Source of the DNA: a virus
Virus record (IMG/VR): IMGVR_UViG_3300043788_000114
Span: 74,517-138,516 of that record
Length of the DNA stretch: 64,000 nucleotides
Direction: 5' to 3' (one strand)
How positions within the stretch are numbered: position 1 is the first letter of the stretch; each line of letters starts with the position of its first letter. This document shows positions 1-64,000 of this stretch, piece by piece. The notes under the pieces were generated by a model that did not search any database, was not told where the DNA came from, and saw only the letters and a list, made by a program, of their open reading frames with translations. Made by a program: the position numbers and the translations under genes.

Positions 1-37
1 ATCGCCTGTATTCATGCGGTCTCCGACGTGTAAGTAA

Positions 38-97
38 TTGACAGTACAGTGTCGAAATAAATCTCTTGACAAGAATTTCCCATTTTGCGGTTAGAAT
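38..97 (+). promoter_or_regulatory. Putative promoter region for the DUF3307-leader-tRNA transcript
   Basis: TTGACA at 38-43 and 66-71, TAGAAT at 92-97. The -35/-10 spacing is non-canonical. 38-52 is an exact 15-mer also found at two other promoter-like sites. Confidence 0.45.
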
Positions 98-113
98 GTT
101 CTGGGGGAGAAAA

Positions 114-455
114 TTGCTCATCATTCTGGCGCTTGTATGGATTCACTTTGTGTCGGATTTTCTGTTGCAGTCCGACAAGATGGCGATCAATAAATCGAAG
201 AGTTGGAAGTGGCTCGGCATCCATTGCGTAACGTACTCGACGCCGTTCCTGATCTTCGGCTGGCGCTTCGCGCTGGTCACCCTTGCTTTCCATTTCGTGA
301 CGGATGCGATCACGTCGCGTGGCACAGCGTACCTGTGGAAGCGGGAGATGCGACACTGGTTCTTCTCGCTCATCGGCTTCGATCAGGCGATCCACCTGAG
401 CACGCTGATTTTGACCTACCATTTTTTGCTTGCAAAGAATCTGGAATGGGTGTAG
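114..455 (+). CDS. DUF3307-like membrane protein
   Basis: HFVSDFLLQ...H...HFVTD...DQAIH motif with hydrophobic segments. GGGAGA RBS before TTG at 114. Confidence 0.75.
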   Translation: MLIILALVWIHFVSDFLLQSDKMAINKSKSWKWLGIHCVTYSTPFLIFGWRFALVTLAFHFVTDAITSRGTAYLWKREMRHWFFSLIGFDQAIHLSTLILTYHFLLAKNLEWV

Positions 456-486
456 GCTGATTTTCGTGCAGATAAGGACCAAATCC

Positions 487-552
487 GTGAACACGAGAAT
501 GACCGGGAAGCGGGTCATTTGGGGAATCGTGTCCGGGGGTTTGGGAACCTAA
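487..552 (+). CDS. Putative attenuator leader peptide MNTRMTGKRVIWGIVSGGLGT
   Basis: AAGGA at 474-478, GTG at 487, TAA at 550-552. The 3' end overlaps the antiterminator strand. Confidence 0.75.
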   Translation: MNTRMTGKRVIWGIVSGGLGT

Positions 553-586
553 TCTGCAACAAGATTCGGAACTCAAAGCACCCCGG
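533..586 (+). promoter_or_regulatory. Antiterminator hairpin
   Basis: CCGGGG(533-538) pairs with CCCCGG(581-586), TTTGGG with CTCAAA, CC with GG, AATCT with AGATT. It sequesters the 5' arm of the terminator. Confidence 0.75.
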
Positions 587-606
587 CTCAGGCCGGGGAT
601 TTTTTT
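581..606 (+). terminator. Intrinsic terminator directly upstream of the tRNA array
   Basis: CCCCGGC-TCAG-GCCGGGG stem-loop followed by A and 7 T. Confidence 0.9.
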
Positions 607-619
607 GGTCTTTGAAAAA

Positions 620-694
620 GCGGGTTTAAGCTAGTTGGCAAACTGCCTGCCTCCAAATCAGGACTCAGGGGTTCGATTCCTCTAACCCGCGCCA
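620..694 (+). tRNA. tRNA-Trp(CCA)
   Basis: Acceptor GCGGGTT/AACCCGC, loop CT-CCA-AA, TTCGATT T-loop, encoded CCA. Confidence 0.9.
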
Positions 695-695
695 T

Positions 696-771
696 CGCGA
701 CGTAGCTCAGGTGGTGGAGCGCCGATCTCATAAGTCGGAGGGCGAGGCTTCGAGTGCCTCCGTCGCGACCA
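696..771 (+). tRNA. tRNA-Met(CAT), elongator or Ile2 type
   Basis: CGCGACG/CGTCGCG, loop CT-CAT-AA, CCA end. Lacks initiator hallmarks (1:72 is paired, no GGG/CCC stem). Confidence 0.9.
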
Positions 772-777
772 AGTTTT

Positions 778-872
778 GCCGGAATCCTCGGGCGAGGCGC
801 TGGGATTTATAACCCCGGTTGTTGTCGGTAGATTGCCGATGTGCGAGGGATCATACCCCTCTTCCGGCCCCA
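778..872 (+). tRNA. Atypical tRNA with TAT anticodon (Ile by anticodon) and a long variable arm
   Basis: GCCGGAA/TTCCGGC, D hairpin CCTC-GGGC-GAGG, loop TT-TAT-AA, V-arm GTCGGTA-GAT-TGCCGAT, T-arm GAGGG-ATCATAC-CCCTC, CCA. Confidence 0.75.
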
Positions 873-874
873 GT

Positions 875-951
875 GAGCGCGTCGTATAGCGGCTGATTAT
901 ACCTGCCTCTTAAGCAGGCTGACGCTGGTTCAAATCCAGCCGCGCTCACCA
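875..951 (+). tRNA. tRNA-Lys(CTT)
   Basis: GAGCGCG/CGCGCTC, CCTGC-CT-CTT-AA-GCAGG, TTCAAAT, CCA. Confidence 0.9.
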
Positions 952-958
952 AAGTTTT

Positions 959-1044
959 GGGATCGTACTCGAATTGGATGCAGAGACCTGACTTTTAATC
1001 AGCGGGGAAACCCAATGGGGGTTCGAGTCCCCCCGGTCCCACCA
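959..1044 (+). tRNA. tRNA-Lys(TTT) with an extended variable arm
   Basis: GGGATCG/CGGTCCC, loop CT-TTT-AA, extra hairpin GGG-GAAA-CCC, TTCGAGT, CCA. Confidence 0.85.
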
Positions 1045-1048
1045 AGTT

Positions 1049-1125
1049 GCTCCCGTATCGGCGCTGTCTTCTAAACAGCAGGCCGTAGACGGATGACGCG
1101 GGTTCGACTCCTGCCGGGAGCGCCA
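1049..1125 (+). tRNA. tRNA-Arg(TCT), non-canonical (no D hairpin)
   Basis: GCTCCCG/CGGGAGC, 7-nt linker, GCTGT-CT-TCT-AA-ACAGC, 18-nt variable region, TTCGACT, CCA. Confidence 0.85.
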
Positions 1126-1131
1126 TGTTTT

Positions 1132-1209
1132 GCCGCTGTACCTCACCCGCCTCCTAAGCGGGATTCGAGTAACTGGATGATGCCGGTTCAACTCCGGCCA
1201 GCGGCACCA
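1132..1209 (+). tRNA. tRNA-Arg(CCT), non-canonical (no D hairpin)
   Basis: GCCGCTG/CAGCGGC, 7-nt linker, CCCGC-CT-CCT-AA-GCGGG, 19-nt variable region, TTCAACT, CCA. Confidence 0.85.
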
Positions 1210-1214
1210 GTTTT

Positions 1215-1291
1215 GCTGCCGTACCGGGTCGCCCTCCGAAGGCGAATACCGTAGATGGAGAAGGCAGGTTCGAGTCCTGTCGGCAGCGCCA
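1215..1291 (+). tRNA. tRNA-Arg(CCG), non-canonical (no D hairpin)
   Basis: GCTGCCG/CGGCAGC, 7-nt linker, TCGCC-CT-CCG-AA-GGCGA, 18-nt variable region, TTCGAGT, CCA. Confidence 0.85.
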
Positions 1292-1295
1292 GTTT

Positions 1296-1373
1296 GCAGG
1301 GTTAACTCAGTCCGCTCAGAGTGCCTCTCCTACAAAGAGGAAGCCGCAGGTTGAAATCCTGCACCCTGCACCA
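1296..1373 (+). tRNA. tRNA-Val(TAC)
   Basis: GCAGGGT/ACCCTGC, CCTCT-CC-TAC-AA-AGAGG, T-loop TTGAAAT, CCA. Confidence 0.85.
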
Positions 1374-1378
1374 AGTTT

Positions 1379-1453
1379 GCCGGTCAAGCACATGCGGATG
1401 TGTACTCCCTTGGTAAGGGAGAGGCAGAGAGTTCGATCCTCTCGACCGGCCCA
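1379..1453 (+). tRNA. tRNA-Thr(GGT)
   Basis: GCCGGTC/GACCGGC, CTCCC-TT-GGT-AA-GGGAG, TTCGATC. The 3' end is one nt short of NCCA. Confidence 0.85.
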
Positions 1454-1457
1454 GTTT

Positions 1458-1532
1458 GCCGATGTAGCTCAATGGGAGAGCATTCCCTTGATAAGGGAAA
1501 GGTCAGTGGATCGGTACCACTCATCGGCACCA
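1458..1532 (+). tRNA. tRNA-Ile(GAT)
   Basis: GCCGATG/CATCGGC, TTCCC-TT-GAT-AA-GGGAA, T-loop ATCGGTA, CCA. Confidence 0.85.
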
Positions 1533-1549
1533 AGTGTAGAATTGCAGGC

Positions 1550-1876
1550 ATGGCTCAATGGGAAGTGACTATACGCGCAAACATTCTCATCACAGACGAT
1601 GATGATGACGAAAACCAGTTTGCTGAGCAGTACACTTTCATCTGGTCCGCGCCCGACTTCATTTCGGCAGTGATGTCAGTCCAGCAGAAGCTCGACACTT
1701 TGAACGAGCGCACGAAGAAGAAGTGGGAAGAGACTGCTCGCAAAGCACGATTCATGGAAGAATACAACATCGTCGGGTTGATCGAAACCGATCACGTGCT
1801 ATTCGGCGACAAGTGGATAGATGAGTTCGTAGAACGAGGCGTAATAGATCGCAATTATGCCGAAGATGAAAGTTGA
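1550..1876 (+). CDS. Acidic hypothetical protein inside the tRNA array
   Basis: ORF from ATG 1550 (MAQWEVTIRAN...) fills the gap between tRNA-Ile and tRNA-Gly. Confidence 0.65.
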   Translation: MAQWEVTIRANILITDDDDDENQFAEQYTFIWSAPDFISAVMSVQQKLDTLNERTKKKWEETARKARFMEEYNIVGLIETDHVLFGDKWIDEFVERGVIDRNYAEDES

Positions 1877-1951
1877 GCGGGTGTCGTCCAACGGTAGGGC
1901 CACAGCCTTCCAAGCTGTTGACGAGGAGTTCGAATCTCCCCACCCGCTCCA
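1877..1951 (+). tRNA. tRNA-Gly(TCC)
   Basis: GCGGGTG/CACCCGC, ACAGC-CT-TCC-AA-GCTGT, U73, CCA. Confidence 0.9.
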
Positions 1952-2022
1952 TCACTCTCCGGAATAAAATCTGGAATAATTTGTGCTCGGAATTTCGATT
2001 TCTCCCGTGCTAAACTGCGCTC

Positions 2023-2661
2023 ATGTCTCTGAGCCTTGTCCCAATGCCGCTTCCGCCGCAGCCGTCTTTCCTGAATCCCAAGCGCAAACGACTCTGGGAA
2101 AAGTACAACGGCAAATGCCACTGGTGCGGATGCGAAACGCGGTTGGTGAATGACACAGCGCCGGATAAGGCAACCATCGATCACATCATCCCGCGCTACA
2201 AAGGCGGCACAAACGATCCCGCAAATCTGGTAAATTCCTGCAATCTTTGCAACAACCGGCGAAACTACGAAGATCATTTCGGACTTGCCGAAGGCACCTT
2301 GTTAGGGAAGTACAAGGGAGGCCAGAGCAACACGGAACGCAGGGCGGCGCGGCGCGCGCAACTGAAGCACATCGCTCTAACCGGTGACGAAAAACGGGCG
2401 ATCCTCGAAAGACTCGACGCTGGGAAGACACAACCACAACCACAGCCGCAAGCACCGATTCAGACGCGTCCGCCAGCGGCCCGCTACAGCACGGAGGAGG
2501 TCCTTCGCGAGCAGCGCGATCAGGCGCAGAAACGCATCGTCGAATTGCAGAAGGAATTGGATCGAGTGCAGGCCATCGCGGCGACGCAGGAAAAAGAATT
2601 GAAGTCGATCACTGTGGTGGGGCTTATCCGGAAGCGGATCGCCGAGTGGCTTTTGTCTTGA
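2023..2661 (+). CDS. HNH endonuclease with C-terminal coiled coil
   Basis: CHWC...TIDHIIPRYKGG...NLVNSCNLCN. Confidence 0.85.
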   Translation: MSLSLVPMPLPPQPSFLNPKRKRLWEKYNGKCHWCGCETRLVNDTAPDKATIDHIIPRYKGGTNDPANLVNSCNLCNNRRNYEDHFGLAEGTLLGKYKGGQSNTERRAARRAQLKHIALTGDEKRAILERLDAGKTQPQPQPQAPIQTRPPAARYSTEEVLREQRDQAQKRIVELQKELDRVQAIAATQEKELKSITVVGLIRKRIAEWLLS

Positions 2662-2686
2662 CACGCTGCTAGAAATGCCATACAAC
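2658..2686 (+). promoter_or_regulatory. Sigma70-type promoter with no downstream ORF
   Basis: TTGACA-17 nt-TACAAC. Confidence 0.6.
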
Positions 2687-2691
2687 CATGA

Positions 2692-2802
2692 GAGCGCGGT
2701 TTCCGCCGATCCCGCGCGGGGTGCGAGCACTCCCAAAAGGCTCAGCCCTCCCCCTTGCAGCGGCCTGTCGTTTTCTTCCGGTTGAGACGGGCCGTTGCTT
2801 CC
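2692..2802 (+). ncRNA. Putative small RNA ending in a 13-bp hairpin with a 16-nt loop
   Basis: Lies downstream of the promoter. Stem 2757-2769/2786-2798 has two G-U pairs that work only on the + strand. Confidence 0.45.
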
Positions 2803-3075
2803 TCACTTCTCCTTGTAAATAATGGATTCCTTCATCACGCTGCCGCCGTGAAACGACGGTACGATTTCAGAGAGGCGCACCGAAAGCGGCGATCTCATCG
2901 CCAGTTCAATCTGCGCTTGGCGGATCGTCGCGAGCATTCTTCTTCGCGTCCTGCGCGCGGCAGGGAATTGCGCGTGCGTACACACCCACTCGCACCGAAA
3001 GTTGCACCAGTCGCCTCTGCTTTTCATCGAGCGTCACGGCATCGAACAGGACCCACTTTAGCTTATCGACGGCGG

Positions 3076-3255
3076 TCATGAATTCTCCTTCAGCAACTCT
3101 TGGTTCCTCCGCTTCGCCGCCCGCTTGAGCCTGTAGCGCGCGTTGGCGCACTTGCGGCACTCCTTGATGATCAGGCCCCCGCGACGATGCTCGATCACGT
3201 TGGTCCCCATCTTCAGGTGGCCTTGGCGGCAGCGGTCGGATGGTTTGGGCGGCAT
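3076..3255 (-). CDS. Small basic Zn-finger-like protein (59 aa, below the ORF-track cutoff)
   Basis: Manual translation MPPKPSDRCRQGHLK...KECRKCANARYRLKR. Its stop overlaps the next ATG. Confidence 0.6.
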   Translation of the reverse strand: MPPKPSDRCRQGHLKMGTNVIEHRRGGLIIKECRKCANARYRLKRAAKRRNQELLKENS

Positions 3256-3403
3256 GGAATTACGCTACCCCGAGTATGGAATTACGTCAAGACGCGGCGA
3301 TTCCTCGCCGCCGCTCGCCAGCGATGATCGAGTGGTGCTGAGTCGTGCTGAGAGTTTCCAGAGGCGGTACGTGGAGTGGTGCAGGTGGCGGGACTGGCGT
3401 AGC

Positions 3404-3622
3404 TTAGGCCGCTGCGGTCTCGTAGTCAAACTTCGAGCGGGCCATGAATCCTTCATCGAGAATCAGGGTGTTCAGGCGGTGCTTTGTATTGCGCGCGAGT
3501 TCCGGAAGATCGGGCCAGTGAACCTCGGCCTTTTCGCCACTGATCCCGACCACAACTCCCGGCTCCCCGGCGACAGCATTTGCCAGATACACCCTGTCCC
3601 CGACTTAGATGCTTGCACTCAT
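3404..3622 (-). pseudogene. Small SH3/KOW-like gene with an in-frame TAA at codon 6
   Basis: MSASI*VGDRVYLANAVAGEPGVV. Promoter TTGACA-17-CATACT (3658-3630) lies just upstream. Confidence 0.45.
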
Positions 3623-3683
3623 TGCTTGCAGTATGCGGCCAATTCCTGCGCCTGTCAAGCAAGGATGCTCCGTATTGCTTGCG

Positions 3684-3884
3684 CTAGATCGGCAGATTCA
3701 TCGTCTCGGCCACTGGGGTGCCGGTGGGCATTTTGCAATCCCTATGCCTCAATCGGCCATCCACGCCAATAAACCAGCGTTCACGCTTCCTGATTCGCTT
3801 GCCACAATCGGCGCAGATTCTTCTTCCCGCCTGCTGTAATACTGGCGGGTTGAGTTCGCTGCCGCATTTGTCGCAGATGGTCAT
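3684..3884 (-). CDS. Small Zn-finger protein
   Basis: CDKC...CADC...HRDC. ATG overlaps the upstream stop. Confidence 0.6.
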   Translation of the reverse strand: MTICDKCGSELNPPVLQQAGRRICADCGKRIRKRERWFIGVDGRLRHRDCKMPTGTPVAETMNLPI

Positions 3885-4567
3885 TGCAGCCTCGCAAATT
3901 CGCCATGATAAACCGTTGCCGCTGCGCAATAAGCTGCATAAGCAGACTCCCTGTCGACGAAAACACCAAGATTTATTTGCCGATTATCGCTGTCAATCCG
4001 TGCCCTCCACTTCTTGAGATGCTTTTCCCACGTTACGCCTTTATAGCCAGATTGATTGGACCTGTACCTCCGCTGATTCCGCTTTTGCTCAAAATCGTTC
4101 GCAATCCTGAGATTGATCCTGCCTTCAATAAGCCGTCGATTATCGAGTGTATCGCCGAAGGCGTGGTCGCCCTCCCGCTTGTCGCCGTAAGGAAGTCCGA
4201 GAATTTCGCGGTGCATGAAAATCGAATATGATTTCCCATTTACCCGTGGGCTACAGCGTGCGGCATAATAACTGCGTGTATGCGGGTTCCAGTGCGCTTG
4301 CCACCTAAAAAGAGACAGCCACTTATAGTCTGACTGCCAGACCAACGCGTATTGTCCCTTCGTGAGCGGAATGAGGCGGCACGGAACGCCGTCAATCTTG
4401 AACCCTCCAAGCTCTGTTCGCGGAACTATGCGACCATGGCCAGTCAGGTACCTTCTCGGCTCGCCTTTGCGAACGGCCTCTTTTGTCCGTGTTTTGTTAG
4501 AGATCGTAGTTTTTTCGCCGCAGCCGCATTGGCAATATCCGTAAGGAATGTTGGCTATTGAACTCAT
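3881..4567 (-). CDS. HNH-AP2 homing endonuclease-like protein
   Basis: CQCGCG N-terminus; MHREIL...DH...DNRR; SGYKGVTW...WRARI...LGVF...A..AY...HGEFA (AP2). Confidence 0.85.
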   Translation of the reverse strand: MSSIANIPYGYCQCGCGEKTTISNKTRTKEAVRKGEPRRYLTGHGRIVPRTELGGFKIDGVPCRLIPLTKGQYALVWQSDYKWLSLFRWQAHWNPHTRSYYAARCSPRVNGKSYSIFMHREILGLPYGDKREGDHAFGDTLDNRRLIEGRINLRIANDFEQKRNQRRYRSNQSGYKGVTWEKHLKKWRARIDSDNRQINLGVFVDRESAYAAYCAAATVYHGEFARLQ

Positions 4568-4917
4568 TGTTTATCCTTCGGTGGACATGGCTTTCCGCCT
4601 GCATTATGGCTTGCCGCGTGGCACCAGAAGCAGCCGCCGACTAAATTATCTAGTCCCCATCCGAATCGTCGTCTAGTGTGAATGTGGACAAGATGCCAAC
4701 GTTCAAATAGTTCTCCATCAAATGGCAAAACTCCTGAAAGATGCCTAGCGTCGAGAGGTTTGCCGTATTCATCCCGTAGCTCACAGCGCCCTCCAGATCG
4801 CTCGTAGACGGCTTTCCTGATCGCGGCCTTCTCTTCCCTCGTCGGCTCGCCACGGCGCGGCGTAGCGCGCTTCCGGCGCACCGGAGTGTAGCGTCGGATC
4901 GGCCCGCTGCGTTTCAA
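4564..4917 (-). CDS. HNH-like nuclease (NinG-like)
   Basis: Basic N-terminus; RSGGRCE...H..H...NLVGGCFWCH. Confidence 0.6.
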   Translation of the reverse strand: MKRSGPIRRYTPVRRKRATPRRGEPTREEKAAIRKAVYERSGGRCELRDEYGKPLDARHLSGVLPFDGELFERWHLVHIHTRRRFGWGLDNLVGGCFWCHAASHNAGGKPCPPKDKQ

Positions 4918-5141
4918 AGGAAATCCTCATCGATGCCTGCCGCTGAGAGAACTTTTTCCGGAACGAACAGGTGCCGGTGATTCTCCCGGACCCACATCCG
5001 GACAGTTGCGTTTCCTGCCGCGTCCTTCTCGCTGATTCTCAGTTCCGCCAGCAAAAGATCGAATTTCGATGGCTCCGGAGGCGGCTCGTGCGCGCCGCGC
5101 ATCATCCCCAGTTGCCAGCCGGTCAACTTGCTTCGTTTCAT
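4914..5141 (-). CDS. Hypothetical protein
   Basis: Translationally coupled ORF in the operon. Confidence 0.55.
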   Translation of the reverse strand: MKRSKLTGWQLGMMRGAHEPPPEPSKFDLLLAELRISEKDAAGNATVRMWVRENHRHLFVPEKVLSAAGIDEDFL

Positions 5142-5635
5142 GGAAAATAGGCCCTCTGTTCTGCCGGTGTACCGGTCACGTCCTCGTACATCGCACGTCT
5201 GACGCGCTCTCGCATCTCCGGATCGAGCGTCGCCACGAACTCAAGAATGTTCTCTTCCCAATTCAAATCCCGGTGGTAAAGCGTCTCCGCCTCTTTGCCT
5301 TCAAACGGCGTCAGCGACAGATGACAGCCAAGATCGCTCGTGACCGGTACCCAGCGCGCCTGCTTCAGACGGTCGAACTTTATAAGCATCCACCACTGGC
5401 CCTGAATGCGCTCGGGTGGTTTGGTGCGGACCACTCCCCGGTCATTGCGGTAGCACCAGTAGCAGTAGAAGACGACGGTCCCGGCAGGAAACATGGACGG
5501 ATCGAACGGGCGAGGATTCCAGAACTTTGCGCCCAGCTTTTCGAGCAGCCTACGCGCAACTTCTCCTTCATTTGGTGAGCCCGGTCGCTCCGCGAGACGA
5601 CGGAGGGATTCAATCGTTTTGCTTTTGTTCCTCAC
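5138..5635 (-). CDS. Hypothetical protein, DUF2786-like N-terminus
   Basis: KTIESLRRLAERPGSPNEGEVARRLLEKL. Confidence 0.55.
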   Translation of the reverse strand: MRNKSKTIESLRRLAERPGSPNEGEVARRLLEKLGAKFWNPRPFDPSMFPAGTVVFYCYWCYRNDRGVVRTKPPERIQGQWWMLIKFDRLKQARWVPVTSDLGCHLSLTPFEGKEAETLYHRDLNWEENILEFVATLDPEMRERVRRAMYEDVTGTPAEQRAYFP

Positions 5636-5939
5636 AAACCGTCTCCTCGCTGTAATTCACGGTGCGCGTGGCCCAAACGTCGCGAGAGCGACCAAAGGAC
5701 AACGTGATTTGGGTTCCACTTTTTCTCGCAGTGAGTCCGCCGCACGACAATGACAGATGATTGTCCCTGAGCGTTTGATGGAAAAGCCTTATAGCCTCAG
5801 CCTTCAGTTCTTCCTTCGAGGGCACGTGAGATTCTCTTCTGTCGCCCCATTTCCAGCGCGGAACTTGGTTCATTCGTTGCTGGATTTCCGCAAATGGAAA
5901 TTCTTCCATCAACGTCTCGAAAGCGTCTGCGAGTGTCAT
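5610..5939 (-). CDS. Hypothetical protein
   Basis: Coupled ORF. Confidence 0.55.
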   Translation of the reverse strand: MTLADAFETLMEEFPFAEIQQRMNQVPRWKWGDRRESHVPSKEELKAEAIRLFHQTLRDNHLSLSCGGLTARKSGTQITLSFGRSRDVWATRTVNYSEETVCEEQKQND

Positions 5940-7645
5940 ACCGTCACCTCAAACAAAGGCTGGCTCTTCCCGTGCTTCTCCAAATAGCGACGCGCCAGAT
6001 TCTTGATGCGATCAGGATCGAGTTGCAACTTTTCTACCAATTCGGCGTTGGGATCACGGATACCTTTGATCTGCTGCTCCTTCACGCCGTTTACTTCGAC
6101 CATGAACGGATCGGAGCCTTCGTCGCTGACCATGAAGTAGACGTTGACCGGATTCTCCTGCCCGTCCCGCCAGACGCGGCCAATGTTCTGCTCGTGGACC
6201 CCCGGCGACCAGTCTAATTCACCAAACACAACCATGTTGCAACTGCCTTGCAGGCCGTCGAGCCCAGCCCCGGCGCGCAGCGACATGATCAGAACCTTCG
6301 CTTCGCCGGAGATGAACCTCTTTTTTGCTTCTTCTTTCTGGGGGATGGATTCCTGCCCAGTGTACATCGCAAACGGAATGTCTTTGAATTTGTCCCTCCA
6401 GATCGCGTACACCGCGTGGTGCCAGCCGTAGAGAACGACCTTTTCCCCAGACTCGACGAGCAACTTGACGAACTCAGCCACGTAAGGAGCTTTGGCAACG
6501 CCTGTCGCTTGGCGGAGCCGCCAGTCAAACTCCTCGGCTGCGCGCATCTTGTCGAGCCCCGTGCCGCCAGCCTTCAAGAGCATTTCCGCCAACTCCGCAC
6601 ACGTCTTGCTGACTTGTTCGAGCGCGTAAAGATCGGCGTCCACGTGCTGCACATCGGAATAGCATGGCGGCAGTTCCCGGCCAACTTCCTTGCGGGTTCT
6701 CCGCAACATCAGACCGGCCTCACGCATATAGGAACCGAATTCTGCCGGAGAGTGGATAGTGGCTTTGTCGCTCGATCCTCCGGAAGAGCACCATTCGGTA
6801 AAGAACTCATCAGCGGAGCCGAGAGCGCCGGGAGAGATCGTCTCCATCACGTTGTATATCTCACCGCCATAGTTGTAAATTGGCGTTGCGCTCATGCCCA
6901 TGCGGAACTGAACGCTGTCGGCAATATGCTTGGCCGCTTCATAGCGATTACTTCCCCCATGCCTGAGTTCCTGCACCTCATCCCAGATCACAGATCGCGA
7001 CGTCCTTGCGAGGGTGTCGGCCCATCCGGACAACTTGCTGTAGCTCAGGATCGCAACATCAGGATAAGGAATAGTGTGACCTCGTTTCCTCGTCAGATCG
7101 TATGGCTGACCTTTGTTGATCACCTGAACCGCAAGCCACGGAGCAAACTTCTCCAGCATGTTCTTCACTTGGATCGGAAGATGCGTAAGCGTCACATAGA
7201 TCGCCGGACGAGTTCTTGGATCGCTCAGCGCCATAAAGGCCACGATGGTCTTTCCCAGCCCCACGTCATCGGCCAAGAGCAGAGAGCCGGTGGTCAGAAA
7301 GAGTGACGCCGCGACCGTTTGGTACTCGCGTTTTTCGCAGTTAATCTCGAACGCCAGAGGAGCCTGTTGCGCGCTCAGGAATTTGTCAACCAGAGCCATC
7401 TTCTCGCGATACTGCTTTGCCATCGTACTGATTTTATCGAGGCTTTTGCTCTCCAGCGGGTAGCGCTCCAAAAACCATTCCACATCGCGGCAGTTTTCCG
7501 GTGTCATCGAAATGGTGAGCAGCCCGACTCGACTCTTGTTGACTTTTGGGAAGACACGCTTGAATCGCAAAGCGACATGCGGAAGCAGTTTGACACCGAT
7601 CATTCTGCCATCCGTCGACACTTCAATTCTCCCGTAAGTCTTCAA
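5936..7645 (-). CDS. SNF2-family SF2 helicase
   Basis: ADDVGLGKT, DEVQ, SATP, LRRT, GAGLDGLQ, QNIGRVWRDGQ. Confidence 0.92.
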   Translation of the reverse strand: MKTYGRIEVSTDGRMIGVKLLPHVALRFKRVFPKVNKSRVGLLTISMTPENCRDVEWFLERYPLESKSLDKISTMAKQYREKMALVDKFLSAQQAPLAFEINCEKREYQTVAASLFLTTGSLLLADDVGLGKTIVAFMALSDPRTRPAIYVTLTHLPIQVKNMLEKFAPWLAVQVINKGQPYDLTRKRGHTIPYPDVAILSYSKLSGWADTLARTSRSVIWDEVQELRHGGSNRYEAAKHIADSVQFRMGMSATPIYNYGGEIYNVMETISPGALGSADEFFTEWCSSGGSSDKATIHSPAEFGSYMREAGLMLRRTRKEVGRELPPCYSDVQHVDADLYALEQVSKTCAELAEMLLKAGGTGLDKMRAAEEFDWRLRQATGVAKAPYVAEFVKLLVESGEKVVLYGWHHAVYAIWRDKFKDIPFAMYTGQESIPQKEEAKKRFISGEAKVLIMSLRAGAGLDGLQGSCNMVVFGELDWSPGVHEQNIGRVWRDGQENPVNVYFMVSDEGSDPFMVEVNGVKEQQIKGIRDPNAELVEKLQLDPDRIKNLARRYLEKHGKSQPLFEVTV

Positions 7646-7998
7646 CCAAGCATCCCCCAGCCAAGGAATAGCACTTCCACTTTCTTACCGTTTATGATTC
7701 CGGGAACAATCGAATGGCGGCAGCGGTTAGTAATAATCAGCAAGTCTCCAACTTTTTCAGATTGCATGTAACGATGGACCTGCCTCATGACCGACGCGAG
7801 TGGATGACCAACTTTCACTTCGACCCCCGTGGTGCCTACCATGAAATCTATGCGGTCATGTTTCGTAAGCCTGACTTCGGCCAAAAACTCGATCTTCTCC
7901 TTTTCAAGCGCAACGCGAATGCCATCTTGTAATTCAGCCTCGCGTGTGTAATTGAAGCGATATGTGCCGAGAAGGTTGGAAAGATCGCTCGCTGTCAC
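7642..7998 (-). CDS. PD-(D/E)XK restriction-fold nuclease
   Basis: EAELQ...RIDF...VEVK...QVHRY. Confidence 0.65.
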   Translation of the reverse strand: MTASDLSNLLGTYRFNYTREAELQDGIRVALEKEKIEFLAEVRLTKHDRIDFMVGTTGVEVKVGHPLASVMRQVHRYMQSEKVGDLLIITNRCRHSIVPGIINGKKVEVLFLGWGMLG

Positions 7999-8423
7999 GC
8001 CGTCACCAACTGATTCACCTGATGCTTCGATCCCTTTCTTGGCCCTCTCTTACGCGCTGACATTATCCTGATATGCTCCATAAGTTGCGCCGTAGCGCAG
8101 CGCTTCCACACAAGCAGCGCGTCGGATGTACGAACTGGTTCACATGCCTCAGCGCGGTTGACTAAAACCATAATCGGAACATATGGAGTGATCCTTTTTA
8201 TCTTTACAACTAACTGTTGGGAAGTTACCTGACCTTCCAGATACGGTGACTCGTCTACGATCACTACCAGATCGATTACTCGCTCAGTGCGGACAATGTT
8301 CATACATTCCTGAGTGCTGCTCGCCGCGAGTGGTTTGTAGCCCTTGATGTCGAGCATATACTTCACCACTGAAAGCTCGCTCTCGTTGCTGTTGACGTAG
8401 ATAATAATTTTGCGCGGCCTCAC
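7995..8423 (-). CDS. Response-regulator receiver-domain protein (degenerate)
   Basis: Receiver-like alpha/beta pattern (IDLVVIVD, PIMVL) and a C-terminal SARKRGPRK. Confidence 0.7.
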   Translation of the reverse strand: MRPRKIIIYVNSNESELSVVKYMLDIKGYKPLAASSTQECMNIVRTERVIDLVVIVDESPYLEGQVTSQQLVVKIKRITPYVPIMVLVNRAEACEPVRTSDALLVWKRCATAQLMEHIRIMSARKRGPRKGSKHQVNQLVTA

Positions 8424-9367
8424 GCGGCACCTCCGGGGAATTGGTGATATACCTTTCCGTAAAGCGTATCTGCGGAACTCCTACGGCCTATGCGAACCAG
8501 CGTGTGTACGTCGGAGTCCTCGTTTTCCAACGCTGGATCACCTAGCGGCCATTCGGTGCCGTCAGAGCGAAGGAACTTATGTGAGACGGAAGGATGCCTG
8601 CCAAATTCTTCATGGCCAGAATCGACCCATTCACCGTTCTGTTTGAAGAAAAACGGAACCTTCGCGTTCTCACATTGCTCGCGGATGTCATCGGCCCAGT
8701 GACTCAACATCGGCCTTGCGTTGGCTCCAGACTCTCCACCAACAATCACCCATTCAAGTTTTTCGTGACCCTCACTACTACCGCCCATGTGACCATGAGA
8801 CCCTGTAAGGACATCCCAAACAGAAACGAAGTTTCTTTCTGGATGTAGAATGCAACGCAAGTTAATTTCACTCAACAATGGCTCAGCGCTGATCCCATGG
8901 ACGACTGCTGGAATGGATAGCAGGATAGGAATACGATGGTTTGCCGCTTCTTGATTCTCCGTCGAAGTGAGTAACCATACATTCGGATACCCAGCACCCC
9001 AGTCTGGCGGCAAACTATCTGCTATTCTCTCAGGCCGCTTCGTGCAAAGCTGGTAGATGAACTGTGGAGTGCGGCGCATGATTTCCCAAGCATCCGCGCG
9101 CCAAGGGTCGGCCTCTTCGATAAAAAAGTCAGACCACGAATCAACAAAGATACGCTTGATGTGTCCGTATTTCGCTGGATTAGCCGCCCATTTCAGCGGC
9201 GCGTTGAAGGTCGTGTCAGAAGATCGCACTACTACGCTTGGATTCTGCCCATAGCGTGATTTCTCTGCAAACATATAACAATTTTTGCAGCCTTGGCTGA
9301 CTTTGTGGCAACCCTGCCAGCAGTTCCACGTCGCGTCGGTCCAGCTTATACCTGTTTTTTCGCCCAT
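8420..9367 (-). CDS. DUF5131 (phage Gp37/Gp68) protein
   Basis: ISWTDATWN..GC.KVSQGCKNCY, TKRPER, SAEPLL, WVIVGGESG, PFFFKQ. Confidence 0.9.
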   Translation of the reverse strand: MGEKTGISWTDATWNCWQGCHKVSQGCKNCYMFAEKSRYGQNPSVVVRSSDTTFNAPLKWAANPAKYGHIKRIFVDSWSDFFIEEADPWRADAWEIMRRTPQFIYQLCTKRPERIADSLPPDWGAGYPNVWLLTSTENQEAANHRIPILLSIPAVVHGISAEPLLSEINLRCILHPERNFVSVWDVLTGSHGHMGGSSEGHEKLEWVIVGGESGANARPMLSHWADDIREQCENAKVPFFFKQNGEWVDSGHEEFGRHPSVSHKFLRSDGTEWPLGDPALENEDSDVHTLVRIGRRSSADTLYGKVYHQFPGGAA

Positions 9368-9377
9368 TCGCTCCCCC

Positions 9378-10880
9378 TTAGAAAGGCGCTTCTTCGTCCG
9401 GCTCTTTCGTCTGACTGTAATTCATCTTTGCCTGCTCAGGTCCTTCCTTCTTCTTTTTCTTTCCGTGCCCATATTGCGGTTGCTGGATCGGAGCATTGTC
9501 CACCTGCTGGAGCGACAAGTCATCCTCGCCGCCAACGATCCGATAGTAAATGGGAGGGCAAGCTACCGAACTTTTTGTATGGAATTGTACCTTCCTGATC
9601 AGGTTCTTCGGCTCAACTTCAGGATTCTCGACCGTCAGGCCCATGCCCCACTCTTTCCACCCGTTGATACCTCCGCCGCGCGCCCGGTCGAAGATGGTGC
9701 CTTTTTCGCTTTTCGAAAGGTGGTGAACGATGCACACCTGACACTTGCCTTCACGCTCGATTCTTTTCGCTGCTGCAAGGACTCTGGATGTTTCCTGATT
9801 GTCGTTCTCGTTGCCTTCCCAAAGACTTCGGAAGACGTCGAAGAACACAAACTCAATCTGCCGTTCTTTGATGTTCTCAATGATGTCAACCAGATCGGGA
9901 TTGCTTTGCAGTGTCCAGCTTTCACGCTGAGAGCGGGTGTTGACGTAGAGATATTCTTCAAGGTCGATCATGCCGATGAACTCTTTAACGCCGATGTCGG
10001 CACCGTTGAGCATTCTCTTCAATCTGCTTTGGGAGAGACCCGGAGCGTCTTCTCTGGCGACTAACCCGACTTTCACGCGCTTGGGAATGCGATGCTGAAA
10101 CCACGCTACCCCGGAGACCAAGTGCAAAGCCAGATCGAAAATGAGAACGGACTTTGAAGTGCCTGAGTCGCCAAGGATGAGGCCGTTGCCTTCTTTCTGA
10201 ATAATCCCGTCGACCGTCCATTCGATCTGCTCTGGCGCGGAGGCGATGAATGTGCGGGCTCCGATGAAGAACGGCTCTGGATTGCGAATGAGAGCGCGGC
10301 TCGACTCGCGCAGAGACTCAGTTTCTCGCTCAAGAGACTCAAGTGTGCTGATAGCATCTTCACTCTGGTCCGCCGCTCGGGCGATGGTGGCCGAGCAGAT
10401 GCCCATAAGACGGCGTGCAATGCTTTTATCCTTGCAAATCCGGATGTAGGCGTCGATGACTGGGCGGCGGGGAAGACCCTCGGTGAGTGAAGCCAGATAG
10501 GCAACACCGCCGATAGACTCCACTTCCTTGAATTTCGACAACCGCGCGCACAGCGTCACGATGTCGATGGTTTGACCATCTTCTTCAAGTTCGGCCATGC
10601 GCAGGTAAATGCGGCGATGAGAGTCGAGGCTGAAGTCATCCGGCGTGAGAGTCAGAGCGGTTTCTTTAATTGCGCGCTGATCGAGCAGGATGGCCCCGAG
10701 GATCGTCTTCTCCGCGTCGATGTTTGCGGGGAGACCAGCTTCGAGAGTTAAATCAGGAACCGGCTTGCGCGCCTCTCGCTGACGCTCAGGCGGAGCATTG
10801 TAGCTGGGCGCGGGCGCTTCTTCCTGCGGCGGCTCAGGAGTTTTATCGTCTGCGAAGAAATCTGTTGCGTCGACCGTCAT
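9378..10880 (-). CDS. Replicative helicase: DnaB N-terminal domain plus RepA/AAA_25-type ATPase
   Basis: P.NIDAEKTILGAIL...DDF...HRRIY, GGVAYLASL; Walker A GDSGTSKS; VHHLSK...RARG. Confidence 0.85.
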   Translation of the reverse strand: MTVDATDFFADDKTPEPPQEEAPAPSYNAPPERQREARKPVPDLTLEAGLPANIDAEKTILGAILLDQRAIKETALTLTPDDFSLDSHRRIYLRMAELEEDGQTIDIVTLCARLSKFKEVESIGGVAYLASLTEGLPRRPVIDAYIRICKDKSIARRLMGICSATIARAADQSEDAISTLESLERETESLRESSRALIRNPEPFFIGARTFIASAPEQIEWTVDGIIQKEGNGLILGDSGTSKSVLIFDLALHLVSGVAWFQHRIPKRVKVGLVAREDAPGLSQSRLKRMLNGADIGVKEFIGMIDLEEYLYVNTRSQRESWTLQSNPDLVDIIENIKERQIEFVFFDVFRSLWEGNENDNQETSRVLAAAKRIEREGKCQVCIVHHLSKSEKGTIFDRARGGGINGWKEWGMGLTVENPEVEPKNLIRKVQFHTKSSVACPPIYYRIVGGEDDLSLQQVDNAPIQQPQYGHGKKKKKEGPEQAKMNYSQTKEPDEEAPF

Positions 10881-11245
10881 GCCTTCAATCTCCGTACCTG
10901 CGTCTCCGCAACCACCGGATCGGTAAGAATCTTCTCGCGTCCAGCCGCAAAATTAGGCCACACTTCGCGCGCTTCATCCATCGCTGCGAGGATGTCACCA
11001 AGGGATGGGAGCGCCGTCTCCCCCTCCTCCCTTTGGCTTTCCGCTAGCACCGCCATCGCCACCTGAAACGCCCTTAGGTCTAGCTGGCTCAAAATCTCCG
11101 TGTATAGTTCGAGGCTCACCTTGTCGAACTTCGCCTGACGGCAGATCGCCATCTTGGTCAGGAGGACTTTGATATTCTGCTCCTCCGAGAGATTCGGCAA
11201 GAACTGCCAAGTTGCTTTCTGCCTTGCTTGTAGGTACACGGGCAT
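10877..11245 (-). CDS. Hypothetical protein between initiator and helicase (possible loader)
   Basis: GGAGG RBS before ATG 11245. Helical ORF with LPSLGDIL, overlapping the initiator 3' end. Confidence 0.55.
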   Translation of the reverse strand: MPVYLQARQKATWQFLPNLSEEQNIKVLLTKMAICRQAKFDKVSLELYTEILSQLDLRAFQVAMAVLAESQREEGETALPSLGDILAAMDEAREVWPNFAAGREKILTDPVVAETQVRRLKA

Positions 11246-12023
11246 TATTTCCTCCAAGTGTGAGCGGCTTACCGAAACGATCTATCGGGCCTCGTGCGTA
11301 ATCGGTCAGGTTCCTAATCCACTTTGCAGGCCGTTCGCCATGGTTGACGTCGGATCGGGCGCGGTGCCCAAGTAGGTTCTTCATCTCGACCCCAGTGATC
11401 CTCGGATTTGCCCGAAGAAACATCGCAAGGATTTTCCCCTCGGAGCCATCCCACGGAACTGTCATTCCGGGGTTCTGCGATTCCCAATAGAAACGGATTA
11501 CTTCTTTGCAGACTCGGTACCGCTCGTCCGTGCTCTCGGTACGAGAGAGTTTTTGCTTTTGAGGTTTTACTGTCTCTGTCTGTGTCTTTGTTAGAGGGGG
11601 TTCTAGGGGGGGGGCGACACTACTACGCTCTGCGTGCGCTGTCCGTGCGCTGTCCACATCTTCCATACACGCTGAGCGTGCGCTGTTCGTTCGCTCTGCG
11701 CCAATCTTATGCTTTTCATAGACTGCTTTCGCTTCCAGCCAGCGGGCGTACTGCGGTAGGTTTCGAAGCCTGTTTGAGCCGTCTATCTGCTCAAATTTAC
11801 GCAGTATGCGTGGCCCATGGATCGCCCAGAGTTCATCCCCCAAGCCGCTTTTGTCGGCGAGGTCTATTGGGTCCATAGGTATGGTGCAGTCATCTGTTTG
11901 CCATGAATCGAGGAGGAGCCAGACATAGCCAGCGCGGGCGGCGGGGTGCATAGCTTGAACAGCGGGACTCGCTTTGAGCGCGTCAACCTCCATCGGCATC
12001 CACCTTTGCCATTTAGCTGGCAC
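10995..12023 (-). CDS. Phage replication initiator (DUF1376/YdaU-like N-terminus)
   Basis: WMPMEVD...M....RAGYVWLL..SW N-terminus, low-complexity linker, located upstream of the helicase. Confidence 0.7.
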   Translation of the reverse strand: MPAKWQRWMPMEVDALKASPAVQAMHPAARAGYVWLLLDSWQTDDCTIPMDPIDLADKSGLGDELWAIHGPRILRKFEQIDGSNRLRNLPQYARWLEAKAVYEKHKIGAERTNSARSACMEDVDSARTAHAERSSVAPPLEPPLTKTQTETVKPQKQKLSRTESTDERYRVCKEVIRFYWESQNPGMTVPWDGSEGKILAMFLRANPRITGVEMKNLLGHRARSDVNHGERPAKWIRNLTDYARGPIDRFGKPLTLGGNNARVPTSKAESNLAVLAESLGGAEYQSPPDQDGDLPSGEVRQGEPRTIHGDFEPARPKGVSGGDGGASGKPKGGGGDGAPIPW

Positions 12024-12417
12024 TGTTGTAAATCCTGTTCGCGCTGAGGTAGTGATTGGGCTTCTTATCTGTGATCCGAGAGTTTTTGCCCGCGATCAGA
12101 GAGTTAAATCTAGGCCGGTACTTGGCAATAAACCAGCCTTCCATCGCGTCTCTGAAGTTCTTGGAAGCGCACGGTTGTATAGAAAACCTGAGATTACTTG
12201 CGGTTTCCGACGATACGATGAAATTGCCGACAAGATGTTGCGTTAAACAGATCGAGAGGTGGTTCTGGAGCCTCGCGCGAAGGTATTTTGTCTGGCCGAT
12301 GTAGACAGGACGATCTGAAAGAAACAGACAATAAATGCCGGGTCCGCGTGGGACCATGGACCATTTTCTGTCAGCTAAGCGCCACAGCGAGACAGCCATA
12401 ACCCCTCTTCGGGGCAC
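12013..12417 (-). CDS. GIY-YIG nuclease-domain protein
   Basis: PGIY...VYIGQT..LRARL..H...E...I..YRP.FN. Confidence 0.8.
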   Translation of the reverse strand: MPRRGVMAVSLWRLADRKWSMVPRGPGIYCLFLSDRPVYIGQTKYLRARLQNHLSICLTQHLVGNFIVSSETASNLRFSIQPCASKNFRDAMEGWFIAKYRPRFNSLIAGKNSRITDKKPNHYLSANRIYNSAS

Positions 12418-12571
12418 ACTTTACCCGTAAGCTAAACCAAATGATTTGCTTGGAGAAAAGGATGCCAGCGAATTTGCCACGCCTAAAGAGTCACGCGGGG
12501 CCGGTTTTGAAGACCGACCCCGGAACTTTTCGCTGGCGGGGCATCCCGGTCATGACTCCGGGACATCCGCA

Positions 12572-12600
12572 ACCCTAAACGTTCGTTTCCCACATGTCAA
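12572..12600 (-). promoter_or_regulatory. Leftward promoter of the replication operon
   Basis: TTGACA-17-TAGGGT on the minus strand. Confidence 0.6.
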
Positions 12601-12754
12601 CTGTGAATATTGCGGAAAAAGCAACCTCTGCGCTTTTATATGCAACAAACCATTACTACTTTGGTTCAATAATCAGATGACATGTGGTGGAACAAATCGA
12701 GTAAGTATCTGAATATAAAGGACAACAAAAATCATAATTCCATACAGATACCGC

Positions 12755-12783
12755 TTGACATCCTCTGCGCTCGGGTGTACGGT
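12755..12783 (+). promoter_or_regulatory. Rightward promoter of the recombination/accessory operon
   Basis: TTGACA-17-TACGGT, divergent from the promoter at 12600. Confidence 0.55.
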
Positions 12784-12847
12784 TTCATCAATAAACGGGC
12801 AATTACCGCAGCGAACCGGCAAAATCAGGCACACCGGGAGTGAGAAC

Positions 12848-13267
12848 GTGAAAGAGCGTACTTTGCAGGATGTGAAAGCGGGCGATCTGATCGGCCCGGT
12901 GCGAATTCCACTTCGTGGGCAGGAAGAGGAGTGGACCGGAGTTCTCCATCCAGTGACCAGAGTCGCTACCAAGCGATTCATGATGGGTGGGCGCTGGTAC
13001 GACAAAGCAACCGGGCGAGAAATTGGGGCGCGTTTGTCGAGCTACCGATACATCCTAGCAACGCCGGAGATGATCGCCAAACACCGCGCCAAGCAGACCG
13101 CCGCCCAAGAGGCAGAGGACACGTTGAAGGCTTTCCATGCTAGGCCCGACTACCGCGACGCCTCCGCGATCCACTTCCTGCTCGACCAGATGAGCCCCGG
13201 CGAGCATCCTCTCGACAAGTTGACGCCAGCGGAGTGGGCTGAGTTCCGCAGAAAGTTGGAAGCGTGA
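12848..13267 (+). CDS. Hypothetical protein
   Basis: ACCGGGAG RBS before GTG 12848. Confidence 0.6.
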   Translation: MKERTLQDVKAGDLIGPVRIPLRGQEEEWTGVLHPVTRVATKRFMMGGRWYDKATGREIGARLSSYRYILATPEMIAKHRAKQTAAQEAEDTLKAFHARPDYRDASAIHFLLDQMSPGEHPLDKLTPAEWAEFRRKLEA

Positions 13268-13548
13268 GCGAGCCTAACTTCACACCGGGGCCGTGGACGC
13301 TCACTAAGTTCGACCAAGGCTTTATGATCCACGATGCTGACGGCAACCTTGTGGAGACTGTATACACGGGCGAAGCCAACGCTCGCCTGATAGCCGCCGC
13401 GCCGGACCTGTACGCCGCTCTAAAAAGGTCACGCGCATTGCTGAGTTCACTTGCGGGCGCGAGGTTTAGCAACGAAATTGTGCCTGCGTTAATTAACGAA
13501 CAGGTTGCGTTGATCGACGCTGCACTCGCAAAGGCATCTAAGCCATGA
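13264..13548 (+). CDS. Phage 'TPGPW...ANARLIAAAPDL' family protein (copy 1)
   Basis: Recurrent phage motif. The core is identical to the gene at 32439-32714. Confidence 0.75.
   Translation: MSEPNFTPGPWTLTKFDQGFMIHDADGNLVETVYTGEANARLIAAAPDLYAALKRSRALLSSLAGARFSNEIVPALINEQVALIDAALAKASKP
13283..13415 (+). repeat. 133-bp perfect inverted repeat, left copy
   Basis: Exact reverse complement of 32548-32680. Confidence 0.92.
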
Positions 13549-13787
13549 AATCACCAACGTTTCACGCGGAACCTTTTATGGCCGACCACTACGAAGTGGA
13601 AGGAATTGACGCGTACAATCCTGCGGCGACTCAGCCTGTCCATTTGGGCACCGCGATTTTGTACGGAATCGTGGTCGTAGCGGTCGTGGGCGTGATAGCC
13701 GTTGCCGCGACTATCGCCGCCCTTGTTTGTGGAGTTACGCTCCTTTTCGGATGGATATTTGAGGCGCTGGGAGCAACTGCTGGGTAA
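13545..13787 (+). CDS. Small membrane protein
   Basis: Long hydrophobic C-terminal stretch; coupled start. Confidence 0.55.
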   Translation: MKSPTFHAEPFMADHYEVEGIDAYNPAATQPVHLGTAILYGIVVVAVVGVIAVAATIAALVCGVTLLFGWIFEALGATAG

Positions 13788-13794
13788 GTGCCAC

Positions 13795-14025
13795 ATGAGC
13801 GAGATCGATCTTATTCCAATCCCGGAGGGTGCGGAGTGCCAAGAGGCGAGCACTTTATCTACCAAGCGTTACATCCCTTGCTGCCGTCCAGCCGTGGCGA
13901 TTATCTACCACGAGCGTGACAAGCGCGGGTACCTGATGTGCGTCGGATGCGCCCAGCACAATGTCATGAACCGTGGTGGCAAGTGGGTAACCGGGACTAA
14001 GGAAACAGAGTATCTGCGTAAGTGA
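13795..14025 (+). CDS. Small Cys-rich protein
   Basis: CQE..., PCC, CVGCAQH. Confidence 0.55.
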   Translation: MSEIDLIPIPEGAECQEASTLSTKRYIPCCRPAVAIIYHERDKRGYLMCVGCAQHNVMNRGGKWVTGTKETEYLRK

Positions 14026-14709
14026 AAGGAACCGGGGGATCGATGGAGCAGATAAAAGAGAAATTAGCGAAGTTTGAGGACGTTGAGGTAACTGATTGCC
14101 ATCCTGAGAGCTTAGACAGGATAGTGCAACAACTTGGACCAGCAGCAGTTATCGAAGGATCGGCGCACGGAAACACCTGCACTGTGCGGTGCTTTGCCAA
14201 CTCGGCAGGATTCATCAAGTTCGCAATTAACCATCAAGGTTACGGAAAGGTGGCAGCGGCGTGACAGAATACTCAGAACGTTTCAGCCAACCAGAACCTC
14301 CGTCTCAATCAGAAAAGATTGATAAGTTGCGTTCGGCGCTAAGGCTGATCTTGGATCAAACCGACTACGAGGTTGGGAACTGCCGCGTGAATGAAATGGT
14401 CGGCGCGGTCCTTCCAAAAGAAGTGTTACGCATCGCGAAGGAAGCCATAAATCTATGAACTACGGCCTCTATGTCGCGCGCTCGCAGGACCCGATCTTTA
14501 CCGGGACGGCGGGAGAGTGCCGCGCGCAGGTGGACAAGCTGACAGACGAGCAGAAAACCAGCGGGTGGACAATCGGGCCGATTCAGGATGTTCCTCCGCC
14601 GCTGCCCAGCGATCCGAATTTTGCGTTACGTCTCACCTTGACATCCGCTGTCATTATTGGCGTCCCGGCCTTGTTGGCGCTTGGTCTGTATCTTAGGGGG
14701 TGCAGGTAA

Positions 14710-15024
14710 ATGGCCGGGGATATTGTCTATAGCTGCGATCTTCCGGGTTGCGACCGCACCTACAGCGCGACGAATAACTGGTTCGCGGTGCAAGCTGATG
14801 GCTTAGGACGAGTCTGCATTTACCGGTGGGAGTATGCGAAGGAAACCAGAATTCTTGAATCGTCGAAGCATTTCTGCGGTGTAGGTCATACGATCCAGCA
14901 TGTCAGCAATCTTTTGACGCCAAACACGACCGACCCCAACCGCGAGTCAACACTGGAACTCAAACCGCCGCTAACGCGAGACGGCGGAGAATTAGGCAGC
15001 AATGGAGAGACTCCAGATTCTTGA
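14710..15024 (+). CDS. Zn-finger-like hypothetical protein
   Basis: SCDLPGC...WF...HFCG..H. Confidence 0.55.
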   Translation: MAGDIVYSCDLPGCDRTYSATNNWFAVQADGLGRVCIYRWEYAKETRILESSKHFCGVGHTIQHVSNLLTPNTTDPNRESTLELKPPLTRDGGELGSNGETPDS

Positions 15025-15200
15025 AACAACCGACAATGTAAAGATCGTGCGCCTCTATCTCGAAAAGTATGAACTGCTGACGGAGGAGGACAAGCGGCTT
15101 ATCCGCTTGGCACTGCACTCACTGATGAACCCGCCGATGATTTTCCGGACACAACCCGACGAAAGCACAACCGACCCGGCGCACCGGGCAGAGGACGGCA

Positions 15201-16331
15201 ATGGCAACTGAAGGCGAATATCTTAGCCCTGAGAGCGAGAACGATCCACCCGATTCAATCGAAGCGGCCCCGTCCACGCTGGCCGTCATCACTCAGTCCG
15301 AGTACGCGGCAATGGTGGCGACGGCGAACCTGAAAGGCAACAAGCGGAGTGTCGACGAGTTCTCGAAAAAGCTGATGCTCTACGCTACGCATTCGCAGCC
15401 GGTCGCGCTGGGAATGTTTTACAGCCTGCCGCGCGCCGGGAAGCAGATTGTCGGCCCCTCGGTGCGGTTTGCGGAAGTGGTGGCTCCGTGCTGGAAGAAC
15501 AACTCGACAGGCTCGCGGATCATCGGCGAGACGGAGCAGACGGTTACCGCACAGGGCGTGTTCCTCGACTACGAAGCCAACATGAGGAACGTGAAGGAGA
15601 TTCCTCGCCGAATCACCAGCGGCGACGGGCGGAAATTCAACGCGGATATGATTTTGACGACTTCCAAGGCCGCGCTGAGCATCGCCTACCGCGAAGCGAT
15701 TTTGAAGGGCGGTGTACCGCAGGCGCTCTGGACCCCGGCATTCGAGGAATCCAAACTGACCGCCGTGGGCAAGGCGATGAGCCACAGCGCCCGCGTGGAC
15801 GCCGCCATGGAGTACCTGACCAAACTGGGCGTGACCGAGTGGCAAATCCTCAATGCGGTGGGACTCGCATCGCCAAAAGAGATGGAGACCGAGCACCTTG
15901 TCACCCTGAAAGTGATGTGCGAAGAGATCAAGCGCGGCGACAGGACCATCGAGGCTGTCTTTGGCTCGCCGCACGACAAGGAAATCGATGCCCTGTTCAC
16001 GCAACTCAAGAAAGGCGAAGCGGAAAAGACTCTGCTGCGCCGCTCGTACATGGGCCGCGCCAAGGACCTGCTGGACTACCTGAAGGGCCAACTCGCTCCT
16101 TCCGGACAAAGCAGATCAGTCGAGACAAAGCCGGAGGCGCAAGCATCGCAAGCAGACACCGGAAGCACGCAAGCATCCAGTAAAGGAAAGGGCAAGAAGG
16201 GCAAGGATGCGGCTCAAGCCGAGCCTACCGGAGCGGCGACCGAGGAAAAGAAGCCGGAGGCCGCGCCAGAGGAGAAGGCGGAGACCAAACCGGAAACCAA
16301 GAGCGGCGAGAGCCAGTCATTTAACTTTTAA
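15201..16331 (+). CDS. Putative ssDNA-annealing/recombination protein
   Basis: YSLPRAGKQIVGPSVRFAE..A..W.N, typical of phage recombination modules; low-complexity tail. Function is inferred from context. Confidence 0.55.
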   Translation: MATEGEYLSPESENDPPDSIEAAPSTLAVITQSEYAAMVATANLKGNKRSVDEFSKKLMLYATHSQPVALGMFYSLPRAGKQIVGPSVRFAEVVAPCWKNNSTGSRIIGETEQTVTAQGVFLDYEANMRNVKEIPRRITSGDGRKFNADMILTTSKAALSIAYREAILKGGVPQALWTPAFEESKLTAVGKAMSHSARVDAAMEYLTKLGVTEWQILNAVGLASPKEMETEHLVTLKVMCEEIKRGDRTIEAVFGSPHDKEIDALFTQLKKGEAEKTLLRRSYMGRAKDLLDYLKGQLAPSGQSRSVETKPEAQASQADTGSTQASSKGKGKKGKDAAQAEPTGAATEEKKPEAAPEEKAETKPETKSGESQSFNF

Positions 16332-16355
16332 GTAAGTGCAACCGGGAGGAAAGAC

Positions 16356-16688
16356 ATGAAAACATTTGGAGTTGTAGTGGGGGGCGTCGTCTTGGCGCTC
16401 GCTCTAATCGTCGGGATCGACCAGTTTGGTTTCGCTCTCGGCTTGTGGGATACGACGTTCTGGGGTGTAAAGCAGCAGGACGCCCAACGGAAAGTCTTCG
16501 AACAAACACAGAGCTACGTGCAAGGCAAGATTCAGAACATCGAACAGGAATGCTTTGCATACCAAAAGGCCGATGGCGCTCAGAAGAAGGCGCTCGCTGG
16601 CGAAATCCGCAACGAAGCATCCACCATCGACATAAGCAAACTGCCATCTGATGAGCAGTCCTGCGTCGAAGAAGCGAGGGGACAATGA
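16356..16688 (+). CDS. Membrane-anchored hypothetical protein
   Basis: N-terminal TM segment, RKVFEQTQSYVQG; CAACCGGGAGG RBS. Confidence 0.7.
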   Translation: MKTFGVVVGGVVLALALIVGIDQFGFALGLWDTTFWGVKQQDAQRKVFEQTQSYVQGKIQNIEQECFAYQKADGAQKKALAGEIRNEASTIDISKLPSDEQSCVEEARGQ

Positions 16689-17266
16689 AAATCACTCTGA
16701 TGGGATTTTTGGCTTTGGTGGTTCTCGGGTGCTGCGCTTTCGATGACAACGGGTGCGGCACTGCGCCCACGTCGGACACCACTCAGCAGGTACAACAAGA
16801 AAAGATGTCTCAAGAATCAAACGCGCAGGTCGGGATGCCGGGGATAACCAACTTCACCGAGAAGAAGGTGATGAAGCGGCTCTACGAGATGCGCGACAAG
16901 AATGTGGCGACCTACACCTATCTAGTGGACTTACAGGGGCAGTTACACCATGTCTGCGATTCGATGGGTTACGGACTTCCCTATGGTGTCCAGTTCAGCA
17001 ATCCAGAGAAGGTGATGAGTTCCAGCACTTACGCGCTGATGCCGCAGTCAGAGCCGAACGGCTTGTTTATGCCGCCAAGCGCGGAGGGAACTTGGGTAAT
17101 CTGCGCATCGACCAGCGGAGAATTCACGCCGATGTATCTGGAGCCGCGTGTCATTGTCAGCCCGTTTCGTCTACGAGCGGTGGACGACTACGCGCTCTCT
17201 GGCAACACGAACGATGCGCTCACGAAGCAGGAACTCCACTCGAAGTACATACCGGCTGTGAAGTGA
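16685..17266 (+). CDS. Putative lipoprotein
   Basis: Signal peptide with LGC; GYGLPY..QFSNP, EPNGLF..PSAEGTW. Confidence 0.7.
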   Translation: MKITLMGFLALVVLGCCAFDDNGCGTAPTSDTTQQVQQEKMSQESNAQVGMPGITNFTEKKVMKRLYEMRDKNVATYTYLVDLQGQLHHVCDSMGYGLPYGVQFSNPEKVMSSSTYALMPQSEPNGLFMPPSAEGTWVICASTSGEFTPMYLEPRVIVSPFRLRAVDDYALSGNTNDALTKQELHSKYIPAVK

Positions 17267-17541
17267 GCTACGTCATCCATCTCGAATGGCTGGAAGGAAC
17301 CAGCGTTAACGGTAGGAACGTCGATGGTCAGTACCTCCGCTCGTATGATCCTGATGCCTTTGACGGACAAGGCGACATGACGGCGACACATGACCTGAAA
17401 GAGGCGAAGCACTTTTCGGACATCAAGGCCGCGATGGAATTCTACCGCCAAGTCAGCACCGTCCGGCCTGTTCGCGGAGACGGGAAACCAAACCGACCAC
17501 TCACAGCATTCACGGTGAGTTTTAAGAGTGTAGCGGATTAG
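17263..17541 (+). CDS. Hypothetical protein
   Basis: GTG overlaps the previous stop; RGDGKPNRPLTAF. Confidence 0.6.
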   Translation: MSYVIHLEWLEGTSVNGRNVDGQYLRSYDPDAFDGQGDMTATHDLKEAKHFSDIKAAMEFYRQVSTVRPVRGDGKPNRPLTAFTVSFKSVAD

Positions 17542-17556
17542 CAACCGGGAGGAATC

Positions 17557-18192
17557 ATGTTCACAAGTGAATTTCGTAAAGTAGGAGAGTTGACACTCCC
17601 GTCATTTTCCGGGACGCGGGTGATGATGCTGCCCATCGTGATCGGTGAGCGCGGGAGTCTCCCTGACTTCGTATCGCACTACAAACACACAGCATGGCGA
17701 TTAGCACAGATGTGCGACGCGGACCACCTTGGCAAGGTTGGCTATCTAACTATCGACGAGAAACTTGTTCCGTCTGGGCGCACACATCGCCGCGCCGGGA
17801 TGCACGTGGACGGCGGAGAAGGCCGTGGATGGGGCGGCGGACGCCCGTGGGCCAGCAAGGCGGGAATGCTCACAGTTTCTTCGCACCCCGGATGCCGCGC
17901 GTGGGCTCAGGAGTTCGACGGCGAAGTTGGAGACGAGGGAAGCTGCGATCATCTGGCCGATCAACTCAAATCGGATGGGACCGTGCTCGGAGCCGGGGAA
18001 GTGTACTGGCTCGGCGGTCTGTGCGTCCACGAATCTCTTCCACAACCGGAGAACGTGAAGCGTCAATTCATCAGGCTTTCCTTCCCTTCGACGGCCCCAT
18101 GGTACGAGGGCTACACCGAAAACCCGTTGGGGATAAAACCGACAGGACCAATCCTGCCGCGACGCAAGTTTATGGATGAGGTAGCCGCATGA
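17557..18192 (+). CDS. 2OG-Fe(II) oxygenase-like protein
   Basis: HxD (MHVDG), distal H (VHES) and RQFIRL. Confidence 0.6.
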   Translation: MFTSEFRKVGELTLPSFSGTRVMMLPIVIGERGSLPDFVSHYKHTAWRLAQMCDADHLGKVGYLTIDEKLVPSGRTHRRAGMHVDGGEGRGWGGGRPWASKAGMLTVSSHPGCRAWAQEFDGEVGDEGSCDHLADQLKSDGTVLGAGEVYWLGGLCVHESLPQPENVKRQFIRLSFPSTAPWYEGYTENPLGIKPTGPILPRRKFMDEVAA

Positions 18193-18206
18193 AGCCGGAG
18201 GAATCA

Positions 18207-18923
18207 ATGACGGATGTACTCGAACTGGAAGATGCGCTCGCAGGAACTCACATCAAGAGTGCTTGCGAGAAAGCCGCCGCGATGGCACAGACAGCGAACA
18301 AGCCTGTGCATTTTGAATTCAACGGCACTCATGTAACTGCGCAACCGGGGGAGACAGCGGAGACGCTGGTAAACCGCTGGCAGGATGATTTTGATGCGGC
18401 GGCGAGAGCGTGGCGCGAATCTCCAGAACGGAAGATCGAAGAGGAGAAGCGAGCAGCGGAGGAGAAAGCTGCACGCGAAGCGCACATAACGGAAGCGGCT
18501 TCCACCGAAGCTGAGATGCGTGAAGCGAAAGTGCCGTGGCCGAAAACCAAGGAACAACTTACGGAGTACATCGAATCGCTCGTGAGCAAACAGCACGACT
18601 ATGGAACCTGCGTTTACGCGATGAGCATGGCCGCAGAGGCCGCGTTTAACTACGTCTCTAATTGTCTCGGCGTGACAGGATTCCAAGCATCCTGCGCCGA
18701 TCTTGACTTCATCAAGAGGACGCGCGGCATAGATGGTCCATTCATGCTCATCAAAGGCGAGGACATGCTATACCCGCAATACAACCTAGTGGACAATCTA
18801 CTCGAAGCGATGAAAGAGTGGAAGCCTTGGGCAAAAGAGGAAGCGGAGAAAAAGCTGAGCGAGAATACCTCCGCACATCCCGATGTAATCGCGCATTGGA
18901 AAGCGCTGGCTTCGCAAAAGTAA
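18207..18923 (+). CDS. Hypothetical phage protein
   Basis: HDYGTCVYAM...GVTGFQASC...LYPQY...HPDVIAHW. Confidence 0.7.
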   Translation: MTDVLELEDALAGTHIKSACEKAAAMAQTANKPVHFEFNGTHVTAQPGETAETLVNRWQDDFDAAARAWRESPERKIEEEKRAAEEKAAREAHITEAASTEAEMREAKVPWPKTKEQLTEYIESLVSKQHDYGTCVYAMSMAAEAAFNYVSNCLGVTGFQASCADLDFIKRTRGIDGPFMLIKGEDMLYPQYNLVDNLLEAMKEWKPWAKEEAEKKLSENTSAHPDVIAHWKALASQK

Positions 18924-18924
18924 C

Positions 18925-19320
18925 ATGGCAATCACTCTCAACTTCGCCTGCAATAACCCAGACAATGGGAACTTTATTGGTCACTTCGACCGCATGGATG
19001 TGGATGCTGGCGATCTGCACATGGAGTTCGAAGGATCAGAGGAAACGATCACTTTTGATTTCCCGGCACGCGGCGGATACGGAAGCGTCACGATTAACGA
19101 GGAACATTTTCCTTCGCTTGCCTACAACGAGTGGTACGGAAATTGGTGCTGGAATGCAGCGTCGTTCACGTGGGTAGAAGCGCTGACCATCATCAATTAT
19201 TTGGGAGCGAAAGGTTGGAGCATGACTGAGGGACCCTGTGAACTCTTTGACGCCTACAAAGATAGGCATCAGATCACGCCGCTCGAATGGAAAGCGGAGA
19301 ACGAAAGAAAGATCGCATGA
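18925..19320 (+). CDS. Hypothetical protein
   Basis: Coupled ORF; WYGNWCWN. Confidence 0.6.
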   Translation: MAITLNFACNNPDNGNFIGHFDRMDVDAGDLHMEFEGSEETITFDFPARGGYGSVTINEEHFPSLAYNEWYGNWCWNAASFTWVEALTIINYLGAKGWSMTEGPCELFDAYKDRHQITPLEWKAENERKIA

Positions 19321-19501
19321 GACGCCAGCGCGACATCTTAGTTCTCACCATCCGCAGCCTTCACGTAGGCGAGGAGTTCTGCTGCACGTCTCGCTCCTAT
19401 GAAGGGATCGAGGAGAGGCTAGAAGCCTACCGCATATCGAATCCCGGAAGGCGTTTTGCAATTCAAAAAACCAACCGTATCTATACGGTGAGGAGAGTCC
19501 G

Positions 19502-20809
19502 TTGACGGCCAAACTAGTCAAAATAGACCCAGCGAAAGTCCCCCCTACCCACCAGAGCACAGAGCTTTTGATGGGGTGCAAGAAAAACTACGTCACGCAA
19601 ATCATCGAAGGCCGCAGGAATCCGGGTGGTGTGGAATCGGCTCGCGGCAGGGAGATTCACCACACTATGTCCCTGTACCTTTCCCACTGTGCGCGCAAAG
19701 GCGTTGCAATGGACCTGAGTGCCTTTGATGAATTCGCAAAGGGTGCAGGAGCCGTAGCGTCGAAGATTCTCGTTGGCGTCCGCGACAGCTACGAGGTAGA
19801 CTTCGCCGCCCTTTTTGCCACCGAGCTACGGATGTGCCTAGATGAAAACTTTCGACCGACAGAGCTATCGCCGGAAGTCGAAGGAATCTGCGAAGACAGC
19901 GGCGAGGAAGCGGCCTACGTCGGCACGCTTGATGGGCTGAATCTTTATCGCGAAGAAGGCAGGATCGTCGTGGATGACTTTAAGAGCCATCCAAGGCCGT
20001 ACAATCCATTCGACCCAGACAAGAGTATGCAGGGGAAAGAGTATAGCCTTTTCTGCTTTCTGCATTTTCCGTGGGCGAACGAGGTGAAATTCCGATTGGT
20101 ATTCGTTCGCTTTCGCAAGTTGGTACGCGAAGTGACTTACGTGCGTGATGATGTTCCAGAACTAGTCGAAGCCGTGAGGTCCATGCGGTCGCGCCAGAAG
20201 GGGATTCACGAGGAGTACATCGCCGGAAAGGAAATCGAGGCGACAGGTAATGATGGGTGCGTGTACTGTCCGCTCCTCTCAAATCGCGAATGCCCGATTC
20301 TGCAAGACAATCCAAACGCGCAGGGTGAACCTTCCGAGTGGTTGAGTAGCTCACTCGTCTATAGCGCATACGCCAAAGTGAACAACGCTAGGATGCGGGC
20401 ACATGTGCAGGGAACAGGCAGACCAATCGTTCTGCGCGACTATAACCAGAAGGCTTACAGTTTTGGCCCCGTAGAAAGTGAGAGTAATATCTACCCTCTT
20501 TTCAAAAAGACAGCCGATGGGATCGCCTTGGATGTGCATGGCAATCCAGATATGCCAATCGTGAGCCTTCTGCTCGATTACGCTCATGCGACTCCAGATG
20601 ATACGAAATGGATGGGTAATCTTCTCATTTCATCAACAAAACTTAATAGTTACTTGGGTACTAAAGGCCGCGCGATGCTCGATCAGGCTGTTTCCGACAC
20701 CGCAGACAAAGTAACTAAAGCCACTTTGAAGGTGAGCAAACCATTGGATTCTATCGACGAAGAGCCCGACGAGGGCGGCGAGGGTTGGGACGAGGACGAA
20801 GACTTTTAA
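19502..20809 (+). CDS. PD-(D/E)XK exonuclease (Cas4/RecB-like)
   Basis: C...GREIH...GTLD...VDDFKS...Q..EY...CVYC.....C. Confidence 0.8.
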   Translation: MTAKLVKIDPAKVPPTHQSTELLMGCKKNYVTQIIEGRRNPGGVESARGREIHHTMSLYLSHCARKGVAMDLSAFDEFAKGAGAVASKILVGVRDSYEVDFAALFATELRMCLDENFRPTELSPEVEGICEDSGEEAAYVGTLDGLNLYREEGRIVVDDFKSHPRPYNPFDPDKSMQGKEYSLFCFLHFPWANEVKFRLVFVRFRKLVREVTYVRDDVPELVEAVRSMRSRQKGIHEEYIAGKEIEATGNDGCVYCPLLSNRECPILQDNPNAQGEPSEWLSSSLVYSAYAKVNNARMRAHVQGTGRPIVLRDYNQKAYSFGPVESESNIYPLFKKTADGIALDVHGNPDMPIVSLLLDYAHATPDDTKWMGNLLISSTKLNSYLGTKGRAMLDQAVSDTADKVTKATLKVSKPLDSIDEEPDEGGEGWDEDEDF

Positions 20810-20824
20810 GAAAGGTGTGAGGAA

Positions 20825-21439
20825 ATGGCAAAGCTCATAGTGAACGAGGAAACAACGATGAAATGGCCGGATGGTGTAGACAGAACATTCATCCAGCTAC
20901 GCAAAGAAAACAAAGCGTGGAAGAAACCGTGGAAAGCATTGGTAACTTCGCTGACCAAGGAACTGGAGGGCCTTGGGGCAACTGGCTCCGTGCTGATTTG
21001 CCGGTCGGAAGATGAACGTCAGGACCCCGGTGTTGCCGTGTGGTTCTCGATGAAGAAAGTGGACTTTGGCTGGCAGCAGGGGCTCGGGCTCCCGACTCCA
21101 TCTCCGACACTCGATCAGATCGACGCGGCCTTCAAGGTCAAGGCCAAGCGGTTCCATCCTGACAACCGCGAGACTGGCGACCCGGAGCAGTTCAAGAAAC
21201 TCTCCGCGTGGAAAGACGCAGCAATCGCGTGGATCACCGGAACCCACGATCACAGCCGCGAATCGGTGATGGCGATTGACCAGTACACGGAAGCCAGATT
21301 GAACCTGTGCGCCATCCGGCTCGCCTTCGGACACATTCGTGGCCTCGCACGGGTGGGCGCTCCGGGCATCCTGTCGCAGACCCTCGGAGCATTCAGGGCC
21401 AAGCTGGCTGCGACCAGCAGTGAAGGGAAAGTGCTGTGA
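20825..21439 (+). CDS. J-domain-containing protein
   Basis: IDAAFKVKAKRFHPDN..TGD.EQF; DPGVAVWF. Confidence 0.75.
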   Translation: MAKLIVNEETTMKWPDGVDRTFIQLRKENKAWKKPWKALVTSLTKELEGLGATGSVLICRSEDERQDPGVAVWFSMKKVDFGWQQGLGLPTPSPTLDQIDAAFKVKAKRFHPDNRETGDPEQFKKLSAWKDAAIAWITGTHDHSRESVMAIDQYTEARLNLCAIRLAFGHIRGLARVGAPGILSQTLGAFRAKLAATSSEGKVL

Positions 21440-21629
21440 CGAGAAAGATCAAAGTCCGCACCCGCGATGACATCAAGCCGGGATTTATCCAGATCAGGAC
21501 GGTGAGCACGGCAAAGATTTGCGTGGACATCATCCTCACCGAGGATCAAATCTACGGGATTGTCGAAGCATTGAAGAACGGTACCGTGCCGCGTTACGAA
21601 GAGGCTCCGGAACAGAAGTGGAGAGAACT

Positions 21630-22136
21630 ATGAGCAGCATGTCGATTCTTAGCCCGTTGCCCGATCCGTCAGTGAAGCTCCGCGAGTTGACGGAAGAGAA
21701 TGCGCGCCTCGCCGACCGCGTGGATGAACTCGAAACGGAACTACGCAAGGAGCGCCGGAAGAATGAAGGAATCGAGAAAGGTGTGGCGGAGTTGAGGAAA
21801 ACGCTCACACCACTTTATCAGGGCCTCCAGATGATGTTCGGCCACATGGAGGCGATGGGAGTGAGTGGGAGCAACCAAGCCACAGCATCGGCACCGGGCA
21901 CCGACCCACGCAAAGCGGCTGTCTGGGAGGACTGGGTTGGGAAACTCGGCGGGAGAGAATCGTTTGCTGGCAAGATGATCATCGCGCTTCTACAGCACGG
22001 CGCACTTACATCGAAGCAGATCGCTATTCACATCGGAACCAAGCGTATGCAGACGGTCTACGAGACAACGCTCAAGGTCAATAAGGCTGGAATTCTGGAT
22101 AAGAACGGCGACAAATTCTCGCTGAAGGAACTCTGA
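21630..22136 (+). CDS. Coiled-coil plus winged-helix protein
   Basis: N-terminal heptads; LTSKQIAIHIG...V......NKAGIL.KNGDKFSL. Confidence 0.6.
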   Translation: MSSMSILSPLPDPSVKLRELTEENARLADRVDELETELRKERRKNEGIEKGVAELRKTLTPLYQGLQMMFGHMEAMGVSGSNQATASAPGTDPRKAAVWEDWVGKLGGRESFAGKMIIALLQHGALTSKQIAIHIGTKRMQTVYETTLKVNKAGILDKNGDKFSLKEL

Positions 22137-22137
22137 C

Positions 22138-22506
22138 ATGCAAATCTCGATCCTGAACAGCTTCCACGGTGACAAAGAAAAGGACATCGATACCGCGACC
22201 GACGATGGCCGCGCGCAGGCGGCGAAGCTCGTCGATGAGTTGCTTCGCTCAGGATCAGCCGTCTTTCTCGAACGGGAAGTGAATGGGGAAACCTACACCT
22301 ACCGTGTGACCGGATACGACCAGAAGACGAACAAGCTGATGATTCGTCTTGACGCTGAACAGGTTAAGGATGTGGCTGTGGAGATGCCGAGAAAGAAGAA
22401 CGCCGGACGAAAAGGACGCCCTCTTGGCCCGTATCGCAAGCGTCACGCGACGATAGATGCCAACAGCGGAAGAACAGTAGCGGTAGCTCCCCGGAGCGGC
22501 GGATAA
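22138..22506 (+). CDS. Hypothetical protein ending in Gly-Gly
   Basis: C-terminus VAVAPRSGG. Confidence 0.65.
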   Translation: MQISILNSFHGDKEKDIDTATDDGRAQAAKLVDELLRSGSAVFLEREVNGETYTYRVTGYDQKTNKLMIRLDAEQVKDVAVEMPRKKNAGRKGRPLGPYRKRHATIDANSGRTVAVAPRSGG

Positions 22507-22507
22507 G

Positions 22508-23263
22508 ATGGCGACGACAGAATTAAGCTGGAATGACGTTCGGCACGGCGTAGCCAAACTCTGCGAGGAGCGTGGCTGGCACCACGGCGTAGCGATGATG
22601 AGCAGCACCGATCCTACGCGCAGAGTGATTATGGCAAAGGGGAGTCCTTTGTCAGAAAAGCACGGTCACGACGTGCCTGTGGCCATCGGAGGCGCACCGG
22701 AAGTTCGCGTGTGCTCGGCAAGCGATGTGAACGAATGCCAAGATGAGGATTATGTCGTAAACACGTGGCACACAACGCGCAAGATGATTGCAGTGTGCAA
22801 TAACCGGAAAGGTGCATCAGTCCACAAGTTCGAGGCAACCACAGAGCGTTTCGAGATGTACCTTCGGACTCTCCTGTGCCAAGCGGGAGCCGTCGATTCC
22901 GATGCGGAATTCAAGGCAATGATCGCGCTCAGGAAAAGAATCAACGATAACCAATGGGACTGCTACGTGCTTGGAAATGCTTTTACGGAGACGAGCGAGC
23001 GATCAAATGTCACGTACATCTTCCGCAAGGGACTTCCGACGATTGCGATGCGATGCAGGCCGCGACCCGAAGGCGGCGAGACGAGGCATTTTCTAGCAGC
23101 GTTATGCTCGCACCCGCTGGCGTGGTTCGAAGGAACGCATGTTGGAGCCTATCCGCCAACAGATGAAGTGTTGGCAAATCTTCTGGCTGTCCGGGCAGAC
23201 GAACACATGTACTGGCGGAAAAGCATTCAGCACACGCTCGATGATCCACTGGCGGCAATCTGA
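22508..23263 (+). CDS. Hypothetical protein with a candidate Cys-His-Asp site
   Basis: LCSHP...PPTDEVLANLL...DE...W. Confidence 0.65.
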   Translation: MATTELSWNDVRHGVAKLCEERGWHHGVAMMSSTDPTRRVIMAKGSPLSEKHGHDVPVAIGGAPEVRVCSASDVNECQDEDYVVNTWHTTRKMIAVCNNRKGASVHKFEATTERFEMYLRTLLCQAGAVDSDAEFKAMIALRKRINDNQWDCYVLGNAFTETSERSNVTYIFRKGLPTIAMRCRPRPEGGETRHFLAALCSHPLAWFEGTHVGAYPPTDEVLANLLAVRADEHMYWRKSIQHTLDDPLAAI

Positions 23264-23481
23264 TGAAAGCAATTCTCAAGGAAGCCGAAGAGTTCCCGGA
23301 GGTGATGGACGTGCGGATGTGCGCGCGATACATGCGTATCTCCGCCGACACGCTCTACAAGTATGTTTCGGATGGCTTCATACCCGCTTTCAAGATGGGA
23401 AACCGCTGGCGTTTCAGAAAGACCATGATCGATGAATGGATGGATGAACAGATCAAGAAAAACGGAAAGGGAAAAGAATGA
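23263..23481 (+). CDS. Excisionase/HTH_17 DNA-binding protein
   Basis: MDV...ARYMRISADTLYKY...IPAFKMGNRWRF...IDEW. Confidence 0.88.
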   Translation: MKAILKEAEEFPEVMDVRMCARYMRISADTLYKYVSDGFIPAFKMGNRWRFRKTMIDEWMDEQIKKNGKGKE

Positions 23482-25370
23482 GGCTGAGCAAGATCGAACT
23501 GGAGAGCTACAGAAACCACGCACACTCCGTCATCGAGATAGGTGGCGCATCGTTCATTGTTTTTCGGGGTCCGAATCACGCCGGGAAGAGCAGCATCCGG
23601 GAAGCAATTTCGATGGGGCTCGCACTGACGACATCGAGTCTCGATCCACAAGGCCGAAACTTCACGCGCAAAATCAAGCGCGGCTCGGATAAGGGAGTGG
23701 TCAAGCTGGACATTCAGGGAAACCACCTGATCCAGCAGGTAGTGACGCTCAACACGAATACCACCGGTCGCACGGTTCGCTCGACATGTATTGACGATCC
23801 AGATTGGAGGCCGCTACCATTCGATAACTTTCTTGAGCGATTCAAAGACGCTCTTTTGGTTGCGGCGAACACTGACTACTTCCTGCTGCGGATGGATGAG
23901 AACCGGCAGAAGAGTCTGCTAGCCAAACTGGCTCTGCCGGAGCGCTACGATTTCCCGGAAGAGATTGTGCAGGGCGTTGTAAAAGCTCTCGGAGAAGGCG
24001 CGATCAAATTCGATGGCGAGCCATTCGCCGTGATAGCTCAGGCCTACAAGAAACTCTACGAGGAGCGGGCCGTAGTCAATCGGCAGGTGAAGGACTTTGT
24101 GATCCCGGAGAAACTTCCCATTGTAACGGGAGTGGATTCCGATTCACTGCAAAAGAAACTGGGAGAAGCACGCGCCGAGCGCCAGAATATCGAAAGCGAG
24201 AAAGATGCTGCGGTGAAGGCGGCGGGCGACGTGGAAGTGAAGCGCGCCAAGATGACGACGAAGATGGACGGCCTCAAAGAGAGGTGCATCCAGCTTTCTA
24301 CGCGCATAAAGGAGATTGAAAACGCTCTTCTGCCCGACGAGCAGATCGACTCGCTCAAGATTGTGGCGAAACGGAAAGAGGAGCACGACAAGATCGTTAC
24401 ACGACTCTCCGAACTCGACACCAAAATCACGGATGCGAGAAAAGAGTGGGAGGCGTGGAAGAGTCTGGGAACTGATTTACTGCGCTGCCCAAAGTGCGAG
24501 CAGCCGATCACCAAGGAATACGTGGAAAGCAATGTGAGCGGATCGCTTGCTGTATTGGAAAACGCGAAAAGTTCACACGCTGAATTGTTGACGGAACTCA
24601 AAGCACTGGGCGATGTGGACGGTGCGGTTGCCAGCATTGCAAAGCAGGAAACCGATCTGAGGGAGAAGGCCACTCTCCAAAAGACGCTGGATGACACGAT
24701 CAAGGAAGGCAGAGAGTTACGCAAGGATGTAGACGCGCTGGGTCCAGCGGTGAACGCAGCGGCGCAGTATGGCGATCCACTTGAAGCGGTGGATAAGAAG
24801 ATCAACTGGATCGTTGAAGAACTGCGCCCGGTGATTGCCGCCGAGGAGAGAGTGAAGGAGATCAAGACCAAGACGGAGGCATTGGAGGTTCTGCAAAAGC
24901 AGGCGTCTCGGCTGGACGAACTTGTCAAGTATTTCGACAAGGATGGGATCAAAGCCAAACTTCTCGCGGAGCACATTGGCGGATTCGAGAACAAGCTGAA
25001 TGAGACGCTAGGCGCGTTCGGATACAAGTGCGCCCTATCCATCGAGCCCTACGAGATGCAAGTCACGAATACGGCTGGCGACACGATCCTGACCACGGAA
25101 CTATCCGACTCGGAGCAGTTGATGTTTTCCGTGGCTCTGCAATGCGCCGTGAGCCGGGTTGCTGGCATCGGCTTCATCGTGGCGGACCGGATGGATACCT
25201 TTCTTCCAGAAGAGCGCAAGAAGGCGAACAGGTGTCTATACATGATGGCCACTGACAAGATTCTGGAGCAGGTGATCATGGTCCTCTCCGATGAGAGCAC
25301 GGAAGTGCCGAATCTACCGGGCTCCGCATTCTTCTTTGTGAACAAGGGCACGGTAAAGCGACTGGAGTAA
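23478..25370 (+). CDS. SbcC/Rad50-like ABC ATPase
   Basis: GPNHAGKSS, coiled coil with a CPKC hook, signature LSDSE, Walker B-like IVADRMD. Confidence 0.85.
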   Translation: MRLSKIELESYRNHAHSVIEIGGASFIVFRGPNHAGKSSIREAISMGLALTTSSLDPQGRNFTRKIKRGSDKGVVKLDIQGNHLIQQVVTLNTNTTGRTVRSTCIDDPDWRPLPFDNFLERFKDALLVAANTDYFLLRMDENRQKSLLAKLALPERYDFPEEIVQGVVKALGEGAIKFDGEPFAVIAQAYKKLYEERAVVNRQVKDFVIPEKLPIVTGVDSDSLQKKLGEARAERQNIESEKDAAVKAAGDVEVKRAKMTTKMDGLKERCIQLSTRIKEIENALLPDEQIDSLKIVAKRKEEHDKIVTRLSELDTKITDARKEWEAWKSLGTDLLRCPKCEQPITKEYVESNVSGSLAVLENAKSSHAELLTELKALGDVDGAVASIAKQETDLREKATLQKTLDDTIKEGRELRKDVDALGPAVNAAAQYGDPLEAVDKKINWIVEELRPVIAAEERVKEIKTKTEALEVLQKQASRLDELVKYFDKDGIKAKLLAEHIGGFENKLNETLGAFGYKCALSIEPYEMQVTNTAGDTILTTELSDSEQLMFSVALQCAVSRVAGIGFIVADRMDTFLPEERKKANRCLYMMATDKILEQVIMVLSDESTEVPNLPGSAFFFVNKGTVKRLE

Positions 25371-25566
25371 GCATGAAGACACCGTTCGGCGAGTTCATTG
25401 AAGACGAGAATATCCCAGAAGGTACGTTCTACATCATCAACCAGCGATACAAAACCGTGCAGGTGAATCAGGGAGAGCCGCCGATTCTCAAAGAAGTGTT
25501 AGACATTGAAGCGACGGCCAACGCTTCTTTGGTCATCAAGAATATCGGAACAGGAAAGGAAAACAA

Positions 25567-25767
25567 ATGAAGGGCACAGTGAAATGGTTTAGCAAAGCGA
25601 AGGGATTTGGCTTCATCGGGCGCGAAGGCGGCGAGGACGTCTTCGTGCATTTCACAGGCATTGTCGCAGATGGCTACAAGGAACTCAAGGAAGGCCAAAA
25701 AGTGGAGTTCGACATCGTGCAGGGCCAAAAAGGAAAACAGGCCGAGAATGTAGTTGTGGTGGGATGA
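25567..25767 (+). CDS. cspA: Cold-shock domain protein
   Basis: GTVKWF..AKGFGFI...DVFVHF...GYKEL.EGQKVEF. Confidence 0.95.
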
Positions 25768-26333
25768 TGCCCAAGCCAATCGGTACCGGCGTGCTATTTC
25801 AGAAAGATGTGCACGGAGACTTTATGAGGTTGACCGGCTCGCGCTACAACGCGATGATGGACAGGCTCGCCAAGAAAAAACTGATCGACAAGGAACATCC
25901 CCCGTTTACGTGCGACCAGTACCGTGCGCAACTATTGACGGCCATGAATGGTAAAGAGGATGGAGCAGCAAAGTGCCGCTACTGTAATCTTTATTTCGGA
26001 ATTTCTGATCTAGCGTCTGACCACGCAATACCGCTGCACAGGAAGGGATCGTTCGGCCTCGACAATATCGAATTCCCGTGCCGCGATTGCAATAATCAGA
26101 AAGGGAAGATGACGCCGGATGAGTTCCTAAAACTTCTGGCATTCCTTGAAACGCTTCCCTTTGCGCGGGTGGATATTCTTCATCGCCTGCAAATGAGCGT
26201 GCAGTTGGCGGCGGGGATGCGCAACCAAGCTCCAGTTGTGAAGGAACTCAAGGACAGCGGAGCGTGGGAGCAAGCACAGCGGATTCGTAAGCAGCGCAAA
26301 CGGGACAAGGAAGCGGGTCTGGGAGCGTTCTGA
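25764..26333 (+). CDS. HNH endonuclease
   Basis: CRYC...DHAIPL..KG....NI...CRDCNNQKG. Confidence 0.82.
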
Positions 26334-26692
26334 TGCCGAAGAGAATACAGCGTAAGCGCACCAAAGGCTGGAAGATGCCAGCGACGGCTGTTTATGTTGG
26401 AAGACCTTCTCTATACGGTAACCCATATCCAGTTTCGGTCTACGGTGTGGACCTGAGCCTCAAGCTATTCAGGAATACCGCAAACGGAGTTTGGAATGCG
26501 GCGATGTTGCCGGGAGGATATAAATACGAGATCGCCGAGAAGCAACATTGTGCGTGGCTGCGAAGGTTTGGTAATCATCACCCCCAAGAGTCCATCAGGA
26601 CGTACCTACGTGGGGTGGACCTTGCCTGCTGGTGCCCGCTGTCGCAACCATGTCACGCAGATATTCTTTTGGAGATCGCAAATGAAGGCTGA
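26333..26692 (+). CDS. DUF4326 protein
   Basis: PKRIQRKRTKGWKMP..AVYVGRPS.YGNPY...LRGVDLACWC...CHADILL. Confidence 0.88.
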   Translation: MPKRIQRKRTKGWKMPATAVYVGRPSLYGNPYPVSVYGVDLSLKLFRNTANGVWNAAMLPGGYKYEIAEKQHCAWLRRFGNHHPQESIRTYLRGVDLACWCPLSQPCHADILLEIANEG

Positions 26693-26853
26693 GACGGTTT
26701 TGAAGAGCATCAACGAAGCTATTTCATTGGTGGAGTCAGCGTGTTATTTCAGCCAGCACGATATGCCGGAATCAACACAGGAGAAGTGCTGCGAGGCTAT
26801 CGGACATCTGAAAGCTACGAAACTCCACCTTGAAGCTGACGGAGAGGTGCCGC

Positions 26854-26910
26854 ATGAAGGCTCTTAGCATCCGCGCCCCGTGGTGGTGGGCGATCCTGCA
26901 TGGGAATTGA
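26854..26910 (+). pseudogene. 5' remnant of an ASCH-domain gene
   Basis: MKALSIRAPWWWAILHGN*. Confidence 0.7.
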
Positions 26911-26941
26911 CCGTAGTGTTTATTTGTGTCACAATCTCATC

Positions 26942-27082
26942 ATGAATAAGAAACGCAAACCGGGAGGCGGACGTAAGAAGATTTTCACTCTCTGTCCATA
27001 CTGTAAAAAGTCCTTTAGTGCAAGAGAGTTCCGAGCACATCTGCCTAAGTGTAATCATAGGCCAGATCAAAGGGTGCGATAA
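26942..27082 (+). CDS. Small basic Zn-finger protein
   Basis: CPYC...HLPKC, preceded by TTGACC-17-CACAAT. Confidence 0.6.
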   Translation: MNKKRKPGGGRKKIFTLCPYCKKSFSAREFRAHLPKCNHRPDQRVR

Positions 27083-27727
27083 ATGGGGAGAGGATTGGGT
27101 GTTAGAGGGCACAAACGAATAGTTGCTCCAGCCGGAGAGAAAATTCGTAAGAATCGTGTATGCCCATTTACATGCGGTTGGAATCTTTCCTGTGCGTGCG
27201 GATGGTACGGGGGCCATTTTCCTAACAACACTGCGGCTGATATTGCCTATTCCGCTCACATAAAGGCGATCCTTGCCGAACTTTTCACGTGTGAGACATG
27301 TGGTGGTCAGTACGATATTTCTAAGATGAGAAAAGACTATCGCTACATGTGCAAGCGATGCGGCAATAAAAAAGGAAACGCTTGGCAGAAACAGAACACG
27401 GAAGCTAGCCAGCACCACAAGAGGCGGCACTACTACCGAAACACTTATGGGATAACCATTGAGGAATTTGACGCGTTACTAGCTTCACAGGAGGGAACCT
27501 GCGCGATTTGCAGGAGGAAGATCATGGACCCGCGCGGCTACCATCCCCACGTAGACCACGATCACATAACTGGCAAGGTGCGCGGCGTCCTATGTTTTAG
27601 CTGCAACATAGGACTCGGCGGGTTCAAAGACAACGCTGAATTTCTACGCGCTGCGATTGACTATCTGGAACACCACGCCAAGCCGATCCCCTTTCAAGGG
27701 CGCACTAGGATTTTTCAATGTACCTGA
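27083..27727 (+). CDS. Endonuclease VII-family HNH protein
   Basis: YGIT.EEF...Q.G.CAIC...VDHDH.TGKVRG.LC..CN.GLG. Confidence 0.88.
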   Translation: MGRGLGVRGHKRIVAPAGEKIRKNRVCPFTCGWNLSCACGWYGGHFPNNTAADIAYSAHIKAILAELFTCETCGGQYDISKMRKDYRYMCKRCGNKKGNAWQKQNTEASQHHKRRHYYRNTYGITIEEFDALLASQEGTCAICRRKIMDPRGYHPHVDHDHITGKVRGVLCFSCNIGLGGFKDNAEFLRAAIDYLEHHAKPIPFQGRTRIFQCT

Positions 27728-27756
27728 CGCAATAAGTCTTTATTGAGAGGAGCACC

Positions 27757-28338
27757 ATGCCAAAACGGCTCGACAAAGAAACCTTGTATCTGAGACACGA
27801 TTTTTCAGATGCGGAACGGCTCGAAATGGGCACCAACCTCGCGCAAGCGCACAACCGCCTCGCCCAGATAGACGAGGAAGAGCAAGTCATCAAGGCACAG
27901 ATCAAGGACAAGAAAGCGACGGTGGAGCAGACCATTGGGAGCCTCGCCAGAAATCTGAGCACCGGATGGGAAATGCAGAATGTGATTTGTTCGGCCAAGT
28001 GGGATGATCCTCACGTTGGGGAAGTGACGTACTACGACCCTGACGGGAAGGCAGTCAAGACACGCGCCATGAGCGAGCAGGAGCGCCAGTTGGACCTACC
28101 GCTGGAGGAGCCAGCCACGGAAGCAGCAGTTGAGGCGTCGGTAGCCAAGTCCGCCGAGGCTGTAGACGACTTCTTTGGCAAGCCAGATGGCGAGGAGCCG
28201 GACGGTGAAGCCGATGAGCGACCTCAAGCCGCCCAGCCGAAATCTGGCCCCGCCGAGCTACAGGCCTTTCACGATACTGAAGTGGCAAAAGAAGAGAAAC
28301 GTGGACGGGGAAGGCCCAAGAAGACGGCTGATTTTTAG
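27757..28338 (+). CDS. Hypothetical phage protein
   Basis: GAGGAG RBS, coiled coil, acidic tail with a RGRGRPKK AT-hook-like motif. Confidence 0.7.
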   Translation: MPKRLDKETLYLRHDFSDAERLEMGTNLAQAHNRLAQIDEEEQVIKAQIKDKKATVEQTIGSLARNLSTGWEMQNVICSAKWDDPHVGEVTYYDPDGKAVKTRAMSEQERQLDLPLEEPATEAAVEASVAKSAEAVDDFFGKPDGEEPDGEADERPQAAQPKSGPAELQAFHDTEVAKEEKRGRGRPKKTADF

Positions 28339-28416
28339 GTAGCAAATCCTGACGGGCCGGGGCTACAGTCGAAGAGGACAAGCTCCGGTACCGCGCGGGA
28401 TGCGGAGGAGAGAAGA

Positions 28417-28737
28417 ATGGGTCACAGATGGGATTGTCCGACTGACTACGAAGCTGAGCGCGAAGGAGGAAGAGCAGCCGAGCGTGGGCGCTCCATCTAT
28501 TCAAACCCCTATTCCGATCACGGATTCCAGCCATGTCACGAAGCGGAAGAAAATTGGGAGCGTGGATTTCGACGTGAGCAGCGTGCGATAGAAGATCGCC
28601 AAGAAGAGGAGCGCATGGAGGCACGTCGCGCGGAGCAACGGCGGGAGGAAGCGCGGTGGGAAGAATATTGGTCTCAGCAACAGTATGAAGAGCAGGAATA
28701 TCCTGAACCTCCAACCGAAGAAGCACCTAGCGCCTGA
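28417..28737 (+). CDS. Hypothetical protein
   Basis: GGAGGAG RBS; NPY...W..GF motif and a charged tail. Confidence 0.6.
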   Translation: MGHRWDCPTDYEAEREGGRAAERGRSIYSNPYSDHGFQPCHEAEENWERGFRREQRAIEDRQEEERMEARRAEQRREEARWEEYWSQQQYEEQEYPEPPTEEAPSA

Positions 28738-28757
28738 CCCGGCGCAGCGAGGGGAGT

Positions 28758-29243
28758 ATGGACGACGAGGACGGAATTGTGATCACTAAAATCGAAGTTA
28801 GCTTTGCGCGTCCTGTTGAGTTGACGCAGCGGGAAATGCAGGCGATCCATGAGATCGTTGGAAATGCGGCGAGACGTACAGAAACTCCCGAGTTCGTCCA
28901 TTGGGCCGCTGGGACTGGATCAAAACCAAATTGGTCGAAAACCGATTGCAAGATATTCAGCTATGAACCAACCGCCGACTCGCCTGAAAGCGGAGAGCCT
29001 ACTTGGGATGATTCGGTGTACTTCATAGAAACTGCGACGCGGGAACGTTACGACAGTGAGCCGTTCAAGCCCTACCAGAAGCCCAAGACTCAGGCTGATC
29101 GTTTCTGCGAGTTATTGGAAGCCATTGATCAGCGGTGCGCTGCGGCTGATGGACCTGTGACGCCAACACTACTAGAAGCGACTGCGGATGAGTTGAGGAA
29201 GTTGTATGTATTCGCTGACAGGATACGCAAATCGGCAATCTGA
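28758..29243 (+). CDS. Hypothetical protein
   Basis: GAGGGGAG RBS. Confidence 0.6.
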   Translation: MDDEDGIVITKIEVSFARPVELTQREMQAIHEIVGNAARRTETPEFVHWAAGTGSKPNWSKTDCKIFSYEPTADSPESGEPTWDDSVYFIETATRERYDSEPFKPYQKPKTQADRFCELLEAIDQRCAAADGPVTPTLLEATADELRKLYVFADRIRKSAI

Positions 29244-29498
29244 CAACGAGCGCGGACTGAGAGGACTGAAGGCATGATCGACATGAAGGCGAATCAGTCG
29301 ATGCCAAGGGGTTTAGCGATTTGTACATTAGCCGTAGGGGCGTTTGCTGTTTGGTGCGTGTGGGAATCTTTTCACAATGAGGCCATCGCTATACGCGTAT
29401 TGGCCATACTTTTCGGAGTCACTGCGTTGGCTGCGCTTTTAGGATTCTTGCTTATTATGATAAACGCCGTTTTATCACTGTTTGGGAAAGGTTGAGGC

Positions 29499-30167
29499 AT
29501 GATCGACAGCGAGAGAGTAGAGGCAGAGTTGAAACCATGTCCGTTCTGCGGGAGCGCAGATGTGGGGGTAACTCAAGGTGGTTGGTTCTTTTGGACGCGG
29601 TGTCGTCAGTGCAAAGCGCAAGGAGCCTCGGAGGGCACGTTTGAAAAAGCGATGACAACATGGAACACCCGCGCCGCCCTCACCGCCGACGAGCAGCCGG
29701 TCGCACCGAAGAACTGGGCTAGCAGCGATCCAGAGGCGCATCGGCAGGCTTATGCTGACGCGCGCGATCAATCTCCCGCCCCCGAGCCGTTCGTGTACAA
29801 GGACGCGGATGCAGCCCAGCAATACGCAAGTGGAAACGGAGAACATGGAGAACCAACTCCCGCGCAGGGACGGTGGATTACACTGGACGCCCATCAAGCA
29901 GAGATTGAGTCCATCGACCGTGAGTGGGAGAAGGCAATCTTGGCGGACGCATTGGTGCTGCACGCGAGCGAGAGTCATCCTATGCGGAAGGAAAGGTTGG
30001 CGTACATTAACCGGCTCCGCGCCCGTCTCACAGCGCGCGAGAGAGTGACAGGCCAGCATACCTATAGCTACGAGACAGTGCGCGGCTTGGTAAAGTGGCG
30101 CGATGAGAGGATTGTCGCATTAGAATTGGAACTCGCCCAGCATAAGGCAGTGAAGGAGGGACAGTGA
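29499..30167 (+). CDS. Protein with a Lar (restriction alleviation)-like Zn ribbon
   Basis: LKPCPFCGS...C..C.A.G......A...WNTRA. Confidence 0.7.
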   Translation: MIDSERVEAELKPCPFCGSADVGVTQGGWFFWTRCRQCKAQGASEGTFEKAMTTWNTRAALTADEQPVAPKNWASSDPEAHRQAYADARDQSPAPEPFVYKDADAAQQYASGNGEHGEPTPAQGRWITLDAHQAEIESIDREWEKAILADALVLHASESHPMRKERLAYINRLRARLTARERVTGQHTYSYETVRGLVKWRDERIVALELELAQHKAVKEGQ

Positions 30168-30673
30168 GCGACGGAATCAATGACGGCCACGCATACACGC
30201 AGGGAGCACCGATAAGCGTTACGGGCAAGAGTCCGCGCCGCGAGTTGGCTGAAATGAACGAACAAACGAACATGCTCCGTAAGCAGGAGCAAATGTTTCG
30301 GAGCAAACCAGTGACCGATAACCCGAAGGTGCCCATCGCGGAAGATTTGCGCGGGTTGCACACGCAGGCCGTGACAGACAAGTCGGGTCCATCTACCGTG
30401 CGGGGATTTTTGTACGCGAATATCCAGCAACTCATCCTGCGCACCTCCCGCGCCGAGGCCGCGCTGGAAGCCTTGCAGTGGACCCCGATAAGCGCGAAGG
30501 AATTGCCCGAGATAGGGGATGAGGTGCTTTGCTGGAACAACGGTCAGCCCATGGTTGGCAATGTTCTGGAACCGCTGCCCGTCAAACGTTTCCGGCTCCG
30601 AGCAGCAAAGAGAAATGGCTGGACCCACCGCCGCCCGCTCACCCCACCCCGCAGAGAGGAGAAGCAACCATGA
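30164..30673 (+). CDS. Hypothetical protein
   Basis: Coupled ORF; WTPISAKELPEIGDEVL. Confidence 0.55.
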   Translation: MSDGINDGHAYTQGAPISVTGKSPRRELAEMNEQTNMLRKQEQMFRSKPVTDNPKVPIAEDLRGLHTQAVTDKSGPSTVRGFLYANIQQLILRTSRAEAALEALQWTPISAKELPEIGDEVLCWNNGQPMVGNVLEPLPVKRFRLRAAKRNGWTHRRPLTPPRREEKQP

Positions 30674-31053
30674 AAATGAGAATGAAAATCCTGATCGTTG
30701 TGCTCCTGTCACTAGCAGCGAGCAACGTGACTGTACATTCACAATCATGGCAGTCGTCACAATTCCACCCACCAAAGACAACGGTGTGGGTCATCATCGG
30801 CTATTCGTTGGACCTGAACTGCGATAAGAGCGGCTGTCTCGGGGTCAACGCCTACTGGACCGGCTTAGATAAGCCGTTTCGAGATCATTGGCCGAATGGC
30901 TGGTCGCCCAACTGGAAAGACGCCAAAAGATATGGCAAAGATGATCCAGACCCTTACTACGACGTTCCTAACGGGATGCACTGTTGCTACTCGGAATACC
31001 CAACGCCCATCAACTCAAAGACAGGCAGAGAAGACTACAAGGGAATTCCTTAG
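30670..31053 (+). CDS. Secreted hypothetical protein
   Basis: Signal-peptide-like N-terminus. Confidence 0.5.
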   Translation: MKMRMKILIVVLLSLAASNVTVHSQSWQSSQFHPPKTTVWVIIGYSLDLNCDKSGCLGVNAYWTGLDKPFRDHWPNGWSPNWKDAKRYGKDDPDPYYDVPNGMHCCYSEYPTPINSKTGREDYKGIP

Positions 31054-31544
31054 CGAGGAGAAGCCGAATGGCGAACGGAGTTAAAGCAACCACCTACGGT
31101 CATGAATTCACCGGAGCGGATAAGGACATCGATCCTGATGACATCTACGTGAGACGATGTGACTACGCCGCCCTTGGGCAGGAGAACGCGCAACTGCGGG
31201 AGGAGAATACGAAGTTGAAGCAGCCGGTGAGCGATGCGGAGAAGATTCGCAGTATTGCGCTTGCGGCGGCGAGAGAGATTGCTGAGAGCTTCAATATCTC
31301 GACGCCGCGCGGGATGAGCTACAGCAATGGGATTCTGCACACGATCAGGGATCATCATTGAAACGCATCTGCGCGGCGAATCGCGTGAATCCCTCCTCGC
31401 CGCCCGCTCCCAGACTGAGGGTGGCAAGTAGTTTCTGATAGTTAAGCTAGTTTTGTATCAAATAAGACATTTTCATACACACCACGTTATTCCATGCAGG
31501 TTAGCGCAGAGCAGGCGCAGGAATGAGAAAACTTTTGGTTCCTG

Positions 31545-32255
31545 TCAGGCCGCTTTCTGACGTTCTCTGGCCAGAATCTTGGCAACGACCGACGCGCGCC
31601 ATGACTTGCCTCTGCGGGATGGAATGCCAGCCGAATTGAGGTTTGCCGCGATGGAGCCGCAGGCGACATTGGCCCGGTGCCACGCGAGGATCATGCGCAA
31701 TGGCTCGGCCTCTCCGGGTTTCTGACCATACGGTTTTCTTCCCTCAGCGTTCTTATTTAAGGCCGGGTCCGGCGAGTAGTTCTTCGCCCCCGGCGCGCGG
31801 CCTTGCTCCTTTATCCGCTCTCGCGCGGCCTTTAATTTGCTCGTGATCATGGCGCGCTCGTACTGGAAGAAGGCTCCGAGAATCTGCCGGATCACTGTGC
31901 GGGTGGGATCGGCGGAGAACAGATCGGGCTCTGAGACGGAGATGAGGGTAATCCCCTTGCGTTGTAGGTCTTGGACGATGGATTCCTGAATCATCAGGTC
32001 TCTCGCCAGCCGATCTAACTTCTCGATCAGCAGGATGCGTGTCCCATTCGCCAGCAGGGCATCGATGCAGGCCCGGAGCGCGGGCCGGTTGTCGAGTTCA
32101 GACTTTCCCGTGACGCCCCTCTCCGGGTAGGAGACGACGATTTTAAGGTCGTTCTTGGCCGCAAAGTGCTCGCAGGCAGCGAACTGGCGCGGGAAACCAT
32201 CCCCATCGGCCTGAGAGAGACCAGAGACGCGCAGGTAGGCGAAGGCGCTATCCAC
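31545..32255 (-). CDS. Serine recombinase (resolvase/invertase family)
   Basis: AYLRVS...Q, GVTGK...RPAL, LLIEKLDRLARD, YER.MI; C-terminal IAANLN..G...RG..W....V. Confidence 0.92.
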   Translation of the reverse strand: MDSAFAYLRVSGLSQADGDGFPRQFAACEHFAAKNDLKIVVSYPERGVTGKSELDNRPALRACIDALLANGTRILLIEKLDRLARDLMIQESIVQDLQRKGITLISVSEPDLFSADPTRTVIRQILGAFFQYERAMITSKLKAARERIKEQGRAPGAKNYSPDPALNKNAEGRKPYGQKPGEAEPLRMILAWHRANVACGSIAANLNSAGIPSRRGKSWRASVVAKILARERQKAA

Positions 32256-32442
32256 GTGTCCTCAGCCTCCTGTAAATGAAGAATCCAAGGCACACAGCGA
32301 GGCAAATCTGGCTCGTTATCCAGAACGGATCGTCCCATAAACTGCGATACCTAGAGCCAAACAGGTGAATCCCAGCAATCACGTAGCACACGGTGCTCAC
32401 TACGAGAAACCCTGCGTTGACGGTCAATGCGATCTTTCTCAC
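32248..32442 (-). CDS. Small two-TM membrane protein
   Basis: Two hydrophobic segments; coupled ORF. Confidence 0.55.
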   Translation of the reverse strand: MRKIALTVNAGFLVVSTVCYVIAGIHLFGSRYRSLWDDPFWITSQICLAVCLGFFIYRRLRTRG

Positions 32443-32714
32443 GGCTTCACCGCCTTGGCGAGCGCCGTATTTGCTTTCAGGACTGCGTACATCAGAGGTG
32501 ACCCAAACTTCACATCGCCGATTTCGTCACGTAGCTTTTCCAGCGCCGCGTACAGGTCCGGCGCGGCGGCTATCAGGCGAGCGTTGGCTTCGCCCGTGTA
32601 TACAGTCTCCACAAGGTTGCCGTCAGCATCGTGGATCATAAAGCCTTGGTCGAACTTAGTGAGCGTCCACGGCCCCGGTGCAAACCTGAGCACCTCAGAA
32701 GAATTCTGTGTCAT
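32439..32714 (-). CDS. Phage 'PGPW...ANARLIAAAPDL' family protein (copy 2)
   Basis: 44-codon core identical to 13264-13548, with different termini. Confidence 0.75.
   Translation of the reverse strand: MTQNSSEVLRFAPGPWTLTKFDQGFMIHDADGNLVETVYTGEANARLIAAAPDLYAALEKLRDEIGDVKFGSPLMYAVLKANTALAKAVKP
32548..32680 (-). repeat. 133-bp perfect inverted repeat, right copy
   Basis: Exact reverse complement of 13283-13415. Confidence 0.92.
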
Positions 32715-32919
32715 CGCTATTCCTCACTTTCAAAGGTTTCGGTAGTTCGATCTTCGGTCGCTTGGCAGGCTTGCGTTTCTTCTTCACACCGTCCCACTCG
32801 CGGCTACGGCAGAATTTGCAGTGCGACGGCGGGCGCTTGGACAGGGTGAGCCATGCTTTCCCACATCCTTGCACTTCACACTGGCACTCAAGAGCGGATA
32901 CCTGAACGATCCTCTTCAT
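32695..32919 (-). CDS. Zn-ribbon protein
   Basis: CQCE..GCG..W.....P..CKFC....WDG. Confidence 0.7.
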   Translation of the reverse strand: MKRIVQVSALECQCEVQGCGKAWLTLSKRPPSHCKFCRSREWDGVKKKRKPAKRPKIELPKPLKVRNSDDTEFF

Positions 32920-33284
32920 GCTTGCAACATCCCAGAGCGGAGTTCATCCAACGCCGCCTGCTCGCGGGCCATGACGCGCGACCATGTGGCTACCTTTGCT
33001 TTAACCCACGGCACTTTCCAATCGAGAGTGCGCGTGGCCTTCAATTCGGTTTCTACCGCGTATATTTCCTGCTCGACATTCGCGATCTGCTTCAGGCGCT
33101 CACGCGTAAACTTCGCAGCTTCATCCCACAATTCCTTTTGACTGACGCGCGCCAAGATTTTCACGTAGAGATCGTTTGTCGTGAAGAATGCCCACACAGG
33201 TTCATTATTGAGCGTGCTGCCACGGCGGTGAATCTCCACATTCCCCCAGTGCTTCCTCACAAACTCCTCGTTCGCATCCATCAC
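32916..33284 (-). CDS. Hypothetical protein
   Basis: Coupled ORF. Confidence 0.55.
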   Translation of the reverse strand: MMDANEEFVRKHWGNVEIHRRGSTLNNEPVWAFFTTNDLYVKILARVSQKELWDEAAKFTRERLKQIANVEQEIYAVETELKATRTLDWKVPWVKAKVATWSRVMAREQAALDELRSGMLQA

Positions 33285-33461
33285 ACACCTGCTTTCGGAT
33301 GGTTGTGGTCCCAGAAGATCGACTTCTCAATCTGGTTACGGGAGACTTCAACGTGTTCCCCATCAAAATCCAGAATGATCGAGTCCGGGTCAGTGCTGGG
33401 GCCGACGACGCGACCGAACTCCTCGCGGCGCTTGTGCCAGACGGTCACGCCCGCAGGCGGA

Positions 33462-33770
33462 TCAGGATATGCTTCGTACATGGGTATCTCCTTCAATGCG
33501 TGGTAGCCAGTGCCGCCGCAGGTTAGAGAACGGCACATCGATCTTCTCTTCCGGTAGTCCCAAGAGGATCGCCTTCTCGGCCATCCCGTAGGCTGTTTCC
33601 AGATAGCGCCGGTTGATGTCCGCATCGCGGTAAGGAGCAAGACGGAGTGCCCGGTAATACTCGACGATGGCCATCTTGCGGTACCAATCCGCCACATAGG
33701 GATCAGGCACGACAGCTTGATCGAGCGCGCGCAGGATCGACCGTATCTCCTCCCGGACAGACGGCATCAC
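33462..33770 (-). CDS. Hypothetical protein
   Basis: Coupled ORF. Confidence 0.55.
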   Translation of the reverse strand: MMPSVREEIRSILRALDQAVVPDPYVADWYRKMAIVEYYRALRLAPYRDADINRRYLETAYGMAEKAILLGLPEEKIDVPFSNLRRHWLPRIEGDTHVRSIS

Positions 33771-33964
33771 CGGCCTCGCTTCTTTGGTTGGCTATCATCA
33801 TCCTTGCGTCGTTTGTCAACACCGTTCCACGTGTACCGGTGGCACCAGTTACAACGCGTGGGAATGCGTTCGTCCTTCGAGAGCCACGGCTTACCTTTGC
33901 CGATGCAGTCATCTAACTCGCACCGGCATTCATTCACTTTTTTCGTTATGACTTTGACGCTCAT
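33767..33964 (-). CDS. Zn-ribbon protein (paralog of 32695-32919)
   Basis: CRCE..DC.....W......P.RCNWC....WNG. Confidence 0.7.
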   Translation of the reverse strand: MSVKVITKKVNECRCELDDCIGKGKPWLSKDERIPTRCNWCHRYTWNGVDKRRKDDDSQPKKRGR

Positions 33965-34797
33965 TGCTTCGCCTTTCCGCGCTCTGCTTCTAGCGCCTCC
34001 AGATAGAGTTTCTGTGCCTTGGCCACGTGCTCCTCGGTCTGCGGTACCCCGCCAGTGTTTATCGATAGGAACAGCCATAGGATGTCAGCCTTCGACACTT
34101 TCTCAGAATGCATAGTGGCTATCTGGACCGTCAGGTCCTCGAACACATTCTTGTCATCACGGCTGAACTGGAACCACGTCTTACCTTCATAAGGGAAACG
34201 TCCCTGAGTGAAGTCTAGGATCGCATTGAGGCGTTGCTTTCCGTCGACTACTTCGTAACGATTCTCCGGATAAGGACGCTCAAGAAAGACAAACTTCCCT
34301 ATGTCCATCCTGTTCATAATGCTCTTGACGAGACGCTGTTTGTCTTCGAGCGTCCACACGTAGTCACGCTGGTAGTCTGGCGAGTCGAGCAACCCTCTCC
34401 AATAGGCGTAGTGCAACAGGGCACCCATCGAAGTCTGGGTGTATTGAATGTTGATTCGCGGGCGACCGAAAGCGGTGTCTTCTTCGAGCGCGATAGGATC
34501 AACCGACGTCCACCACACTAACACTGGAATACGGCGGTGGTTGTCCCAGTCCTTCCCGTAAGTAGTTCCACGGTCATGGACGCTGAGATGGAGCAGGCGA
34601 CCATCCTTGAGAACTTCTTCCACCCTCGGCTCGTGACGGGCACCGTAGCGAACCGACTCTCCAACCTTGAATGGATAGTTGGACGGCGGCACGTTGGCGT
34701 CGTAGTCCCCAGAATGAACATGGAAACTTTTCCACTCTCTGGCGAGAAACTCTTCGTAGGTCTGCGGCTCTTTGATTTTCGGTTCACGCTTTGCCAT
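33961..34797 (-). CDS. DUF262 (GmrSD N-terminal/ParB-like) domain protein
   Basis: PDYQRDYVW...LVKSI....IG...VVDGKQRLNAI...F..IN.GG. Confidence 0.85.
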   Translation of the reverse strand: MAKREPKIKEPQTYEEFLAREWKSFHVHSGDYDANVPPSNYPFKVGESVRYGARHEPRVEEVLKDGRLLHLSVHDRGTTYGKDWDNHRRIPVLVWWTSVDPIALEEDTAFGRPRINIQYTQTSMGALLHYAYWRGLLDSPDYQRDYVWTLEDKQRLVKSIMNRMDIGKFVFLERPYPENRYEVVDGKQRLNAILDFTQGRFPYEGKTWFQFSRDDKNVFEDLTVQIATMHSEKVSKADILWLFLSINTGGVPQTEEHVAKAQKLYLEALEAERGKAKQ

Positions 34798-35198
34798 CAC
34801 TGCTCTCCTTCTTTCTTCCACATCGTCATCAATCCACGGCCCAGTACGCGGGCCTCGTCCACGGACATGTCAATCGTCAAGCGCCGGTCGTCATCGCTGT
34901 CAAAGTTGATATGGACGCGCTCCGGTCCATCATTACGCTGCGATCCGCTAACATGCGCCTCGCAGAGGACAGGTTTCTTGGATCGCCGCTTTCCGAATCG
35001 TGGCCACGCCATCATCGCTCATTCTCCGCTTGTGCTGCTCGTTCTCTGCCGGTGACGGGCAGAGGTTTGACAGTTCCTTTTCCGAGGCACCATGGACACA
35101 CGCGACTTACCCGCACTGTCATGGGCCTGCCATAGATACCGCTCACATCCTTCTGGCCGAAGAGCCAGCGTTCGCCCCCGCATACCGTGCAAACCCGT

Positions 35199-35450
35199 TC
35201 AACAGTCACGCCTGTTCTCCTTGATCGTCACGACGCGAAGATTCGCAGGACGATTGTCGTGAATATCCCCATTGATGTGATCGATTGCGAGGCCTTTGTA
35301 AATGTGTCCTCCGACAAGTGCGAGCACGGCATCAGCGATGATCTCGCGTGCGTCGTCATCGTACAGGTCGGGATTCTGCAAGTAATGCAGGCAGACGCGA
35401 TTCAAGATCGCCAATCCTCGCTCGACTCGTGTGTTCATGGCGACTTCCAC
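35199..35450 (-). CDS. HNH-motif small protein
   Basis: IDHINGDIHDNRPANLR. Confidence 0.6.
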   Translation of the reverse strand: MEVAMNTRVERGLAILNRVCLHYLQNPDLYDDDAREIIADAVLALVGGHIYKGLAIDHINGDIHDNRPANLRVVTIKENRRDC

Positions 35451-35621
35451 GCTACCATCCCCCCCGTATCACAGCGGCAGGATGCACGCTGGCGTTCGTG
35501 ATGAACCCGTAGGGATTGCCTACTGTCTTCTCCGTGTGGTCCATCTCCACCGTGACCCGCTGTACCTTGAGCGGCTTAGGATTGGGCATGGGTTCGATGT
35601 TCAATTTGGTAAAGTCGATCT

Positions 35622-35900
35622 TCACTTCTCTTCTCCTTTTCGATTGGGTGCGTAGGGAATCGGAGCTTCTTGATGCACAATCTGATGTATGGTGGCTGAA
35701 CGCCCAGCAAGTGCGGCAGAGAACTGAGCTTCCAGACTCTCTAGGCTTACCTCCGCATGACAAGCCAAGAGCAATGTCTTCTCTTTACCCATCACGTAAA
35801 AGTGCTCACTCTCCCATTGCCGCAGAAGGTCACGCACGCGAGCGTCTACGTGCGCTTGGTCACCCTCGACTTTGAATATCACAAATGCAGTCGTACTCAT
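35622..35900 (-). CDS. Hypothetical protein
   Basis: Coupled ORF. Confidence 0.5.
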   Translation of the reverse strand: MSTTAFVIFKVEGDQAHVDARVRDLLRQWESEHFYVMGKEKTLLLACHAEVSLESLEAQFSAALAGRSATIHQIVHQEAPIPYAPNRKGEEK

Positions 35901-37117
35901 TTGGTTGTCCCTTCAAGAGTCGCTTCTGCTTCGTCAAGAGCCTTGCGTAGCTCTTTCTTCGAGACGCGGCCCTCCCACACCTTGATATGTTTGCCGCGCG
36001 ACCACGATTCGCCTTGGCGAATAAGAGTGTGATCCGAGCGGCCATACTGGCTCAACTGCCCGTTCATAAAACGGTGACCGGGAATCCGGAAGATGGCGAA
36101 CTTCTCGCCACGCATCACCAGCTTGGTTATGCGGTGACAGCTAAGGCCGCTCGCGTATGCGTCGATCAATTCTTGGTCGGTAAGGTTACTCATCGTCTTC
36201 GTCCTTTCCCAAGAAGTCACGGCATCCCAGTGATCACTGACTGTTTCCAGTTGCTTCTTCTGGTTATCCTCTTCGTCCTTCCGCTCCTCATACGCTTCAT
36301 CGTCGCGGATTTCGGCAACTTTGCCCCGTATCAGGTCGGACAGGACTCGCGGCTCCAGCGCATCAAGCTCCCAGCTATCATCCCCGTGTTGATCTTGGTA
36401 CCCCTGAAAGCGGCTGTCTGTGGACTTGGCCGGGTTCGGCGGAGGATTGTACTGCTGAATCTGATCCATGTTGAGAGCGATGCGGGAGACTTCAAAGTGG
36501 GAATCCCCGAAACCCTCATAGTCCATGAACATGCGGATGCGATCCTCAATGTCGCGGCTCATGTCGATGCCTGAAGGATCGTGATCCCCAAGGTGGATGA
36601 TGTGCGTCTTCTGGCCTTTCTGGGCACGCTGAATGAAGCGCTGCGCCGCTTCCCACATTTCAGACTGGGAAACGTAACCGCGACAGGAGAAGTATTCGAC
36701 ATCTAACTCATCACAGATACGCTTCACTACTCCGACAAGGGCATCTTTTTCGATCCACACTTCAGGCCGCACATCCTGCGTGTCCCACTTGTCGATGGCG
36801 TACTGATTGGCCACGGCCCGGATGATCTGCTCTGGAGAATCCCAGTGCGAGATAGATTTGACGTTGCGTGTCCGGTCTTCCAACATGCTCCAGTCGATCA
36901 ACCCGGCAAGACGTCCATCGTTCACGATGGAGCCAAGCCGCTTATACTCGCTTTGCTTGTTGGGAATGATATCCCTAGATACACACTGATAATACAATTG
37001 GCGTAGTGTCAGCACGTACCCGGCAGCGGTGTACTCGCGGATGATCTGGTTGCACACGGCAATCAGGTCCAACGACTTCTGTCCCAGCTTGATGTCTTGA
37101 TACTTGATCTTCGGCAT
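35897..37117 (-). CDS. Topoisomerase VI-A/Spo11-like Toprim-domain protein
   Basis: TLRQLYY, EVWIEKDAL, RGY.S, GDHDPSG, RIALN, WELDAL. Confidence 0.8.
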   Translation of the reverse strand: MPKIKYQDIKLGQKSLDLIAVCNQIIREYTAAGYVLTLRQLYYQCVSRDIIPNKQSEYKRLGSIVNDGRLAGLIDWSMLEDRTRNVKSISHWDSPEQIIRAVANQYAIDKWDTQDVRPEVWIEKDALVGVVKRICDELDVEYFSCRGYVSQSEMWEAAQRFIQRAQKGQKTHIIHLGDHDPSGIDMSRDIEDRIRMFMDYEGFGDSHFEVSRIALNMDQIQQYNPPPNPAKSTDSRFQGYQDQHGDDSWELDALEPRVLSDLIRGKVAEIRDDEAYEERKDEEDNQKKQLETVSDHWDAVTSWERTKTMSNLTDQELIDAYASGLSCHRITKLVMRGEKFAIFRIPGHRFMNGQLSQYGRSDHTLIRQGESWSRGKHIKVWEGRVSKKELRKALDEAEATLEGTTK

Positions 37118-37128
37118 TGCTTTCTCCC

Positions 37129-37719
37129 TCAGTAATCCCTATCAGCGCACTCATCGTAGTTCTTGCACTTGCAGCGTTCGTCTGGTGTTGACCAAGTAGC
37201 GGTTTTCGCGCACCACCAAACGTGGTCACAGAGAACATTGTTATCCTGAGTCGGGAATCTCTCGCGGCAAACGGAACAATACTCCGTGTCGCTTTCGATG
37301 GCGTTCTGTTGGAGCCATTCGAGGAGATTCGATACGCCTTCCATGTCGAACGCTTTCGGCAGCTTCAGGAGCCGTCGCGTGCGGTTCCGCTCACGGATCG
37401 CTTTGGTACGCTTCCCACGCCACGGTGGCTTATCACGCGCATCAACCAGAGTGCATGGCGTTTCCTTCACCTTCATGTCGCCCCAGAGGAAATAGATACC
37501 ACTCACTGTCGGCGTGTGGAATCCACTGCTCGAATTGTGGAAGATGTAGCCGTAGGTGTCGGACCAGTCCACGTCGTATCCATCGGCCCCGTAGTAAGTC
37601 TTCCCATCATGGCGAGAGATAGCCTCGGTGCGCGTGTAGAGCGAGAACAGTTTGAGCCGTCCGCCTGAGTCTTTGTGAAACTCAGCCGCAATTCCGATTA
37701 CCTTTTCATCGCTCGACAT
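37129..37719 (-). CDS. Hypothetical protein with a Cys-rich C-terminus
   Basis: CAACCGGGAG RBS; CSVC...CDHVWWC. Confidence 0.6.
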   Translation of the reverse strand: MSSDEKVIGIAAEFHKDSGGRLKLFSLYTRTEAISRHDGKTYYGADGYDVDWSDTYGYIFHNSSSGFHTPTVSGIYFLWGDMKVKETPCTLVDARDKPPWRGKRTKAIRERNRTRRLLKLPKAFDMEGVSNLLEWLQQNAIESDTEYCSVCRERFPTQDNNVLCDHVWWCAKTATWSTPDERCKCKNYDECADRDY

Positions 37720-37744
37720 TTGCTTTCTCCCGGTTGGTGCGTTA

Positions 37745-38068
37745 TCAATCCTCAATCCCCATCAGTTGCAGGATAGTGACCTGAATCTTGTGGTGCTTCG
37801 TGAACTCGCCTATATGCGAGAAAACTGTAACGCGATCCGGCGACAGAGAAAGTACAGAATCGTCCCTCGCTACCTTACATTGATTCGCCCACATGATCGA
37901 TCTCCCGGCACATTGCGCCTCTTTCTTCCCACTGGTCATGTGGCAGGGGATTTGAACATCGTTATTCGCAATTATCGCGAACTGCTTCGGGTCGTTCTTG
38001 CCAAGCCAACCGGGAAAACTGCGGCGGCGGAAAGGACACTCTTTGCACGGCTTGGTGTGTTGACGCAT
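37745..38068 (-). CDS. Cys/His metal-binding protein
   Basis: PCKECPFRR...CH...CAG; CAACCGGGAGG RBS. Confidence 0.65.
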   Translation of the reverse strand: MRQHTKPCKECPFRRRSFPGWLGKNDPKQFAIIANNDVQIPCHMTSGKKEAQCAGRSIMWANQCKVARDDSVLSLSPDRVTVFSHIGEFTKHHKIQVTILQLMGIED

Positions 38069-38205
38069 TGCATTCCCTCCCGGTTGTTCTGTCATCAGAG
38101 CAGGATCAACTTCCGCAGTCTCCACGTCACAAAAGCGGCGAGGAGACTAAAGCCGGAAGCGAACCCCACGATGAAACCCTGTAACGTTGTCATGTCGTTG
38201 GCTCC

Positions 38206-39228
38206 TCACGCTGCGATAGGTAACTCGTCTTCATCCTCATCAGGCGGCGGAGTGAGCGCCCGGATATTGGCGCGCGCTTCCCGGAGCCGCTCTGCCAGTT
38301 TCCGCAGGGTGTCAACGTCTTCCGAACGCTCCCACTGCCACGGCACCCTATACGTCTTTCCCTTGGGACGCTTGGCGATGAACGAGTCAACCCAGTAGCC
38401 GCCGTCTTCGAGCGATGCCCACTCATGCCAGCGGGGAGGATAGAGAGCCTTGAATTCAGATTCCAGCTTCCCGATCTGGTAGACAGCCGCCGCGTACTGC
38501 ATGGCGTCTTTCTTGCGCCTGAGCACCGTCGTCTTCCCGATACAAGTCCGGCGACGGCGAGAGTAGATGCTGATACGCGGTTTCTCTTCATACTCCCGCT
38601 TCTCGGTTGTCATCGCTTTGACTTGCTCCCGCAACTTCGCCAGTTTCCAACGGATGACGGATGCCCGCTTGCGATTGAAGCGATGGGAACGGAACTCGCT
38701 GTACTCCGCAATGACCCGCGCACGCGACTCCTCATCATCCGGAGTAATATCGGGGAAGACGCGAGACCTTGCCTGCGCAAGGATTTGAGCTTCTTCCCGC
38801 TGGGCCGCTATCAGTTCCGCATTGCGCCGTCTCTCTTCTTTCTCCATTGCCTCTTTTAGCTTGAGAGCTTTGCGCTCGGCAGGATTGAGGATGCCCTGAG
38901 AGATAACCTTGACGCGTTTTTCCCGTTCCTTATCGGCCCACTTGCTCAATTCCAGCCACACAAGATGGTTCCGCGTGTTAGTCACAACGATCTTGCAGGA
39001 TGTACGCACGCCGCCCTCAGCGATGCCCTTGATCTGAAGCCAGCGCCCGGAGTCACTGGTAGTGGAAGGGTTTGCGGTGATGATCTTGACAGAGTGAACT
39101 TTCACGCCTTTGAGAGCGCCCTTCAGTAGCGAAGAGCGCACACAGGCCGGAGCGTGACCTTCGACTGGGATAGCGACAAACGGCGCGGTTCCCCGGAGAG
39201 CCGCTTCAACTGACTTGACGTATTGCAT
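38206..39228 (-). CDS. Hypothetical protein (coiled-coil rich)
   Basis: 340-aa ORF with an AAGGGAG RBS. Confidence 0.65.
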   Translation of the reverse strand: MQYVKSVEAALRGTAPFVAIPVEGHAPACVRSSLLKGALKGVKVHSVKIITANPSTTSDSGRWLQIKGIAEGGVRTSCKIVVTNTRNHLVWLELSKWADKEREKRVKVISQGILNPAERKALKLKEAMEKEERRRNAELIAAQREEAQILAQARSRVFPDITPDDEESRARVIAEYSEFRSHRFNRKRASVIRWKLAKLREQVKAMTTEKREYEEKPRISIYSRRRRTCIGKTTVLRRKKDAMQYAAAVYQIGKLESEFKALYPPRWHEWASLEDGGYWVDSFIAKRPKGKTYRVPWQWERSEDVDTLRKLAERLREARANIRALTPPPDEDEDELPIAA

Positions 39229-39237
39229 GGCTCTCCC

Positions 39238-40152
39238 TTATGCCGCTTGCGCGACAGGTGTTTCGTTGACAGCGAAGGACGCGAGTTTAAGAAGCAAGAG
39301 GCGGTTGACCGTCACACGATCCTTGCTCCCATCACTCAGGTCAGTCACAGCCACATCCTCAAGCAACTCCTGTACGACTGCAAGAATGGCCGGTGACGGC
39401 GGAGCCGGTTGCGCTTTGATGACTGGACGCCCAGCCGGACCGCGCTTGCCGCGCGCTTTGCGCTCGCTGGCAATAGCCTGAAGGGACTGCACGGCGGCAG
39501 AGCCGTTGACGCGCAAGTGCTCCAAAGCGAGCGATGGAGTCACGGCCTGCGAAGAGAGCATCTGCTTGACTTCGACCGGCGCATCGGCAAGCGCCATTGC
39601 ATCGACAATGAAGGTTGCCCGGTACCCAGTCTTTGTGGCGATTTGCTCATCGCTCCATCCGAAGTTGCGGAGCCGCTGAAAGGCAGTTCCCAGTTCCCAC
39701 TTGGAGAGCGGTTTGCCAGTGTTTGCGGTGATTGATTTGAGGAGCCTGTCCGCTTCATTGCCGCCCGACACTTGCACAGTCGGGACCGCCAAGATTTCAA
39801 CACCTTCCGCAATCAACTCAAGGTTAGCTCTCAGGCGGCACTCGCCGTCTACGAGAATCGCGGACTTCGCCGCCACGTCGTAGCGTACAAGCAACGGCAT
39901 CAGTGTGCCGTTCTCGCGGATGGAACGTTTCAGTTCATCCAAGTGCGCCCGGTTTTCTGGAAGGCTGTAATCGCGCGGATTATGACCGTCTTCCACAACG
40001 ATGATCCGGGGATCGATCATCGGCATATCGCGGGCTGATTCTTTCAGGTCTCGCAGCCGGTTGACTACGAGAGGTTTCTGCTCCGCTGATTCGGTAGACC
40101 CATTCTGCGCTCTCAGCTTTGCCAGTAAGTCAGCACTGGACTCGTATCGCAT
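39238..40152 (-). CDS. ParB-like N-terminal domain plus HTH protein
   Basis: NPR...ELKRSIRENG...P..V...LVDGECRLRA; GWSDEQIATKTG. Confidence 0.85.
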   Translation of the reverse strand: MRYESSADLLAKLRAQNGSTESAEQKPLVVNRLRDLKESARDMPMIDPRIIVVEDGHNPRDYSLPENRAHLDELKRSIRENGTLMPLLVRYDVAAKSAILVDGECRLRANLELIAEGVEILAVPTVQVSGGNEADRLLKSITANTGKPLSKWELGTAFQRLRNFGWSDEQIATKTGYRATFIVDAMALADAPVEVKQMLSSQAVTPSLALEHLRVNGSAAVQSLQAIASERKARGKRGPAGRPVIKAQPAPPSPAILAVVQELLEDVAVTDLSDGSKDRVTVNRLLLLKLASFAVNETPVAQAA

Positions 40153-40189
40153 TGTCTTCACTCCCGCCGATAGATTCGGCATATCCGAT

Positions 40190-40218
40190 ACTCTGCGCTT
40201 CTCACAGTATAATGTCAA
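40190..40218 (-). promoter_or_regulatory. Promoter TTGACA-N14-GCG-CAGAGT
   Basis: Same layout as the promoters at 46107-46135 and 61241-61269. Confidence 0.65.
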
Positions 40219-40246
40219 GTGTTATTTAACACCATACTGTTAATTA

Positions 40247-40483
40247 CTAGGAAATCTTATCCCAGTTGATGTAGTGGGACTTGTGATCGAGGGAGCTTGC
40301 GGCAAAGATGCCAAACTCCAGAGGAGCCTCGCCGCGCCTCTCGACGGCGATAGGATTCAAACATGCGTAAGCTACTCTCCGGTGGAAGTTCCTTCCGATC
40401 CGCACGATGGGATAGGTTCTCACTTTGCCGGTCAGCTTCACGCGACTGCCAACCTGAAGCGATTCAAACGTGTCGTATGTCAT
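40247..40483 (-). CDS. Hypothetical protein
   Basis: AGGTG RBS; LQVGSRVKL. Confidence 0.55.
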   Translation of the reverse strand: MTYDTFESLQVGSRVKLTGKVRTYPIVRIGRNFHRRVAYACLNPIAVERRGEAPLEFGIFAASSLDHKSHYINWDKIS

Positions 40484-40538
40484 CGGTCACCTATCAAGGA
40501 AAAGATTGAGGCAGGCGGGGAGCCTGCCCCGGTGTGTG

Positions 40539-40760
40539 CTACTTCTTTGCGGCCTTCGCCTTCTTGATTGCCGCCCAGCGTTTGCGTTGCGCCGCTACGA
40601 TCCGCTTCTTGCCTGCGGCGCTCAGGTGCCGCTTCTTGGCCTTTGGCTTGGCCTTCGGTTTGGCGTGGTGGGTTGCGAAGATGGATTCTACGTCCGCGCG
40701 CAGCTTCTTCAGTTTGGCAATCTCCGCGTCGATGAACTGCAAAAGGATATTGACCTTCAT
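40539..40760 (-). CDS. Small basic nucleoid-associated-like protein
   Basis: IDAEIAKL coiled coil plus KKRHLSAAGKKRIVAAQRKRWA. Confidence 0.75.
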   Translation of the reverse strand: MKVNILLQFIDAEIAKLKKLRADVESIFATHHAKPKAKPKAKKRHLSAAGKKRIVAAQRKRWAAIKKAKAAKK

Positions 40761-40806
40761 TCATTGCCCCCTCCCGGTGGGCTGGTTATGCTGCGTTGGT
40801 TGCGTA

Positions 40807-42648
40807 TCAACGGTCCAGTGCGACCATTGCGGTGGAAACGCTCGCGCCAGATTCGGCGGTGAGCGCAGGGGAAAACTCTTCGTGGATCGGGCAATGCTTG
40901 ACGCCTGTGTGCTCGAAGATCGCGCGGCACAGTTCGCATTCAACCGCTTCCACTTCGTCAATCTCAGGGTCATTGCAATACTGGCAAACGCCGTTCACAA
41001 ACCTGTGCCCGCTCCGGCATCGGTAGTCATCGGCTTGCATCCCGTCTGCGCGCTTCTTTGGGCGGTACTGCTGGGTGTCTTCGCCCAGCCACTTCTTACC
41101 GGCTGCGGCGGTCTTGTTGAATGCTTCCCACAAATCATCGCGCTTCCACTTCAGATGAACGGTGCCTTTCTTGAAGAAACGGCCTTCGAAGTATTCACTC
41201 TCAAACGTGAACCCTCCCCCGGAGCGCCCCTTTGCCTGTCTTGCCGCAACTGCCAGCGCGTCGCCAACCCTATAGCACTTATCGAACGGTTGACCGTCCA
41301 GCACGCAAAGGATGCGGTCAAGGTCCGAGTAGAGCCTCATCGCCTCCCAGCTTGAGTAAGTATCAAAGTCGCCCCACTTCGAATCGTAGCGAACGCCGTA
41401 AGGAAAGATGAGTTTCTGATTGACCTTGTAATTGTCGTTCGTCTTCCATCCCTCGCCGTGGTTCCAGCGATTATTCTTGATGCTGTCAGGCATGGCAGGC
41501 CCGCACCCGTTCTCTACGGCATGGCCGCATAGCTCATCAAACACATTCGCCACGGACTCATCAAAGAGTTTTTTGCGAGACAGGAACACGTTTTCGAGTG
41601 TGGCTTTGATATTCTGCGCCGTAAACGGTATGGTGCTATCCCGTTCCACGTCGCGCATGAATCTCTCTTGCTGTTTCGAGTCCAGCCAACGGTTGAATTC
41701 CATTTGCTGAAAGACGCTCGTCCACGCCAGTCTCCGGTGACGGCGAAGGAATTCCGCACGGCAGGTTTGCACGTTAGACAATGCGAGCGAAAGGATTGTC
41801 TTAAAGTCATCGTCGCGGTTGCCGCCGTAGTCTTTGACTTTGTTTTGATCCATGTACAGCTTGGCTTTCCGGATATGTTCGATCCCAGCCGCCCAGTGCT
41901 GATTCGCCATATTGAACCAGTGCTCCATGTTTCCAAGGTTGTCACGGATGGCGAGCATGTTTGGGTCACCATCATACTCGACACCGTAATGCTTCTCTTG
42001 GGTTGTTTCTTTCGCCCAGAGGTCCGGCGCATCATCGGCGGCAACTTTCTTGAGATACACCATTGCCACGTTGACAGAGGTCTTATGCTCGGCGGATGAG
42101 AAACAATCGCCCAGATATTCAACACTGCCAAACTGCGCAATGATCTGAGTGAGCCGGAGCCGGTCCGCCGTGCAAGGATTCTTTATCGTCTCCTCATTGA
42201 GCAGGCAGACAATCTCCCCGTTATGGAGAAAGTCCCACGCCTTCAGGAGATGCTTTGCGCCTTCACTGAAAGGTGGATTCATCAGTATGGCATCGTAGTA
42301 CGACACGCCCTCATAGGTCAGCCAGTCGTAGCCTACAACGTCGTATTCCTTGCCGTGGAGTACCTGTATCAGCGCCGGATAGTTCTCTATCACGTCGATG
42401 TTGACGCGCCGGTCCTCATCAGACCATCGCCATGAGCTACGGTACTCGTGGCGGTCCTCCTTATCCTCTCGCGGGCATTCTTTTTCGTACTCCTCAAATG
42501 TGCATGGACGGCGTATCACATCCGCAATGTCACCCTTGCCCGCGCTCGGCTCAAGAAAATACTTCGCGTCTTTGTTCGTGATCTTCGCGTACATCTTGCG
42601 CGCCACGTGACGTGGAGTAGGATAAAAGTCTGGATTGTCGGCAAACAT
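40807..42648 (-). CDS. DUF4942-domain adenine DNA methyltransferase-like protein
   Basis: DFYPTP, LEPSAGKG, MNPPF, F.GRFFKKGTVHL. Confidence 0.88.
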   Translation of the reverse strand: MFADNPDFYPTPRHVARKMYAKITNKDAKYFLEPSAGKGDIADVIRRPCTFEEYEKECPREDKEDRHEYRSSWRWSDEDRRVNIDVIENYPALIQVLHGKEYDVVGYDWLTYEGVSYYDAILMNPPFSEGAKHLLKAWDFLHNGEIVCLLNEETIKNPCTADRLRLTQIIAQFGSVEYLGDCFSSAEHKTSVNVAMVYLKKVAADDAPDLWAKETTQEKHYGVEYDGDPNMLAIRDNLGNMEHWFNMANQHWAAGIEHIRKAKLYMDQNKVKDYGGNRDDDFKTILSLALSNVQTCRAEFLRRHRRLAWTSVFQQMEFNRWLDSKQQERFMRDVERDSTIPFTAQNIKATLENVFLSRKKLFDESVANVFDELCGHAVENGCGPAMPDSIKNNRWNHGEGWKTNDNYKVNQKLIFPYGVRYDSKWGDFDTYSSWEAMRLYSDLDRILCVLDGQPFDKCYRVGDALAVAARQAKGRSGGGFTFESEYFEGRFFKKGTVHLKWKRDDLWEAFNKTAAAGKKWLGEDTQQYRPKKRADGMQADDYRCRSGHRFVNGVCQYCNDPEIDEVEAVECELCRAIFEHTGVKHCPIHEEFSPALTAESGASVSTAMVALDR

Positions 42649-42954
42649 TTAGTCTCCTATCAGGCACTTTGAACGGTTTACCTCGCCGCCACAGGCATCG
42701 TCTTGCAGTAGACGGTAATCACATCCCCGTCACGTTCCGGCATGTGGACGCCCAGTTCGCCCTTGTCGCATGGCTGTGTCTGGATGGAGATAGACCACTC
42801 CCCGGCCATGACTTGACGGTCCTGAATCTGAAAGTGGCTGTTTGGTGGAAAGACCCATCCAATGACCCCACCGATAATGAAACTGGCTACTGCTCCGATA
42901 GTGCCTATATATGTTTTCACGTGCTTTCCTCCCGGTTTGAATTTTTGTTCCGTA

Positions 42955-43422
42955 TCACTGATTAGGTGTGTTGCCTATCCTTGTGCGCTCCTCGGCCTCG
43001 CGTAGAGTAGCGGCGCTGTATTGCCGTGTCTCCTCGGCGTCTGTCATATCGCGGTAGGAGTGAAACTTTCCTCGCGCATCGAACCATGCCCGGTAGACGT
43101 GAAGCTTGCCATCGGCGCGGGTACGGTGTTTGTTGTGCCGCGCTGCGCAGGTGAGAGCCGCGCGCCACGTCTTATGCTTGTGCCCGCATCCCTCATGGCG
43201 CGTTGCCGCAAAGAAGTGGAGCCGGTAGGAAACAGACGGCGGCACAGTGCGCCGGACTTTCCCCGGAGTGAAGGTCTCTATCACCCTCCCGTCCGCCTTG
43301 GAGTTCCTATAGTCGCCGTATGCGACGGCGCGGTAGGACTTCCCGTGCTTGGTTACGTACCACTCGCCGCCTTTGTAGAGAGCCGCGATACGCGCCTCCC
43401 GGATTGCTTCATTCTTGGTCAT
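42955..43422 (-). CDS. Hypothetical protein
   Basis: GGGAGG RBS; CGHKHKT..AA..C. Confidence 0.6.
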   Translation of the reverse strand: MTKNEAIREARIAALYKGGEWYVTKHGKSYRAVAYGDYRNSKADGRVIETFTPGKVRRTVPPSVSYRLHFFAATRHEGCGHKHKTWRAALTCAARHNKHRTRADGKLHVYRAWFDARGKFHSYRDMTDAEETRQYSAATLREAEERTRIGNTPNQ

Positions 43423-43596
43423 GGTGCCCTCCCGTTTTCAGATACCCATTGTCGCCAAGGAATCTTAGTTCCACTCCCGGCTTACGATTAGCGTGCATCC
43501 AATCGACCATCTCCTGCACAGTCTTTTTCTCAGACCGTGCAACAAACTCCCCATGCTCGCCGTTCACCGTGGCCTGTACTGTGACTCGTGCGGTCA

Positions 43597-44310
43597 TCAC
43601 TTGCCAGCCACAGCACGCAAGAATGCCTCTTGTGTCCTTTCCCTGATAGTGATTTCATGCTTAAGGTCGGATAAAGCGGTTGCGAATTGTCCTCTGGTCT
43701 CTCGATCTATTGCGCCTTTGCCCGGTTTGAAATACCAGTCCCATTCCTTGATAAAAGCTGTTGCCATGTTCGCGACGGATGCGCTTGCGCTGTCAAATTC
43801 CCGCAGCGCCTTGGCGACACGGTTAGCCCCTTCCGGCGATGTCATGCCTACCGGGGTTATGTCCACTGTGCCGGTGACAACTTCTCCGATGTGCTGCTCG
43901 TGCGCCGCTGCAACGATAATCGCGTCCATCTTGCGCTCTGTGCGGTCGATGAGTTTCTGAGTAAGATCGATATAGCCGCTGTACTTCGCGTCTTCGTCCT
44001 CGCCATCCCAACGCGGGTTGATCCTGCGCACTCCGCTCTCAAAAGCATCGAAGCCGAATGTTTTTTTGAATTCCTCGCCACGGTTGCATAACCCATTGTT
44101 GTACAGGTCGTAGTAGCAATTGGACGCCACACGGTACTTCTCCAATGCTGGGTTGCTATCAGCGTTTTCGACTTCGCCGCTGGACGGAACGAGTTTCCGG
44201 AGTTCCTTATCAAGCGCCTCATGCTTGCCCTTTTGACACCAATAGGTGTTGGCGTAGTCAGGCTTGCCGTCCGGAGGGACTTCAGTAATAGTGAGATTGG
44301 ATTGTTCCAC
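43597..44310 (-). CDS. Hypothetical protein
   Basis: TYW...G..., YYDLYNNGLCN motif. Confidence 0.65.
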   Translation of the reverse strand: MEQSNLTITEVPPDGKPDYANTYWCQKGKHEALDKELRKLVPSSGEVENADSNPALEKYRVASNCYYDLYNNGLCNRGEEFKKTFGFDAFESGVRRINPRWDGEDEDAKYSGYIDLTQKLIDRTERKMDAIIVAAAHEQHIGEVVTGTVDITPVGMTSPEGANRVAKALREFDSASASVANMATAFIKEWDWYFKPGKGAIDRETRGQFATALSDLKHEITIRERTQEAFLRAVAGK

Positions 44311-44377
44311 GGTGTTACCCCCTATCCGCGTATCAGGCCCACGGACGGGCAAGATTGTAAAAGCAACGTGCCGGTGT

Positions 44378-44908
44378 TTAGTGCGTGTCCCAGTGCTCCG
44401 GACGCGGATAGGTTGGCTTGCCCAGCGCTTCGCGGGCCGCATTCAATGCGTACCACAGAGCATCAGCGCGCATCCGTCCATCGTTCGGCCCAACAAACTT
44501 GGGAACCAATTCCCCGCAACAATCCGGGTCCGGCCACAGTGAAGCTATCTGCTCTAGCGCCGCGTGCATCACTTCTGCCTTGTCTCTCTTCGCCTTCAAA
44601 GCGATGGCCGCTTTGTTCTCTTCCGCCTCGCGGTCTTTCTCCCGTTGCGTTTCCTGTTTGGCTTTCTCCCACAGACCCTCGCGGTCCGCGATCTTGCGCG
44701 CTTCGGCAATCATGCGAGCGTTAGCTTTGGCGGACTGGCTGAGTTTGCGGGTTTGGAAGTACCCCGGACCCTTGTATTTCACACTCTCAGGTGGGTTGCA
44801 AAACAATACCCGGTCCGGGCTGTTCGTCCAGATGTGGTAGCGCTTCCCTTTGTGCTCCCATGAAAGCGCCATAATCGATCCGTACTCTCTGACTGTTACG
44901 TTTTCCAT
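44378..44908 (-). CDS. Hypothetical protein
   Basis: ACCGGGAGG RBS. Confidence 0.6.
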   Translation of the reverse strand: MENVTVREYGSIMALSWEHKGKRYHIWTNSPDRVLFCNPPESVKYKGPGYFQTRKLSQSAKANARMIAEARKIADREGLWEKAKQETQREKDREAEENKAAIALKAKRDKAEVMHAALEQIASLWPDPDCCGELVPKFVGPNDGRMRADALWYALNAAREALGKPTYPRPEHWDTH

Positions 44909-44959
44909 CTTTCCTCCCGGTGTCATTCGATCCCGGCCCATGGACGGGCAAGGATGGTT

Positions 44960-45211
44960 TCAAACTATCCGTACTCCCACGTAGCCGCCAGCGTCGTACT
45001 CCCGGCAGGCCTGCCAGAATTCAGCCATCGCGCTCTCGTAGAAGGGAACGAATTTATTCCCATCGGAGAACACTGCAAAGTAGGTTTCAGGGTCGATGCC
45101 GTCAAACTCACAGGCTTTCACCCAAAGCTGATGCGCAGTCGTGGCAATGCACGCGATGAACTTGCGGCCCTCTTTACGATCTTCCCTCGCTTTGTAGGGT
45201 GCCGTCCTCAT
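44960..45211 (-). CDS. Hypothetical protein
   Basis: Coupled ORF; W.KAC..DGI.P...F.VFS..N.F. Confidence 0.55.
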   Translation of the reverse strand: MRTAPYKAREDRKEGRKFIACIATTAHQLWVKACEFDGIDPETYFAVFSDGNKFVPFYESAMAEFWQACREYDAGGYVGVRIV

Positions 45212-45657
45212 TCGATCCCCGCCCGTCTCTTGGCATCCGCCAATGACGTTCCGTAGATGGTTCGCTTCTCTTCGTGCATCGTTGCCAGTCCCAGCGCGAT
45301 TTCATGGTTTGGCGGAACGACTAGGACGTTGACGGTGTACGCTTTCATCCGCTCACTCAATGGTTTACATGGCGGATCGCTCTTGCATGACTCACGTTCG
45401 TAATGAACGTGGCCGTGCAGTTCGCCCACAGCGTTGGGTTCCATAAGACGTGCCGCTCCTCTTTGCCGTGCAGGAGCGACCACTCCCACACAGGTGTGTC
45501 CGGCGTTCATGTGATAATCGTGGTTCGCTTCGTCGGCAGTCGCGTAGGTTTCTTCTGATACGCGCTGATGGGTCAGGCAATCAAAGATACTGAATTGCCC
45601 TGCGCTGGGTTTGGCGTGCCGTGCCCGGTTGCGTGCGATTGCATCCTGTAGGCTCAT
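45208..45657 (-). CDS. Hypothetical protein
   Basis: GGAGG RBS; coupled ORF. Confidence 0.55.
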   Translation of the reverse strand: MSLQDAIARNRARHAKPSAGQFSIFDCLTHQRVSEETYATADEANHDYHMNAGHTCVGVVAPARQRGAARLMEPNAVGELHGHVHYERESCKSDPPCKPLSERMKAYTVNVLVVPPNHEIALGLATMHEEKRTIYGTSLADAKRRAGIE

Positions 45658-46082
45658 GCTCCCGCCTCCAAGTGAATCGGGCAATGATGCCGCCCGGTGA
45701 CTCCCGCGATGGTACGGCAGTATTCACAAGACGGTGATTCATCGACACGGTAAAAGCGAGAATAGAGCGGTGATCCACCTTGCCGGATAACGTCTCTGGC
45801 AAAGTCGGCTTGCTCGGAGTGTTTCATCCCGTCGATCCCCAGCGCCTTTGCGGTGTAGTCGCCAAGGCCAAACATATAGCGCGTTCTGCCATCCTCTTGT
45901 TTTCCAGCCGTCACAAAGAACGTGCTCCCATTCGTCGGGTCCATTGCCGCAAAAGCAAACGGGATTCGCTCCCTATCAAGGAACAGAATCCCGTTCGTCT
46001 TCACACGGTAGAATCCGGCGAAAGATTCTTGCTTCGCTTCGCCCTGATTCTTTGCGTATACCTTGCCTGCCAAGGTGAGCAT
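45654..46082 (-). CDS. Hypothetical protein with a C-terminal CxxC..CxxH finger
   Basis: TCAACCGGGAGG RBS; first gene after a promoter. Confidence 0.65.
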   Translation of the reverse strand: MLTLAGKVYAKNQGEAKQESFAGFYRVKTNGILFLDRERIPFAFAAMDPTNGSTFFVTAGKQEDGRTRYMFGLGDYTAKALGIDGMKHSEQADFARDVIRQGGSPLYSRFYRVDESPSCEYCRTIAGVTGRHHCPIHLEAGA

Positions 46083-46106
46083 TGGTTTTCCTCCCGGTTG
46101 ATTCAT

Positions 46107-46135
46107 ACTCTGCGCTTTTCACACTGTACTGTCAA
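46107..46135 (-). promoter_or_regulatory. Promoter TTGACA-N14-GCG-CAGAGT
   Basis: 17-nt spacer; includes the 15-mer TTGACAGTACAGTGT. Confidence 0.7.
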
Positions 46136-46165
46136 GTATAAAATCACAGTAAAGTGCGAAAAAGT

Positions 46166-46639
46166 TTATTTGGCTATCAGGGACAGGATTCGTATAGCCT
46201 CTCCTGCCTGTTCCTTGGTTAGCCCGTAATCGGCTTGGGTCCGTATCAGGTGAGGTGACAGCGTGGCGTCGTGGGTCGGCTCCGGGGCAAGGATGACAAA
46301 GGATTCCACCTTGCCGAGTCCGGCCTCATAACTCCCCGGCGAGTCTGCCAATCCAAACCACCTAATAATAGAATTGGCAACGGAGATAGACGGGGATGGA
46401 GTAACGTCGACAACTTTCGCGGTGACTTCCCACTCTTTGAATTGGGCAACTAACCATCCAAGGCCCATGGACCGGAGCCCATCCGTTACGACTAGGCTCG
46501 CATTGGTTTGGGCCGCTATCAGGTTCAACGCGTGGACACACGGCGCAAAGGCTACGTGTTGCTTCTGTAGCAGCCGCGCCGTGTTCCGCGATACGCGGTT
46601 GATGAGCACGCCTTCGATGTCAAGGAATATGACTTTCAC
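46166..46639 (-). CDS. HAD-superfamily protein (Swiss Army Knife RNA-repair-like), degenerate
   Basis: KVIFLDIEGVL...LN.I...T.A..V....DVTP...FVIL...GLT...A..AI.IL. Confidence 0.7.
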   Translation of the reverse strand: MKVIFLDIEGVLINRVSRNTARLLQKQHVAFAPCVHALNLIAAQTNASLVVTDGLRSMGLGWLVAQFKEWEVTAKVVDVTPSPSISVANSIIRWFGLADSPGSYEAGLGKVESFVILAPEPTHDATLSPHLIRTQADYGLTKEQAGEAIRILSLIAK

Positions 46640-46849
46640 GTTGGCTCGCTATCAGGCGCACGAAATTCTTTCCAGAATTCCCGTTCCATAAACGATTGAA
46701 CGGCGATAGGGTTCATACGGTCCAGCGTTTCCAATATAACCGCTGCGCGTTTCAGTTGAGGCGTGTATCCCGTTCGGAGCACGGCATCGCGCCATTCCTT
46801 CCAATGTGTGTTTTGTTCCACAGGTCACCTAACTATCATCGACTCGCTA

Positions 46850-47140
46850 TCAGGAGCGCTCTGCTATCTGCGCATCGATTGACCATTCCGCCGCTGCATC
46901 TGCATCCTGCGGACTCGAGGCCGGGAATTGCGCACGGTCGATCTGCCGGAGTTCTATGCGCTCCACGTCACATGCAAGATTCTCGTGGGCAACCGCCGCG
47001 TGCTCGTGCTCCGCAATCGTACTTTTCTTTGTGCGTCCGATCCGTGCGGATGCGCGCTCCTGCCATGCACGGTGACGGAGTTCCGTAACGATCTCCGCGC
47101 GGAATTCCTCTAACGTAATTGCAGCATAGGCCATTTTCAT
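46850..47140 (-). CDS. Hypothetical protein
   Basis: ACCGGGAGGT RBS. Confidence 0.6.
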   Translation of the reverse strand: MKMAYAAITLEEFRAEIVTELRHRAWQERASARIGRTKKSTIAEHEHAAVAHENLACDVERIELRQIDRAQFPASSPQDADAAAEWSIDAQIAERS

Positions 47141-47198
47141 AAGTCACCTCCCGGTGTGTGCTGTGAATCCGTCACGGCGCGGGTTGGTTGGTTCGCTA

Positions 47199-47657
47199 TC
47201 AATCGGCTGGGTGCGCAGCTTCGAGTTCCGCCACGTGTATCAGGTGCCGTGCGTATGCTTCGCGCACCTTATCCTGTGCGGGTGCCGGTAGACGTTGCAG
47301 CATGTTTACCGCGCCGTAGGTATAGCAGCCGGGGATTCCTGCGACCATATCCCGGCGCTCTTTCTCGCTAATCATGATCCACCATTGATGTATGGCGCGC
47401 TCCGCGTCTTGCATCGCTTTCATCTGCTCATAGGTGGGCTCCGGCTCCCTCTCCGGCTCCTCAAGCGACGCCTTGCACGCTGCGAGCGTGGGGAATGCTT
47501 CGCCAGCTTGTGCGACACGCATCGCCCCTTGCGGCCAGTATCGCCAATCTCCGGTATGGGAGCCTTGACGCCGAATCTTGCCGGTGTATTTTCCGTCTAC
47601 ACGCACAATCACATCTTCCCGTGATGCGCCCGGTATAACTTCATAAGTAATCGCCAT
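47199..47657 (-). CDS. Hypothetical protein
   Basis: GGGAGG RBS. Confidence 0.6.
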   Translation of the reverse strand: MAITYEVIPGASREDVIVRVDGKYTGKIRRQGSHTGDWRYWPQGAMRVAQAGEAFPTLAACKASLEEPEREPEPTYEQMKAMQDAERAIHQWWIMISEKERRDMVAGIPGCYTYGAVNMLQRLPAPAQDKVREAYARHLIHVAELEAAHPAD

Positions 47658-48200
47658 GTGTCAGCCCCTCCCATGGGCCGGTTGATTGTTTTGGTTCGCT
47701 ATCAGTTGGGCCGGTATCAGTCAGGCACTACGACCTGTCTACATGCGCTTGGAGTTCGTCAATCCTGCGCTGGGTTTCCGCTTGTTTCTCATCGGCCAAT
47801 TGTGCAATGCGGTACTGGGCAAAATCCCGCAGTGCCACAGTTGAGTTCCACACGTCAAGGTCGAGTTTGCGGCCAATCTCTGCGATAGCATCGAAGCACG
47901 CATTTCTCGATTCCGGTTGGTTCTGGACGTCAAGCGCCAGAACATATTGCTCAGACGCCACCTCCGCCTGTGTCTTCGTTTTTCTCGCCACGTTTCCCCC
48001 TTGCCGGTGTACGCTCCGGGAACGGTTTACCACTCGCGGTTTTTCCGCTCTTGACGGTTAGGCAATACAAAGCAAGCGATGATTGCCAAACCCGCTAGAC
48101 TCCCCCAGAAAATGACCCATAGGGTTGCATATAGGTCTGTAAGGTTCATAACTCCCCGTTTCCCGCGCCTTAGAATGCCTCTAGGCCGCGCTGCAAGATG

Positions 48201-48226
48201 CCGGGGGATGCCGTAGCATCCCCCGG
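48201..48226. terminator. Perfect GC-rich hairpin after the vWA gene
   Basis: CCGGGGGATGC-CGTA-GCATCCCCCGG. No clear U-tract. Confidence 0.5.
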
Positions 48227-48232
48227 TTTGAA

Positions 48233-49390
48233 TCATCGATCTACAAAAACCGTCTCCCCAAAGGGAGCCGTCTTTCCTTCAGTAGTGGACAGCCACAGCG
48301 TAGGAATCGCCGGGGGATGCGGCGGGAAGGTTGCATATAGGTCCGTAATGCAAACCACGCATACCGGCTCATACTCGCCCCGTTCCACACGTTCAAAGAA
48401 CGTTGTAAAATCCGTGCCCCCTCCCCCTTTTGGTTCCCACGTCAACGGCTCCCCGCGCTCAAGTCGCCGCTCGCCGCATACTTTCGCGTCGACAAAGTAG
48501 AGAGTGACCCCAGTCGGGTTGCATTCATCCAAAACTTGCTCAAGAATGCCGCGCGCGTAGCCTAAGCTAGTTTCGTCAACGGAGCCGGACGTATCGACCA
48601 TAACGGCAACCTCCCCCAGCGCTTTAGACTCCAACGCGGGAAGATACAGGCCTTGACTGAGGTACCGTGTGTTAGGACGGCTCCAAGAATAATCGCCCGT
48701 TGACCGCTCGGAGAAAAACCGTAAGAGTAGGGAGCGAACGTCAACGCGCGGGCGCAAAGACTGTTGCACCAATCGATCCAACCCAGCCGGTAACATGCCC
48801 TGTAACTTTGCCTGTTGGGATGCGCTTGCGGCCCGTTGCTTCCATTCCTGTTCCGTTGGTTCCGGGGTTCCGTCCGCATCCGTGCCCGTGGGAGCGTCCC
48901 GGACTTCCCCTAACGGGTCCGGCTTGCTCTGTCCCTCCCCGTCCCCTTGCCCGTCTCCCGGTCCGGCTCCTCCGGGGTTATCGCCGTCCGAGTCATCCCC
49001 CAGCCGCGCCGCAATCCACTCTGCGGACTTGCCCACCTCATCACCCTCCGCAACGTGCGCATCCGGGGGAAGAGTAAACCCGGCTCCCTGTAACTCAGTG
49101 TTGATAGCTTTGTCGCAAGCCACGTTCCAACGCTTCATTGACCTAGCTTCGCGCCGCCACGGGTGCCCTAGTGCGCAATGCATGACTTCATGCGCGATTA
49201 GCGCGGTCCGTTGCTCATGCGTCAAGGATTCAATGAACGCGGGCTCATAGCCCAGTGTGCGCCCGTCCACCCATGCCGTACCGGATCCGGGGTCCGGCTC
49301 CATCTTGAGGGACAGAGCCAGACTCCCGAAAAACGGTTGCTCGATCACAAGAGACGTGCGCGCCGCCGTCATCTTACTTTGTGCGCTCAT
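48233..49390 (-). CDS. DUF2201-type metallopeptidase plus vWA domain protein
   Basis: PFFGSL, HEVMH..LGH..R, WNVACD.AIN, VDTSGS, GGGGTDF, ITDLY. Confidence 0.9.
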   Translation of the reverse strand: MSAQSKMTAARTSLVIEQPFFGSLALSLKMEPDPGSGTAWVDGRTLGYEPAFIESLTHEQRTALIAHEVMHCALGHPWRREARSMKRWNVACDKAINTELQGAGFTLPPDAHVAEGDEVGKSAEWIAARLGDDSDGDNPGGAGPGDGQGDGEGQSKPDPLGEVRDAPTGTDADGTPEPTEQEWKQRAASASQQAKLQGMLPAGLDRLVQQSLRPRVDVRSLLLRFFSERSTGDYSWSRPNTRYLSQGLYLPALESKALGEVAVMVDTSGSVDETSLGYARGILEQVLDECNPTGVTLYFVDAKVCGERRLERGEPLTWEPKGGGGTDFTTFFERVERGEYEPVCVVCITDLYATFPPHPPAIPTLWLSTTEGKTAPFGETVFVDR

Positions 49391-50364
49391 CCTACCAGTA
49401 CCCCCTTGCCGTAGGTTGCGACCATGGCGTCAAGGATGGATTGCGCGCGGTCCGCCGTTTGCTCCCGGACGTGTGAGAGTTCCCGCAAGGTATCGGGCGC
49501 AACGGTTGCGAGTTTCGCCGCTTGCTCCCGGAAGTCTTCTAACCGGGGGTCATCGGCCACGTTTAACCGCGTCAACACGTCGCAAACTTCGCGCGCGTTA
49601 TCGATCAAGGAATCACGGAAAGTCGCATCCGTCTTGCCCGCGCCGTCACATAGCCAACATGGGACCGTCGCGCCTTTGTTGACCATGTTCCGCGTTTCCG
49701 TTGCTTGCCCGGTCCCGTTGCAGTTGGAGCAAACGTTCTGAGTTGTGAGCCGTTCCCTGATACGGGAGAGAACTTCAAAGAGACGGTTAACCGCGTCAAG
49801 CTGGGCGGACTCGAAAGCGGCCTTGACTCTCTCTTCACTCCGGGCCGCTATGATGCCTATCTCTTCATCCGTCAAAGTGACGCGAAAGTCAGAGGCAACG
49901 GGCACGGGCGCATAAGCAATTTCAATCGTGTACTTGCCCTCTAAATCGCTTGGGTAGTCATCCTCCCGAAACATGCCGTTTAACCGTTGCTTCGCGGTTT
50001 CTTTGAGCGCCGGATAGTCGGCAAGGAATTCCGCCCGGAGACGGTTAAACGTGTGTTGACCGGCCCGGAGTAAGTCCGTATAGGCCTGATAGTTCTTGAC
50101 GGGGAGCAGTCTCCATCCCTCATCGGACCATGGCAGGGTTTGACCGTAATGCGTGAGCCTCAAAGCGCTGATGTGCGAGTGCAGCGCTTTGTAGGTTGCG
50201 GCATCGGACGGCATCAGGTGTTTGGTGTACCGGCCCGCATCGGACGTTGCACCATGGGTGCGGTTAGTCTCTTCTGTGATCTTGCGGTCATACTTGCGAG
50301 CGCTCCAAGCGTTCATTGTTAGCTTGGCGAGTAACCCGCGCGTACTCAAGTCTTGAGAGTTCAT
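49387..50364 (-). CDS. DUF3150-like protein with an inserted Zn finger
   Basis: WSARKYD, TLPWSDEGWRLLP, CSNCNGTG...CWLCDGAG, FRDSLIDN; located between the AAA and vWA genes. Confidence 0.7.
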   Translation of the reverse strand: MNSQDLSTRGLLAKLTMNAWSARKYDRKITEETNRTHGATSDAGRYTKHLMPSDAATYKALHSHISALRLTHYGQTLPWSDEGWRLLPVKNYQAYTDLLRAGQHTFNRLRAEFLADYPALKETAKQRLNGMFREDDYPSDLEGKYTIEIAYAPVPVASDFRVTLTDEEIGIIAARSEERVKAAFESAQLDAVNRLFEVLSRIRERLTTQNVCSNCNGTGQATETRNMVNKGATVPCWLCDGAGKTDATFRDSLIDNAREVCDVLTRLNVADDPRLEDFREQAAKLATVAPDTLRELSHVREQTADRAQSILDAMVATYGKGVLVG

Positions 50365-50421
50365 TTTCGTATTCCCCTTTCAAGAGAATGCCCGGTTACG
50401 GTCCGGGAACGGCGAAAGGAA

Positions 50422-51468
50422 TTAGTCGACGCTTCCCGATATGAGTTGACCCAACGGGCCGCAATTGAGCCGGATATAAGCGTCCGTGTGTTGAATGCGC
50501 CCGTCTTTATCGCGGCGGATGGTATCGCGGACCATTAGGACGGCAAACTCGCCTTTATCGGCTTCAGTAAACATGCGGCCCGCGTAGGTTGCAATCCGGC
50601 TGAAATTCTGGTCATTCGCCTTTGCCGCGAGTCCCACGCAAGTTGCATAAAGTTGGCTGGGATCGTTGGGGATTTTCGCGTTAGCAGGGTCCATCAGAAT
50701 CGCGTCAAGGTTGACCATGGAATTTATCATGGAACGGAAAGAGGTGTATTCCGTTGCGGCCCCGGCTCCAACGGCTCCGGAAAATGCCTCAAGTTCCAAT
50801 GCCGGGGAGAGTCCCAACGTTTCAAGCCGGAACAGATTCGACCATGTACGCGGGCTAGGGGAGTTGGTTAGGTCCGCCGTGGCTTCAAAGGCTGAGAGCA
50901 ACCCTTCCCGCCATCTAAGAAAGGCGAGACCATGGGCGGGAATGAAAGGCTGATTCATGGCCCAGTTGCACCAGTCGTTTATGGTGGGTTCCAATTCGAC
51001 AATGGTCCCAAACCGTGACTTGACCGGCTCCAATATGCCGGATACTCCGGCCCGGTCCGTCCGCCGGTTGGTTGCGGCCACAAAGGTTACATGGTCCGGC
51101 AGAGCGTGCCCGTTGACACGGCGCGCAAGGATCAACTGCATAAAGGATGCTTGCACGGCGGGAGTGGCTTGCCCCAAGTCATCAAGCAACCAAACGGTAG
51201 GAACGGTGGAATTGATAGCGCGGGCAAGTTCCCCGAACGGTAGGAAAGTGGCCTCATTCCCGCCCGGTTTGGGCCATGGCAACCCTTTGGCGTCCGTTGG
51301 GTCCGCCACGGCGGGATGGCTGATAATCAAGTCGCAATGCGCCGCCGTTGCCGCTTGCCCGATAATGTCGGACTTCCCGACACCGGGCGCGCCGGTAATC
51401 AAGAGCGGTTGACGCGCTGCAATCATCTTGGCGAGTAATTCTGCGAGTTGTTTCGGTGTGACGCTCAT
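50422..51468 (-). CDS. MoxR-like AAA+ ATPase
   Basis: GAPGVGKS, LLDDL, AATNR..D, SRF, PSPRTW. Confidence 0.9.
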   Translation of the reverse strand: MSVTPKQLAELLAKMIAARQPLLITGAPGVGKSDIIGQAATAAHCDLIISHPAVADPTDAKGLPWPKPGGNEATFLPFGELARAINSTVPTVWLLDDLGQATPAVQASFMQLILARRVNGHALPDHVTFVAATNRRTDRAGVSGILEPVKSRFGTIVELEPTINDWCNWAMNQPFIPAHGLAFLRWREGLLSAFEATADLTNSPSPRTWSNLFRLETLGLSPALELEAFSGAVGAGAATEYTSFRSMINSMVNLDAILMDPANAKIPNDPSQLYATCVGLAAKANDQNFSRIATYAGRMFTEADKGEFAVLMVRDTIRRDKDGRIQHTDAYIRLNCGPLGQLISGSVD

Positions 51469-52029
51469 TCTGGTATTCCCTCCGGGTTGGATTGATTCAA
51501 CACACTAATAACGCTATAGGAGAACATAACTAACACTGTACTGTCAAGTAGTATGGAATAACTTTAGTGGGAATGTGCGCGCAATGCGGCGCGCGCGGTC
51601 ATCTATATATGAGTGGGGGACACGTGGAACCATGGCGGGAAGGATGAGACACCAAGCCGGTAGACTCCGGGGGTATCCCCCGGATGCCGGGGGAGCCCGG
51701 ACGCGCGGCCCGCTCGCACCTCCCCGGCTCCGGCTCCCGGACCGGCCCGGATGCCTCAAAAAGTCGATACCCCGATTTTGTCTGTAATCGACAGTTGAGT
51801 GTCGAAAGGTACTGACCCCCGATAATCCGGACCCGTGAGCAGGAAGGGGCATTACAGCGCGATTGACGGCCTGTGCATAAACCTGTGGAAAAGTGCCGTT
51901 TTTGGCTTGGAAGTTTATTAGAATCTATGAGTCAACACATTAGCCAATAAAGACGCGGTGATTTGTAAATCCCCTTTATTCATGCGCCTTTCAGCGATGG
52001 GGTACAAAGGTAATACCCCCTCCCGGTTC

Positions 52030-52404
52030 TCACAGTCTAATGTTAGATAGGTACCGGATAGCAGCGCGCAAGGTGGCAAGGTTGTCACCCGCGAAGCCTA
52101 GCATCGTATTGCAGGATGGGCAGAGCATCCCCCGGAGTTTACCTGTAGCGTGGCAGTGATCCAGTACAAGGCCGCCCGTGCATTCGTCGCCATGCTTGCC
52201 ACATATCGCGCATCGATTCTCTTGTGCGAGGAGAAACGCGCGCCGTTCCCTTGCGCACTTGGGAATCGCTTTCCGACACTCCCAACACAACCCCTTGCGC
52301 CGTCCCTTATCGTTTGGGTGATACAGGTACGGCAGGAAACACCGTCGACACTTCGCTTCGATTAGGTTCCATTCAAGATACGTTTCAGCGTGCGCCATAG
52401 GCAT
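52030..52404 (-). CDS. Endonuclease VII-family HNH protein
   Basis: Q.NRCAICG...LDHCHATGKLRGMLCPSCN..LG. Confidence 0.85.
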   Translation of the reverse strand: MPMAHAETYLEWNLIEAKCRRCFLPYLYHPNDKGRRKGLCWECRKAIPKCARERRAFLLAQENRCAICGKHGDECTGGLVLDHCHATGKLRGMLCPSCNTMLGFAGDNLATLRAAIRYLSNIRL

Positions 52405-53152
52405 AAAGGTTAGCACGCGTTCCCATGGGCGGGAGGATGAGACACGCTCTCACAGTAGAACGGGGGCTCCCCGGTCTCCGGGGATTCCCGGACCGGCTCC
52501 CGCCAAAGTCATCGGGCAAAGGGTCACCCTACGGCGGGAGGATAGAACAGGTGTCACGTAGTGTCGGGATAGGACGGGGGTACCCCGTCACCGCTCACCG
52601 TCCCCCGGCCCGCGTACCGCTTCGGTCCCTTGCGCCCAGCGTCCCCGCTACGCGCCATCCGCGCACGCCTGCAAGCCGTCTCCTGACTACCTGCCCACCC
52701 GTTGACGTTCCCGCACAGATAGACAGACAAGCAAACGGGCAAGCAAAAACCCCTTTTGCGGTCCGGGGCGAAACGTCAAGCGCTATCAGGGAAAACGGGC
52801 GCAGAGTATCGGCGCGCGGGGCTCCGGGTTGTCATGCGCGCATTGCACGCTTGGGGATGGGTCAAACCGGCTGAAAATAGGGACTTGGGGATGGTAAACG
52901 CTATTCCTGTAGGATTGGAGACACTTTGACGGCTGGGGGCGGGGGATTGTCCCGGATCGTTGGAACCGGGCCGGTACGAGGTGCGCGAGTTGTCCGGGCT
53001 AAGGCCATGCGCCGAACCCTTCGACGCGTTTGAGCCCTTTCAAATGTGGTGGTGTAAAAAACAGAAGCGCAGAGTTTCACAACAAAAAATAGCTAAGAAA
53101 AAAATTGCGCGGAGATACGGCGCAGAATTTAAGGCGCAGAGTTTCGCGAAGA

Positions 53153-53677
53153 TTATTCCATACTAAATAACGATAGCTGGTTGATTTTATTAGATTTATC
53201 GCGATGTTTTTTCATGGACATAAGGGCGACGATACGGGCACGCTCTTGGGGATTACTGCCGTTTGATTTCCAAGTATTTGCGGCCATAGAGATGACCCAG
53301 ACGTTTCCTGAGACGTAGCCGAGTTCGGGAACTTTACGGTCAACGCTGGCCCAGCAACGCATATCACGGCCCTTGTTGTAATCAAGCTTGATATGAGGGA
53401 AGATCGGGCAGAAAACCGGAAGCGCCCCTGTTGCCACGTTGTAAAGATCGGAAGGCTTGAAATTGCGCGGGATATGTTTCTCGCGGGCACGTTTGTAGCA
53501 TCTGCGAGTGGCCTTAGCTTCCCAAGAACTTCCGCAGATTTTCTCATGGTTACGCTTTCGTTTGTTGTCTTTGGCACGATTCGCGGCACGCCATTTACGC
53601 TCTTTTTCGCGAATCTGTTCGAGGTGATTGCGACGGTAACGATTCCATCTATCGCGTTGCTTTTGAATATCTTTCAT
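53153..53677 (-). CDS. His-Me finger/HNH-like nuclease
   Basis: CPIF...SVDRKVPELGYV.GNVWVIS..AN..K. Confidence 0.7.
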   Translation of the reverse strand: MKDIQKQRDRWNRYRRNHLEQIREKERKWRAANRAKDNKRKRNHEKICGSSWEAKATRRCYKRAREKHIPRNFKPSDLYNVATGALPVFCPIFPHIKLDYNKGRDMRCWASVDRKVPELGYVSGNVWVISMAANTWKSNGSNPQERARIVALMSMKKHRDKSNKINQLSLFSME

Positions 53678-53762
53678 GATAAACTCCCGGACAACTCTAC
53701 CACAAAATAGAAGCCCGTAGCGAGAGGCGCAGTTTTTCACAATGGAAAGCGCAGAATTTAGC

Positions 53763-53791
53763 TTGACAAAGGGATGGGGATGGAGTAGAAA
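53763..53791 (+). promoter_or_regulatory. Rightward promoter
   Basis: TTGACA-17-TAGAAA. Confidence 0.55.
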
Positions 53792-53801
53792 AATGTTCGA
53801 T

Positions 53802-55523
53802 ATGGTACAAAAAGTGACGAAGAAGCGACATTTGGCGAGGCCGGAGAGGCCGGTGAACATCAATTTGCGGAAAGTGCCGAGGGAAATGAGGGCGCGATTG
53901 AAGCAGATAGCCAGCGAGTATGGAACAACGTTGGAGAATCTGTGTGTGGAAACGTTGAGGTATGTGGCAGATACGGGGAGACCGGTTCGCGCGGCAGGGC
54001 GGTCATTGAGTGGTGGAAAGGTAGAGGATCATGAGAAAACAGGCAACATACAGGGAATGGATGACCAAGGCGGAGTTCAAGCGGCTCACAGTGAAGGGCA
54101 AAGCGGCGGAGGTGAACTTGTTCGCGTTAGTGGACGAGACAATCCGCGTGGCGTGGAACCGGGCGATCAGGGCCGCATCCGAAACAGCAATGAAAATCGG
54201 TCCGAATGGAATGGGCCAGAAGTTGTCCATATCCCAGCAGGAGCGGGTCCGTCTGGCGATTTTGAAATTGCTAAGGCCGGTGCCGAAGAAATCCAAATCG
54301 CGCCGGACTTAGCCGCGCATCTAGCGGCGGGGCACCATAAACGGCACCACGGGAGGGGCGATGGGCAGGATGGCAAGACGCCGGATCGAGATCATGGCGG
54401 CGAATCGGGCATTGCGACGGGCGTCCAAGGTTCTGTGTCATCGCGGGTGGCCGATGGCGGCGATCCTGATCGACACGATACTCAAACCGGTGCCCAAGCG
54501 CCGGGGAAAGGAATAGGCGATGGGGTTCAAAGTGTTCGACAGGGCGGAGGCGAAGGAGATGGAGATGGAGCGCAAGGCGTACAACCGGGGCGTGCGGGCG
54601 GCGGCGAGGGTGGCACGGAAGACCACAATGCCGTACTCCTCGCCAAGCGGGCAGGCAATCCGGGCGCAAGCGGAGATTCTCAAGCTGGTGAAGCCGGTTC
54701 CGAAACGGTGAGCGCCGCCGAGTACGCCGGGATGATGGAGCAGGTGGCGCTGACCATCGACAGCGAACTTCGAAAGGATGCTGGATTACCGCCAGCAGAG
54801 TCGCGGTCCGTCCTGCGCCGGGTTGCCGCGCAAAAGGGCGAGCCAGTACCCGATTTCTCTCACGGTGAGCGAATCGATGATGCGCCGTATGGCCTGTCCG
54901 GCGAGCCCCAGAATATGGAGCCGTTCCGGCCCGCTCCGAGCGCCACATCAGGCGTTCCGTGGATCGGCGGCAACCGTAACCTCGATCCCAACAACCCGGA
55001 GGACGTGGCCGCGTGGAAAGAGCGCGACCAGCAGGCGGCGGCGATGCTGGAACCTTCCCACCTAGCCACGAATGTGGTCTACGCTCCCCCGGAGGCCAAC
55101 TTCCCAGTCAAAGGGTTCACGGAGGAGCCGCCGAAAGTTGATCCCGCCGCATTCGAGTTTCTCGACGAAACGCGCAAGGCGGCTGATATGGCTTGCGGCG
55201 CGGACCCGGCTGTGCTGGCTAAAGCAAACAGCGATCCTCACGCCAAATCCATCGCCGGTCACTCCCACGTCCTCTCCTCCGCCGATCCCAAACCACGGAT
55301 CGCGGACACGAGCATGGAAATGCCGAAACCAAAAATGATTGACTCGCCAAAGACGGCTGTGGCGGCTGCGCATGAGGCGTTGGCGAAGAAGAAACCAGCG
55401 GAGATCGTTCGCGATATGCAAAAGAAACGCGCACGTAAATGTAAGTTCTGCGAGAAACCTCTGGAGCGGTGGTCGGCCACGATGATGCGCTGCACCGGGT
55501 GTGGAAGAAACGAGGCCGTATGA
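53802..55523 (+). CDS. Long ORF: N-terminal RHH-like domain, low-complexity middle, C-terminal Zn ribbon
   Basis: VNINLRKVPREMRARLKQIASEYGTTL; CKFC...CTGC. A second start is possible at GTG 54708. Confidence 0.6.
   Translation: MVQKVTKKRHLARPERPVNINLRKVPREMRARLKQIASEYGTTLENLCVETLRYVADTGRPVRAAGRSLSGGKVEDHEKTGNIQGMDDQGGVQAAHSEGQSGGGELVRVSGRDNPRGVEPGDQGRIRNSNENRSEWNGPEVVHIPAGAGPSGDFEIAKAGAEEIQIAPDLAAHLAAGHHKRHHGRGDGQDGKTPDRDHGGESGIATGVQGSVSSRVADGGDPDRHDTQTGAQAPGKGIGDGVQSVRQGGGEGDGDGAQGVQPGRAGGGEGGTEDHNAVLLAKRAGNPGASGDSQAGEAGSETVSAAEYAGMMEQVALTIDSELRKDAGLPPAESRSVLRRVAAQKGEPVPDFSHGERIDDAPYGLSGEPQNMEPFRPAPSATSGVPWIGGNRNLDPNNPEDVAAWKERDQQAAAMLEPSHLATNVVYAPPEANFPVKGFTEEPPKVDPAAFEFLDETRKAADMACGADPAVLAKANSDPHAKSIAGHSHVLSSADPKPRIADTSMEMPKPKMIDSPKTAVAAAHEALAKKKPAEIVRDMQKKRARKCKFCEKPLERWSATMMRCTGCGRNEAV
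54031..54312 (+). CDS. Nested small basic protein, paralog A
   Basis: GAGGA RBS; AWNRAIRAAS...ILKLLRPVPKK. Confidence 0.65.
   Translation: MRKQATYREWMTKAEFKRLTVKGKAAEVNLFALVDETIRVAWNRAIRAASETAMKIGPNGMGQKLSISQQERVRLAILKLLRPVPKKSKSRRT
54361..54516 (+). CDS. Nested small basic protein, paralog B (51 aa)
   Basis: GGGAGG RBS; AANRALRRAS...IDTILKPVPKR. Confidence 0.6.
   Translation: MGRMARRRIEIMAANRALRRASKVLCHRGWPMAAILIDTILKPVPKRRGKE
54520..54711 (+). CDS. Nested small basic protein, paralog C
   Basis: AAGGA RBS; AYNRGVRAAA...ILKLVKPVPKR. Confidence 0.65.
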   Translation: MGFKVFDRAEAKEMEMERKAYNRGVRAAARVARKTTMPYSSPSGQAIRAQAEILKLVKPVPKR

Positions 55524-55795
55524 TCCGCTTCATTGATCTTGGAAAGCAGATCGCGGTAGACGAAGATGATTCAAAGTGGCCGCGCCAGTTCGCTTTCTAC
55601 AACACAGTCAATGACCGATTCATGACGATTAGCGACATACAAGTTTTTGATTCACTAGCCGAACTGATTGCGGCATTGAAAGACGACGGATACGATGCCG
55701 AATTTTGTATCCGCATCTTCCGCCTGCTTCCTGAGTGGGTTAGGACGGTTCCAGCACCGCGCAATAACACACAGATTTTTGGTTTCAAAGGTTGA
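55520..55795 (+). CDS. Hypothetical protein
   Basis: MIRFIDLG..., coupled to the previous stop. Confidence 0.6.
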   Translation: MIRFIDLGKQIAVDEDDSKWPRQFAFYNTVNDRFMTISDIQVFDSLAELIAALKDDGYDAEFCIRIFRLLPEWVRTVPAPRNNTQIFGFKG

Positions 55796-56508
55796 AAACC
55801 GGGAGGAGGATGAGGATGGAAATTAACGATGAGTTGGCGCGAGCGATTGGATTCAGGCTCGCTTTCATTTACAAAGGCGGCGGCGAAGCAGAGTTCTTGA
55901 TTCTTGGCCGCGCTGCCCTTGAGGCCTGCCGGGACATAATCTTGGATGAGGTGCTGGCGGAGCCGAGCGAAAGAGAATTGGAGGCTTCTGTCGTGAACGA
56001 TGAATTTGGTGGGCATGATGGGTGCGTGCGAAGGGCTTTCGCCAACCGCCTCAAGTCGCTCACCCAGCCTCCGAGCAAGCGGGAGCAGGTGGAGGCGGTG
56101 CTGAAAGGGCGGGGAGACAGCATCGAAGCGATGCTGGATAAGATCGACGCAATCTACAAGGAGTCCGAATGAACACGATTGCCCGAGTAAACGCCGTGAT
56201 GGACCGCGTACTCTCACCGATTGCCGAGATGCGCGCAGGGGACAAGCCATGAGCGAGTGGATCAGCGTGAAAAAGAAACGCCCACATGTACAGCGAGGAT
56301 CACGCTACTACGGAAGTAGTGGTCCGGCTGAGCAAGGATGTGCGTTTCTGCCGGTGCTGTTCTGTTCGCGCGCGGAGGTTTGCGCGGGCCGGTTCTTTGG
56401 GAGGCGGCTAGGCTATTGGAGCTTGCAGGGAGTGCGTTTCCCGGACCGCTACGTGGATCACTGGATGCCAATGCCAACCGCACCGAAATAATCCATGGGA
56501 GAAGAACG

Positions 56509-56868
56509 ATGGGAATGATGAAAGTCGATCCGAAATTGACGAAGGCTCAGATCAAACGCTACGACCAGTGGATGGACTCAGAGTGCGTGCCGATCTGCGA
56601 CGCGCTCAATTCTCTTCCGGGGATCGAAACGTTCGAATCCTGCTGCGGACACAGGAAGAATCCGTTTTTCGTTGCTTTCACGGCGGCGACTGTAGAGAGC
56701 CTACGACCAATCCTTGTTTCGATCAATGATGAACGTGCATGGGCAGTGCGCGCAGCGTGGGCGAGCGGAGGAGGAGCGATCTACTTCACGCTCGATGGGC
56801 CTGTGGGCGCATTCAGGATCGCAAACCTGATCGCTGGAATGATCAAAAACGAGTTCCCGGAGGAATAG
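56509..56868 (+). CDS. Hypothetical protein
   Basis: MD.EC...CDALN..PGI.T.ESCCGH motif. Confidence 0.65.
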   Translation: MGMMKVDPKLTKAQIKRYDQWMDSECVPICDALNSLPGIETFESCCGHRKNPFFVAFTAATVESLRPILVSINDERAWAVRAAWASGGGAIYFTLDGPVGAFRIANLIAGMIKNEFPEE

Positions 56869-57095
56869 TGACCGACTCCGCCTTCCCCGTCATCGATCCG
56901 CGCATCCGCACTGTGGGCATCGCCAAGCTGCGAGGCATGAACGCCACGTTCCTACGCAATATGAAGGACGAAGCGTACATGATTCAGAGCGAGAACGAGC
57001 CGCTGGCGTTCTTGGTGAGCTATGAGACTTATTTGAAGTGGCAGGCGCAGGTGAAAGAGTTGTATGCCCAGCTTGCAGAACTGGACCCGCAATGA
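56868..57095 (+). CDS. Phd/YefM antitoxin-like protein
   Basis: TVGIAKLR...I..ENEPLAFLVSYETY pattern. Confidence 0.5.
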   Translation: MTDSAFPVIDPRIRTVGIAKLRGMNATFLRNMKDEAYMIQSENEPLAFLVSYETYLKWQAQVKELYAQLAELDPQ

Positions 57096-57302
57096 GTGTG
57101 AAGAGGATTATACTGTCGGCGGTAGTCGCCGTGCTTTGCGGGTGCAACCTTCCGTGCCCACAGCCTAAACCGGTGGTAGATAATATTCCCGACTGCGTGA
57201 ATGATCCTTTCAACTACGACTTCTATTCCAACGAGGATCAGAAGCGGCTAACGTATTGTTACGCCGTTTTACAAACGATGGCGAAGAAAGCGAAATGATC
57301 AG

Positions 57303-57650
57303 ATGAACCAAGCAACTGAGATTCATTTCCTTCGCGACTGGCAGCACGCGTTAGGTATGCTTCCGCAGGGAACGGCAGTGTATGTCGTGAGCGGGACCGG
57401 GAATCGGCCAAGAGAACCCGAAGCCGTGTTCCTCGATCACGCGGCAGGTACGATGTGGATCGCTAGGCGTCCCGATCCTCTGGACTACCTGATCGAAGGT
57501 TTTACTGTGATCCGCGAACGCAACAGCGAGTTGACTTACCTGCGACCGGGAGCGCCACCAGTAAATGTGATTGATGCCACAATTCGAAAGATGAATCGCC
57601 GCCCGCTAGTTCCGTTGCCGCCAGACAAGATGTTTAAGGAATCGCAATGA
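57303..57650 (+). CDS. Hypothetical protein
   Basis: ORF in the operon. Confidence 0.5.
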   Translation: MNQATEIHFLRDWQHALGMLPQGTAVYVVSGTGNRPREPEAVFLDHAAGTMWIARRPDPLDYLIEGFTVIRERNSELTYLRPGAPPVNVIDATIRKMNRRPLVPLPPDKMFKESQ

Positions 57651-58000
57651 ACCTCTTTCATCGTCACAACTTCGATCCGGAAAAGTGGAAGCTGATCTCA
57701 AAGGTGCAAACTGCAAGACGCCCGAGTCCGCTCGATCCACTGACCGGAGTTCCGCAATCAACAGAGCCGTTTCCTGTTGGCGCACAGTTGGTTTACAGCA
57801 ACACATGCACGCAGTGCGGAGATATTGTATTCCGCAGAGTATCGGAGATCGTATGAGCAAGCCGGTCAGCGCAGAAGCCAAAATCGATGCCATCGCTGAC
57901 CGTATGATCGCGTTTGCGAGCACTCCGAATATCGTGGCCGGTTCGGTGCTGCTGAGAAAGTGGGCCAAGGAAATCAAAGACGCGTTGAAGGAGAAGTGAA

Positions 58001-58576
58001 ATGCAGGTTCGTGAAATCAAGCAGGTCTTGCCGAAGGCAGACGTATACGAAATGCTTCCAGATGGAAAGTATCTGATCGTTGTTGGAGCGGATCAAATGC
58101 ACCCTGACACATCGAAAAGGCTGGCCGGTGTCTGCGGCGAGAATGTACTCGTTCTATGTATCGCCGATCCGGAACGGGCAGTGCGGATGCTGGAGGGCGA
58201 AGGAACGCACGACATCGATCTGAAATATCCGTGGGACCGGCGAAGCGCGCCATTTGACGAGAAGAGTCCGCTGATAAAGAAACTGGCGGACATCATGCCG
58301 AAGGAACTGAAAGAACCGCCCAAACCTCACAGTTTTGCGGAACTCAAATTCAAACTTCATCCCATCCGCATGGCCGCTGACTCGTTCACGGCCTTTGTCG
58401 GTGACGATTTACCCACCAACGCGCAAGAATTGCGAGCGATGTTGTGGTGCTTCGGGGAGATCGTCTCCGGCGAATTGGAGAAGCGTCTCAACGCGGCCTA
58501 CAAGATCGCTCAGGAACTCGATGCGGTCAGGCCGTCGCAGCCGATTGTGGTCGAGAGCAAACCGGAGGTCAAATGA
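58001..58576 (+). CDS. Hypothetical protein
   Basis: AAGGAG RBS. Confidence 0.55.
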   Translation: MQVREIKQVLPKADVYEMLPDGKYLIVVGADQMHPDTSKRLAGVCGENVLVLCIADPERAVRMLEGEGTHDIDLKYPWDRRSAPFDEKSPLIKKLADIMPKELKEPPKPHSFAELKFKLHPIRMAADSFTAFVGDDLPTNAQELRAMLWCFGEIVSGELEKRLNAAYKIAQELDAVRPSQPIVVESKPEVK

Positions 58577-59082
58577 CGGACCGCCCAATTGAAGACCAAC
58601 TAGCCAACTGGCCCAACTGCAAGACGCCGGATTGTCCGAACAAGTGCTGCCGGATTATGGAGTCGGAGTTTTGCTCTCCGTGCTCAGCTAAGAGGCGCGG
58701 GATCAGTTTGAAAGAATGGTCGCAACGGATCTTCCAGCGCAGTAAGGAACTCGGGCTTAGCAAGTGAGCGCGACAACCATGTACGGCGGCGGACAGGACT
58801 TCGATGAGTGGGATGCTCTCTTGGTCCTCGTTCTGTTTGTGCTTTTGAGAATTGCAGCGGGAGGATTTTGATGGCCAACGCCCCACGTAGCACGCGGACA
58901 GAAAAAGTGATGTACATCGCAGAGCATCCTGAATTGCTGGGCGCGAGCAACAAGATTATCGTAACCGCTCTCAAGGGCGCAGGACTGGTATTTCCCAAGA
59001 CCTCACCAATAGACATCAGATCGAAAACCTTATTCGATGAAGCGCGCTCGGTCATCGCACGCAAATACACGAAGGGCGGAAA

Positions 59083-59658
59083 GTGATGAATGAGAAGAAA
59101 ATCGTCGTGCCGGATGGGATGCTGAAGGCGGCAGATTCGGTACAAAACTCAACAATGAATTCAGAGCGGGTCGTAACTACGCTCGAAACCGCCCTGCGGT
59201 GGCTGAGCGAGCATCCGGTGGTGCCGAATGATAATGAATCTCGGACACTACTGCACTTTCTGCGGCATCGTGCTCACTATGAAACCACGGCTAATGATAT
59301 ATCTCTCACTCAGCGTGTAATCAATGAGTGGCAGCGCCGCTGTTTTCTTGCACCGGAGCCGGATGGCAAACCATTAAGAGTGACATTCCCGCACGCCGGA
59401 AAGTTCATAGTTGAGGTTTTCGATGACAAGCCTCCGTGTATGCGCGCGAAGGCAGAAGAGATCACGGATGATCCGAAAGCTAAGAATTTCTTTAATGCAC
59501 TCGATACAGCACTCGCTGGTCCGGCCCCCGAATCGCCGGAAGAGATCAAGGATTTGCTTTTGCCGGACATCGAGAGTGGATTCTTCAAGCCAGAAGTGGT
59601 AAATGAACGTCTAGCCGAAGCCTTCCATCGCGGTCAGAAATCCAAGGACCCCCAATGA
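59083..59658 (+). CDS. Hypothetical protein
   Basis: Coupled ORF; VVPDGMLKAA. Confidence 0.55.
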   Translation: MMNEKKIVVPDGMLKAADSVQNSTMNSERVVTTLETALRWLSEHPVVPNDNESRTLLHFLRHRAHYETTANDISLTQRVINEWQRRCFLAPEPDGKPLRVTFPHAGKFIVEVFDDKPPCMRAKAEEITDDPKAKNFFNALDTALAGPAPESPEEIKDLLLPDIESGFFKPEVVNERLAEAFHRGQKSKDPQ

Positions 59659-60454
59659 ACCGTGATTTCGCAGCAGGACAAGTCCTCAACGGCATCGAAG
59701 CTCCGCGTAACCGCGAGCAGAAGATCATCCCCATCGAAGAAGCGTTCAGGGAAGAGCCGAGGCCGCGAAATGGCTGCTGCTGCGAGAACAAAGGGAATCC
59801 GTACATGCTCGAAGGCCGCAGAGTCGTCAGTTTCAATCCCGGATGCCACGTGTATTCAAATTTCGAGAGCAAGTGGGCGGGAAGAAGAATCGGAGTGGAA
59901 GGGTGATCCTCACGGTTGACAACTTGATCGAGCGCGTGCGCAGGTGTCCGGGGATAAATATATCCACGCAAACACTAGCGGAAGTCGTTAAGCAAACTGA
60001 CTTCACAATCCGTGGCTTGGAGGAGTACATCGCGAAGACAACCGATACGGAGCTTGAATATAACGAACATGGAGCCGCACGCTTCATGCCCAAAGACCCG
60101 GAGCAGGTAAAAGACATTCGCGATCTGTGGGACCGGTGCGGCCTCGACAGCAAAGCCTACGGGCCGGAAGGAAACACAGATGCGAAAGGAGAAATGGTAT
60201 GACAGATGATATTTTTATGGCGTGGTTACACGGGTTCGCCTACGCAAGGCAGCGCGAAGGTTACGGGAATTACCCGGTTCCCGATAGCTTCTTGCCAATC
60301 GTCCCCTACTTCAGGAATGAAGACGGTACGATCAATCGCGAGAAGACATTAGAAGGTGGCTCGTTCACGAGTATTACTGGGGTCCAACGAGAAAACCTTC
60401 TTAAACCGACTTAAATAGATTCGATTAGGCATTCAAAGAGGGGGAATCGGCAAA

Positions 60455-60721
60455 ATGGACAACGTGACGTACCAGCAGCCTAATCTTCGGGCATCGATGC
60501 GAGACATCGTGCGGACGTGCTTGGATGACGGCATGAAGCTGAGCGAGGCTAAGCAAATCTTCATGAAAGTCTGGATGGAAGAAAGCTTGGCGAACAGCAA
60601 CAACAACCAGATAGTCGTGGCCTCGCGCGAGAATATGCACCGGAACACCGTCGCCCGCCTACTCAAAAAGGTTGGAGTCGTTCCCGGAAAATTCAAGCAC
60701 GCGAAACCAAGACATGTTTGA
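60455..60721 (+). CDS. Fis-family HTH protein
   Basis: L.EA...F....EESL....NNQ...A....MHRNTVARLL. Confidence 0.75.
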   Translation: MDNVTYQQPNLRASMRDIVRTCLDDGMKLSEAKQIFMKVWMEESLANSNNNQIVVASRENMHRNTVARLLKKVGVVPGKFKHAKPRHV

Positions 60722-61244
60722 ACTGTTCTCAGAGATCGATGGTCGCGAGGCGGAGCTATCGCCGGATGGCGTGTATCGCTACACGCTCACGCGGGAATGG
60801 GCAGACGGAAAGTGTGTCTGCTGGCTTATGGTGAACCCCTCGACGGCTGATGCGACGCTCGATGATCACACCATTCGCAAATGTATCGGCTTCTCAAAGC
60901 GATGGGATTATGGGCGCATGGTGGTCATCAACCTGTACGCTCTCAGGAGTCGCGATCCGAGAGCGGTAGAGCGGGCCGGAAGTTCGGCAGTTGGCCCTTT
61001 GAATGACTACTGGATCAAGGAATCGCTCCGTGAATCGCGGGAAGTTATCTGCGCGTGGGGATGTGCTCAGCACATCGCTTCAATCGACGCCAGAATCAAC
61101 GCGGTGATGAAGTTGATTAAGGCAGAGCAGCCGCACATCTCTCTTTCGTGCCTCGGAAAGCGGAAAGATGGGCATCCGAAGCACCCGCTGACGCTTGGGT
61201 ACGACACGCTGAGAGAAGAATTCAATCCTAAAATTCACAGTTGA
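60714..61244 (+). CDS. DUF1643 protein
   Basis: YRYTLTREW, MVNPSTAD...DD.TIRKC, NLYALRS.DP, AWG, G.PKHPL. Confidence 0.9.
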   Translation: MFELFSEIDGREAELSPDGVYRYTLTREWADGKCVCWLMVNPSTADATLDDHTIRKCIGFSKRWDYGRMVVINLYALRSRDPRAVERAGSSAVGPLNDYWIKESLRESREVICAWGCAQHIASIDARINAVMKLIKAEQPHISLSCLGKRKDGHPKHPLTLGYDTLREEFNPKIHS

Positions 61245-61269
61245 CACAGCAAAATCGATAGCGCAGTAT
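61241..61269 (+). promoter_or_regulatory. Promoter TTGACA-N14-GCG-CAGTAT
   Basis: 17-nt spacer; followed by a TCAACCGGGAGG RBS. Confidence 0.65.
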
Positions 61270-61299
61270 AAGCGCAGAGCTTCAACCGGGAGGAAATCC

Positions 61300-61524
61300 A
61301 TGATCCAACTCTCCGAGAACGACAAAGATAACTTGTGCTTCGCTAAAGCCAAGCAGCGAGGCCAAAAAACCTTCACTCTTGTAGCGCAAGATCGGAGCGC
61401 CGTCCAGACCATCGCCTACTGGATTCTTTTGAATATCGATACGTGCCCCGCCGAAAAACTCCACCAAGCCATTGACGATTGCATCGCGATGCGCGAGTTC
61501 CCAAACAAGAAAAACGCGGACTGA
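61300..61524 (+). CDS. Hypothetical protein
   Basis: CF.KA.....F.L.AQD..A......W motif. Confidence 0.65.
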   Translation: MIQLSENDKDNLCFAKAKQRGQKTFTLVAQDRSAVQTIAYWILLNIDTCPAEKLHQAIDDCIAMREFPNKKNAD

Positions 61525-61531
61525 GTGCACA

Positions 61532-61936
61532 ATGACCGAAGTTGAAGAACAGGAACTCGGACTGGCTGGCGACTATCTTCGCTACTGGAAGCCACAACTA
61601 CGTCTCGATCACGTAGATTTTGAGGTCGTATTTGAGAATCCGGGAGAAGCCAAGGGGAATCTGGCAACGTGCAAGATTGCGTTCTCGCGTCATCGGCAGA
61701 AAATTGAGTTGCGCCATCCGACCGAGCGGACCGAACGCGACAAAACAGATTTTCGCCGTGACCTCGAAGTCGTAGTCGTCCACGAACTCCTGCACACCAA
61801 AGAAATGCTCTGGCGGGACCATCCCGCTATCGACAAAGTGTTCGTCGAAGACAAGTGGCTCGGCGAGTTGCACGAGGACTCACTCGATGCGATAGCAGAG
61901 GCTCTTGTGCGGACGCGCAGAGGGATGAACCGGTAA
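61532..61936 (+). CDS. HExxH metallopeptidase-like protein
   Basis: W...LRL...VVHELLH...E. Confidence 0.7.
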   Translation: MTEVEEQELGLAGDYLRYWKPQLRLDHVDFEVVFENPGEAKGNLATCKIAFSRHRQKIELRHPTERTERDKTDFRRDLEVVVVHELLHTKEMLWRDHPAIDKVFVEDKWLGELHEDSLDAIAEALVRTRRGMNR

Positions 61937-62359
61937 AGAGCGCAGCTTTTCCACTTTACAAAACTGCGCTTTGGTGTATTGTTTGGGAATGGAACCGGGA
62001 AAACTGCTTACCGAAGCAGAGAAAAACATCGAATGCCAGCGCATCTGCGGCGATTCTGGAAAAAATGGAATCCACTTGGCAGTTCCGATGTGCCCCATTC
62101 TTCAGGATATTTGGATGGGGAAAAGAAAAAACCGGGAGAGAATTGATTGATGTCCGCCCCTAGCGTCCAAGAATATCGCGAGATTTGTGCCACGCTTCGG
62201 CACATTCCGAAGCGGGCGCGGGCCAAAATGAAGAGGAATTTGAAGCGCTGGACGCTCAAAAATATCGATCCCAACAACGAAAACCGCTCCGAAGCGCTGC
62301 GAACTTATCGCAGTCAGTGGAACCCGCCTGCCTCGCAGGAGCGGACGGAGAAGAAGTAA

Positions 62360-62599
62360 ATGCCCCGGTTGCATCCAACAGAAGATGAACTGAAAGAACG
62401 TCAAAAACGAGCTAAAGTCTGGCGCGAGTTCATGGCCGACAAACTTTTCACAGAGCAGAGACTCGCCGACACTCTTGGGATTTCACGTCGAACAGTCCAA
62501 ATGATCAAAGCCGGACGGGTTTCACCGCACAAAGACACACTGCGGTTATTCGATTCTTTGAAAGCGCGATACGATAGAGAAGCAAAAAGATCGAAATAG
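62360..62599 (+). CDS. XRE-family HTH regulator
   Basis: TEQRLADTLGISRRTVQMIKAGRVSP. Confidence 0.85.
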   Translation: MPRLHPTEDELKERQKRAKVWREFMADKLFTEQRLADTLGISRRTVQMIKAGRVSPHKDTLRLFDSLKARYDREAKRSK

Positions 62600-62732
62600 A
62601 TTCATCAAGTTTTGGTCTGGCTTGGTGAGCCTCGGACTGCAAAGGCTCGTCAAGATCAGGTGAGACAAGGTGAGGCGGGGTCCCCGAAAAGGGATTCTCA
62701 GTGATTTACAGCAAACGAAAAGGAGATTCACC

Positions 62733-63182
62733 ATGCCAGAAGCAACGGAAGTGCAAGGTTTGAGTGGAACAGAAATCATCAACGATGTTTTACTGCGAGT
62801 GAGACGCGCATTGGAGCAGGACTGCAACTTGCGCGACTCTGATTCATACGGCAGAGGATATAGCGGAAAGATCAAACTCAGCCTGCAAATGTTCGCGCTC
62901 GACACAGCGACGGTCGATATGGAAGTGACCTTGCAGCCGACGCAGGAATTTCTCAAGGCTCACGAGGCCACATCGCAGGATGCGACGGGAAGCGATGTCC
63001 AGATCGAGCAGGAGATCGAAATTCCTCTGCAATCGAACTTGAATGCCGTGCGTGAAGAGGCGGAACGGGCCGCGCAAACAGGTCCGACGCAGGAGCAGAT
63101 CGAGGGTGACGCAAGGATGCCGGTGCATCGCCGGACCTACGGCAAACCGGGGGCCATGGGCGGCGCGGAAGACGTTACCTAA
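62733..63182 (+). CDS. Hypothetical protein
   Basis: AAGGAG RBS. Confidence 0.6.
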   Translation: MPEATEVQGLSGTEIINDVLLRVRRALEQDCNLRDSDSYGRGYSGKIKLSLQMFALDTATVDMEVTLQPTQEFLKAHEATSQDATGSDVQIEQEIEIPLQSNLNAVREEAERAAQTGPTQEQIEGDARMPVHRRTYGKPGAMGGAEDVT

Positions 63183-63402
63183 CAATTTTGACGAGCGGGA
63201 AGTTGTATGCAGGTCGATAAGGTGCGCGAGGCGGCGGAGATTGCGAAGCTCTTCATCAAGAGGGCTGAGGAAGTTATTGGACAGTCTCATAAAGCAAAAT
63301 TCCTTCTCTGTGACGGCAAGCACGCGAAGCTGCTCAAGAAGACAAGCACCCACTTGATCAGGGCACTAACTGAGATGCGCAGACCATAGAAGGAATTGCA
63401 CC

Positions 63403-64000
63403 ATGTCCCCCAAAGAACCAACTCCCGCTCCGCGCATCGCCTTCTGTATTACGTGCAAGGGCCGCACGCAACATCTGAAACTTACCCTTCCGAAGAATCT
63501 TGCCGACAATGTTTCCTATCCGGATTCAGTGTTTGTTTTGCTCGACTACAACAGTGCGGATGACCTGAAGGAATACATTCAGAGCGAGCACAGTGACGCC
63601 TTGGCGAGTGGGAAGTTGGTGGTCTATAGTTTCCCTTCCGCAGGGGTTTTTCACATGACGCACGCCAAAAATATGGCGCATCGCTGCGGAATGCGCGAGG
63701 GCGGGTCAATCCTAGTCAACTTGGACGCAGATAATTTCACGGAACCGGACTTTTCTGCCTATATTGCCGACCAGTTCAAGCAGGAGCCAAGCGGATTTCT
63801 GTGGGCCAAGATGATAAAAGGAGTCCTGCCGCGCGGGATCAATGGAAGGATTGCGGTCAGCAAGCACGCATTCCTCAATGCGGGTGGATATGACGAGCGT
63901 TTTGATTCATGGTCGCACGATGACAGAGACTTTAACCTACGTCTTCGCCGTCTCGGCTACCAAGGCAGGCAGATTCATCCCCGCTTTCTCAATGCCGTTC
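63403..64000 (+). CDS. GT-A fold glycosyltransferase (GT2-like), truncated by the window end
   Basis: Manual translation IAFCITCKGRTQHLKLTLPKNL...LLDYNS...AKNMAH...NLDADN...GGYDERF..W..DD.DF..RL. Confidence 0.85.
   Translation, partial: MSPKEPTPAPRIAFCITCKGRTQHLKLTLPKNLADNVSYPDSVFVLLDYNSADDLKEYIQSEHSDALASGKLVVYSFPSAGVFHMTHAKNMAHRCGMREGGSILVNLDADNFTEPDFSAYIADQFKQEPSGFLWAKMIKGVLPRGINGRIAVSKHAFLNAGGYDERFDSWSHDDRDFNLRLRRLGYQGRQIHPRFLNAV

What the first reader, a model, noticed from the sequence alone, without database searches (positions are those of the whole stretch)
474..1951. Ribosome-stalling attenuator whose leader peptide samples the codons of the downstream tRNA array (candidate tRNA-depletion sensor)
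Seen in sequence: RBS AAGGA (474-478), a 21-codon ORF (487-552, MNTRMTGKRVIWGIVSGGLGT), a roughly 20-bp hairpin (533-586) and an intrinsic terminator (581-606) 13 nt before the first tRNA. The two hairpins share 581-586, so they are mutually exclusive, and the leader stop codon lies inside the antiterminator. The 12 tRNAs cover exactly W, M, I, K, R, V, T and G. Leader residues 3-15 use only those eight amino acids and include all eight. Codons 4-15 (AGA ATG ACC GGG AAG CGG GTC ATT TGG GGA ATC GTG) are read by array anticodons TCT, CAT, GGT, TCC, CTT, CCG, TAC, GAT and CCA; GTC would need extended wobble. Two of the three other residues (S, L) lie in the pairing-constrained antiterminator strand. 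Established: this is the logic of trp/his-type attenuators, and host anticodon nucleases (PrrC, PARIS AriB, VapC toxins) destroy tRNAs that phage tRNAs can replace. Inference: unimpeded translation masks the antiterminator and terminates transcription, while loss of any sampled tRNA stalls the ribosome and switches on the replacement tRNAs. That would be a multi-input, on-demand counter-defence switch. I know of no described example for a phage tRNA array but could not search the literature.
Basis: partly seen in the sequence, partly recalled or inferred. Interest (0 to 1): 0.96.

Follow-up and report, generated by a model that had tools for sequence, protein, structure and literature searches.

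The report
Codon-matched attenuator gating phage tRNA genes
A soil or peat phage places each block of its tRNA genes behind a tiny test gene written in the codons those tRNAs read, followed by a switchable transcription stop, so it probably makes a tRNA block only when ribosomes read those codons slowly.

Summary
The leader ORF most likely starts at GTG 466, which lies 7 nt after a predicted -10 box and so gives a leaderless mRNA. It does not start at GTG 487 behind an "RBS".

The 28-codon leader (466-552) has a codon for 12 of 12 downstream tRNAs, and 19 of its 27 codons are cognate. It is the only one of 2,804 short ORFs in the 138.5-kb genome that reaches both values.

The same genome carries two more such cassettes upstream of the window. 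Across 22 leader/array pairs in 11 related phages, leaders sample 207 of 218 of their own tRNAs. The match is frame-specific and array-specific.

Folding gives the classical 1:2 / 2:3 / 3:4 attenuator layout.

Best reading (0.8): a multivalent leader-peptide attenuator that raises tRNA-array transcription when array-cognate codons are decoded slowly. A counter-defence trigger is plausible but untested. There is no expression data.

Nine literature searches found no description of this control for tRNA genes. This scan has reported the same design before in other phage genomes.

The parts
430..458 (+). Predicted promoter: -35 TTGCAA (430-435), 17 nt spacer, -10 TAGGCT (453-458). It overlaps the 3' end of the DUF3307 gene (66-455).
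   Evidence: Pattern TTGNNN-16..18-TANNNT-5..8-start found. It occurs before 8 of 27 leaders, against 18 of 13,373 start-like triplets in the genome. L007 has the same TTGCAG-17-TAGGCT. The consensus scan instead picked TTGACC-18-AAGAAT at 411-440. No transcription start data exist.
466..552 (+). Leader ORF, 28 codons (VQIRTKSVNTRMTGKRVIWGIVSGGLGT) plus TAA, probably leaderless.
   Evidence: 19/27 codons are cognate to the array and 12/12 tRNAs are sampled, against 4/27 for each of the other two arrays. It ranks 1 of 2,804 ORFs. Homologous leaders appear.
467..489 (+). Region 1: 5' strand of the anti-antiterminator, lying in leader codons 1-8.
   Evidence: In the MFE of 466-607 it pairs with 534-558. 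The same pairing appears.
533..586 (+). Antiterminator hairpin (regions 2 and 3), 20 pairs. Its 5' strand (533-558) covers the last leader codons, the stop codon and 6 nt beyond. Its 3' end (581-586) is the terminator's 5' arm.
   Evidence: It is the MFE when the 5' part is left out. In the footprint model the terminator arm is 85-97% paired upstream for all but one stall (74%) at codons 2-18, and 21-57% later.
581..606 (+). Intrinsic terminator: 7-bp G-C stem (581-587 with 592-598), loop TCAG, then A and seven T.
   Evidence: -14.4 kcal/mol. L005 has the same stem, L007 a variant of it, and L006 and L037 different stems at the same place.
620..1532 (+). Eleven tRNA genes: Trp-CCA 620-694, Met-CAT 696-771, Ile-TAT 778-872, Lys-CTT 875-951, Lys-TTT 959-1044, Arg-TCT 1049-1125, Arg-CCT 1132-1209, Arg-CCG 1215-1291, Val-TAC 1296-1373, Thr-GGT 1379-1452, Ile-GAT 1458-1532.
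   Evidence: ARAGORN and Rfam. Ile-TAT and the three Arg genes were curated by hand.
1550..1876 (+). 108-aa ORF inside the array, with no family match.
   Evidence: no Pfam hit. No relative was found in IMG/VR.
1877..1951 (+). tRNA-Gly-TCC, the twelfth and last tRNA of the unit.
1958..1975 (+). Terminator-like hairpin that may end the array transcript.
   Evidence: 6 pairs, tail ATAATTTGTG. It is weak and was not examined further.

Best explanation
This is a ribosome-mediated (leader-peptide) transcription attenuator that controls a 12-gene tRNA array. It is one of three such cassettes in this phage.

**Proposed mechanism**
- Transcription starts about 7 nt after TAGGCT, so the RNA begins with the leader's GTG.
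- A ribosome translates the 28-codon leader while RNA polymerase moves on.
- If decoding is smooth, the ribosome reaches the stop codon and covers region 2 (533-558). The terminator (581-606) then forms and the array is not transcribed.
- If the ribosome stalls at one of the early or middle codons, region 2 stays free. This happens when the charged tRNA for that codon, one of the species the array encodes, is scarce. Region 2 then pairs with the terminator's 5' arm and polymerase reads into the tRNA genes.
- Without any translation, region 1 (467-489) holds region 2 and the terminator forms.

**Net effect:** negative feedback. The phage makes this tRNA block on demand.

**Shown here:** the sequence elements, their conservation, the codon match and the alternative folds.

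**Inferred:** translation of the leader, the transcription start, termination and read-through, and what depletes the tRNAs in nature.
For: **(1) Codon match in this genome**
- The leaders of the three arrays decode 14/21, 16/27 and 19/27 codons with their own array.
- Against the other arrays the three leaders score 2-7 cognate codons.
- They sample 9/9, 12/12 and 12/12 of their own tRNAs.
- By the wider definition set beforehand, the first array scores 9/13. Its four unsampled tRNAs lie behind a separate strong promoter.

**(2) Null test**
- Among 2,804 short ORFs, both values are reached only by the leader itself for arrays 2 and 3.
- For array 1 they are reached by the leader plus one other ORF.

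**(3) Frame control over 20 leaders**
- Frame 0: 249/480 codons cognate and 183/205 tRNAs sampled.
- Frame +1: 121/460 and 79/205.
- Frame +2: 121/460 and 91/205.

**(4) Conservation**
- 22 leader/unit pairs in 11 phages (Ro60 identity 89% down to 48%) give 290/540 cognate codons and 207/218 tRNAs sampled.
- The peptides themselves diverge strongly.

**(5) Co-variation**
- Cys, Asp, Glu and Trp codons are present in 15/15 leaders whose unit encodes that tRNA, and in 15/73 others.
- In L048 the Glu tRNAs sit in array 3. Of the five array-3 leaders tabulated, only its leader has a Glu codon.

**(6) Structure**
- The MFE without a ribosome is hairpin 1:2 plus the terminator.
- With the transcript cut at the terminator loop and a ribosome footprint applied, the terminator arm is mostly sequestered for early and middle stalls. 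It is much less so near the stop, in all 12 leaders modelled.
- Cognate codons are enriched in that window: 136/213 against 25/70, Fisher p = 5e-5. The leaders are homologous, so this is not a clean probability.
- Sequestration exceeds the shuffle mean in 15/15 leaders, and at most 10 of 200 shuffles reach it in 8/15.

**(7) Terminator variation**
- The terminator stem differs between relatives (CCCCGGC, CTCTCGGC, GACCCTCC, ACCATCGC).
- It always overlaps the antiterminator's 3' strand (read directly).

**(8) Promoter**
- A promoter-like TTGNNN-17/18-TANNNT ends 6-7 nt before the start codon in 8 of 27 leaders, against 0.13% background.
Against: - **No expression data.** No RNA run is listed for this sequence.
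- **Equilibrium folding favours termination.** With the whole terminator present, the terminator stays at 0.9 or above at nearly all stall positions in 4 of the 9 leaders that routine handled, including this one. Read-through therefore needs the kinetic, co-transcriptional argument used for classical attenuators.
- **Moderate shuffle support for the antiterminator.** In 7 of 15 leaders, more than 10 of 200 shuffles pair as well.
- **Single codons.** Most tRNAs are sampled by one codon only, whereas classical leaders use runs of one codon.
- **Late cognate codons.** In this window the last cognate codons (from about codon 19) lie where a stalled ribosome would already mask region 2.
- **Discordances.**
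  - The L007 and L048 array-3 leaders have Thr ACY codons but no Thr-GGT gene in that array.
  - The L005 array-2 leader keeps CCA and ACA although Pro-TGG and Thr-TGT were not found.
  - The L005 array-1 leader is only 6-7/31 cognate.
  - The L048-type array-1 leaders are 9-10/27 cognate.
  - The L070 array-2 leader is 3/23 cognate (its array is cut by the contig end).
- **Missing elements in relatives.** L042 has the terminator but no recognisable leader. L018 has the leader-like ORF but no clear terminator.
- **Hand-curated tRNAs.** Four of the 12 tRNAs were curated by hand, and three of them lack a normal D arm.
Confidence: 0.8

Rival explanations
1. General translation gauge. The leader is translated and the switch works, but it reports overall ribosome or elongation capacity (for example host shut-off). 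It does not report the supply of the specific tRNAs of the array.
For: The layout would respond to any slowing of elongation. Each tRNA is mostly sampled by a single codon. Some leader codons have no tRNA in the array.
Against: A general gauge needs no particular codons. Yet each leader matches its own array and not the other two. Codon content also follows tRNAs that moved between arrays.
Confidence: 0.08
2. Ordinary terminator. The hairpin at 581-606 simply ends the upstream DUF3307 transcript or insulates the array. The short ORF and its codon match are chance.
For: The terminator follows a protein gene. Short ORFs are plentiful (2,804 in the genome).
Against: The leader ranks 1 of 2,804. 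The same cassette occurs where the upstream gene is Ro60 instead (L005, L007) and before the other two arrays. The match is frame-specific. Several cassettes have a promoter-like site between the upstream gene and the terminator.
Confidence: 0.05
3. RNA-only switch. Uncharged or intact tRNAs bind the leader RNA directly through codon-anticodon pairing, in the manner of a T-box, without translation.
For: Triplets complementary to the array's anticodons are present. The terminator/antiterminator pair resembles the expression platform of a T-box.
Against: No T-box or other cis-regulatory family is matched at E <= 1 (window 1-2700) or E <= 0.1 (16.6 kb). The cognate triplets are all in one open frame that begins with a start codon and ends at a stop placed at region 2. 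A T-box uses one specifier, not 9-12.
Confidence: 0.04
4. The short ORFs encode functional small peptides, and their composition is selected for the peptide's own activity.
For: Local peptide motifs are shared among close relatives (KRVIWG, QPQGN, LSSLS).
Against: Order and sequence drift while composition is kept. Three unrelated compositions each mirror the adjacent array. No signal or membrane features were examined, and none are needed to explain the data.
Confidence: 0.03

Closest known systems
Multivalent leader-peptide attenuators of enterobacterial amino-acid operons (thr leader: Thr and Ile; ilvGMEDA leader: Ile, Leu, Val; also trpL, hisL, leuL, pheL). Recalled from textbooks; pheL seen in the abstract of PMC3082878.
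   Same: A short translated leader rich in regulatory codons. RNA regions 1:2, 2:3 and 3:4 in mutually exclusive pairs. An intrinsic terminator just before the regulated genes. A stop codon placed so that a finishing ribosome masks region 2. Several kinds of codon read by one leader.
   Different: The regulated genes are tRNAs, not biosynthetic enzymes, so the loop senses tRNA supply and restores it directly. 9-12 tRNA species are sampled, mostly once each. The leader is probably leaderless. The system is phage-borne and comes in three cassettes that divide the code. No Rfam leader family matches.
Leaderless polycysteine short ORFs acting as cysteine-responsive attenuators in mycobacteria (bioRxiv 10.1101/834739; title and start of abstract seen).
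   Same: A leaderless short ORF at the 5' end of an operon whose codon content sets the expression of downstream genes.
   Different: One amino acid, cellular operons, protein-coding targets. I did not read their mechanism beyond the abstract.
T-box riboswitches (recalled).
   Same: tRNA status decides between a terminator and an antiterminator upstream of translation-related genes.
   Different: T-boxes bind one uncharged tRNA directly and need no ribosome. No T-box match here.
The inducible trn tRNA array of Anabaena sp. PCC 7120 (PMC8421152, abstract and passages; PMC10272220, abstract).
   Same: A long accessory tRNA array that is silent by default and switched on when translation is impaired.
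   Different: It is controlled by the repressor TrcR. The words attenuat-, leader peptide and terminator do not occur in PMC8421152. It is cellular, not phage-borne.
Phage tRNAs as counter-measures to tRNA-cleaving defences (PMC10264068, PMC11464382, PMC11555353; abstracts seen).
   Same: Phage-encoded tRNAs replace host tRNAs that defence nucleases destroy. This would be a natural trigger for the switch.
   Different: Those papers concern the tRNAs themselves. PMC10264068 does not contain the words attenuat-, terminator, leader or promoter.

Membership tests
Leader-peptide (ribosome-mediated) transcription attenuator | Short ORF with a start signal at the 5' end of the transcript | tested here: met
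   GTG 466 lies 7 nt after a -10-like TAGGCT. The ORF is 28 codons. Homologous ATG starts occur in relatives. Translation itself was not observed.
Leader-peptide (ribosome-mediated) transcription attenuator | Leader enriched in codons tied to the regulated genes | tested here: met
   19/27 codons and 12/12 tRNAs; rank 1 of 2,804 ORFs. The match is frame-specific and array-specific.
Leader-peptide (ribosome-mediated) transcription attenuator | Intrinsic terminator between the leader and the regulated genes | tested here: met
   Positions 581-606: 7 G-C pairs plus a T tract, 13 nt before the first tRNA.
Leader-peptide (ribosome-mediated) transcription attenuator | Antiterminator that shares bases with the terminator, and an upstream partner (1:2) that holds it when nothing is translated | tested here: met
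   Hairpin 533-586. Pairing of 467-489 with 534-558 plus the terminator in the MFE. At equilibrium with the full terminator present, the terminator wins, so the choice must be kinetic.
Leader-peptide (ribosome-mediated) transcription attenuator | Geometry: a ribosome at the stop codon masks region 2, while a ribosome stalled at regulatory codons leaves it free | tested here: met
   Footprint model (A site -15 to +12). The arm is 85-97% sequestered for all but one stall (74%) at codons 2-18, and 21-57% later. The same step is seen in 12 of 12 leaders. The model is crude.
Leader-peptide (ribosome-mediated) transcription attenuator | Read-through depends on leader translation and on supply of the cognate charged tRNA | not testable with these tools
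   No RNA holder is listed. The host is unknown.
Rfam amino-acid operon leader families and T-box | Match to a curated covariance model | tested here: not met
   Only tRNA, tmRNA and Y-RNA-like matches were found in window 1-2700 at E <= 1 and in 16.6 kb at E <= 0.1.

The most novel reading that the evidence does not exclude
The phage divides the genetic code into three tRNA modules, each separately switched. Each module is wired to a leader that reports loss of any of its own tRNA species. When a host anticodon nuclease or other tRNA-depleting defence strikes, ribosomes stall on the matching leader. Only the needed replacement tRNAs, some with unusual anticodon loops or arms, are then made. 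This would be a multi-input, on-demand counter-defence circuit conserved across a family of soil and peat phages.
Probability: 0.35. Interest if true: 0.95.

Novelty: new variant of a known kind. Interest (0 to 1): 0.85.

Why it matters
**tRNA gene regulation.** tRNA genes are usually thought to be regulated at promoters or by global growth-rate control. A leader-peptide attenuator in front of tRNA genes closes a direct loop: slow decoding of a codon switches on the gene for the tRNA that reads it.

**Phage biology.**
- It would explain how large phages dose 30-40 tRNAs without a protein regulator.
- It would explain why tRNAs are grouped by amino acid into blocks.
- It offers a testable link between phage tRNA arrays and host tRNA-cleaving defences.

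**Experimental use.** The cassettes are about 140 nt long and self-contained, so the idea can be tested with reporters or in a defined translation system. They could also serve as natural sensors for individual tRNA pools.

Tried and rejected
**Probes that found nothing useful**
- DUF3307 protein in IMG/VR: 2 distant loci with no array next to it.
- The 108-aa ORF in IMG/VR: 0 relatives.
- The exact terminator string: 0 matches.
- blastn of window 1-2700 against GenBank phages: only single-tRNA hits in 5 records.
- tblastn with Ro60 against GenBank phages: 72 records, all below 60% identity, so no cultured close relative.

**Expression**
- No RNA holder listed.

**Modelling**
- The equilibrium model with the whole terminator mostly predicts termination whatever the stall position. 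I replaced it with truncated-transcript models. This result counts against a purely thermodynamic switch.

**tRNA finders**
- My first strict tRNA-like finder found only one extra gene.
- A looser one gave many false candidates. I sorted these by eye.

**Errors corrected**
- One search failed on wrong ORF coordinates. I corrected them.
- One search used four wrong start coordinates and crashed. Ignore it; one search replaces it.
- The L044 leader start was wrong. I corrected it.

**Elements sought and not found**
- A separate promoter between 606 and 620: none. The conserved CTTTGAnAA there has no -10 partner at 16-18 nt (read directly).
- T-box or known leader families: none.
- L042 array 3: terminator but no recognisable leader.
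- L044 array 1: an HNH gene abuts the array and no leader lies within the locus.

**Which loci were examined**
- Of 25 IMG/VR loci, 3 had the three-array synteny and were used in full.
- L013, L018 and L021 were only skimmed.
- L010 was not examined.
- Of 80 metagenome loci, 33 had at least one tRNA. I examined 10.
- I skipped three duplicates of earlier contigs (L040, L045, L059). I also skipped the loci with only one or two tRNAs.

**Not run**
- Structure and complex prediction were not relevant.
Full report
**Where the window lies.** The window is the last 64 kb of a 138,516-bp IMG/VR virus record that CheckV calls complete. Its genes are those of a large phage: helicases, primase, topoisomerase, methyltransferases and several HNH endonucleases. 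The finding sits just after a DUF3307 gene (66-455).

**The observation.**
- The terminator (stem 581-598, seven G-C pairs, loop TCAG, then A plus seven T) is the best terminator-like site in the first 2.7 kb.
- The 20-pair hairpin 533-586 is the minimum-free-energy fold when folding starts at 487. It shares 581-586 with the terminator.
- When upstream RNA is included, the best fold pairs 467-489 with 534-558 and leaves the terminator intact. The RNA therefore has the three competing pairings of a classical attenuator.
- ARAGORN reports 8 tRNAs, and Rfam reports 7 plus one weak hit.
- Four further genes were curated by hand: Ile-TAT and three tRNA-Arg with acceptor, anticodon and T arms but no normal D arm.

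**Correction of the start.**
- The frame of the 21-codon ORF is open from GTG 466.
- That GTG lies 7 nt after TAGGCT (453-458), which lies 17 nt after TTGCAA (430-435).
- The resulting peptide, VQIRTKSVNTRMTGKRVIWGIVSGGLGT, aligns from its first residues with the leaders of relatives. Examples are MQTRTTKHGITRMTKRVIWGIVF in L037 and MQTSTKRGITRMTTKRVIWGVV in L006.
- The extra codons include ATA, AGG and AAA. These are the cognate codons of the tRNAs the shorter ORF missed outright (Ile-TAT, Arg-CCT) or reached only by wobble (Lys-TTT).
- With this start, 19 of 27 codons are cognate and 12 of 12 tRNAs are sampled.
- Of 2,804 ORFs of 18-35 codons in the whole genome (all starts, six frames), no other reaches these values.
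- The "RBS" AAGGA is therefore probably just codons 3-5.

**Two more cassettes in the same genome.**
- Array 1 (genome 60625 onward; Leu x3, Cys, Ser x4, Tyr) is preceded by TTGACA, a GTG-started leader and a terminator. The leader is VKTLCLSSLSSYSSLLSGSGGS (60492-60560) and the terminator lies at 60590-60611.
- Array 2 (Asn, Gln x2, Gly, Thr x2, His, Ala, Phe, Pro x2, Arg) is preceded by TTGACA-17-TACCGT-7-GTG, a leader and a terminator. The leader is VMTRFHSDFPATAATQPQGNRSPEMGSQ (68594-68680) and the terminator lies at 68714-68747. An HNH gene is inserted before the first tRNA.
- The 3 x 3 table of leaders against arrays is strongly diagonal. Own-array scores are 14/21, 16/27 and 19/27, against 2-7 cognate codons elsewhere.
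- The four tRNAs of array 1 that its leader does not sample (CAT, Asp, Glu x2) lie behind the best promoter match in the 16.6-kb region, TTGACA-17-GATAAT. The unit under the attenuator is then 9 tRNAs, all sampled. By the definition I had fixed beforehand the figure is 9/13.

**Relatives.**
- The neighbouring Ro60 (TROVE) protein retrieved 25 IMG/VR loci and 80 metagenome loci.
- Three IMG/VR phages (Ro60 identity 80, 81 and 69%) have the same three arrays. All nine of their array starts carry a leader ORF, an antiterminator and a terminator.
- A more distant clade (L048, L065, L057, L070, L073; 66-52%) has the arrays on the other strand relative to Ro60. It still has a leader and terminator before each block.
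- L037, L038, L044 and L049 add five more cassettes.
- Over 22 leader/unit pairs, 290 of 540 codons are cognate and 207 of 218 tRNAs are sampled.
- Array-2 leaders sample every tRNA in 7 of 8 cases, and 11 of 12 in the eighth.
- The peptides themselves are barely alignable between the two clades, for example MKHLTTIRNFTQAITIAVEPRQGSPM against the array-2 leader above. What is conserved is codon content, not peptide sequence.

**Controls.**
- Reading the same leader nucleotides in the other two frames halves both measures. Frame 0 gives 249/480 and 183/205. Frame +1 gives 121/460 and 79/205. Frame +2 gives 121/460 and 91/205.
- This argues for decoding by ribosomes rather than base composition or direct RNA-RNA pairing.

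**Co-variation.**
- For Cys, Asp, Glu and Trp, the leader has the codon in 15 of 15 units that encode the tRNA and in 15 of 73 that do not.
- L005 and the L048 clade lack tRNA-Cys in array 1 and lack Cys codons in that leader.
- In L048 the two tRNA-Glu genes sit in array 3, and of the five array-3 leaders tabulated only its leader has GAA.
- Asp codons appear in array-1 leaders only where tRNA-Asp directly follows.
- There are discordant cases too. Thr ACY codons persist in the array-3 leaders of L007 and L048 without a Thr-GGT gene there. L005's array-2 leader keeps CCA and ACA without the matching genes. L005's array-1 leader is long and only 6-7/31 cognate.

**Structure and mechanism.**
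- Without a ribosome, 11 of the 12 leaders of the four closest phages fold as 1:2 plus terminator. In the twelfth (L007 array 1) the MFE pairs the terminator arm upstream instead.
- At equilibrium with the whole terminator present, the terminator usually wins. This also holds, as I recall, for the trp attenuator. The decision must therefore be made while the terminator's 3' arm is still unmade.
- I modelled this with the transcript cut at the terminator loop, a footprint from 15 nt before to 12 nt after the first A-site base, and only the RNA 3' of the ribosome allowed to fold.
- In that model the terminator's 5' arm is mostly paired upstream for stalls at early and middle codons. It is much less so near the stop codon, in 12 of 12 leaders and in the corrected leader of this window.
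- The step coincides with the end of the run of cognate codons: 136/213 cognate in the window against 25/70 in the tail.
- Composition-preserving shuffles of the intervening RNA pair less well on average in 15 of 15 leaders. They are clearly worse in only 8.
- Terminator stems differ among relatives yet always overlap the antiterminator's 3' strand.

**What it most likely does.** The cassette makes array transcription depend on how fast ribosomes read codons served by that array. This gives negative feedback on tRNA supply.
- It cannot be told from sequence whether the usual cause of slow decoding is simple demand during infection, loss of host tRNAs after shut-off, or cleavage by host anticodon nucleases.
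- Published work shows that phage tRNAs can rescue infection from such nucleases (abstracts of PMC10264068, PMC11464382 and PMC11555353). That makes the defence reading reasonable but not shown.

**Comparison with what is known.**
- In mechanism this is a multivalent leader-peptide attenuator of the thr or ilvGMEDA kind (recalled).
- Its leaderless start has a precedent in mycobacterial polycysteine short ORFs (10.1101/834739, abstract).
- It differs in its target: tRNA genes.
- It differs in breadth: 9-12 tRNA species per leader.
- It differs in being phage-borne, in three modules that partition the code.
- The Anabaena trn array is the nearest published inducible tRNA array, but it is controlled by the repressor TrcR (PMC8421152 passages; PMC10272220 abstract).
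- Nine full-text searches found no account of leader-peptide attenuation of tRNA genes. The library lacks most subscription journals, so this is not proof of absence.
- Notes of this same scan report the same design in other phage genomes. I used them only as leads.

**Verdict.**
- Corrected: the start codon and the sensing window.
- Left open: the counter-defence role.
- Confidence in the attenuator reading is 0.8.
- Everything about expression remains inference.

Noticed in passing
window 1049-1291: Three tRNA-Arg genes (TCT, CCT, CCG) have good acceptor, anticodon and T arms plus CCA. They have only about 7 nt where the D arm should be, and an 18-19 nt variable region. The orthologues in L005 are canonical (Rfam 60-65 bits). 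L006 (TCT) and L007 (CCG) each have one such odd copy.
   Followed up: partly
window 778-872: A 95-nt tRNA-like gene with anticodon TAT (Ile, AUA). It has a D arm, an extra hairpin in the variable region and a mismatch closing the anticodon stem. ARAGORN and Rfam both miss it. L006 has a canonical Ile-TAT at the same place.
   Followed up: partly
L004:10738-10812; L006:4493-4568 and 4961-5048; L070 (reverse strand) 3345-3426: Several phage tRNAs carry C instead of the universal U at position 33 of the anticodon loop: Thr-TGT, Leu-CAA, Ser-TGA and Tyr-GTA. Anticodon-loop changes in phage tRNAs have been proposed to evade host nucleases (PMC10264068, abstract).
   Followed up: no
window 609-618 and the same place in L005, L006, L007, L037, L042: A conserved CTTTGA(A/C/G)AA motif lies between the terminator's T tract and tRNA-Trp in six phages. 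It looks like a -35 box, but no -10 follows at 16-18 nt. Its purpose is unknown; it may be a processing or pause signal.
   Followed up: partly
L004:2331-2359 (genome 62331-62359): The strongest sigma-70-like promoter of the 16.6-kb region (TTGACA-17-GATAAT) sits directly before a CAT tRNA. A permuted tmRNA and tRNA-Asp, Glu and Glu follow. This block has no leader or terminator cassette.
   Followed up: partly
window 2023-2661; L004:1562-2404, 8809-9420, 10168-10716: HNH endonuclease genes are inserted inside or beside the tRNA arrays, once between a leader/terminator and its array. L004:8809-9420 had no Pfam hit, so its HNH call rests on my reading of its motifs. L005, L037 and L044 carry insertions at other positions. 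This suggests mobile elements that target tRNA arrays.
   Followed up: no
L004:11600-13645 (genome 71600-73645): A Ro60 (TROVE plus vWA) gene is preceded by several Y-RNA-like modules (sub-threshold Rfam YrlA hits) between arrays 2 and 3. The same arrangement occurs in L005-L007.
   Followed up: no
L004:5975-6931: An IS1595-family transposase gene (DDE_Tnp_IS1595 plus zinc ribbon) lies in the phage genome between arrays 1 and 2.
   Followed up: no
L018:5075-5160; L013:7710-7784: More distant phages (Ro60 about 48-50% identical) keep a Leu/Ser/(Cys)/Tyr-rich short ORF directly before a Leu/Ser/Tyr(/Cys) tRNA block. In L018 no clear terminator follows, so control there may work differently.
   Followed up: partly

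What the first reader, a model, noticed from the sequence alone, without database searches (positions are those of the whole stretch)
1049..1291. Three tRNA-Arg genes with an apparently strand-swapped D-arm (D-loop moved into the variable region)
Seen: all three (TCT, CCT, CCG) have perfect acceptor, anticodon and T arms plus CCA, but only 7 nt where the D hairpin should be and an 18-19 nt variable region. Linker/variable pairs are TAT-CGG-C / AGG-CCG-TA-GACGGATGA-C, TAC-CTC-A / ATTC-GAG-TA-ACTGGATGA-T and TAC-CGG-G / ATA-CCG-TA-GATGGAGAA-G. The linker triplet is complementary to the variable-region triplet with compensatory change (CGG:CCG versus CTC:GAG). It is followed by a D-loop-like A-R-N-N-G-G-A, and the presumptive Levitt pair co-varies in two of the three (G:C, A:T; third G:G). 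Established: G18G19 dock on the T-loop and A20 is the main ArgRS identity element. Inference: the D-stem is rebuilt with swapped strand connectivity, keeping the L-shape and Arg identity while perhaps evading tRNA-targeting nucleases. Standard tRNA finders may miss these or call them pseudogenes.
Basis: partly seen in the sequence, partly recalled or inferred. Interest (0 to 1): 0.9.

Follow-up and report, generated by a model that had tools for sequence, protein, structure and literature searches.

The report
Rewired non-cloverleaf phage arginine tRNAs
Three neighbouring genes in this phage are very probably working arginine tRNAs in which one strand of the D-stem and the whole D-loop lie after the anticodon arm instead of before it, so they break the textbook cloverleaf order while keeping every piece needed for the usual L-shape.

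Summary
Window 1049-1125, 1132-1209 and 1215-1291 are tRNA-Arg genes (UCU, CCU, CCG). Each has a normal acceptor stem, anticodon arm, T arm and CCA. Each has only 7 nt where the D hairpin belongs and 18-19 nt before the T arm.

The linker triplet pairs with a triplet after the anticodon arm. In 64 distinct relatives from viral contigs all three pairs are kept in 64 of 64. Two of the pairs vary through 4 and 3 Watson-Crick types. RNAalifold predicts the same helix unprompted. A rival variable-arm hairpin fails.

In a second set where the D-loop-like motif was not forced, 96 of 96 carry UA-R-N(1-3)-GG. A follows GG in 95, and the Levitt-like pair agrees in 96.

The three genes are the phage's only tRNAs for AGA, AGG and CGG, which are 44% of its Arg codons. 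The phage has no ArgRS. A related phage has an ordinary tRNA-Arg(UCU) in the same slot.

Charging, decoding, the L-shape and any nuclease evasion are not shown. ARAGORN and Rfam mostly miss the genes. I found no paper that describes this design. This scan has already noted the same family on other DNA many times.

The parts
1049..1125 (+). W1: rewired tRNA-Arg(UCU) gene, 77 nt with encoded CCA
   Evidence: Parsed. Scores 77.1 bits with model R1, but it was part of the training alignment. ARAGORN and Rfam at gathering thresholds do not call it. The RNAfold minimum-energy fold contains the linker-variable helix.
1132..1209 (+). W2: rewired tRNA-Arg(CCU) gene, 78 nt with encoded CCA
   Evidence: Parsed. 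Scores 83.2 bits with R1. The Rfam tRNA model gives 40.3 bits under permissive filters only, with the D-arm deleted and a 16-nt insertion.
1215..1291 (+). W3: rewired tRNA-Arg(CCG) gene, 77 nt with encoded CCA
   Evidence: Parsed. Scores 74.9 bits with R1. No Rfam match was listed, even at E-value up to 10.
1056..1062 (+). W1 linker TATCGGC: U8/A9-like TA, a pyrimidine, the helix 5' strand CGG (1059-1061), and a position-26-like C (1062)
   Evidence: TA is present in 64 of 64 members where the search pattern did not force it.
1083..1085 (+). W1 helix 3' strand CCG, which pairs with 1059-1061. In W1 only, G1082 also pairs with C1062.
1086..1097 (+). W1 D-loop-like connector U-AGACGGATGA-C. Proposed equivalents are A14, G15, G18, G19, A20 and A21, then a C48-like partner of G15.
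   Evidence: Family conservation.
1070..1072 (+). W1 anticodon TCT (reads AGA)
1142..1144 (+). W2 helix 5' strand CTC. A1145 is position-26-like and lies opposite C1166.
   Evidence: The CTC:GAG triplet is the commonest type in the family.
1167..1169 (+). W2 helix 3' strand GAG
1170..1181 (+). W2 D-loop-like connector U-AACTGGATGA-T. The Levitt-like pair is A:U.
1153..1155 (+). W2 anticodon CCT (reads AGG)
1225..1227 (+). W3 helix 5' strand CGG. G1228 is position-26-like and lies opposite A1248.
1249..1251 (+). W3 helix 3' strand CCG
1252..1263 (+). W3 D-loop-like connector U-AGATGGAGAA-G. The Levitt-like position is G:G.
   Evidence: G:G occurs in 9 of 79 family members.
1236..1238 (+). W3 anticodon CCG (reads CGG)
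620..1951 (+). The surrounding tRNA array. The same short spacers, CCA-(A/T)GTTT(T), separate ordinary and rewired genes.

Best explanation
W1, W2 and W3 are functional phage arginine tRNAs that read AGA, AGG and CGG. They belong to a large family in which two internal segments of the tRNA are encoded in swapped order.

**Layout.**
- After the acceptor stem and U8-A9 the chain goes straight into the strand that normally forms the 3' side of the D-stem. That strand continues into the anticodon arm, as in any tRNA.
- After the anticodon arm and a 2-7 nt spacer comes the strand that normally forms the 5' side of the D-stem.
- Next comes an arginine-type D-loop: U, A14, R15, N, N, G18, G19, A20, N, N, A21. 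One further base pairs with R15 like position 48. The T arm follows.

**Shown.**
- The 3-bp helix around the anticodon arm.
- Conservation of every nucleotide that builds the canonical tRNA core.
- The gene context.

**Inferred.**
- The molecule still folds into the L-shape, with GG docked on the T-loop.
- The host ArgRS charges it through the A after GG and through C35. The phage has no ArgRS of its own.
- It supplies decoding of three Arg codons that make up 44% of the phage's arginine codons.
For: **The helix.**
- In alignment A1 (64 distinct sequences), columns 12:43, 13:42 and 14:41 are paired in 64 of 64. Pair 13:42 shows four Watson-Crick types (36 double changes) and pair 14:41 shows three (30 double changes).
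- With 15 further distinct genes from bacterial and archaeal assemblies the count is 79 of 79, with 12 triplet types. The middle pair has the highest mutual information of all column pairs, 1.72 bits.
- RNAalifold predicts the same structure de novo.

**The D-loop-like element in a set where it was not forced.** Of 96 distinct UCU genes:
- 96 carry UA-R-N(1-3)-GG.
- 95 have all three helix pairs.
- 95 have A after GG.
- 94 have A at the A21-like place.
- 96 have a concordant R15:N48-like pair.

In the first set, the linker TA and the A21-like A were unforced and invariant, 64 of 64 each.

**Arginine specificity of the A after GG.**
- Four of four Arg members found by the model rather than the pattern have GGA.
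- Three of three non-Arg members of the same layout (Ile UAU, Ile GAU, Lys CUU) have GGT.

**Function by context.**
- The genome has 29 ARAGORN tRNAs. One is an ordinary Arg(ACG), and none reads AGA, AGG or CGG.
- Model R1 finds only these three rewired genes in the genome.
- AGA, AGG and CGG together make 1027 of 2328 Arg codons in 122 crude ORFs.
- No ArgRS, CCA-adding enzyme, RtcB or RNA ligase domain is present in the phage.
- In the related array L002 an ordinary tRNA-Arg(UCU) occupies the slot between Lys(UUU) and the rewired CCU gene. The window and L001 have the rewired UCU gene there.
- The spacers beside rewired and ordinary genes are the same.

**Spread.** One 82-nt member matches 263 cultured-phage records, including Felix O1.
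Against: **Expression.**
- There is no expression, processing or charging evidence for these three genes.

**Folding of single sequences.**
- RNAfold gives the proposed fold only for W1. Its z-score is modest (-1.41).
- W2 and W3 fold differently as single unmodified sequences.

**Limits of the family evidence.**
- The window's genes were in the alignment used to build R1, so their R1 scores are by construction.
- The first family set was picked with a pattern that forced G-UA-R-NN-GGA and the T-loop. Only the second set speaks to conservation of those bases, and that set forced the linker GUAUC and the anticodon loop.
- Sequences in the family are related, so counts are not independent events.
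- I found no covariation for the G19:C56 elbow contact: all members seen have GG and C56. The L-shape is therefore inferred from conservation only.

**Exception.** One of the 96 genes has a mismatch in the helix.
Confidence: 0.8

Rival explanations
1. These are D-arm-less tRNAs of the mitochondrial kind. The 3-bp helix simply lengthens the anticodon helix, the 12-nt connector is a flexible linker, and the molecule is Y-shaped or floppy, with no canonical core or elbow contact. It may still work in translation.
For: - Topologically the helix is an extension of the anticodon arm across an internal loop.
- E. coli translation accepts an engineered tRNA-His lacking the whole D-arm (PMC11551756, passages read).
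- I found no covariation for an elbow pair (searches gave no informative cases).
Against: - A flexible linker would not need an invariant U8/A9-like TA, U-A-R, GG, A and A at fixed spacing, nor an R:N pair that is concordant in 79 of 79 and 96 of 96.
- These are exactly the nucleotides that build the canonical core. That match rests on established tRNA structure, which I recall and did not test here.
- The T-loop keeps the standard TTCRA.
Confidence: 0.12
2. The RNAs are tRNA-like decoys or regulators, not translation adaptors. They might soak up a tRNA-targeting nuclease or act as a sensor.
For: - No charging or decoding evidence exists.
- Phage tRNAs are known to counter tRNA-cleaving defences (PMC10264068, PMC11555353, PMC11464382: search listings and abstract openings only).
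Against: - The three anticodons fill exactly the Arg codons that the phage's ordinary tRNA-Arg(ACG) does not read.
- Those codons are 44% of the phage's Arg codons.
- An ordinary tRNA-Arg(UCU) replaces the rewired one in the same slot of a related array.
- Acceptor stem, discriminator, CCA, U33 and C35 are all kept.
Confidence: 0.06
3. They are class II-like tRNAs that have lost the D-arm and carry a long variable-arm hairpin. In W1 this would be CCG-TAGA-CGG.
For: W1 and W3 can draw such a hairpin on paper.
Against: Across 64 sequences these three pairs hold in only 25, 34 and 63 of 64. No pair shows a change on both sides, and overall 63.5% of cells are paired. The same triplet pairs with the linker in 64 of 64.
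Confidence: 0.01
4. They are decayed tRNA pseudogenes.
For: - Gene finders skip them.
- A paper on a Felix O1-like phage lists three possible pseudo-tRNAs (PMC4837284, passage read).
Against: - All stems are intact and show compensatory changes in more than 100 distinct sequences.
- The three isoacceptors are kept in related phages.
Confidence: 0.01

Closest known systems
Ordinary class I bacterial and phage tRNA-Arg (Rfam RF00005). Examples are this phage's own tRNA-Arg(ACG) at genome C1:71491-71566 and the ordinary tRNA-Arg(UCU) of locus L002 at 971-1045.
   Same: - 7-bp acceptor stem, 5-bp anticodon stem, and a 7-nt loop with U33 and an Arg anticodon.
- Standard T arm, discriminator and CCA.
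- U8/A9, A14, R15, G18 G19, A20, A21 and a partner for R15.
- Same place in the tRNA array.
   Different: - The order along the chain differs. The D-stem 5' strand and the D-loop lie after the anticodon arm, so the D-stem encloses the anticodon arm instead of closing its own hairpin.
- The helix has 3 pairs plus a mostly mismatched fourth position.
- There is no separate 4-5 nt variable loop.
D-arm-lacking mitochondrial tRNAs, for example animal mt-tRNA-Ser(AGY) and nematode mt-tRNAs (review PMC7609411, passages read)
   Same: No D hairpin. A short connector lies between the acceptor and anticodon stems.
   Different: - The mitochondrial tRNAs have lost the D-loop and its contact with the T-loop, and they need adapted partner proteins.
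- Here the D-loop nucleotides are all kept, only moved.
- The genes sit in phages and bacterial tRNA arrays that must use ordinary bacterial machinery.
Engineered D-arm-less 'mini HisT' in E. coli (PMC11551756)
   Same: It shows that bacterial synthetase, EF-Tu and ribosome can use a tRNA without a D hairpin.
   Different: It is artificial and lacks the D-arm altogether. That paper states that all known bacterial tRNAs are cloverleaves (abstract).
Permuted tRNA genes of the red alga Cyanidioschyzon merolae (recalled, not looked up here)
   Same: The gene order of tRNA segments differs from the order in the textbook molecule.
   Different: In the alga the gene is circularly permuted and processing restores a normal cloverleaf RNA. 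Here the acceptor strands are in normal order and the mature RNA itself would be rewired.

Membership tests
Elongator tRNA-Arg (functional definition) | 7-bp acceptor stem, discriminator base and 3' CCA | tested here: met
   7 of 7 pairs in all three genes. Discriminators are G, A and G. CCA is encoded in all three.
Elongator tRNA-Arg (functional definition) | 5-bp anticodon stem and a 7-nt loop with U33 and an arginine anticodon with C35 | tested here: met
   loops CTTCTAA, CTCCTAA and CTCCGAA.
Elongator tRNA-Arg (functional definition) | T arm with the GTTCRA loop | tested here: met
   T-loops TTCGACT, TTCAACT and TTCGAGT on 5-bp stems.
Elongator tRNA-Arg (functional definition) | ArgRS identity base A20 in the D-loop (E. 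coli rule, recalled) | tested here: inconclusive
   - An A follows GG in all three genes and in 95 of 96 unforced relatives.
- Non-Arg genes of the same layout have T there, 3 of 3.
- That this A sits where A20 sits in three dimensions is inferred.
Elongator tRNA-Arg (functional definition) | Charged with arginine and used on the ribosome | not testable with these tools
   No experiment was possible.
Cloverleaf tRNA (Rfam RF00005) | D hairpin between positions 9 and 26 | tested here: not met
   Only 7 nt lie there. The Rfam alignment of W2 deletes 15 model positions.
Cloverleaf tRNA (Rfam RF00005) | Score at or above the gathering threshold of 29 bits | tested here: inconclusive
   With standard filters, 0 of 3. 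With permissive filters, 1 of 3: W2 at 40.3 bits.
Rewired (segment-swapped) tRNA-Arg family, as defined here by alignment A1 and model R1 | Linker UA-Y-C-N-N-N whose C-N-N pairs with N-N-G after the anticodon arm | tested here: met
Rewired (segment-swapped) tRNA-Arg family, as defined here by alignment A1 and model R1 | U-A-R-N-N-G-G-A-N-N-A-N directly after the helix and directly before the T stem | tested here: met
Rewired (segment-swapped) tRNA-Arg family, as defined here by alignment A1 and model R1 | R1 score in the family range. Members score 68 bits or more; ordinary tRNAs score 42 or less. | tested here: met
   Scores are 77.1, 83.2 and 74.9 bits. The three genes were in the training alignment, so this holds partly by construction.
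D-arm-lacking mitochondrial-type tRNA | Loss of the D-loop and of the G18 G19 contact with the T-loop | tested here: not met
   The GG and all other D-loop signature bases are present.
Class II tRNA (long variable arm) | A conserved variable-arm hairpin | tested here: not met
   63.5% of cells paired and no compensatory change.
tRNA-Sec (Rfam RF01852) | Score at or above the gathering threshold of 47 bits | tested here: not met
   W1 scores 31.1 bits.

The most novel reading that the evidence does not exclude
The swapped layout is not a neutral oddity. It is a counter-defence: by removing the ordinary D hairpin while keeping the synthetase and ribosome contacts, the phage makes arginine tRNAs that escape host (or rival-phage) enzymes that recognise or cut tRNAs through the D-arm or core. 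Arginine decoding would then survive when host tRNAs are destroyed. If so, it would also be a natural, ready-made non-cloverleaf scaffold that bacterial translation accepts.
Probability: 0.2. Interest if true: 0.92.

Novelty: new variant of a known kind. Interest (0 to 1): 0.85.

Why it matters
Recent papers still state that all known bacterial tRNAs are cloverleaves, and that arm size is the only structural variation in cytosolic tRNAs (PMC11551756, passages read). The 2020 review of non-canonical tRNAs does not mention phages at all (PMC7609411).

If these genes work, several things follow:
- Ordinary bacterial ArgRS, EF-Tu, RNase P and ribosomes accept a tRNA whose chain runs through the core in a different order.
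- The L-shape does not depend on the cloverleaf connectivity.
- tRNA counts and codon-supply analyses of phages are systematically short of arginine tRNAs. ARAGORN found 4 of 79 family members, with wrong ends.
- The design would be a natural scaffold for orthogonal tRNAs.

Cultured carriers make it directly testable. One family member matches 263 cultured-phage records, including Felix O1 and many E. coli, Salmonella and Klebsiella phages.

Tried and rejected
**Expression.** One run search listed 24 runs. The best DNA run held 0.30 of the sampled words. The five RNA runs held 0.05 each. I laid four RNA runs. Their contigs cover only parts of ordinary tRNAs (about 874-952, 963-1044, 1377-1498 and 1893-1920), most running on into unlike sequence. 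Nothing covers 1049-1291. These are contigs of metatranscriptomes, so this says nothing either way. I draw no habitat from the small shares.

**Elbow covariation.**
- I looked for rewired UCU genes with U instead of C at T-loop position 56, to see whether GG changes with it.
- All 82 loci were a protein-coding look-alike. None of the 82 had a tRNA frame, so no test was possible.

**Variable-arm hairpin.** Rejected.

**Single-sequence folding.** Uninformative for W2 and W3.

**Similarity search of the window's genes against cultured phages.** Only three weak partial matches. The earlier search with 600-2000 hit only ordinary tRNAs.

**Phage-encoded partners.** No ArgRS core, CCA-adding enzyme, RtcB or RNA ligase domain was found in the 138.5-kb genome. 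The controls rang in 8-14 of 14 reference genomes.

**Literature.**
- Seven searches found no description of a tRNA with the D-stem strands on either side of the anticodon arm.
- The library lacks most subscription journals, and supplements were closed. Table S2 of PMC4837284, which lists three 'pseudo-tRNAs' of a Felix O1-like phage, may bear on whether tRNAscan-SE calls this gene.

**Earlier notes of this scan.** Some say that part of the same claim 'fell' in a later check. I could not find which part. I therefore keep 'not in print', 'phage-only' and 'L-shape kept' as limited or inferred statements. 'Phage-only' is in fact wrong: Bradyrhizobium isolate genomes carry such genes in tRNA arrays.

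**Rows dropped.**
- Of 124 pattern matches, 79 parsed as this layout and 65 were distinct. L023 was dropped as a false frame.
- Of 18 parsed genome hits, L193 was dropped.
- The rest of the 118 and 97 loci were ordinary tRNAs or other sequence.
Full report
**What is there**

The window is part of a 138,516-bp virus record, rated complete by CheckV and 54% G+C. It carries phage replication genes: helicase, primase, topoisomerase and HNH endonucleases.

Positions 620-1951 hold a tRNA array. ARAGORN calls eight tRNAs there and leaves 1045-1295 empty. Rfam at gathering thresholds calls seven tRNAs and likewise nothing in that gap.

Read by eye and indexed by script, the gap holds three genes: W1 1049-1125 (anticodon UCU), W2 1132-1209 (CCU) and W3 1215-1291 (CCG).
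- Each has a 7-bp acceptor stem and a 5-bp anticodon stem.
- Each has a 7-nt loop with U33 and C35, and a 5-bp T stem with a TTCRA loop.
- Each has a discriminator base and an encoded CCA.
- Two T stems contain one G.U pair; otherwise the stems are Watson-Crick.
- Between the acceptor and anticodon stems lie only 7 nt. Between the anticodon stem and the T stem lie 18, 19 and 18 nt.

With permissive filters the Rfam tRNA model aligns W2 at 40.3 bits. It does so by deleting the D-arm and inserting 16 nt in the variable region. W1 gets only a sub-threshold tRNA-Sec match, and W3 gets nothing.

**The linker-variable helix is real**

Two viral contigs carry near-identical arrays, L001 and L002.

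*First set.*
- Of these matches, 79 parsed as the same layout and 64 were distinct after one false frame was dropped.
- All carry arginine anticodons: UCU 46, CCU 12, CCG 4, UCG 1, ACG 1.

*Pair counts.* I defined positions by anchors that do not use complementarity: the last four linker bases before the anticodon stem, and the four bases before the UA-R motif. Counts on the MAFFT alignment A1 and the anchor-based counts agree.

| Pair (A1 columns) | Paired | Types |
|---|---|---|
| 12:43 | 64 of 64 | C:G only |
| 13:42 | 64 of 64 | U:A 28, G:C 24, A:U 10, C:G 2 |
| 14:41 | 64 of 64 | C:G 34, G:C 25, U:A 5 |

- For the whole structure, none of 500 shuffles reached the observed covariation score. 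Sliding the partner by 1-3 columns lowers paired cells from 93.7% to 47% or less.
- RNAalifold, given only the alignment, returns exactly this structure.
- Adding 15 further distinct genes from a scan of bacterial and archaeal genomes gives 79 of 79 at all three pairs, with 12 different triplet pairs. The middle pair has the highest mutual information of any two columns, 1.72 bits, above every ordinary stem pair.

*Fourth position.* The position next to the anticodon stem is a standard pair in only 21 of 79. It is mostly C.A or A.C (48 of 79), so it behaves like the non-Watson-Crick 26.44 position. W1 happens to have C:G there.

*Rival fold.* A hairpin inside the variable region is paired in 25, 34 and 63 of 64 and shows no compensatory change.

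**The D-loop-like element is conserved when not forced**

The first pattern forced G-UA-R-NN-GGA. I therefore ran a second scan that forced only the linker GUAUC, the loop CUUCUAA and the T-loop.
- It gave 123 matches, 122 of them in a tRNA frame. Of these, 96 were distinct and 62 were new.
- I took the last UA-R-N(1-3)-GG in the region as anchor.

| Feature | Count of 96 |
|---|---|
| UA-R-N(1-3)-GG motif present | 96 |
| All three helix pairs formed | 95 |
| A after GG | 95 |
| A at the penultimate (A21-like) place | 94 |
| R and the base before the T stem concordant | 96 (A:U 92, G:C 4) |

- In the first set the same R:N pair is A:U 63, G:C 7 and G:G 9 of 79, never discordant. W3 belongs to the G:G class.
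- The linker UA and the A21-like A were unforced in the first set and invariant, 64 of 64 each.

**Reading the layout**

In a normal tRNA (established structure, recalled):
- The 3' strand of the D-stem runs on through position 26 into the anticodon stem.
- The 5' strand runs on into A14, R15, G18 G19 and A21.
- U8 pairs with A14, R15 pairs with position 48, and GG docks on the T-loop.

Here both continuities are kept. What changes is the order of two blocks. In standard numbering the chain goes 1-9, then 22-43, then a short spacer, then 10-21, then 48-76.

Every base that builds the core is present and correctly spaced. That is why I think the L-shape is kept, but this is inference. I had no RNA 3D tool. 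My attempt to find covariation of the G19:C56 elbow pair found no informative sequences.

**Evidence that they work as arginine tRNAs**

- The whole genome has 29 ARAGORN tRNAs. One is an ordinary tRNA-Arg(ACG), and none reads AGA, AGG or CGG.
- Model R1 finds just these three rewired genes in the genome. The next hit scores 29 bits.
- AGA, AGG and CGG are 282, 287 and 458 of 2328 Arg codons in 122 crude ORFs, or 44%.
- The phage has no ArgRS, CCA-adding enzyme, RtcB or RNA ligase domain. Charging would have to be by the host enzyme.
- That fits the kept A after GG and C35, which are the E. coli ArgRS identity elements (recalled).
- The A looks arginine-specific. Four of four Arg genes found by the model rather than the pattern have GGA. 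Three non-Arg genes of the same layout (Ile UAU, Ile GAU, Lys CUU) have GGT.
- In L002 an ordinary tRNA-Arg(UCU) sits between Lys(UUU) and the rewired CCU gene. The window and L001 have the rewired UCU gene in that position.
- In Bradyrhizobium isolate genomes the reverse mix occurs. Arg(ACG) is rewired while CCU, UCU and CCG are ordinary, within arrays of 13-22 tRNAs per 8 kb.
- Ordinary and rewired forms thus look interchangeable. The same CCA-(A/T)GTTT(T) spacers flank both kinds in the window.

**How widespread and how annotated**

- One 82-nt member matches 263 cultured-phage records. Of these, 252 cover at least 80% of the query. They are mostly Escherichia, Salmonella and Klebsiella phages and include Felix O1.
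- Only 2 of the 40 listed rows have a tRNA feature under the match. In one of those the feature has no amino acid, while its neighbours are named.
- ARAGORN finds 4 of 79 family members, with ends about 15 nt off. It finds none of the three Bradyrhizobium copies.
- R1 separates members (68 bits or more) from ordinary tRNAs (42 bits or less). Other-identity rewired genes score in between.

**What is not shown**

No transcript, processing, charging or decoding evidence exists for these genes. RNA-run contigs did not cover them, which is uninformative. The nuclease-evasion idea is untested.

**Literature**

- Seven searches found no description of this layout.
- A 2024 paper states that all known bacterial tRNAs are cloverleaves (PMC11551756, passages).
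- A 2020 review of non-canonical tRNAs has no mention of phages and places D-arm loss only in mitochondria (PMC7609411, passages).
- A paper on a Felix O1-like phage lists three possible pseudo-tRNAs.

**Earlier notes of this scan**

This scan has noted the same family on other DNA many times. One such note was later checked, and what was seen stood. Others are marked as sharing a claim of which part fell, and I could not learn which part.

**Verdict**

The finding is a real, conserved, non-cloverleaf arginine tRNA design, here in three copies. The helix is as well supported as any tRNA stem. Function in translation is very probable from context. The fold and the reason for the design remain to be tested.

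Noticed in passing
window 776-870: A 94-95 nt tRNA-like gene with a UAU (Ile, AUA) anticodon-type loop, an extra long hairpin before the T arm and an unusual T-loop (ATCATAC). ARAGORN calls its counterparts in L001 and L002 tRNA-Ile(tat), 94 nt, but misses it in the window.
   Followed up: partly
window 959-1044: tRNA-Lys(UUU) of 86 nt with a roughly 10-nt extra hairpin in the variable region (Rfam alignment). A long variable arm is unusual for lysine tRNAs. The same gene is present in L001.
   Followed up: no
window 1379-1452: tRNA-Thr(GGU) called by ARAGORN only and absent from both Rfam searches. By eye its D-arm is a 6-bp stem with a 4-nt loop and no GG. The 3' end reads CCC at the ARAGORN end coordinate.
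   Followed up: no
genome C1:71491-71566 (outside the window): The phage's ordinary tRNA-Arg(ACG) has GA instead of GG in its D-loop and TTT instead of TTC in its T-loop. This looks like an A19:U56 version of the elbow pair.
   Followed up: no
L014:5506-5582, L091:4514-4590, L053:11003-11080: The same swapped layout in genes with Ile(UAU), Ile(GAU) and Lys(CUU) anticodons. They have GGT instead of GGA after the helix. L053 also has two Arg-type variants with 16-nt connectors (7435-7514 and 10185-10265). I could not draw the helix cleanly for the second of these.
   Followed up: partly
L133:5175-5250, L138:6090-6165, L171:5218-5293: Bradyrhizobium isolate genomes carry a rewired tRNA-Arg(ACG) inside dense arrays of 13-22 tRNAs per 8 kb, in which the other Arg tRNAs are ordinary. 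So the design is not confined to free phage genomes.
   Followed up: partly
window 487-606: A short ORF followed by a hairpin and a T-run lies just upstream of the array. A similar short ORF and terminator-like stretch precede the array in L002. Other first-stage notes on this genome read it as a leader-peptide attenuator. I did not test that.
   Followed up: no
genome C1:62365-62442 (outside the window): ARAGORN reports a 'tRNA-???' with a two-base anticodon (ct).
   Followed up: no
window 2023-2661: An HNH endonuclease gene lies directly after the tRNA array. HNH or endonuclease VII genes also lie among the tRNAs of the Felix O1-type record.
   Followed up: no
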